A DNA stretch of 64,000 nt, from positions 57,536,001 to 57,600,000 of the forward strand of contig OZ024748.1 of NCBI GenBank assembly GCA_964016885.1. The letters run 5' to 3'. Under the pieces are notes generated by a model. The model had not been told where the DNA came from. It worked only from the letters and a program-made list of their open reading frames with translations, and made no database searches. This DNA comes from Eledone cirrhosa (taxonomy: Eukaryota). Made by a program: the position numbers and the translations under genes. Each line of letters opens with the position of its first letter. Within the stretch, counting starts at the first letter, position 1. Shown one piece after another: positions 1 to 64,000 of this stretch.

Positions 1-33419: not shown

Positions 33420-36400
33420 ATCATATCATCATTGTATTAATACAGCTTGAAAGGAGAGTCTTTAAACATATATATAAAATGTAGTTAATTAATCGGCATA
33501 TGGAAGGAACATAGAAATTACGCAGAAACACACATATTTACATACGTGCGCGTGTTTGTGTACGAATGTACTTATAAATATTAAGTTAAGTCATGAAAGG
33601 ATGTAGTCTGACTCTTGTGAACTTTATAATAAATATGTTATGTCATCAGCGTAAAATATATTCCGGTCTTCTTTCCGCATGTCAGTTCAATAAAGGCCGC
33701 AGCCTCCCTCCCCTTGTTCTAAGAGAATTTGATATCTCCATTACAAGTCACGTCAACGTACAATAAGATTTATACAGTCGTCATTGCAATGAGTAACAAC
33801 TCTTGGTAACTCTTTGCAGATAGGTGAACTAAGCTGTTAAGCTGTATGTCTTTGCCACGCAAATAACCCACCACCGACAGTATCTCTAGATTATAAACTA
33901 GTGCACTTAAATACATGCTGTAACTTTGATAAAATAATATATTCATGAAAATAATATACACAAACAATAATATCGTATAAAACTCCATACTGCTGATTCA
34001 TACATACCTGTTTATATAAATATATTTAGTTACTTATAAAGGCATCGATTCTCTCGCTATATCATGAATTGCAAAGTTTTTAGAAAAAAATATAACCGCC
34101 GGAAGGATTATAGGAATAGACTCCACGTTCTAAAGTATTTTAGATAGTAATCCTAATTCTAGAAGCATTATAGAAATAGATTTTAGTTTCTGGAAAGATT
34201 ATATGACTAATGGCCAAAGAAAAACAAAAACAAAAATGTAAATCTGCCAACTATTATAACTGACTAGACACATGTAGACAACTTGCAAGCTTAAATCAAA
34301 TATATTAACTATGAAAATCAATAGTGAAGTAATATGATATAAAATCCTGTAAGATGAGTAGGTCGTAGATATAATAGGATATGAAATATTGATGGCTGTG
34401 AGTTAATACATGCATATGTAAAGTTATAGATATTTAGTACGTATTTATTTTCCCTTCCCTTAGATTTTGCTTCATAACTCAATCCGACTAGCGTATTTGG
34501 ACGTTTTGGAATTAAATATTAGCTAATGACGATCAGAAATAATAGCCTGAGAGTGTTGAGAGAAAATACTATTTAGTAGAGAATCAGTAATACTTCTATT
34601 CTTCGATTAAGTATGATCGAATGTGCGTGAAACACTGTTAAACTTGACACAGGATTGATGCTTTATATCGGATGGTTAGAGTTCATAATGGTAATCATCT
34701 CCAATTTCACACAACGAAGCCACGGAATACAAATATATGCTAATGTTATTTACGTTCAATTACTCTTAGACTTTTTCTCATGGCACATGAACTTATACTG
34801 TCAACAGAATCACATCTCTCGGCACTTTAACAATGGAAGTATGTAAAATAATGATATAACAACTCAAGTTAATTCTTTTTGTTCTGACTCAGTAAGTTCT
34901 TATTTTGCGATGGAAATGTGATCTGCTATTTCACTAGAGCATAATACCGTGTCTGTGTTTTTATTAGTTAATTTGATGAGGAATGATGCATTCCTTAGTC
35001 CTGCCCTTTCAACCCGTTCATAAGTAGGGAAACATGTGATAAAGTTGCCTTCCTCGATAGCCCTGTGTCATTGATTGTCCATTAGATTTAACGTCATTAA
35101 ATCTGACACCCGGACACACACACACACAGACAAGTCACACACACACATGTGTGAGTGAGTTTCTTCGCAGTATAAAAGGCGCTGTGTGGGTAATTTCCTG
35201 TTTTCTACGCTTGTTTGAGATGTTCTGTCTTTGGACATCACCATAGTTGACCCGTGTCCCCCTGTATTGGTTATTCTCCACTCGCTTTCATTTGTCTATA
35301 TTAACACTACAAGAAAAATATACACAGCCGTTCTACTCTTTATACAGATTTTTTTTGAAGCGTCTTTGCATTCCCAGCCTCAGCTGCGCCAATTAGCTTA
35401 ATATCATTCACAAATTGTACACCTGTAGTTTATAGACCATATCATTCGGAACACATTTACTAGGCTCCCTGCATAGCCTACAATGTGATTTTGAGACGAT
35501 AATGAATATATTGCAGTGAAATTCCTGTTTCCTACTCAGCTGGTTATTGTTTTTAAGAGCCTTCTATGAATGACCAAATAAAATAATCTCTCCAATTAAG
35601 TTGTGCTGAGCCGTAGAACGAAATTGGATGCTGAGCAATCCGCAGTGTTGGTCGTCATTTTTTTCTAACCCCCTACAACGCTTCATACTTATTTAAACAT
35701 GAAGAAATGTTAGCTAATTGTTGTTAGAATCACAAGGATCCACAGAGACGGTGTTGTTAAAATTATAATTTCAGTGTTAAGCAGACATAAAATCTATGGA
35801 ATGCATAGTGAAACAGTTGAATCCAAGAAAGCAAATAGAAAACAATAGAAACCAACAATGTATATAAAGTAAAGAGGAAAAGATGTTTAACGTAACGGGA
35901 AGAACCCATTGCCAGAGAATCGGGAATACATCTAAATAATTTGAGTCAATATCAGAATAGGGAGATAAACTTTAAGAAAATTCTCATTGTGAAAGATATT
36001 GAACGTAATAGTGAATTCCAACAAAAGTCTTGCCTACAGCCATACCATATAACCTTTCAGTAGCCAGTTAGAATTATAGATATATAGATTCTCAGTTAAG
36101 AGATAAATGGCCTGGACTTGATCAGATCACTGAACCAATTTGCAGATACAAATAATTCATTATTTACCTGGTTGTTAATTACATATGCCATCAACTCGAT
36201 CAAGCTGTTAATTTAAGTAAATTAACACGATATTTAGAAAGCTGATAGACATATACTTGGTTTATCACATTTATTTAGCAGAACATAAACACGCACATAT
36301 ATAAATATATACGAACATATACACGGATATAAACGTAAGCCATTAAGGATTTATTGGAAGGAAACGAGTGCATTAGCTACTAATTTACCATCCATATTCA

Positions 36401-36754
36401 TGATTAACGATCATAAATATAGGTTGAGAATGTGTCTAGTAAAGTTAACAGCATTATATTGAAGATAGCAAACGTTGTTGCATATCGTAAACTCGTTTAA
36501 TAAGGATTATTAAATTTTTGTAGTCACACAACGAGATTCTTAACATTGTAATCGATTAACTCATAAATAATGTATTATACTTAACGGTTTTACTGAAGTG
36601 ACTCAGGCCTTCGGTTATTTATTTATGTTTATACCAGATAGTCGATCGCTATAACAACATATTACAATTAAGACTATTATTATTGCCATTTTATTTAGGA
36701 CAATAACATTTGACACACACAGGCAGACAGACAGACTCAGATACATACATACAC

Positions 36755-37220
36755 GATGGCTGCCCTCTCGTTATTGAGTATGGCTATTGCACGATATACC
36801 ATTATTAATAATTATTAATTAATTCTATCGTGCAATGCTTGTGCGTGAAGATATTTTTTAAAGTGAGGAAAGACTGTGCACGGAAACAATCCCACTCTCT
36901 GAGCGACAGTAGCTATAACCCGAAAAGAAAAGATCAACATCATCGGTAACTACTGAGCCGCAGGTTTTATATCGGAGTTATCCCAGTTGTTTGAGTTGAC
37001 TGCTACTAGAAGAATGCCCTGACAAAGGCTAGGGGTCCTTCACTCCCAGTGGTTTAACCGCGCGATCGGGTGTCCAGCCCGACTTTTTCTATGTCCCTGC
37101 GCATATACATACACATGTACCCATGTATATACACATATACATACATATGTACATATGTATATACATATTTACACACTTTTAGATGGCCGTTGACTCTTAT
37201 GAGTTCTTCCGTCCTTTGAT
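36755..37220 (-). mobile_element. RTE-tailed non-autonomous element (empty allele-like copy)
   Basis: Homologous to 38919-39485 without the SINE; minus 3' end gtgcaatagccatactcaataacgagagggcagccatc matches the LINE tip. Confidence 0.85.
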
Positions 37221-37266
37221 ACAAACATAGATACATACATACAAAGATACATACATACATACATAG

Positions 37267-37304
<38 letters not shown>

Positions 37305-37306
<2 letters not shown>

Positions 37307-37490
37307 CGAATGAGGTGTGGTAAGGAACCAGATGGACCATAACGCACAAAAGTACTCAATACTTAGAGTATTAGAGTGGGTAATAGGAAAATGTCTGACC
37401 CCGACGGCAGAGCCCAAGGCGTTTCGACGGCTGTATGCAGAAATAGCCGTCGAAACGGCTTGAGCTCTGCCGTCGGGGTCAAACATTTTC
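37305..37490 (-). mobile_element. Hairpin element with 3' half-hammerhead
   Basis: Fold-back 37387-37490; arms carry GAAA cggc-ttgagctct-gccg TC ggggt; homologs at 63568 and 23432; (TA)n flanks. Confidence 0.8.
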
Positions 37491-37507
37491 TTATATATAT
37501 ATATATA

Positions 37508-37605
37508 CAGAGTGTCCCAAAATTGTATACACATTTTCAATAGCAGTACAGGCAACATTTATTAGAATGCATAGCCTCTGTGCATATATGGTTTTGGACA
37601 ACCTG
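37508..37605. mobile_element. Tc1/mariner-type MITE
   Basis: TA-cagagtgtcccaaaattgtatacaca ... tgtgcatatatggttttggacaacctg-TA; shares cattctaataaat with 5617-5730. Confidence 0.6.
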
Positions 37606-37618
37606 TATATATATATAT

Positions 37619-38163
37619 ATAAACGGAAAAAATGAAACGAAATTTCATTTCTCACTCTTAGTAGGGCTGTTACTTAAATATAAGTATGTATACGTACATA
37701 CCTATATGTATACAGACGTACAGTAGTATGTGTGTGTATATATATATATATACATACATGCACACATATATATATGTACGTATGGATTCACCAAACATTT
37801 ATTATAATGCTCGGTGTGTTTGTAAACAAACATACCGTATTAAGCCGTAGTGTCTAGCAACCATCATTGCTCATTTGTTCAACACTGACAAAGGAACGCT
37901 GTACTAGTTTCAAGTTTATTAGCTATCGTCAGCAACGTATACCTTCCTGCCAGATGGTTGAACGTCTGAAAGTATATACTTTCCTTATGCATATTAACGG
38001 CTGAGCAGCCTAATTTGCATATCGAGTGAGTTAATCGGCCGGGGTACCGAACACGATAAACGGAAAAAATGAAACGAAATTTCATTTCTCACTCTTAGTA
38101 CAGCTGTTACTTAAATATAAGTATGTATACGTACATATATGTATACAGACGTACAATAGTATG

Positions 38164-38203
<40 letters not shown>

Positions 38204-38232
38204 CATGCACACATATATATATGTACGTATGG

Positions 38233-38235
<3 letters not shown>
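37619..38235 (-). mobile_element. Terminally redundant hammerhead element (period ~437 bp)
   Basis: ~170 bp direct repeat 37619-37788 vs 38056-38235 enclosing a hammerhead; (TA)n on both sides. Confidence 0.75.
37896..37938 (-). ncRNA. Minimal type I hammerhead ribozyme
   Basis: Minus: acgttg CTGACGA tagctaataaactt GAAA c-ta-g TA cagcgt; 6 bp stem I, palindromic ACUAGU stem III, GUA site. Confidence 0.82.
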
Positions 38236-38296
<61 letters not shown>

Positions 38297-38918
38297 TGAC
38301 ACCCACCGAAGGATTTTGCAAATGTGCTTAATATTCATAAACGACGAGATGAAATATACACATAACCCCAGGTTACCAATTACCCAGAAAAGCGCCTGTA
38401 ACATCATCTGGATCACATCATTTCGGCTGTAGTCTTGTTCTGATTGTGTGAACATTGATAATGCAAACAGATCATATCGATCTGATGTTGAGAAAATAGG
38501 ATATAGCAGTTATATAGATGTTCGTTATGCACCTGAGAGCGAGAAGATGCAATTGCTCAAATCGGCGTAGAATAAGGGAATCTAATATATCGTGTACACG
38601 AAATGGAAATTTGAAGGAACAGCCCAGTGCTGGAACAGTATCCCACCTCATTACATCACATAAGTTTGTAGTCATCTTACTCGGTATATCGTTTGTAAAA
38701 TGACATACCTAATCATTGCAATTCAACGCCAGGATTTCTGAGAATAAACGCTCTCACCCTCTCTCTCACTCTTTCTCACTCTTTCTCACTCTTTCTCACT
38801 CTCACTCACTCTTTCCCACTCTCTGTCACTCTCTCTCACTCTCTCTCTCTGTCTCTCTCACTCTCTCTCTCTCACCCTCTCTCTCACTCCTCGCTCTCTC
38901 TATGTATGTATATATATC

Positions 38919-39618
38919 ATGGCTGCCCCCACGTTATCGAATATGGCCATTGCACGATATACTATTATTAATAATTATTGTGGATTGGCAGTATCGGTAG
39001 AGAGTCGGACGCTATGCTTTCCAGCATAGTTACATCCCTTTACGGTCTGAGTTCAAATCCCGCCGAGGTTCACTTTGCCTTTCATCCTTACGGGGTCGAT
39101 AAAATAAAGTACCAGTAATGCACTGGGTAATTGATGGCCTTGTGCCAAAAGTAGAAACAATTATTAATAATTATTAATTAATTCTATCGTGTAATGCCTG
39201 TGCGTGAAGATAGTTTTTAAAGACTGTGCACTGAGACAATCCAACCCTTTGAGCGACAGTAGCTATAACCTGAAAAGAAAAGATAAACATCATCGGTAAC
39301 TACTGAGCCAAAGGTTTTATATCGGAGTTATCCCAGTTTCTTGAGTTGGCTTCTCCTAGAAGAATGCCCTGACAAAGGCTAGGGGTCCTTCACTCCCAGT
39401 GGTTTAACCGCGCTGTACATGTGTATATACATATTTACACACTTTCGGATGGCCCTTGACTCTTATGAGTTCTTCTGCCCTTTATCAGGTTTTTTTTCCC
39501 GCAGGGTTTCCCAAATCCCCCTCCTCACCAAGTAAACTTGCCGGTTTGGTCACCGACGACCCGACCATGCGACAGGTTGTACTGGGTTACATGTTACCAG
39601 TAGCCTCAAGAGTGACTC

Positions 39619-39621
<3 letters not shown>
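38919..39621 (-). mobile_element. Apparently full-length RTE-tailed non-autonomous element
   Basis: Minus start gtcgagtcac..ctggtaacatgtaacccagtacaacctgtc resembles the 18136 start; ends with the LINE 3' tip; (TA)n flanks. Confidence 0.82.
38980..39159 (+). mobile_element. SINE family A nested in RTE-tailed element, 16 bp TSD
   Basis: TSD attattaataattatt 38964-38979 / 39160-39175; single copy at 36801 in the empty paralog. Confidence 0.93.
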
Positions 39622-39657
<36 letters not shown>

Positions 39658-39665
<8 letters not shown>

Positions 39666-39803
39666 ATACTTTGGGAGGGTCATGTTGCCAATAAGAAACA
39701 CACGCACCACAGCTTTCACTCCAATTTATAATAAATTGGAGTGAAAGCAACTGGTGCGTGTGTTTCTTATTGGCAACATGACCCTCCCAAAGTATAACAA
39801 TAT
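39658..39803. repeat. Near-perfect ~146 bp palindrome
   Basis: tattgttatactttgggagggtcatgttgccaataagaaacacacgcacca..ctttcactccaatttat A ataaattggagtgaaag..tggtgcgtgtgtttcttattggcaacatgaccctcccaaagtataacaata; its terminus also occurs at ~6747-6771. Confidence 0.95.
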
Positions 39804-39859
39804 CGGTTTCAACACATGTTTTCAGATAAAGACTCTTGGTAAACAAATTCAGAAACGAA

Positions 39860-39897
<38 letters not shown>

Positions 39898-39947
39898 TCT
39901 AAAGGGAACATTTCGTCGATATTTTACAAAATAATGGATTATTTTAG

Positions 39948-40170
39948 TGAAGGCGTGTGACTGAGTGGTTAGAGAATTGGATTCGCAATCGTAAGGTTGT
40001 GAGTTCGATTCCTGGACCAGGCGATGCGTTATGTCCTTGAGCAAGACACTTTATTTCACGTTGCTCCTTCTACCTGGAGTTGCGACCGATAGATAGTATT
40101 AGCAATTGGAAAGACCAACGGAAACATTGTTCCCTCGGTCGGATTTGACGAAAGTCGATCGATTTCTAAT
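39948..40170 (+). mobile_element. tRNA-derived SINE family B with 58 bp flanking duplication
   Basis: A-box tgactgagtgg, B-box gagttcgattcc; identical 58-mer at 39890-39947 and 40171-40228. Confidence 0.88.
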
Positions 40171-41124
40171 ATATATTCTCTAAAGGGAACATTTCGTCGA
40201 TATTTTACAAAATAATGGATTATTTTAGGAGATAATGCTCCCGTGATATATTTACTTACTATTAGGTATTTAATCAATAAAAGCACTTCTCTAGTCATTG
40301 TCTTTTCTTAAATCTTTTGCAAGTTTTAGTGTTCAACACGAATTAATGAATAGCGTGTGTATATATGCTTCTCTGCAGGATCGTTTGAGTATATGTACAC
40401 GCACGCAGGCATGTATACATGTGCTAAAATGGATAGACAGAGAAAAAATTGTTGCATCATCAAATCGATCTATCTATATATGCCTTTGTTTATTACACAG
40501 GCAGAGATAGATAGATAGATAGATAGAATCACTTACATACATTCGTGTACGTATGTGTATATTTCAGTATAGCCTAATTTAATACTTCCTCTTCCCGTCG
40601 AGGAAGATATTTTCTTCGTGTTACTGAATAACCAAAGCAATGACACACAAACCCCAAACAAATACATACATATATAGATACACACTTGCCAACTCACTTA
40701 CACTCAAAAGCTCAGAGCATTTTATTGATAGTCTATTGAATATCTGACACATCACAATTTCTGCATTAGCAAATTATTTCAACTACTACAAGTCGTATGC
40801 ATCACGACTCTTCAATTTTGACGAGACACTAATGAAATCAATGTCTCAACTATACAAAGAAGATTCAGTAGGGGAATTAGACAAAGTGATGTGCTGTGAT
40901 GTGCTGTTAGCCATATTATAATACTCTACTATTTAAAAAAAAGTTTTATTGTCATAGTTTAATTTTCACTTCCCTGTTTATTTTTCTATCGATCATAATG
41001 CTGTAGGTGCCAAAATGTCTGACGTACCAATATCCAACTTAAAAAAAAATGAAATTTAAGAATAAAAATACAACAGAAACATGCTGGATTATTATTATTG
41101 TTGTTCCTGTTGTTGTTGTTGTTA

Positions 41125-41315
41125 GGGCGGTGGATTGCCAGTATCGGTAGAGGGTCGGATGCCATGCTTTGCAGCATTGAGTTACGCCCCTTTATAATCT
41201 GAGTTCAAATCCTGCCGAGGTTAGCTTTGCCTTTCATCCGTACGGGGTCGATAAAATAAAGTACCAGTAATACACTGGGGATTTGCTGGCCTTGTGCCAA
41301 AAGTAGAAACAATTA
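41125..41315 (+). mobile_element. SINE family A, full length
   Basis: gggcggtggattgccagtatcgg..gagttcaaatcc..gtagaaacaatta. Confidence 0.9.
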
Positions 41316-42144
41316 CTATTCTTATTTTTATTACAACAGCAGTGAAGCTCATTATTCCTTGATTACACGTATTGTTTACTTTCATTCCTGCTAATGTTCC
41401 GGTGTGCTGAGGTAGAGCCATATTACGTATATTGTGCAAAAGTCCTTGTATGTATTTATAATATATATTTGTCGGTACTTGTTTAAGATCATTCAGGAAA
41501 TTATTATGGGGTTTGATTCGGTTTTCAATACCCGACATACGGGTATATTTATTTTATAAGTCTATAATTGGAGTATATCGCTAAATTCAATAAAGTGTCA
41601 ATGTCATCTGCTAGACTTGATACATCGATGAGCAGATCATTGTTACCAATATCTTGGCAAATTTCTTTTTATCTTTCCGTAAGTACCCTAAACAAAATTT
41701 CCTTAACGTTTTTGAAAATGGTATCCCGTTAGTTCCAGCTAATCGTCTGAACTGTAAACATATGTATAGTTCTGTTAATCGTAACGTTCACACTGCGAGA
41801 TACCAGGTCAGGTGAATACTTCAGTAATTACAACATGTACGCTATGCACCCGGAAATATCTGTGGACTTGCAGCGTGGTGATAATTGGAAAGCTGGAAAT
41901 GAAATGGTTAATAGTTTCTGTGTATAGACAGCTTAGTTTGTAGCTGATATTCACGTCTTGTTTTAAACATTTTATTTTAGTAATAATTTAGTTAAGAGGC
42001 TATTAACGTCGTTGAGCTGAACTCGTACCTTATTTATGAGCTAAACATTTTTCTCAGTACCATCTTGCAGACTGCTTATCGCATAGGAATTCTTCTGTTT
42101 TAATCCGTCTTTGTGTTATCTTGTTTTACATTATTATTTAACTA

Positions 42145-42542
42145 CAAGGGTAATCACAAAAGTAAGGTCTCCAAAGCGATGGGGACGCAGAGAAACTGTT
42201 AGTGCGGCTGTTGGCAACACTGTTGTGATTGGTGCTTCCTTCACTCCCAAACAAGCATGCGCGCGCTTCGCTGGGATGCTCAATCTTGGTTTGGCAGCCG
42301 TTGAGAAAGGAGCTCCCGTTGAGCGCTACCGCCAAGTGCGAATTTAGCGCAGTTATTATATAGAGGGCAATCCCAAAAGTAAGGTCTCCTTCCGAGGAAA
42401 ACGTGCGTAAAGATCGGCAGATGCCATCTGCATTTTGGTTCCTGAGGTTTCCCGAAGCACTATCCACAGGATTTTAACGGAAAAGTTGCAATATCGGAAG
42501 TTGCAATATCGGAAGGAGACCTTACTTTTGGGATTGCCCTCC
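42145..42542 (+). mobile_element. Mariner remnant with three TIR copies
   Basis: TA-caagggtaatcacaaaagtaaggtctcc (42145), TA-gagggcaatcccaaaagtaaggtctcc (42363), inverted copy ending 42542-TA; transposase remnants ELPLSATAKCEFSAVI and VSRSTIHRILTEKLQYRK. Confidence 0.85.
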
Positions 42543-45131
42543 TAGTTCTCATCTAAAGCTTATTCCACAATAGCTATAGGAAAATAATTAGTTTCCTTTA
42601 AGAAAAAAAAAAAAAAAAAAAAAAAATTAAAAGTTAAACGTGTGGTTTTCTTGCTGTCATGTTATACTATCCAGACCACATTTGTTTACTTTAGATAAAG
42701 TATAACTTTGTATAAAGGTGGTATGCTCTGACCACATCGGCTTTAGTATAAGTGCATTATAAACTTAGTGAGTAGTCTCCTAATATTAATATCTTGAAAT
42801 TTCATAGACATTGTTAGCACGGCTAAATACATTATATGGACAATCTTAATTCTGGTATTCTGTGATGTGTATCTGATATTAACTTCTTTAGTTTTCTGTG
42901 GTTAGGTATGTTTTATATAATTCACACTTTAATTTCCGTATGGTGTATCTTAGTAATTTTAATTTATCTTCTTCTCCTTTCAAGTATTTGTCGAGATTGT
43001 TACTTATTTTTCTTATTCGAACCTTTTGAGTTTGAATTCATATTAAGTTGCACTTCGACATATTGATATTTCAACAATGATGTCATATAAAACAGCCACT
43101 TCTCAGTTTATTTTTATCTTTTCAATCGGTTCTAAACCCCATCTGTCATGACTGGGGTATCTGTAAACCTGTCAATCCCACCTTTGTTTATATCAGGGTC
43201 GTCTGTCCATTCATCAATTGTAAAATTCGCCCTTTAAATCCATCCATCCTGCCTACTCTTCAGTTTTACAGACTCAATACAAGACCACATCTCCATCTAT
43301 ATTACTGCTCTGTCCAGTTGGTCATCGTTCTACCCGTCATCTCTACATTGACATAAGAAAGCAGACATAGCCGAAATTATAAAACGATTAGTCTTTTAAT
43401 CTCATTTCACGCCTGCAAAACAATAATAGCCCACATGTTTCTTGCTATTAAAAATATAATAGTCAACAAACAAGAAACATTGAGAAAAGACATTACCCCC
43501 TACCCTAATAAAAAGCAACAACACCAACGAAATAGAACTGTTAATGCACATTTACTTTTGGCAAGCATCCTATCTATATCTTTCGGAAACAATAAACAGA
43601 TTTTTAATTGTGCTGTTGTCTCTCAACTTCAAACGGAGAAGACTGTCTGAATGGTGAACCGAAAAACAATAATTTTAAACATTATTATAATAGTTGTAAC
43701 ATAAAATATAAAGAAGTCAGTAATAACAAAAAAAATGCAACTCCAATTATAATGAAATAAAGAATTATAGCAAATAAATATATAGAAAAGATTCTATTAT
43801 GAACAGGAAATGAAGCCGACATATCTTTTGAGTTTTTTGCCAATACAATAATTACAAAATTATTCGACTTCAATATCTGAAAGTCACATCTATTTATGTA
43901 CAAAAGACATGAGATCTAAATTGTCTGTCCATCAGTCTATTTCGTTCAATATCTGTCTGTATGTCTGTCCGTCTGTATGTATGTGTTGCTGCCAATCTGT
44001 TTATATACCTATCTATATAAATATTTAGCAACCACTCTCTATGACTGCCTATATTTTTGTTTGACTCTCGATAGGAAGAACAAAAGAAGATATATGGCAA
44101 GAGGTATGTGAATTCTATTATAACTAAAAGGCTATACAGTGAATCAAGTGCCAGTAATTTCGTGCTTAACTGCACATGTCAATAACCTTTTGACGAGTGA
44201 GACTTATCCCCAAACTCTCGGATGTCCAGCCAGTGACGCCGCTATATATACATATAAGCTCATACACACATATATACGTGCGCGCGCGCACACACACATA
44301 CACACATATATATATATATATATATATATCAGTGGCGAAGGGTAACCTGGAAAGCAGAGCATGTAGTCCAATCGCCATGGCGGAAAGTGAGGTTGTACAG
44401 CCTACCCCCCCATTTCCCTCTAAACGACCCTCCCAGTCAAAGCCGCATGTAGTGTTATCTAGTGTGTGTGTGTGTATGTGTTATCTTTTTATGTGTCTAC
44501 GATTTAGAAAGCAGCCAAAATTCTGCTTGCTTCAACCGACGCAATTGATCAACTCAAGACTCTATAACGCATGCGCAGACCCCTCGCCCCTGATATATAT
44601 GCATATATTTATATAAACCATATATTTGACATAATCTACGTGCAACTGCCCCTATTGCGAATAACGTATTGTGTACATTTTGATTCCCTGGGCTTATGTT
44701 CAGATATTGTCTCATAGATTGACAAATGTGAGCAGTTGGAGCCGTAATGAATAGCATTCCTGTTTACTAATAAATACGCACATAGACGCACACAGACATA
44801 CACAACACCCATACACAGCATCCACCCACCCACGTGTTTGAGCTTGTATAACTCATATGCCACCAATCTCAATTAGAGCTATGTAAATATATGGTGTGAT
44901 TAATATCAATAGATAGGTGGAATCTCTCTCTCTCTCTCTAATATATATATATATATAACTGAACAAAAAAGAAAAACGAACACAGACATATACATGTATG
45001 TGTTCAAATCGTAATGGACCAGAATCGCTAAGGTGAAAAAATACTAACTACAGACAATAGGGTTTTCTAGACTCAATTTAAGAATAAATAAATAAAAATA
45101 AATACAAACCAGTATTGTGGTAACTACCCAT

Positions 45132-45212
45132 CACCCGGACGGTTTTTGATAGAACCGTTTCGCAATATTATTTGTGAAGAGGTTTATCAAATTCCTAGCT
45201 CATCAGCGGGTG
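45132..45212 (-). ncRNA. Canonical type I hammerhead ribozyme, intact
   Basis: Minus: cacccg CTGATGA gc-taggaatttgataaacctcttcacaaataatatt-gc GAAA cggtt-ctatcaaa-aaccg TC cgggtg; all core nucleotides, 6 bp stem I, full stem III, GUC site. Confidence 0.93.
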
Positions 45213-45480
45213 AAGAATTAGAATCCTGATCACTTCTAAATAAAATAAAGAACTGGATAGTGTGTGTATATGTAACGCACATGGTTTTCGAACTTAGAGC
45301 GTCGCGCAGACTCACGCCACGTTAATTCGTAGAGCTAATTCAAATGTCGTGTAGACCCGGCTGCTAGTTTTAGTGGCGTGAGTCTGCGCGACGTGTTAAA
45401 TTCGAAGATCATGTGCGTTACATATACACACACTATCCAGTTCTTTATTTTATTTAGAAGTGATCAGGATTTTAATTGTT

Positions 45481-45759
45481 CACCCGCTGATGAGCTAGGA
45501 ATTTGATATACCTCTTCACAAATAATTGTTTCTACTTTAGGCACAAGGCCAGCAATTACCAGTGCATTACTGGTACTTTATTTTATCGACCCCGTAAGGA
45601 TGAAAGGCAAAGTCAACCTCGGCGGGATTTGAACTCAGATCGTAAAGGGACGTAACTATGCTGGAAAGCATGGCGTCAAACCCTCTACCGATACTGCCAA
45701 TCCATCTACCTCTTCACAAATAACATTGCGAAACGGTTCTATCAAAAACCGTCCGGGTG
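45481..45759 (+). ncRNA. Same hammerhead on plus strand, interrupted by SINE in stem-loop II
   Basis: cacccgCTGATGAgc at 45481 and gcGAAAcggtt..aaccgTCcgggtg at 45728-45759. Confidence 0.85.
45526..45706 (-). mobile_element. SINE family A with 17 bp TSD
   Basis: TSD tacctcttcacaaataa 45509-45525 / 45707-45723; empty site preserved in the left arm. Confidence 0.95.
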
Positions 45760-46019
45760 ATGGGTAGTTACCACAATACTGGTTTGTATTTATTTTTCTT
45801 GATTTATTCTTAAAATGAGTCTAGCAAACCCTATTGTCTGTAGTTAGTATTTTTTTCACCTTAGCGATTCTGGTCCATTACGATTGGAACACATACATGT
45901 ATATGTCTGTGTTCGTTTTTCCTTTTTGTTCAGTTATACTATACGCCTCGGAAAAACCTTTTTCCTAGAGCTAATTTGACTGTAATGAGACTATTTTGAG
46001 TTTCTAACACAATACATGC

Positions 46020-46094
<75 letters not shown>

Positions 46095-48765
46095 CCGGCT
46101 CTTTACAGTTTAATTCAAATCCTCTCGAGGTCAATTTCGACTTTTATACCACCAACAGAGATACATAAACATATCAGTTACTTAACAGGGTCAACAAATT
46201 AAAATATTCGTGGTGTTCTGTAGTCGATATCAATTTGAAACATTGAGTGCTTGTACAAAATATGTACAAACACTGAAGGCCTCACATTAAGATTATAGCT
46301 GGCAGGGACATGAGATGATATTTTCATTATCTATTAAAATAAACTGCCAAAGTCAATTATAATTTAAAAACGAAAATTGTATTGAATAAATAATGAATGA
46401 AAATTTCTTCAATATTCATACTTCACTGCTAACAAAATTGTAATAAAATTATATATTTATTTTATCTAATTCTTGAATATGCATACATAAAATATTAATG
46501 CATTTGAATTTTATGTCCCTAACCGCGATGGTTTCCACAGATGATGAAAGCATATTGTAAGTTAAGGAATGGTTAATTTTATTATTTAACATTCGCCTAA
46601 AACATTTAAATAATAATATCATCGTATAATTTAAGGTGCAAGCATAAAACCATTTTTATATCATGTAACTTCGCAAATTGATGTTTGTCCTATAAAAAAT
46701 GGAACCAACGATATTTTATCGTGCATTAAAATATTTCATTCTAATTTTGTACAGGCAATTATTTTAAAATTATCTCTCGGTTAAAAAGTATTATCATTTT
46801 ATTTAAATATCAATATAATTAATATTGGAGTTAGAATGGACCTCCACTCGTTGTTCGATCATCGGAATATCTTGCTCATGAAATTACGTACAAGAGAACT
46901 AAAAATTCCAAAGACATGTGCACACTTAACTGAATTTCCGGTGAGCTTCAGTGTGACACATTGCGACTATATAATTTACAGGCGCAATCCATCCGACGAG
47001 CATCCAAACAGTTACCATTTACCAAATTTAACATGGAAAAGTACATGGCAATCGTGCTAGTTACGATGCAATGTCGCAGTACTTGGAACAATGCATGCGA
47101 AGTGAACTTCTTAAATATACGGCCATGCTGCAGTCATTCACTTACTAATATATTGCAATTGATATTACAATATATATTACAATATATTATTATTCATTAT
47201 AATATTATGATATTTTGTTTTTCCTTTTCTTATGCATAATCTGCCCCCCACCCATTTCTCTTCAATATGGGAAATTTAATTTTTATTTTATTCTATTTCC
47301 CGTTTGGAATTTTTTTCTTACTTGTCTCACTTTTATTACTTCTACCCCTGCTTCTCATGGTAGCAGCAGGTTAATATGTAATTCCACTGTGTGCCAAAAT
47401 ACGAATTTTGGCAATGAAAACTTTTACTCAAAGTTGAAATAACCTGTTTAAGAAGCCCGCAAGGTGTGTTGGCTGGTTATGTCTGCAGCAATGCCTTTGG
47501 CATTTTGTTCATGGAGCACAGACGAAACACCATTCTCACTTAGGTATAGAGTCTTTCAACCTCTCCCTTTCCCTCTTTCTTTCGTCGCTTAACAATCCAA
47601 ATCCTTGTTTCATAAATTCTAAGCAGAAAATTGGTGTTTATTAAAAGATCTCCCCAAGGAAGTTTTTTCTGTTAAAATCTGAAGAAAAACTTGAAAATTT
47701 AATCTGTCACCTAATCCTTGTGCTGATTTCTCACGCAATTTTATTTACATCGACACATTTTACTCACGCAAATTTTCTCTACGGAAATAAAGAAATCTGA
47801 TAATTTTCTCAAATGCGATTAATAAAATGTTATATTCTAAGCTCTATACACTAGACTATGATAAGAAATAATTTGAAATTTTCGTACGCATAATATAGAA
47901 TGATACAATACTTAGTTAAAAGATAAACTTAACATGGAAAGAGAGAAAGAAAATGAAACGAAGATGCTATTCAATAATCATAATTATCAATAAGCCTGTT
48001 GTATTTGTTGTAGTTGTTTAGTTCCATCTCCACGTCAACTATGGCCGAGCAAACAATTTATGAATGTCATTCACGCTGTGACTATGTGTCATATCTACAA
48101 ACGTAGTGCATGAAGAGCAGCATAAAACAGTGTTTTCTACGTTTGTTTAAAATATGTGTAGTAAATGGTATAGGGGATGAATTGACAGCCATTAGAGCGT
48201 TGGATAAAATTATTTGCTGTATTTGTTTCAGACCCATAAGTATAATGTTCGTATTGATCAACTTAGAATTTCACACTTTCCTGCTCGATAAATAAAGTAG
48301 CGATCCATGTAGTATGGTCGATTCTTCCTCTTTGCCAATGTGTTTCTCTAGCAATTCCTCCCTCCTCTATATCTATCCACTTATCAAAACGACGACGTCA
48401 GTATTTAGATCTGGAGGGTTCAGTATCTGTCGGGTTTAAATACCCAAGTATATCACCACTGGGCCTCAACAACTTGATCAGGCGTTCAAGGCCCATGACC
48501 CGGGGATGGATTAACTAATTTTATGGGGATATGTAGTTTCTATTTCCAGTAAGTGATTCATACTACGTGTGTCATTACCTTTTGATATCTAGAAATACAT
48601 TTATCGATGTAGTACACTAAGGTGTTAGTTTAGGGAAATTAGCTGCTATCTCTAGCTATAAGATTAGGCCTCCTTTCCCATTGACTGCATACTGTATTTT
48701 TGTTGAATAATTGCGTATATGTTGTATGGCCTGAGAATTAAATAAGAAAGTATATTTTCTTGTCT

Positions 48766-49967
48766 GCAACATAATAAATTGTCAATAGGAGGTATATTTG
48801 TTGTCGTGTTGTTTAGCTCCAGGTCAGACTGACTGAACTGCCATATGATTAAAGCCATTCACGCTGAGACTGTCTTGTCACTCTAGAGATATGTAGAATT
48901 ACATTGCTCAATTAATTCCTACACACATTTACACTGACAGGGTGTTTCAGTATCTTGAGAGTTTGCTGCTTTTTCTAACAGGTCTAGCTATCATATAAAT
49001 GTTTCCTTGCTGGTTGGTGAATAGTAGTGTGGTCACAGCAACCGTAAGAAAAGTAGATACCACGAATCAGATGTTCTTTGACCAATATCAATTTAAGGAT
49101 TGAGGGAAATAGCAGAAAATAACTCCACTGTCAGAGAATGCTTCACATACAATAACAATGAGCACGATACTTTATTTTGGGGACAACTAAAATTGCTTCT
49201 TCAAGTCAGAAGAGACTGTGTTTTGTCCGGATAGTTTAATAGGCGCATTAGCTGTGTCATCCTCTATTTTAAGATAAGCAAATACTGCGGCTTGTACGGC
49301 CGATTCCTCTTTGCAACGGTCACCGCTGAGACCTCAGACCTCCTCGGACGCAGTACACTGACCTTCTGCCTATAATCGGAATGGCTCCAGCCCGTCAGAG
49401 GAAAGAGACCCGCAATGTGGGCTGGCTGTAGCAGCGGGTGTCACTGGCCATTGTCCGCGGCAATGCCATGGTCATTTTACTCGCAATGTGCAGCGAAACA
49501 CAACTCTGACTTGCACTCTCTTCCTTTACCTCTTTGTTTTGTTGCTTAATTATTCTTTCCTTTCTTTTCATCTCATTTATAGTCTTTTGCAATGCTTACT
49601 GTTTCCTTTGATTTAATTTTATTGATCTGTTTCTTTTGTATATTTCTTATTCATTATATATATTATATACCGTATTTCCCGGCGTCGAAGGCGCTACTTT
49701 TCCCCTAAAATAAGTCTAAAAAATCTACCATATGTCCTGGAGACCGAATATTGTTTATTTATTTCAAATTTTGGGTTGTCAAAATTAGCGTGCGTCTTCG
49801 TGGACGGGAAATACGGTACATATTGTTTATATATACAAAAATATAGTTAGGCATGATTTGTGTGAAATTTAACCTCTATTTCTAGCAACATAATAAATTG
49901 TCAATAGGAGGTATATTTGTTGTCGTGTTGTTTAGCTCCAGGTCAGACTGACTGAACTGCCATATGA
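48766..49967. repeat. Identical 83 bp direct repeat 1119 bp apart
   Basis: gcaacataataaattgtcaataggagg...gaactgccatatga at 48766-48848 and 49885-49967. Confidence 0.9.
49670..49816. mobile_element. pogo/Tc2-like MITE
   Basis: TA-ccgtatttccc ... gggaaatacgg-TA, perfect 11-12 bp TIR with TA duplication. Confidence 0.8.
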
Positions 49968-50526
49968 ACAGACATTCTCTAGTTTAAACGAATACACAAG
50001 TTTTTTGTTTTTTTTCATTTAATAGTTTGACATTGTGAATGCACTATCACGAATATAAATTGTTACTTAAAAATATTAACAAGATTAATACCAATCACGA
50101 CACGAAAAAAAAAAGGTACAAACTTAGTATTTTTTTTTGTCAAACTTTGAGATTAACATGAAATCGAATTCATGATCAAATCGTTCAGTGTAGATAGAAA
50201 CAGTCAGTTAGAGGAGTATAATTACACAACAGGAATCTTTGAATTCTGGTTGCCATATTTAAAGTCGTTCTAAACTTTATGGACAAAACGTGTTTGAGAA
50301 TAGCAAACATGCCTTTAGTTAGGAGGAGAAACACTTATAATTTCACTTTTCCTAGTATTACCTTCTAAATTTGATGAATTTTCCATTCTATTATTCTGAT
50401 CCGTGACATACGCAGAATGTATCTCTTAATTGATTCTTATCAACCGGAACATTCAATATTACCAACTTCATTCCATTCCCTGAATTTTGTCTCATATCAC
50501 ATACTTTACTTATTACATTTGCAACC

Positions 50527-50578
<52 letters not shown>

Positions 50579-53500
50579 ATTTTACTAAACCCGGCAAGGT
50601 AATGTTGTTAGTGAAGACATTAAACACAACTGAATCGAAAACGACAACGTTATCAAAAGTAAAACTAAAACCTAAAAGGCAACAACAACAGCAACAATGA
50701 GGACTATGACGATGACCAAAACAATAACAACAGGAACAAGGATGTCGACGACGATATAACCACAACAACAACGACGACAATAAAGGCAAACAAGTAACAT
50801 AATATCAACAACGTAACACAACGCAAGTCGATAAAAGTTGATTTCGTATGAGAAAATGCTTAAAGATATAAACTGTATTGTCTCCTCCCCCGAAACTAAT
50901 ATAACAGAAATGGAAAAAAATATAAAATTCGTGACATTGCCAATGGTAGTAGTGAAAAGAAAATCAGTTATTCAGAATCAATTTTCAGTAAAACTTTCAG
51001 AATCTGTTTTTCTTTAAAAGCAAACTAGAATTGGCTTCAGGAATACATTTGCGTCTCAACCAATATGAAAATGCTTCATCTGTGAGGCTGATGAATAGCT
51101 TTTCGGACACTTTTCTCTCTGAATCTTTGCAATTTTTAACAGAGTAAGATCAATTGATACATCTTTATTTATTCCATATTTATTTTTGTTATTTTCTTGT
51201 CGATTTTCTTTCAAGAAATCTCTGTATTAACCTCCAACTTTTTTCTTCTAACTGGTATCTATGTATTTGTATTCAGTTGATTTCTTTGATTATAGCTGAC
51301 TCCATGTTAAGATAGTTCGACCCTTCTGGTGCCTCCCTATCAAATCCCTTACAGTTCTCTTTAGAATTGTTTCTTTTAAAATGGTTATCAACTTGTTTAT
51401 CTTTTCCCTAAACAAAGCTTGGAATCAATAAATCCAGTTCATCGAATACATTTATGTTTTGTTGATGAATGAAATTTTAAAAAATGTATTCCCATCTTAT
51501 CAGTCAAAGCATATGTATAATTAATGGGTTCGTATATTCAATAGTTGATATTTTATGCTATAATCACCCATGTTCAGTCCACTACCAACATTATACGTAT
51601 TCTAAATTGAAGTTGGTAGATCTAGATGGAGGTGATGGCACCGGTTGGATGAGAAAAAATTAACATTAGCCGCTTTAATCCGACCAGTATTGGAGGAACT
51701 ATGAATTCTAGTTGTAAACACTCGGACCCTTGTAGCACTTAATATTAAATTACGGAAATTAAGTGTTCACAATTTAACACCTATTTTTCATATTTCCAGA
51801 ACTTGGTTTTCCGATTACTTCCTTCCATTTCTGGACTGTAGGCTGAGATAATGTATTAGTTAATATCGTTTGTGTCACTTCAAAGTAACTTCATTACTCG
51901 ATTGTAATATACGACAGTCGCCTGAAAAAGTTCCTATGATGTGTGATGCTAGCTCTGCGAAATCTTGCGTGCATTAATTTCAACTGTTGTTGACAACTGC
52001 ATTGTTTGTTTCCATGGACTATGTTGAAAAAAGTATCCCTCGTTTGGTCATTCTCTGAGTGTATCTTGGTTAGCATCAGAAATATTTAGTCGACCCTCGT
52101 ACTGTAAAGTAGGGTATTAATAAAACTTCGTAGTTGGGAGGATTTTTATCTTTTCGATATTTAACCCATTACCTATCCTATCGTGAGAACACCGTAATAA
52201 ATGCCTCAAATTCTTAATCATCGCAAAATCTAATAGTAATAAATAAATAAATGATGAAATAAGAACTTTATCAAACGACTATAATCAATATATTCATGCT
52301 TCAATTGGATGTTAGATTATGTCACACAGAGACCTTACAATTTTACAGTATGTTTTCACGTTAAATATTTATAATCTTGTATGTAAATATGCAGTTATTT
52401 AAAATAAAAATCGTTTACCGGTTTGTAGTAAGAATTCAGATGTGTTAATATTTGTTGTTCTGGTGAAGGTCTATTCATATTTTAAATGAAAAACACCCGA
52501 GAATATTGTAATGGAATACCAGCCCATAGGAATTGAGATCAAACTATTCTATTGTTAGTTCTTTGTGTATTTGGACAGTGTGTTTAAATTTATATTACTC
52601 GGGTTAAACAGTATGTACCATTAATATTTTTCTTTGCTTTTTGAGCCACTCCTTAAATATCTTGTATATTTCGTGAATAATATCAACACGATATTTATAT
52701 GCATTATAATGCAATTGTCTTCCATCAGATTCTACGATAGATGTTCCATTTATTAGATAAACGAAATAGTCCATTCATAAGCTTAACTTGCAAGATCCTG
52801 AGAATTCCATTGACGTATTTTTCAGTCGAGTACCAGAGTTTGTGTGGAAAACCTGGACTTTTGAATTACAAGACCATTTCTTCAAAAGATTAAGAGAAGA
52901 AATTAGTTCGTAGCTCTATATATTTTATCATATTTTTAACTGCAATTCCCATTGTGGTAGCTTTCAAACAAAATATTATTACAAAATATTATTTTTTACA
53001 TTTGAATAAAACAAATCATTAGTAGTAAAACATTGACACCCACTGATATATAGATTATTCAGCAATATATGATAAATACAATATGCTGAAAACAGTATTA
53101 TAGTTTTAAATTTGTAAAAAATAAACATTAATTTTATGTGCACATTTCCAAAATCACAATTCCTTGAACTATATTGGTAAAATGTACTTCAAAGTAAGAT
53201 TACTTTTGAAAATGAAAGAGCAGGAAGTATTAATAGCAAATCTCGATATATTAGAAACATTATCAGCAGTGAGAAAAACGTAATTTATATCTGTTAGCCA
53301 TGTGTTTCGAACGGTTAAAAAAAACATATTTGAAACATTTGAGGCACTTAGTAAAATAACAAAATGTTTCATTAATTAAACAGATGTTTGGAACATTATT
53401 TAACAAAAGTTTCTTGCAGAAAATTATGATGGAAGGTATTAATACGAGTATGAATAGTTTCAAACTGGCAGTTATATAATCATAGAAAAGGGAGTGGATT

Positions 53501-54066
53501 CAGGCGAATTGGTTAACCAAATATTGTGAAGAAAAACATATTAAAAAAGAACGTAGCGAGACATGTTTACGCAGCTTAATATCGATTTTAGTGGAGATAT
53601 TAATTTTCACAGCCACTCGTGCGTATGTTTTCAGTCACAGCCAGTAAGCCCCAAGAGAAATCCATTCCATCAAGCTGGTTTTTCCTTAAACAACTAATGA
53701 CATGTAGAGGGAAGTTTTATGGCAATTCAATAAACCGTGTCAATGTGTCGATAAGTTTAAAAACTTATGGAAAATTTGAGAGTATTTTGCCGTTGGATAT
53801 AAGACTTGAAATCTGATTGCACTAAATGTGGAAGTCATTGATCAAAGCTTATCATATCTTGTAATTGATGTATGTATTCTTAATAAGGAATATGGATTGA
53901 AGGTATAGAATGTCTATTAGTCATTTGTCTATTTGCGTAATAAATTAAAACATTTCAGAGGTAAAACAGATAAAGTATAGCCTGTAACAAAAACATTTTG
54001 TAGCAATGATTATTTCAACCATGATATCAATTAACGGCAGGATTTGCATGAGTAATCACAAATAAT

Positions 54067-54252
54067 TGTTTCTACTTTTGGCACAAGGCTAGCAATTGTC
54101 CCAGTGCATTACTGCTACTTTATTTCATCGACCCCGTAAGGATGAAAGGAAAAGTTAACCTCGGCGGGATTTGAACTCAGAATGGCAAGGGCCGCAACTC
54201 TATGCGTCATAGCATGGCGTCCGACCCTCTACCGATACTGCCAACCCACCGC
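54067..54252 (-). mobile_element. SINE family A with 20 bp TSD
   Basis: TSD catgagtaatcacaaataat 54047-54066 / 54253-54272. Confidence 0.93.
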
Positions 54253-54780
54253 CATGAGTAATCACAAATAATGATGTTTGTTTCTAAATCCATACAATCA
54301 TATAAAACATCAAAAGCTTACCATAATATAATGTTTAAACATTTTACGCACACATTCTATATAAATAAAGCCGTCCTAATCAAATTTGGCTGATCAGTAT
54401 ATTAAAGCAATAGAAAGGTATTTAACACCTAAATATTTAAAATGAAAATTCACTTTTTTTGTTACCTGGAAGCCGTAATTGATTTAAGTATATATGAAAT
54501 ATCTAAGTGTAGATGAAGTTGCGTAATAAATCAATCGTTTAGGAACACAACATATTAAAATAAATAATGGTGGAGATTGATTGATTAAATAACATCTGTT
54601 ATAGGAGTATAATTATTGTAATTTACTCAAGCTAAGATTGAACGATTAATGATGAAACTTATGTAAAATATAAATTTATAGGACTTATAACTTCTAGAGA
54701 GAAATATTACTAACTAATCTTACACCAGTAATACGTTTGTAAGATTTAATCGTCTCTAATATTACTTTAGGATCAGAAGA

Positions 54781-54926
54781 GGGTGGATTAGCACCATCAG
54801 TAGAGCATCAGACACTATGCTTTGTGGCATAAAAATACGGCCCTTTACATTCTGATTTCAAATCCTACCGAGCTTAGCTTTGCCTTTTCCTCTTACGGGA
54901 TCGATAAAATAAAATACTAGTAACAC
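54781..54926 (+). mobile_element. SINE family A, degenerate, 3' truncated
   Basis: ggtggattagc..ttcaaatcc..ttacgggatcgataaaataaaatac. Confidence 0.7.
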
Positions 54927-54960
54927 ACACACAAAATATATACATGCACATATATTTGTG

Positions 54961-54993
<33 letters not shown>

Positions 54994-55094
54994 ATATATA
55001 TATACATATGTGTGTGCGTGTATATATGTGTGTGTATATATGTATATGTATGTGTGTATATATGTATGTATGTGTGTATATATATCTGTCTATA

Positions 55095-55145
<51 letters not shown>

Positions 55146-55170
55146 CTGTCTCTATATATCTGTCTATATA

Positions 55171-55204
<34 letters not shown>

Positions 55205-55236
55205 CAGAGTAGTAACACAACAGTTAGGTCACCATA

Positions 55237-55277
55237 CCGAGAACAATTGTTTCACCTTATGCGGATCTTCAGCCCAG
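55237..55277 (-). ncRNA. Minimal type I hammerhead motif
   Basis: Minus: ctggg CTGAAGA tccgcataaggt GAAA c-aatt-g TT ctcgg; palindromic ACAAUUGU stem III, GUU site. Confidence 0.72.
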
Positions 55278-55385
55278 ACTGGTCATATACCCCCCACTCT
55301 CAAGCGTGAAACTAATATTAACATATGTACTTCCTCTTCGCTTCCACGTTGTTTTTGTTTACTGTCGCAGCTATAATATTTATAT

Positions 55386-55604
55386 GGCGGTGGATTGGCA
55401 GTATCGGTAGAGAGTCGGACGCCATACTTTGCAGCAAAGAGTAACGGCCCTTTGTCATTCTGAGTTCAAATCCCGCCGAGGTTAACTTTGCCTTTCATCC
55501 TCATGGGGTTGATAAAATAAAGTACCAGTCATGCAGCGGGGTCGATTTAATCGACTTTCCCCTACCCCAAAATCACTGGCCTTGTGCCTATATAAGAAAC
55601 CAAT
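55386..55604 (+). mobile_element. SINE family A, long variant
   Basis: Full core plus ggggtcgatttaatcgactttccc segment. Confidence 0.9.
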
Positions 55605-56572
55605 ATATATATATACAGAGAAAAAGACATAAATTTCATTGCAGGAAATAAATGAATGTATTAAATATAGTGAGCTGTAAACACATTACGAAGTACGATC
55701 AAGGTGAACTGCGACTACAGTTTGTCTCAGTTTTACAACAGTAAACTATTCATGTAAGTCTCAGCACATCATTTCCTACTCAAATATATATTCTCTATAA
55801 AAACAAAACAAAAGAATCATTTATCTATACGAAAACATATTTTTATGTACTGTCTTATTTGGGAATAGTTTATAGCAAATGAAATTACTCGTTGTCTGTT
55901 CGTCTATAGAAGGTCAGGATTTCCATAACTTAATTCATCTATGATATAACATTGGCATATGCAAATTAAAGGCTGTCGAGTTGTCGTATAGGCCAAAAGG
56001 TTGTAAGTGGAAATATGTATTAAATTAACACTGCCATTACTACTAACCTAAATAGCATACGATAATATAAATATTCATATATTATTCTTCCATTAATAAT
56101 GGCGAACATATTTCTGTTAATGATGACAACCATTATCCATTCGTTGTCATATTTTAGTCCTCTGTTAATTTATTTTCGTCTCAAACGTGTAATATTTTCA
56201 AACGGGAATACTTCCATGCAATGCCTGATATTTTCAACAATTTTATAACTGAATTACATTTCAATGTCATAAGGTCAGGAATGTTATTAATCCTAGATCG
56301 ATTATCTAAATAGTGGTCAGTTTTGGACATGGCAGATGGACAGATTTTGTTTATTGATCGACTCTTCTATATATTTGGCCGACTCTGTTGTTTTCTTAAA
56401 ATAAACTACATTAATTATTAGGTGACAACCTGGTAAAGTCATTAGGACGTTGAATAGAATGGTTTCATTGTTCGTTTCGGTTCTCTGCACTATGAGTTCA
56501 AAAATAATCGATATTCCCCTTTCCTTAAATTAATGGCTTCGTGTCAATGTTAGTAATTATTATTACTTACAT

Positions 56573-56768
56573 GGTGGATTGGCAGTATCGGAAAAGTGTC
56601 GGACAATATGCTTTGTGGCATCTAGTTAAAATCTCACCATAGTTATATTCGCCTTTAATTCTTACGGGGTCGATGAAATAAAGTACCAGTAACGCACTGA
56701 AGTCAGTGAAATCGACTTTCCACTTACCGTAAATTGTTGAACTTGTTCCTAAATCAGAAACCCTTATT
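56573..56768 (+). mobile_element. SINE family A, degenerate long variant
   Basis: ggtggattggcagtatcgg..cttacggggtcgatgaaataaagtaccag. Confidence 0.75.
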
Positions 56769-58123
56769 TGCTATTCTGAAAGCACTCAAATGTTACTCTT
56801 CGTATTCTATAGCACCAAACCTTGTAAACGGTAGGTCATCTCCATCATCTGAAAATACCCAAAAGAAGTTTCGTCTCTAAACAATAAGATAATTGCATCA
56901 AAATTCTTTCCGTCCTCAACTTTATCTCTATATTGTCTGTAACTATAAGAATTCGAAGAAAGACATGGGAATACCACCACCATCAACTAAAACAACAACC
57001 ACAACGATGACAGTTGCAGACAGCAACCTAGCTGTACTGAGGACAGCAACAACATGGGTAATTTTACAGAGAACGACTTCCCTATTTAATGTACTCCCAG
57101 ACACCCAAATAATAAGACAACCAGAAAATAGTGATCTTCACGACCGACATCGAGAATTTAACAACTAACCTCAAATTTCATTATATAAAGAAAAAAATCT
57201 GGCAGAGTATGGCGATGTGGCTCTTTACCCAAACCAAACAACTATCCCTGGACTCCATCCCCCGAGGTGATTTATCTCTCGGACTATGGAGGTGGGGAAA
57301 TGAAAATAACACGCATTCAACTATTGTGAATGCCTTAACCATAGTGGCTAACAACATCAACAGAACAGGTGACCACGGGCCAACAGAAAACTTCAGAAAC
57401 TGCAAAGGTGCCAAAACGTTTACAGCAAATGTGAGGGTCTTGATGGTGGCGTTTTCACAGAAGCCGTGCATTACTGACGTATGGATTTATTGAGCACTTT
57501 CTTTCACGTATAGCCTGAATTTGTCTGTCAGCTGAGAGCATCGTGAAAATCACCTTACTGCATCTTCTTTTAGCCAGACAGAGGAGGTCCTTTATATCTG
57601 CTTGGTGGCTTGTCAATATATATTAAATTAATGTGTCTTAAAGTGTTGAGGATAAACACATTTCTCTTCGCTTGAGATCTAATTAACTTTTTCAAGTTTC
57701 TCGTAAAGAAGAATATCAGAGTGGAGATGGAAGTGCTGCCTTGTTGAATGGTGGATGAGAATGGCGAAATTGTCCGAGCAAAAAACGCTGTTCTAAGTGT
57801 GCCCCAGTAAATTGGAGGAAGACAACTCGGTGTAGCGACCAGGGTAACCGAGGGTTTATATGGGCTTTCTCCACGAGTGACACCCCAAAATCTCCTCTCT
57901 ATTTCGGAATTATTTTTATTCGTTTCGAATATTTTCAATTATTTGTTGCCTTCTTTTTATCATTTTCCTCACGCAAAATACAACTTTATGCCATCCTGTG
58001 TTCTCTTTAAAGTTGTCTTAATGTTATTACAGTCTAGCTGATAAAGAAATCACCATCATCATTACAATCACCATCGTTAACATAATAATAATAGTAATAA
58101 TAGTAATAATAATAATGGTAATA

Positions 58124-58307
58124 ATAATTGTTTCTACTTTAGGCACAAGGCCAGCAATTACCCAGTGCATTACTGGTACTTTATTTCATCGACCCCGTAA
58201 GGATGAAAGGCAAAGTCAACCTCGGCGGGATTTGAACTCAGTTCGTAAAGGGACGTAACTATGCTGGAAAGCATGGCGTCCGACCCTCTACTGATACTGC
58301 CAATCCA
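58124..58307 (-). mobile_element. SINE family A
   Basis: Full-length match, (TAA)n-like tail. Confidence 0.9.
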
Positions 58308-58820
58308 GGATATGATATTCGTAATATTACTTTTTTATGTCCCAATACTTTATGAGATTTGGACCAAAGTTTCCTTATTCAGCCATAAATCCTTATGTTA
58401 AGCAACAAACAGCGAAACATCACCCCGGTTCCTGTTAAGACAATGGACCTAGCTTGTCAAATGATAAATGCTTTGAAGTCATATTTACAGATGAGAAATT
58501 AATGTCATAAAGCTTCAAAGAATATTTTGATTTTCTTTTTATATATTTGTCATGTCATGTATATTTTCGAATTTGTATTGTAATTTGTATTGGAAGTTTT
58601 CTCGAAGTTCGGTGTCTGTATATGCATATCCCTCCACACCAAAACACACATGCACACACATATACTCCTGGACGCTTTTAGTATCCAACACCAATTATAT
58701 ATATATCTATATATAGTATATAATATATATATATTGTATAATATATATATATATATGCATACACATATAATTTACACATATAATATACACATAAGTGTCT
58801 TGTTTACTTTTACCCACATA

Positions 58821-58867
<47 letters not shown>

Positions 58868-59629
58868 AATCTTCAAGGCAAACACACCCTCACATATGTT
58901 ATTATATATATGAGCGACTGTGTGCATAAGGTCATATGGATTCATGAATTATATGTATTTCCCCACTTCTGTGTCCATGTGTTTGTATTGTGACAATGCA
59001 AAAGTTTATATGTGTCACCTCCTATAAATCTAAGGCTGTCTTTTCTTAACGTTCTCCTTTGAAATATACTGTAAACAATGCCACTCATAAATTGAATGTT
59101 TTGTTAAGATTGTGTTTCATCATAAACCGATGCATGGTACAAACCTAAAAACAGATAGATGAAATGTTTCGCATTTGATTGTTGTAACTGATTGTATTCT
59201 GAATTCTAAGCGTGGCAAATGTCAAATTTACTATTCATTCTTCCAGCCGTTGATATATGTTTCTGTTCTCCCATTGGATTGTATAGGTAAAAAAATGTAA
59301 AGCTGTGTCATAATAGACATTTTAAAAATTATTGTGGTGGTATATGATAATATATTGGGAGAATTGTTTGAGCATAAGTCAAATCATGTGTGGTATTTTT
59401 TCGGTTATTTATGTTCAAATATCCCCGATATCACTGAGATCAACTATATCTTTCATCCTCACTTTATTTGTATAATAAAGTTACAGTCAAGTCCGGGGTA
59501 GATTTAATCAACTTACAACTTCAGCCTCTCTCCATATCGCTAGTTGCCTCACTATATTAGACACAATTATTGGATGATACAGTCTGTAAAACACTTCACA
59601 CAATTTTTACTCATAATTATATAATTAAT

Positions 59630-59820
59630 GGGCGGTGAATTGGCAGTATCGGTAGAAGGTCGGACGCCATGCTTTTACGCATAGAGTTACGGCCCTTGCC
59701 ATTCTGACTTCAAATTCCGCCGAGGTTAACTTTGCCTTTCATCCTTACGGGGTCGATAAAATAAAGTACCAGTAATGTACTGGATAATTGCTGGCATTGT
59801 GCCAATAGTAGAAACAAATA
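59630..59820 (+). mobile_element. SINE family A
   Basis: Full-length match. Confidence 0.9.
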
Positions 59821-60507
59821 ATTATATATATAACTTTAAATGCTCAGTTTGCAATAACCTCTTTGGTTTCTGCTTTCATTCAGTTGATAAAGGAAGTCCC
59901 GTTAGATTACTGCAGTTGTTTATATTATGATATGAGCTATTACTGGATATCTAATATTTAAATTCCATTGTTATTGTTAATATGTTAATGTGAGCGACAC
60001 AAGTATTAGATTTCTGTACTAACTTCTATTCTACATTTTTCATCACTCTGTCTTTTATAGAGAAGATGGCTTCATATAATAAATATATGAAATGTACTTG
60101 GGTTACATATATATTATATATTTTATCTGGAAGCAGAGATTATAGAATCAACTGTATCATGGAAGTTTTGTTAAAGTTGCATCTCTCTGTCTCTATGGCC
60201 AAACATAGAATTTCAAGTCCAAATCAAGCAAGATGTTTAGTTGACGGGAGAAATCAATTGATAGTGTAATACAAGCTATGGTTGTCACTTATTCGAATAG
60301 ATAAAATATACAGAAAGTAAGTTTAATAATCTCTATATAAATTTCTGCGATTCTCTCACAACAGATGAAGAGAGAGGATTAGTTTGACTACCTCATACTA
60401 CTCTGCTCTCATTAATTCTGCTGCTTGCGTGAATATATGTGAGTGTATATGTAATGTGTATGTTTGTATGAATGTATATGTGTATGTGTATATGTGTTTG
60501 TATGAAT

Positions 60508-60581
<74 letters not shown>

Positions 60582-60847
60582 GACACGTATGTATGTCTGC
60601 GACTGTGTATTTTTGTAAGTCTGTCTGTGGTTGCACGTTTATATGTATATACTCGTACATAGAAATGTATGTATATGCACATACACACGCTTATACAGAA
60701 ACTCGTCAGCGTATGGAAAAGAATTGTAGTATATAAAAGGAAACACAATTGTTCCTCGATGAATAACATAGGACGTAGTTCTAGAGAACTTGCATGAAAA
60801 CCGTACTGAGACCAAATCGCCGGATCTGATTAACATGCAGACTAACA

Positions 60848-61064
60848 GCGGTGGATTGGCAGTATCGGTAGAGGGTCGGTCGCCATGCTTTGCAGCAAAG
60901 AGTTACGGCCCTTTATGGTCTAAGTTCAAGTCCCGCCGAGGTTAACTTTGTCTTTCATCCTTACAGAGTCGATAAAATAAAGTAGCAGTCATGCACTGGA
61001 GTCGATTTAAACGAGCTCCCCCCCCTAAATTACTGGCCTTGAGCCTATACTAGAAAGCATTATT
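60848..61064 (+). mobile_element. SINE family A, long variant
   Basis: Full-length match with extra 3' segment. Confidence 0.88.
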
Positions 61065-61598
61065 AGGAACAGAATCAAATTGAAGACGATATTCAGATCA
61101 ATTTCAACGTGTCAATACAACCATATATCTATGACTCTAATGTATCAAATCATTTGCTGGACATGCTAAGTTCAAAAGTATTTATAATACGAACCATCAG
61201 TTTCATGAATAAATGTGGAAAATATAGTTTGAAGATCATAAGTTAGAGTAAGTTTATTGATACCGAAACTTTAGTCGACATTGCACACAACAGAAAATCG
61301 AAACCAAGATACAATTCCCAGTAAATTTGGGTCTTGATATAATATAACATTATCACAAATACAAGACATATACATATATATCTGTGTGTCTGTGCATGTG
61401 AATATGGATACATACATGTGTGTGTATACACAAACAGACACAGACACAGACACAGAAATACACACACGCGCACACACACATATATATATACACACACACA
61501 CACATTGTTGCAGAACCACACATTCGATCAAGAAAAAGTTACCATGCCCAACCAAAAGAAACTATAACAATAGACGCACATGGATATAGTTGGGAGAA

Positions 61599-61646
<48 letters not shown>

Positions 61647-61762
61647 ATCAACCTACAAAACCCTACAATAATGTAAAATAATACATATCAAGAACATGAA
61701 AGGAAATTGTGTGTAACAGCTCGGTGGGCATGTGAAATAATAATAATGATGCTATATATATA

Positions 61763-61806
61763 TATGTCTGTGTGCGTGTATATATATATATTTTAGTGTC
61801 TGGGTG

Positions 61807-61847
<41 letters not shown>

Positions 61848-61888
61848 CCAGACACTAAAATATATACATATACACGCACACAGACATA
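61763..61888. repeat. Palindrome centred on (TA)n
   Basis: tatgtctgtgtgcgtgtata..tattttagtgtctgggtgtat (TA)n atacacccagacactaaaata..tatacacgcacacagacata. Confidence 0.88.
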
Positions 61889-61901
61889 CACACATATACA
61901 A

Positions 61902-61965
<64 letters not shown>

Positions 61966-62002
61966 GCACACACACAGACAAACATACACGCAACATACAC
62001 AC

Positions 62003-62038
<36 letters not shown>

Positions 62039-62565
62039 GTGTATAAACACTGGTTATATACGCCCCAAAAACCATAACAAATCAGATCAATATATATACA
62101 GAGAGCCTTTGAACATATTACTGTATCAAAGCACTACAAATATTTTATATCTTTGGAAGAAGCAAATAAATAAATAAATCTTGTCTATAATTCCGATAAT
62201 TCAGTATACTTACATTTGCAGACCGCTTTTTTTTTTCTTAAATGATCCATGAAATATATAGTGTGTTTGATAGTTAAAAGAAAAACAAATCCCGTTACCC
62301 GATTGCACACTACCGCTATCCGGAGAAGTCAATGCAACTAAAAACGCCCACCACGGCCAGCATTATTATTATTATTAGTATTATTTTCATATGAATAAAC
62401 GCTACATATAATAGCAATGCCACCCAGCATCTGATAAAAGTTCCACCATCATCAATGAATGCACCTGTAAGTTAACATTCTAACAAATGAAGTTTTACGG
62501 TAATATATACACCCATCGCAATATTGTAGCATGTACTCAAATTCTCTTGATCATACGTCCTCCCG

Positions 62566-63132
<567 letters not shown>

Positions 63133-63242
63133 TTCAAATCCCGCCGAGGTTGACTTTGCCTTTTATCCTTACGGGGTCGATAAAATAAAGTACCAGTAAT
63201 GCACTAGGTAATTGCTGGCCTTGTGCCTAAAGTAGAAACAAT

Positions 63243-63245
<3 letters not shown>
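63133..63245 (+). mobile_element. SINE family A, 5' truncated
   Basis: ttcaaatcccgccgagg..gtagaaacaattat. Confidence 0.88.
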
Positions 63246-63275
<30 letters not shown>

Positions 63276-63281
63276 ATATAT

Positions 63282-63312
<31 letters not shown>

Positions 63313-63355
63313 AATATATATATATATAAATATATATATAGTTTTAATATAGATG

Positions 63356-63406
63356 AGATTCTACAGGACTAGAACTGTTTCATTCTTTAGAAATCATCAG
63401 GAATCT
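63356..63406 (-). ncRNA. Hammerhead motif with bulged stem I
   Basis: Minus: agattc CTGATGA tttc-taaa-gaat GAAA cagttctag TC ctgta gaatct. Confidence 0.65.
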
Positions 63407-63567
63407 GGGTATCAAAAAATAAAAATGGTATTTATAGGTCTCTACAAGTGGTAGGAGAGGGTGGGGAGTGGGATGGGTGTAGGTCATTGGTTGATAGAAA
63501 AGGGAATTCATTAAAAGCTAATTCTACAAAGCTATAGTTTATTTTTATTTATTTATAAATATATATC

Positions 63568-63753
63568 GGAAAATGTTTATCCCCGACGGCAGAGCGCATG
63601 ACGGCTATTTCTGGACGAGTCCAGAAATAGCCGTCGAAAAGGCTTGAGCTCTGCCGTCGGGGTTAAACATTTTCCTATTAACCACTCTACTACCCTAAGT
63701 ATTGAGTACTCTGGTGTGTTATGGTCCATCTGGTTCCTTACCACACCTCCTTC

Positions 63754-63756
<3 letters not shown>
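63568..63756 (+). mobile_element. Hairpin element with 5'-truncated hammerhead
   Basis: Inverted 5' copy 63568-63595, then atgacggctatttctggac-ga-gtccagaaatagccgtc GAAA aggc-ttgagctct-gccg TC ggggt. Confidence 0.8.
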
Positions 63757-63806
<50 letters not shown>

Positions 63807-64000
63807 GGTGGTTTACCAGTGGGTAAAATTGGTCAATCTGCAAATATGAGAAAAGCACTCGACGTTATGCAACTCATCTTCAATGTTGAATCATGTTGGT
63901 GGTGCGGTAACGGAGTAAATGTGCACTGAAATATGCATAGGGTTTACAATAACAAATTAAGGAAAACCAACATATTTAGCAGGGTGTCTGTCTGGATTCA

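Follow-up and report, generated by a model that had tools for sequence, protein, structure and literature searches.

A hammerhead-bearing partial tandem between (TA)n runs is likely an inactive relic written by a PLE enzyme

Metazoan non-LTR retrozymes are described as non-coding elements with a unit of 150-450 bp, a GC content below 50% and a canonical type I hammerhead with a short palindromic helix III (PMC7229834). A more-than-unit cDNA copied from a circle and an origin from Penelope-like elements (PLEs) have both been proposed for them (PMC7229834; 10.64898/2026.07.22.740005), two ribozymes are taken as the criterion for an active retrozyme, and cleavage was reported in only one of nine tested retrozyme dimers (10.64898/2026.07.22.740005). 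Cephalopods are not known to be among the species surveyed (PMC7229834; 10.64898/2026.07.22.740005). Hydra-clade PLEs, for example Hydra-1_Obim, are described with a (TA)n target, a hammerhead near the 3' end, partial tandems with a pseudo-LTR and 5' truncation; nearly all Hydra families are listed as (TA)n inserters, and one of the families comes from Octopus bimaculoides (PMC8557442). Traits described for PLEs include partial tandems, truncated 5' ends and a preference for (TA)n, the last in Hydra, Naiad and Neptune (PMC8557442). Non-autonomous Chlamys elements such as MRC1, which had once been taken for LTR elements, derive from PLEs, are short and non-coding, and come with pseudo-LTRs and copies arranged head to tail (PMC8557442). 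Plant LTR retrozymes and TRIMs have direct repeats around a non-coding middle. A repeat annotation of Octopus vulgaris reports 31 recently active PLE families, and the word ribozyme is not used in the text of that source (PMC13282606). A literature search combining hammerhead or retrozyme with octopus or cephalopod, with Repbase, Dfam and subscription journals outside its scope, returned no description of the family analysed here.

In the window, which is the whole 64-kb stretch of DNA analysed and is TA-rich, of animal type and possibly from an octopus-like host, judging from a SINE resemblance, a 617-bp insert lies between two (TA)n runs (Table 1). This insert is likely to be an inactive relic of copying by a PLE enzyme, probably one of the Hydra clade, and it appears to work like a non-LTR retrozyme monomer or a PLE partial tandem with a pseudo-LTR. 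All of the retrozyme properties named above for unit length, GC content, coding capacity, hammerhead type and helix III are shared by the insert, as is a U·U at the base of helix II, which is also present in the axolotl retrozyme ribozyme HHR_Amex2 (PMC7229834). With one hammerhead in 1.41 units the insert falls short of the two ribozymes expected of an active retrozyme and is at most a monomer. The (TA)n target, the position of the hammerhead near the 3' end, the partial tandem and the 5' truncation are shared with Hydra-clade PLEs, whereas the insert is without an RT/EN ORF, has a 6-nt palindrome as helix III where Hydra elements have 3-4 bp, ends 277 nt past the ribozyme and carries a hammerhead that differs from the one in the Hydra-1_Obim row (PMC8557442). 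It is accordingly filed neither as an active retrozyme, since tandem ribozymes are absent, nor as an autonomous Hydra element, since there is no ORF. The Chlamys elements are algal, mostly without canonical hammerheads, and are reported to share 3' sequence with an autonomous partner (PMC8557442). The parts of the insert gave no significant alignment to the local Hydra relic described below (18 and 274 of 300 shuffles scored as well), and neither X nor Y was significantly similar to that relic or to eight other relics (18/300 shuffles in the best case). The plant elements differ in having type III ribozymes inside the LTRs, a PBS, a PPT and 4-bp duplications. An LTR retrozyme or TRIM was rejected on anatomy, as the ribozyme is of type I and lies in the middle, and no PBS, PPT, TG...CA ends or 4-bp duplication were seen by eye in the insert.

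Table 1 Features of the insert and one context feature of the window, in window positions
Feature	Position	Strand	Description
PLE relic, Hydra-type, 5'-truncated	29069..30180	+	RT thumb and GIY-YIG-type region; context, outside the insert
Left (TA)8 run	37606..37621		Run read from sequence; putative left half of the target microsatellite
X1, first redundant copy	37619..37788	-	Forms the element's 3' end when read in the ribozyme sense
Putative 3' half, Hydra-type hammerhead	37660..37685 (X1), 38097-38122 (X2)	-	Picked out by eye
Hairpin, 11 bp, -13.7 kcal/mol	37789..37816	-
Y, unique part, 267 bp	37789..38055	-	Non-coding; predicted fold is a hairpin chain around the ribozyme
Type I hammerhead	37880..37960	-	Single copy, in the unique part Y
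Octamer ATGCAAAT	38013..38020	-	May be an internal promoter element
X2, second redundant copy	38056..38235	-	Upstream 5'-truncated partial unit in ribozyme sense (pseudo-LTR position)
Right (TA)29 run	38235..38292		Run read from sequence; putative other half of the target microsatellite

The insert is composed of X1 (170 bp), Y (267 bp) and X2 (180 bp), with X2 repeating X1 in direct orientation at a start-to-start distance of 437 bp, and 617/437 gives 1.41 units. The 437-bp unit has a GC content of 36%. Alignment of the two X copies gave 161 matches, 5 substitutions in 166 aligned bases and 18 gap columns, the latter made up of a 4-nt indel and a 14-nt length difference in an internal TA run. 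X1 starts with 65 bp of complex sequence (37619-37683) followed by approximately 105 bp that are TA/TG-rich, and about 60% of X is microsatellite-like. Read in the ribozyme sense the order is X2-Y-X1, which is a partial tandem with a pseudo-LTR, truncated at the 5' end. The longest stop-free stretch in six frames was 69 aa and there was no ORF in the insert. In a BLAST search of the window with the unit, neither X nor Y nor the X|Y junction turned up again outside the insert. The initial annotation had described about 1.4 direct units with a 170-bp redundancy, no ORF and (TA)n flanks, and each of these points was borne out.

At its left border the redundancy overlaps the TA run by 3 nt, and at its right border by 1 nt. 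The left overlap (ATA, 37619-37621) is common to the (TA)8 run and the element, a 3-nt microhomology that would mark the priming end, and X2 breaks off at the position matching the foot of the 11-bp hairpin. At the outer end of X the junction reads CGT(1-4)A, a motif carried by 8 of the 101 clean TA edges against 3.1 expected; this result is weak, as the motif was picked after the fact and three of the eight edges belong to one family. Elsewhere near TA runs, approximately 100-bp elements with imperfect terminal inverted repeats were present between runs at 37506-37607 and ~5616-5726, and these we take to be Tc1/mariner-like MITEs. A broken LINE reverse-transcriptase ORF, presumably RTE-like, was located at 12021-14453 (+) beside a 200-N gap. 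Long palindromes were present at 9416-9663, 23588-23792 and 24688-24956, and related dispersed repeats of approximately 430-600 bp at 36746-37217, 38909-39483, 18158-18748, 20482-20912 and 9303-9417. The repeats at 36746-37217 and 38909-39483 were considered as LTRs of a larger element, a reading dropped since pieces related to them are present in other parts of the window.

The hammerhead core is made up of CUGACGA (37932-37926) and GAAA (37911-37908) on the minus strand, with the palindrome ACUAGU (37908-37903) as helix III and predicted cleavage at 37902/37901 after A37902 at a GUA site. Helix I has 6 bp (37938-37933 with 37901-37896) and is extended through a bulge. Helix II (37925-37912) is weak, with a U·U at its base followed by A-U, G-C, a C×A mismatch and U-A. 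When the 267-bp Y was dinucleotide-shuffled 5000 times, no shuffle matched the descriptor, which upholds the earlier claim of a hammerhead with an ACUAGU palindrome in the unique part, and the minus strand can now be assigned to it. The hammerhead was undetected by Rfam at every threshold tried, with no match on 37800-38050, only TA-driven miRNA-type noise locally and no match at gathering level in the whole window. A hammerhead pattern had no exact matches in prokaryotic genome contigs.

Canonical metazoan type I hammerheads are described with a helix I of 6 bp, a helix II of 4 bp and a helix III of 1-2 bp with a palindromic loop, and the min-HHR of metazoan PLEs with a helix II of 7-8 bp, a helix I of 4-5 bp, little or no helix III, an extra base before helix II and G10.1-C11.1 (PMC4209133). 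The hammerhead in Y, with four helix II positions including the U·U base, six base pairs in helix I and a palindromic helix III, fits the canonical type I rather than the minimal PLE type, and the term minimal hammerhead in the initial annotation therefore named the wrong class on helix sizes and helix III alike. Helix II looks damaged. In a nearest-neighbour model, in which tertiary contacts of the core are ignored, helix II did not fold on its own and the active monomer conformation was 8.8 kcal/mol above the minimum. Dimer pairing through the palindrome could yield a helix of 6 bp at -6.8 kcal/mol. Self-cleavage is predicted to be poor. With a single ribozyme and a mismatched helix II, this locus could not itself release a unit-length RNA. 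A U·U at the helix II base occurs in 14 of 25 Hydra families (our count from the supplement of PMC8557442), and the U·U-type pattern CTGANGAT..TGAAAC was present three times in the window against 0.03 expected.

About 8 kb from the insert, the 5'-truncated relic contains an open frame of 276 codons (29069-29899), of which a 267-aa stretch had 19 homologues among 488 candidates (best E 1e-42), with 7 of the 19 aligned. Pfam gave no name for the frame and only a sub-threshold PRD match. The frame has a CxCX5C linker in which the last C is replaced by F and degenerate traces of CxxC/CxH, motifs that mark the Hydra clade (PMC8557442), and these motifs point to that clade as its probable assignment. 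A degenerate U·U-type hammerhead with one core mismatch was seen by eye in the 3' UTR of the relic at ~30110-30160, 22 nt before a (TA)n run and about 210 nt from the stop codon.

A descriptor scan of the window gave six hammerhead matches, where 40 block shuffles gave 0.05 on average, a density that suggests very many genome-wide. The other matches were in short relics ending at TA runs, some with inverted partial copies. The region 44957-45937 is an inverted pair of ~390-bp arms with an outward-pointing hammerhead in each and fits a fold-back PLE insert; its right hammerhead is split by a SINE with a 15-bp duplication in helix II. A hammerhead-bearing unit of ~370 bp with the palindrome AUAUAUAU as helix III was located at 10447-10912, and an inverted copy of the final 97 bp lies ahead of it. 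Further short relics with a single hammerhead each were present beside (TA)n at 5348-5592 (+), 55203-55390 (-) and 63338-63420 (-), the last of which has a degenerate relative at 5798-5955 (-). A repeat family ending in (TA)n (37306-37494, 63555-63757 and 23430-23523) features a long hairpin whose centre is a stem followed by GAAAC, which may be a fold-back at hammerhead helix II; CUGANGA was not found in its three members. Set among the several other hammerhead relics of the window, a single locus of this kind is ordinary, and partial tandems, (TA)n targeting, hammerheads and the PLE origin of retrozymes are already in print. The earlier reading of the insert as retrozyme-like stands in part, and had overlooked the closer PLE context of partial tandems, (TA)n targeting, the U·U in helix II, the Hydra relic and the hammerhead relics.

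The sequence around and within Y was also considered for promoter-like and structural features. The octamer ATGCAAAT, which we take to be an snRNA-type octamer motif, had seven matches in the window on both strands, and no proximal promoter element was recognised alongside the copy in Y. A TATA-like hairpin loop (37797-37806, minus strand) lies ~215 nt downstream of the octamer, a spacing that resembles snRNA promoters. Newt satellite 2 is described with an snRNA-type promoter (PMC2220036). The circular 437-nt unit folded at -127 kcal/mol with a z of about -6 against shuffles, and this strong fold was rejected as evidence because TA-rich windows matched for GC and TA content equalled or beat it, with 9 of 39 reaching z <= -6.5. 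Y by itself had a fold z of -2.7 and its last 65 nt a z of -3.45, with -3 attained in 17 of the 716 background windows. Folding of the complex X sequence was only modest and unremarkable (z of -2.1 and -1.5), as 54 and 91 of these windows reached -2 and -1.5, respectively. A 7-bp helix between Y and X near their junction was set aside, chance being judged enough to account for it, and the possibility that X is an old diverged copy of the post-ribozyme part of Y was rejected as 473 of 1000 shuffles scored equally.

The complex 65 bp of X may be the end of another Hydra relic, judging from a possible half-hammerhead in which a 4-bp hairpin is followed by an A and then by a stem I-like strand. 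Compared by eye with the cleavage region of the Hydra-2_aJap (sea-cucumber) row, copy 2 of X matched at 15 of 15 nt and copy 1 at 13 of 15, and no matching 5' half was found. The hairpin pattern by itself is common, being present at 12 of 101 TA edges, and was for this reason rejected as proof by itself. A second working hammerhead formed by X and the core in Y was likewise rejected, as by eye stem I would not pair.

We consider it roughly 45% probable that a PLE enzyme, probably of Hydra type, nicked the (TA)n run and reverse-transcribed 1.4 rounds of a 437-nt RNA in circular or tandem form. The enzymatic steps are drawn from published models (as set out in PMC4209133, PMC7229834 and PMC7761336). 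Transcribed from a source locus with at least two units, the RNA would have cleaved itself at GUA and become circular, or would have remained in tandem, with a unit of 437 nt. After nicking (TA)n the enzyme would have used the 3-nt ATA overlap for priming, and the cDNA would have run through X, then through Y across the cleavage site, and then into X again until it stopped at the hairpin foot and was joined to the other half of (TA)n. The coincidence with the hairpin would equally fit a natural end of Y at this point. X may have been acquired earlier as a downstream flank holding the 3' end of another Hydra relic, and we infer that such a capture of X onto the RNA reconciles its element-like and host-like features. 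A more specific form of this history, in which the insert is a rolling-circle RT fossil of a 437-nt chimeric retrozyme, with a body carrying the presumed snRNA-type octamer and a captured Hydra 3' end including half a ribozyme, is doubtful in our judgement and decidedly on the improbable side.

The length of the redundancy could also be explained if Y alone (267 bp) were the element and X were pre-existing host DNA, composed of TA-rich sequence and an older PLE 3' end and copied as a target-site duplication of ~170 bp. The distance from the ribozyme to the 3' end is 277-280 nt with X and 107 nt without it; in 23 of 24 Hydra families this distance is 25-148 nt (our arithmetic from the supplement of PMC8557442, omitting one family listed only with a 5' copy), and at seven other hammerhead sites measured in the window the first TA run was 6-180 nt away. 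The longer distance exceeds those 23 families and all seven sites, and the shorter one lies within both ranges and fits Hydra elements. The microsatellite-like composition of X and the possible end of a different Hydra relic within it speak for host DNA as well, and target duplications of retrozymes are said to exceed 4 bp (PMC7229834). Against this, the two nicks would each need to lie no more than 1-3 nt from an X/(TA)n border, a coincidence of roughly 1% by our arithmetic for nicks placed anywhere in runs of 16 and 58 nt, lengths that may have changed, and the staggered cut would have to span 170 nt while skipping the TA runs inside X. Target duplications of PLEs at microsatellites are described as often not discernible (PMC8557442). 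One target run split by one insert accounts for both TA borders at no cost, and since both ends of the redundancy lie at (TA)n edges, a reverse-transcribed partial tandem is favoured and the duplication of host DNA appears unlikely. The 5 differences in 166 sites between the X copies fit either age or two templates. Of the earlier proposal of a more-than-unit cDNA, the preference over a long target duplication is thus retained, with only 1-3 nt of TA shared at the (TA)n edges, while its circular template is less secure, given a single hammerhead, a unit that does not recur elsewhere in the window and a mere ~120 nt of sequence upstream of the ribozyme.

That upstream stretch is too short to set aside the truncated 3' UTR of an autonomous PLE, and two 5'-truncated 3' ends of an autonomous Hydra-type PLE arranged head to tail would make 437 a mere truncation length. 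In such a history 437 nt would have been copied, followed by a jump or re-priming at the 3' end and 180 nt more. No remnant of an ORF would be expected, as the ~120 nt upstream of the core are fewer than the ~210 nt between stop codon and hammerhead in the relic at 29 kb, and neither a short circle nor a non-autonomous family is needed. The other hammerhead relics of the window are truncated or have inverted partial copies, and metazoan PLE hammerheads are described mostly as single motifs of probably truncated PLEs (PMC4209133). However, no more than 'AT' of a TA tail is present at the X|Y junction, and a jump to a read-through 3' end might have added a longer piece. Helix III, a 6-nt palindrome, resembles that of retrozymes and is longer than the 3-4 bp helices of the Hydra rows (PMC8557442). 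We regard this arrangement as rather unlikely. It is very unlikely that recombination has shortened, or the assembly collapsed, what was or is a longer tandem array bearing at least two hammerheads. Retrozymes are known to occur as dimers to multimers (10.64898/2026.07.22.740005; PMC7229834) and a collapse would leave an X-Y-X layout, but microsatellite arrays of ~2 kb are resolved in the window with one 200-N gap, which suggests an assembly from long reads, and the X copies are distinct at 5 sites.

The proposed copying of a circular or tandem RNA by a PLE enzyme bears on which enzyme mobilises such elements, for which the Hydra-type relic of the window provides a candidate clade. The origin of PLE partial tandems and the enzyme of animal retrozymes have been argued from distribution and phylogeny and not from junctions in the published accounts (PMC7229834; PMC8557442; 10.64898/2026.07.22.740005). 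If the chimeric history were true, Hydra would be the enzyme mobilising a non-LTR retrozyme family in a probable cephalopod, and priming would be pinned to ATA within a TA run and stalling to the hairpin foot. A family of 1.x-unit copies with a fixed 3' end, a shared X|Y junction and variable 5' ends would directly test the circular-template model at the genomic level.

Follow-up and report, generated by a model that had tools for sequence, protein, structure and literature searches.

A hammerhead palindrome in the Eledone cirrhosa genome is one insertion of a dispersed, ORF-less repeat family with PLE-type ends

Metazoan non-LTR retrozymes and EN+ PLEs are the closest described systems to the repeat reported here. 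Such retrozymes are ORF-less units a few hundred bp long with a type I hammerhead, are low in GC, are predicted to form self-paired circles and coexist with PLEs (PMC7229834; bioRxiv 10.64898/2026.07.22.740005), and a general link between retrozymes and PLEs has been argued in vertebrates (bioRxiv 10.64898/2026.07.22.740005). Insertions of EN+ PLEs have been described as partial tandems in which a 5'-truncated copy is inverted and only one end has a tail, with a (TA)n target and two fixed 3' ends (PMC3846280, PMC8557442, PMC11167929). In vitro, a PLE protein that is predicted to be a dimer nicks and extends both strands; its two internal start sites mark the limits of the tail, and it requires the RNA 3' of these sites; in a bulk assay no difference in start site was seen between the strands (PMC11167929). 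The same sources and the 2026 preprint, as far as their text is available, leave open how tandem and inverted PLE insertions are built and which RNA signal allows retrozymes to borrow a PLE protein (PMC8557442, PMC11167929).

In this study, we revisited a palindrome in a 64,000-nt stretch of contig OZ024748.1 (the window), for which an initial annotation had hinted at a PLE- or retrozyme-type monomer with an inverted copy at its 5' side. That hint was right in kind, but the unit is longer than had been thought and no next unit follows. The palindrome (~44950–46024) is a single insertion of a dispersed, ORF-less family and a real, ordinary copy of it; its features are collected in Table 1. The arms of ~367 bp around a 52-bp spacer were found as proposed (44954–45320 and 45373–45938), and the view that an assembly artefact is unlikely also held, because, with the SINE set aside, 17 of 368 aligned columns differ between the arms and the locus is thus not an assembly mirror. 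The boundary at 45938 was placed too early, as the element runs ~85 bp further, to the (TA)n tract at 46024. A monomer of ~440 bp had been suggested, whereas tandem loci give a unit of 519–521 bp with one type I hammerhead per unit, and the tagagctaatt motif, which was then read as the beginning of another unit, belongs to two similar hairpins within one monomer, of which it forms the 3' strand. Site A corresponds to window position 45938 and site B to ~46024. The spacer opens inside hairpin B, whose 5' strand has been truncated away, the inversion junction has a microhomology of 1 nt, and hairpin A of this copy has a single broken pair, at 45946.

Table 1. Features of the palindromic insertion, in window coordinates
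Feature	Position	Strand	Remark
Left (TA)n target microsatellite	44941–44953	.	from sequence
Inverted 5'-truncated copy, monomer 153–519	44954–45320	−	stops at site A, tail-free
Type I hammerhead, intact	45131–45213	−	stem I 45213–45207/45137–45131; activity predicted
Helix P	45174–45233	−	5' flank 45233–45218 complementary to loop II 45191–45174; covariation
52-bp 'spacer', monomer 101–152	45321–45372	+	5' start of direct copy
Direct copy to site A, monomer 153–519	45373–45938	+	interrupted by SINE
Second hammerhead	45480–45760	+	predicted cut after 45753
SINE, 181 bp	45526–45706	−	17-bp target duplication 45509–45525/45707–45723
PLE-type tail, monomer 1–85	45939–46023	+	site A to site B; this end only
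Hairpin A (GGCTC–inner stem–TA bulge–GAGCT type)	45945–45972	+	just 3' of site A
Right (TA)n target microsatellite	46024–46090	.	site B merges into tract

The head of the SINE, on the minus strand, looks A/B-box-like when compared by eye with the consensus, and the element probably resembles octopus SINEs. At least 15 further matches to this SINE are present in the window, and a tandem pair of it with a period of 206 lies at 26087–26519.

A family search of the 3.0-Gb genome returned 2,239 candidates, of which 40 were scored, and the best copies are 90–96% identical; matches to the hammerhead core extend over subfamilies with identity down to ~68%. The unit is without coding capacity (longest stop-free frame 55 aa), its GC content is 36%, and as a circle it is predicted to fold better than 40 shuffles (z −4.2). 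Every intact copy terminates in (TA)n, either at site A or ~85–92 nt further on at site B, and the 5' ends are variable. Two consecutive complete hammerheads on the same strand were found at three of 52 mapped loci (L012, L021 and L103), and the tandem extent is at most ~1.8 units over the 52 and a further, overlapping set of 69 mapped loci; the window copy is a sub-dimer offspring. Of the loci chosen only by end A, 26 of 39 have an inverted arm, as do 24 of the 30 chosen only by end B, and the inverted form is the majority form of the family. The partial tandems, inverted 5'-truncated copies, one-end tails and microsatellite targets are those of EN+ PLE insertions, as are the two fixed 3' ends. 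No ORF with RT and GIY-YIG was found within the unit or contiguous with it, and none of 12 loci with divergent hammerheads had a contiguous ORF.

Based on these properties, the repeat is a dispersed, non-autonomous PLE family of the non-LTR retrozyme type, which is a known general kind; it shares the lack of an ORF, the type I hammerhead, the low GC content, the predicted self-paired circle and the coexistence with PLEs with the retrozymes introduced above. Unlike those retrozymes, for which long tandem arrays are described, the family is dispersed, does not exceed 1.8 units at the mapped loci and mostly has an inverted arm (PMC7229834; bioRxiv 10.64898/2026.07.22.740005). Its unit is larger than the 150–450 bp given in the available text of PMC7229834 and within the 51–972 bp of the preprint, and its partner is indicated by terminal hairpins rather than by the pLTR homology of known retrozymes. 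It differs from the EN+ PLEs, as far as these are described in the sources at hand, in having no RT–EN ORF and in a tail of ~85–92 rather than 30–40 nt.

The minus-strand hammerhead of the window copy has a CUGAUGA core (45206–45200), GAAA and a GUC site, a 7-bp stem I, a stem II of 2 bp and a loop II of 34 nt, and a stem III of 5 bp plus an A–U pair (45157–45153/45144–45140), with a predicted cut between 45138 and 45137. The intact core, 5-bp stem III and GUC site claimed earlier are therefore borne out on this strand. A 'fully canonical' hammerhead had been reported on each strand; the minus copy is indeed intact, but the plus copy is split by the SINE in loop II, which grows from 34 to 232 nt through a 198-bp insert (181-bp SINE plus 17-bp duplication). 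The word canonical fits neither copy, as both were built with the 2-bp stem II and 34-nt loop, neither has an Rfam hammerhead match and neither is the predicted minimum-energy fold. Rfam gave no match at gathering score in the whole window and no hammerhead at E values up to 10 between 44800 and 46100. The hammerhead fold of the window copy lies 9 kcal/mol above the predicted minimum, and in none of the copies with a computable full three-stem fold is the hammerhead the predicted ground state. The repeat has the CUGANGA, GAAA, NUH and three helices of a type I hammerhead; its helix II of 2 bp, 34-nt loop and helix III of 4–6 bp depart from the canonical metazoan form with its small loop II, in which helix II has 4 bp and helix III 1–2 bp according to the available text of PMC4209133.

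Judged from sequence, the motif is nevertheless far beyond chance, because exact matches to core and stem II number 1,101 genome-wide, as opposed to 0 for the reversed pattern, and because there is covariation in stems I and III. Over 28 copies these stems are 92.3% paired with 19 two-sided cells, a level reached in 0 of 500 shuffles, although relatedness alone can inflate such a test; core and stem II were in the search pattern, so that the lack of variation in them carries no weight.

When 15 divergent units are folded to a consensus, a further helix is predicted between the 5' flank of stem I and loop II (helix P). Counted together with the hammerhead in 18 sequences, it has 16 pairs, seven of them with two-sided changes, and is 78% paired. 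A swap test with 19 non-redundant copies out of 82 gave a mean energy of −13.3 kcal/mol for own pairs and −11.7 kcal/mol for crossed pairs (P = 0.002). The helix covaries across subfamilies and is weak in the window copy, which ranks 11th of 19 in the swap test. It crosses stem I and reaches almost to stem II, and it may be either a pseudoknot of the kind described in PMC3088659 or an alternative off state, the latter being considered because of its length. The pseudoknotted hammerheads in the available text of PMC3088659 have a 2-bp stem II and a pairing between the peripheries of stems I and II, as does the window family; here the pairing spans ~16 bp or more, unlike in those ribozymes, and could serve to switch the ribozyme off instead of acting as an activating pseudoknot.

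For the ends of inverted insertions, loci were picked by one terminus only, which avoids selection through the partner end. The end-A set consists of 39 of 57 matches, with 14 loci that were already in an earlier set and four others left out, and the end-B set of the first 30 of 140 matches. When read by hand, the A-selected loci had end B as partner in 21 cases and end A in none, with five unclassifiable and 13 without an inverted arm; among the B-selected loci the partner was A in 18 and B in one (L176), five were unclassifiable and six had no inverted arm. As three loci are common to both sets, the tail is at exactly one end in 36 of 37 inverted insertions, with 10 of the 69 end-selected loci unclassifiable. 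Rule-based calls on the 80 earlier loci gave 30 two-ended insertions, namely 27 A/B, two A/A and one B/B (binomial P = 4e-6), and two of these three exceptions look like errors of the rule. The exceptions to the one-tail pattern are L028 (A/A) and L176 (B/B). This near-strict end rule likely records how PLEs copy themselves into the genome. A DNA transposon of the foldback or MITE type, with a TA target and terminal inverted repeats, might also be expected to have inverted arms between TA sequences, but arm length ranges from ~10 to 600 bp, there are partial tandems, the inverted arm is missing from 19 of the 69 end-selected copies, and the ends are unlike, rather than being matching terminal inverted repeats, in the 36 of 37 insertions; we hold this explanation to be extremely improbable.

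The two end sites have a common signature. Just 3' of site A, and again just 3' of site B, the sense strand contains a hairpin with the arrangement GGCTC–inner stem–2-nt bulge–GAGCT, and the two hairpins are spaced 86–88 nt apart in 25 of 27 cases. Covariation in hairpin A is modest (20 sequences; 97% paired, one pair with six two-sided changes, 13/500 shuffles), the outer stem having been part of the selection for this set. The twin-hairpin pattern was found in 0 of 200,000 shuffles, a figure that overstates its significance since the pattern was written after both elements had been seen.

An ORF at window 29069–29896 led to a PLE family, H1, for which there are 77,055 candidates (140 scored) and many open 713-aa frames genome-wide; on the plus strand, this ORF with its 3' UTR to ~30200 is a 5'-truncated H1 copy. 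The H1 protein has RWR, DKT and CxCX5C motifs, with GIY-YIG at its C terminus, and the element targets (TA)n. By these motifs H1 is assigned to the Hydra clade, for which the available text of PMC8557442 gives RWK-like, DKT, CxCX5C and GIY-YIG motifs; (TA)n targeting, which the repeat also displays, is described there for the clade as well. At the pLTR–ORF junction of H1, upstream of the ORF, there are two ends, and a GCTC...GAGC hairpin comes after each of them, with a spacing of 87–90 nt in 20 junctions, and by hand reading of 62 loci the two-ended copies are A/B in 17 of 18, the exception being L243 (A/A). The repeat thus resembles H1 in its twin hairpins, their spacing and the one-tail rule, but elsewhere in the unit no homology to it was detected. 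A hammerhead-like motif is found ~45 nt upstream of H1 end A; its core is changed, with A for U at position 4, whereas that of the repeat is intact.

A second Hydra family, H2, has a GCTC–stem–TA–GAGC hairpin just 3' of a TAA run and upstream of the ORF, followed by a second, imperfect hairpin ~150 nt on, as compared with ~88 nt in the repeat. H2 looks recently active: at L304–L311 it encodes 714 aa, and there are 26,153 candidates, many near-identical copies and tandem units of ~4.3 kb. Its UTR contains two hammerhead-like motifs.

A profile of 15 monomers (nhmmer) gave no convincing match in the UTRs of 12 H1, eight H2 and 11 Neptune loci, and the idea that the repeat is a direct deletion derivative of H1 or H2 was rejected, as nhmmer detected no homology to the pLTR body. 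A 71-nt blastn match of 69% between the monomer and the H1 3' UTR was dropped as it was absent from the profile search, and L124, in which a broken H2-like ORF directly adjoins the repeat, was not taken for a chimera, as it did not show a far end with a tail. Because the short hairpins, their spacing and the one-tail behaviour are common to both, H1, as an abundant Hydra-clade PLE, is the likely mobiliser of the repeat. As the monomer profile finds no homology in the Hydra UTRs, we infer that the link is one of common signals, similar to that between SINEs and LINEs, and not of direct descent.

The mobiliser could instead be a Neptune-clade or unsampled PLE, with the same insertion anatomy and a convergent or accidental match to the Hydra hairpins. 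Neptune-type PLEs are abundant, several families with RT and GIY-YIG end in (TA)n (the best 150 of 10,596 GIY-YIG candidates were scored), some have a 2-bp GC stem II followed by GAAAC as in the repeat, and the monomer has no body homology to H1 or H2. However, the GCTC...GAGC pair is absent from the one Neptune pLTR–ORF junction tested, and in the families read the Neptune tails are ~40–55 nt, compared with ~90 nt in the repeat; we regard a mobiliser other than a Hydra PLE as quite unlikely. A Neptune parent, suggested by family-like pieces next to the GIY-YIG loci L039, L057, L064 and L070, was rejected because the pieces had inserted separately, next to (TA)n tracts or within them, and so was an RT fragment in L024 as the parent ORF, again a separate insertion of this kind. 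At L024, L039, L057 and L064, family members and Neptune 3' ends share a (TA)n tract in which they lie tail to tail; several PLE types thus use one target in a nested fashion. The 3' UTRs of L037–L064, L068, L073, L076 and L077, which represent three Neptune-type families, have hammerhead-like motifs with a U3–A8 core swap and a palindromic CCGG stem III; this swap has been described in Schistosoma PLEs (PMC4209133, available text). A fourth family (L070, L074 and L075) has a standard minimal hammerhead core.

In our preferred reading, which we consider probable, this is a protein-free hammerhead repeat that inserts in the manner of a PLE and is likely mobilised by a Hydra PLE, the palindrome being made during insertion. 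A source locus with two hammerheads on the same strand would be transcribed and would self-cleave to give unit-length RNA, which would likely circularize. A PLE protein, likely as a dimer, would then bind the two similar hairpins just 3' of A and B and nick both strands of a (TA)n tract, with one cDNA starting at A and the other at B. Joining of the two 5'-truncated cDNAs head to head through short microhomology would produce a palindrome with the A–B tail at one end. Copies longer than one unit, up to ~1.8, would fit the circular or multimeric template that has been proposed for such elements in the available text of PMC4209133 and PMC7229834. Among 78 inversion junctions, 31 overlap by 1–7 nt, five overlap by more, seven are blunt and 35 have extra bases, some of which are an artefact of the reference boundary. 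At these junctions arm ends cluster in one 20-nt bin, monomer 441–460 (27 of 156; ~window 45013–45032 in the left arm), and this 5'-truncation hot spot may reflect pausing of the RT or a pseudo-palindromic site of joining.

The same family and the same PLE mobility could also be combined with an arm made by self-priming fold-back and a one-sided tail left by endonuclease resolution at A and B. Fold-back has been proposed for rotifer Penelope from palindromes at junctions (PMC3846280), the tail has been ascribed to EN-mediated resolution (PMC8557442), and some of our junctions are near-symmetric (L186, L200 and L221). Most junctions, however, join unrelated positions (153 and 100 in the window copy), the tail in vitro matches two RT start sites (PMC11167929), and the hairpin 3' of each site is on the sense strand; on balance we judge fold-back unlikely. 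Returning to two cDNAs with separate starts, we suggest only tentatively that the tail is the footprint of a dimer on the two hairpins, each subunit priming one strand, that the retrozyme parasitizes Hydra PLEs by keeping no more than these hairpins and their spacing, and that the long covarying helix between loop II and the 5' flank controls the ribozyme.

In the literature covered, which takes in few subscription papers, we found no description of this family, of a counted one-tail rule or of twin hairpins; this could be affected by the Hydra hammerhead and consensus files that accompany PMC8557442. The one-tail rule, the twin hairpins common to the repeat and a Hydra-clade PLE, and the covarying loop II helix go beyond that literature; relative to the available descriptions of EN+ PLEs, the one-tail pattern has here been counted and is near-strict, and a duplicated hairpin marks both ends. 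These three features make an open mechanistic question testable. The family offers a 520-nt substrate and a candidate partner with many open 713-aa frames, together with the specific prediction of two hairpins and two start sites, one per strand.

Both ribozymes of the window copy face outward from the centre, and the antisense arm is therefore transcribed before the ribozyme on either strand. The read-through transcript is predicted to fold as a very stable hairpin (~−670 kcal/mol), and forcing the hammerhead costs 106–108 kcal/mol, both for the whole palindrome and for transcripts stopped just after the ribozyme. Because the antisense arm is made first and because of this cost, the transcript is predicted to become dsRNA without self-cleavage. 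The initial annotation had envisaged either co-transcriptional self-cleavage or collapse into dsRNA; collapse is the predicted fold and self-cleavage finds no support in the energies. The copy is predicted to be a dead end, as it has no same-strand ribozyme pair, one of its ribozymes has been hit by a SINE and its read-through RNA is predicted to be dsRNA. Divergent hammerhead pairs occur four times among the first 100 of the 1,101 core matches, and in Schistosoma PLEs paired hammerheads 100–700 bp apart on opposite strands have been described (PMC4209133, available text); on these grounds, the two-strand arrangement is a by-product of insertion.

The stability of this hairpin would suit a locus co-opted by the host as a dsRNA source, giving an ADAR or siRNA substrate, or as a ribozyme switch. 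The inversion, however, is the majority form of the family, the arms have drifted (17 of 368 columns) and gained a SINE, and arm copies at 30 loci have no A-to-G excess as an A-to-I imprint (5.9 A-to-G and 6.8 T-to-C per 1000), a test that bears on retrotransposed templates only; co-option is in our estimate very improbable. Three sequencing runs, the kind of which is not on record, gave a depth of ~9 in the unique flank and a pile-up on the SINE, like genomic DNA; as the locus was not spanned by any piece and repeats were passed over, these runs are uninformative on expression, circles and editing.

Elsewhere in the window, a 299-aa frame at 13554–14450 on the plus strand has C2H2 zinc-finger matches, and its start, we presume, resembles the C-terminus of a LINE. 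Other type I hammerhead-like motifs with a short palindromic stem III, unrelated to the family, lie at 5379 and 10816 on the plus strand and at 27355 on the minus strand.
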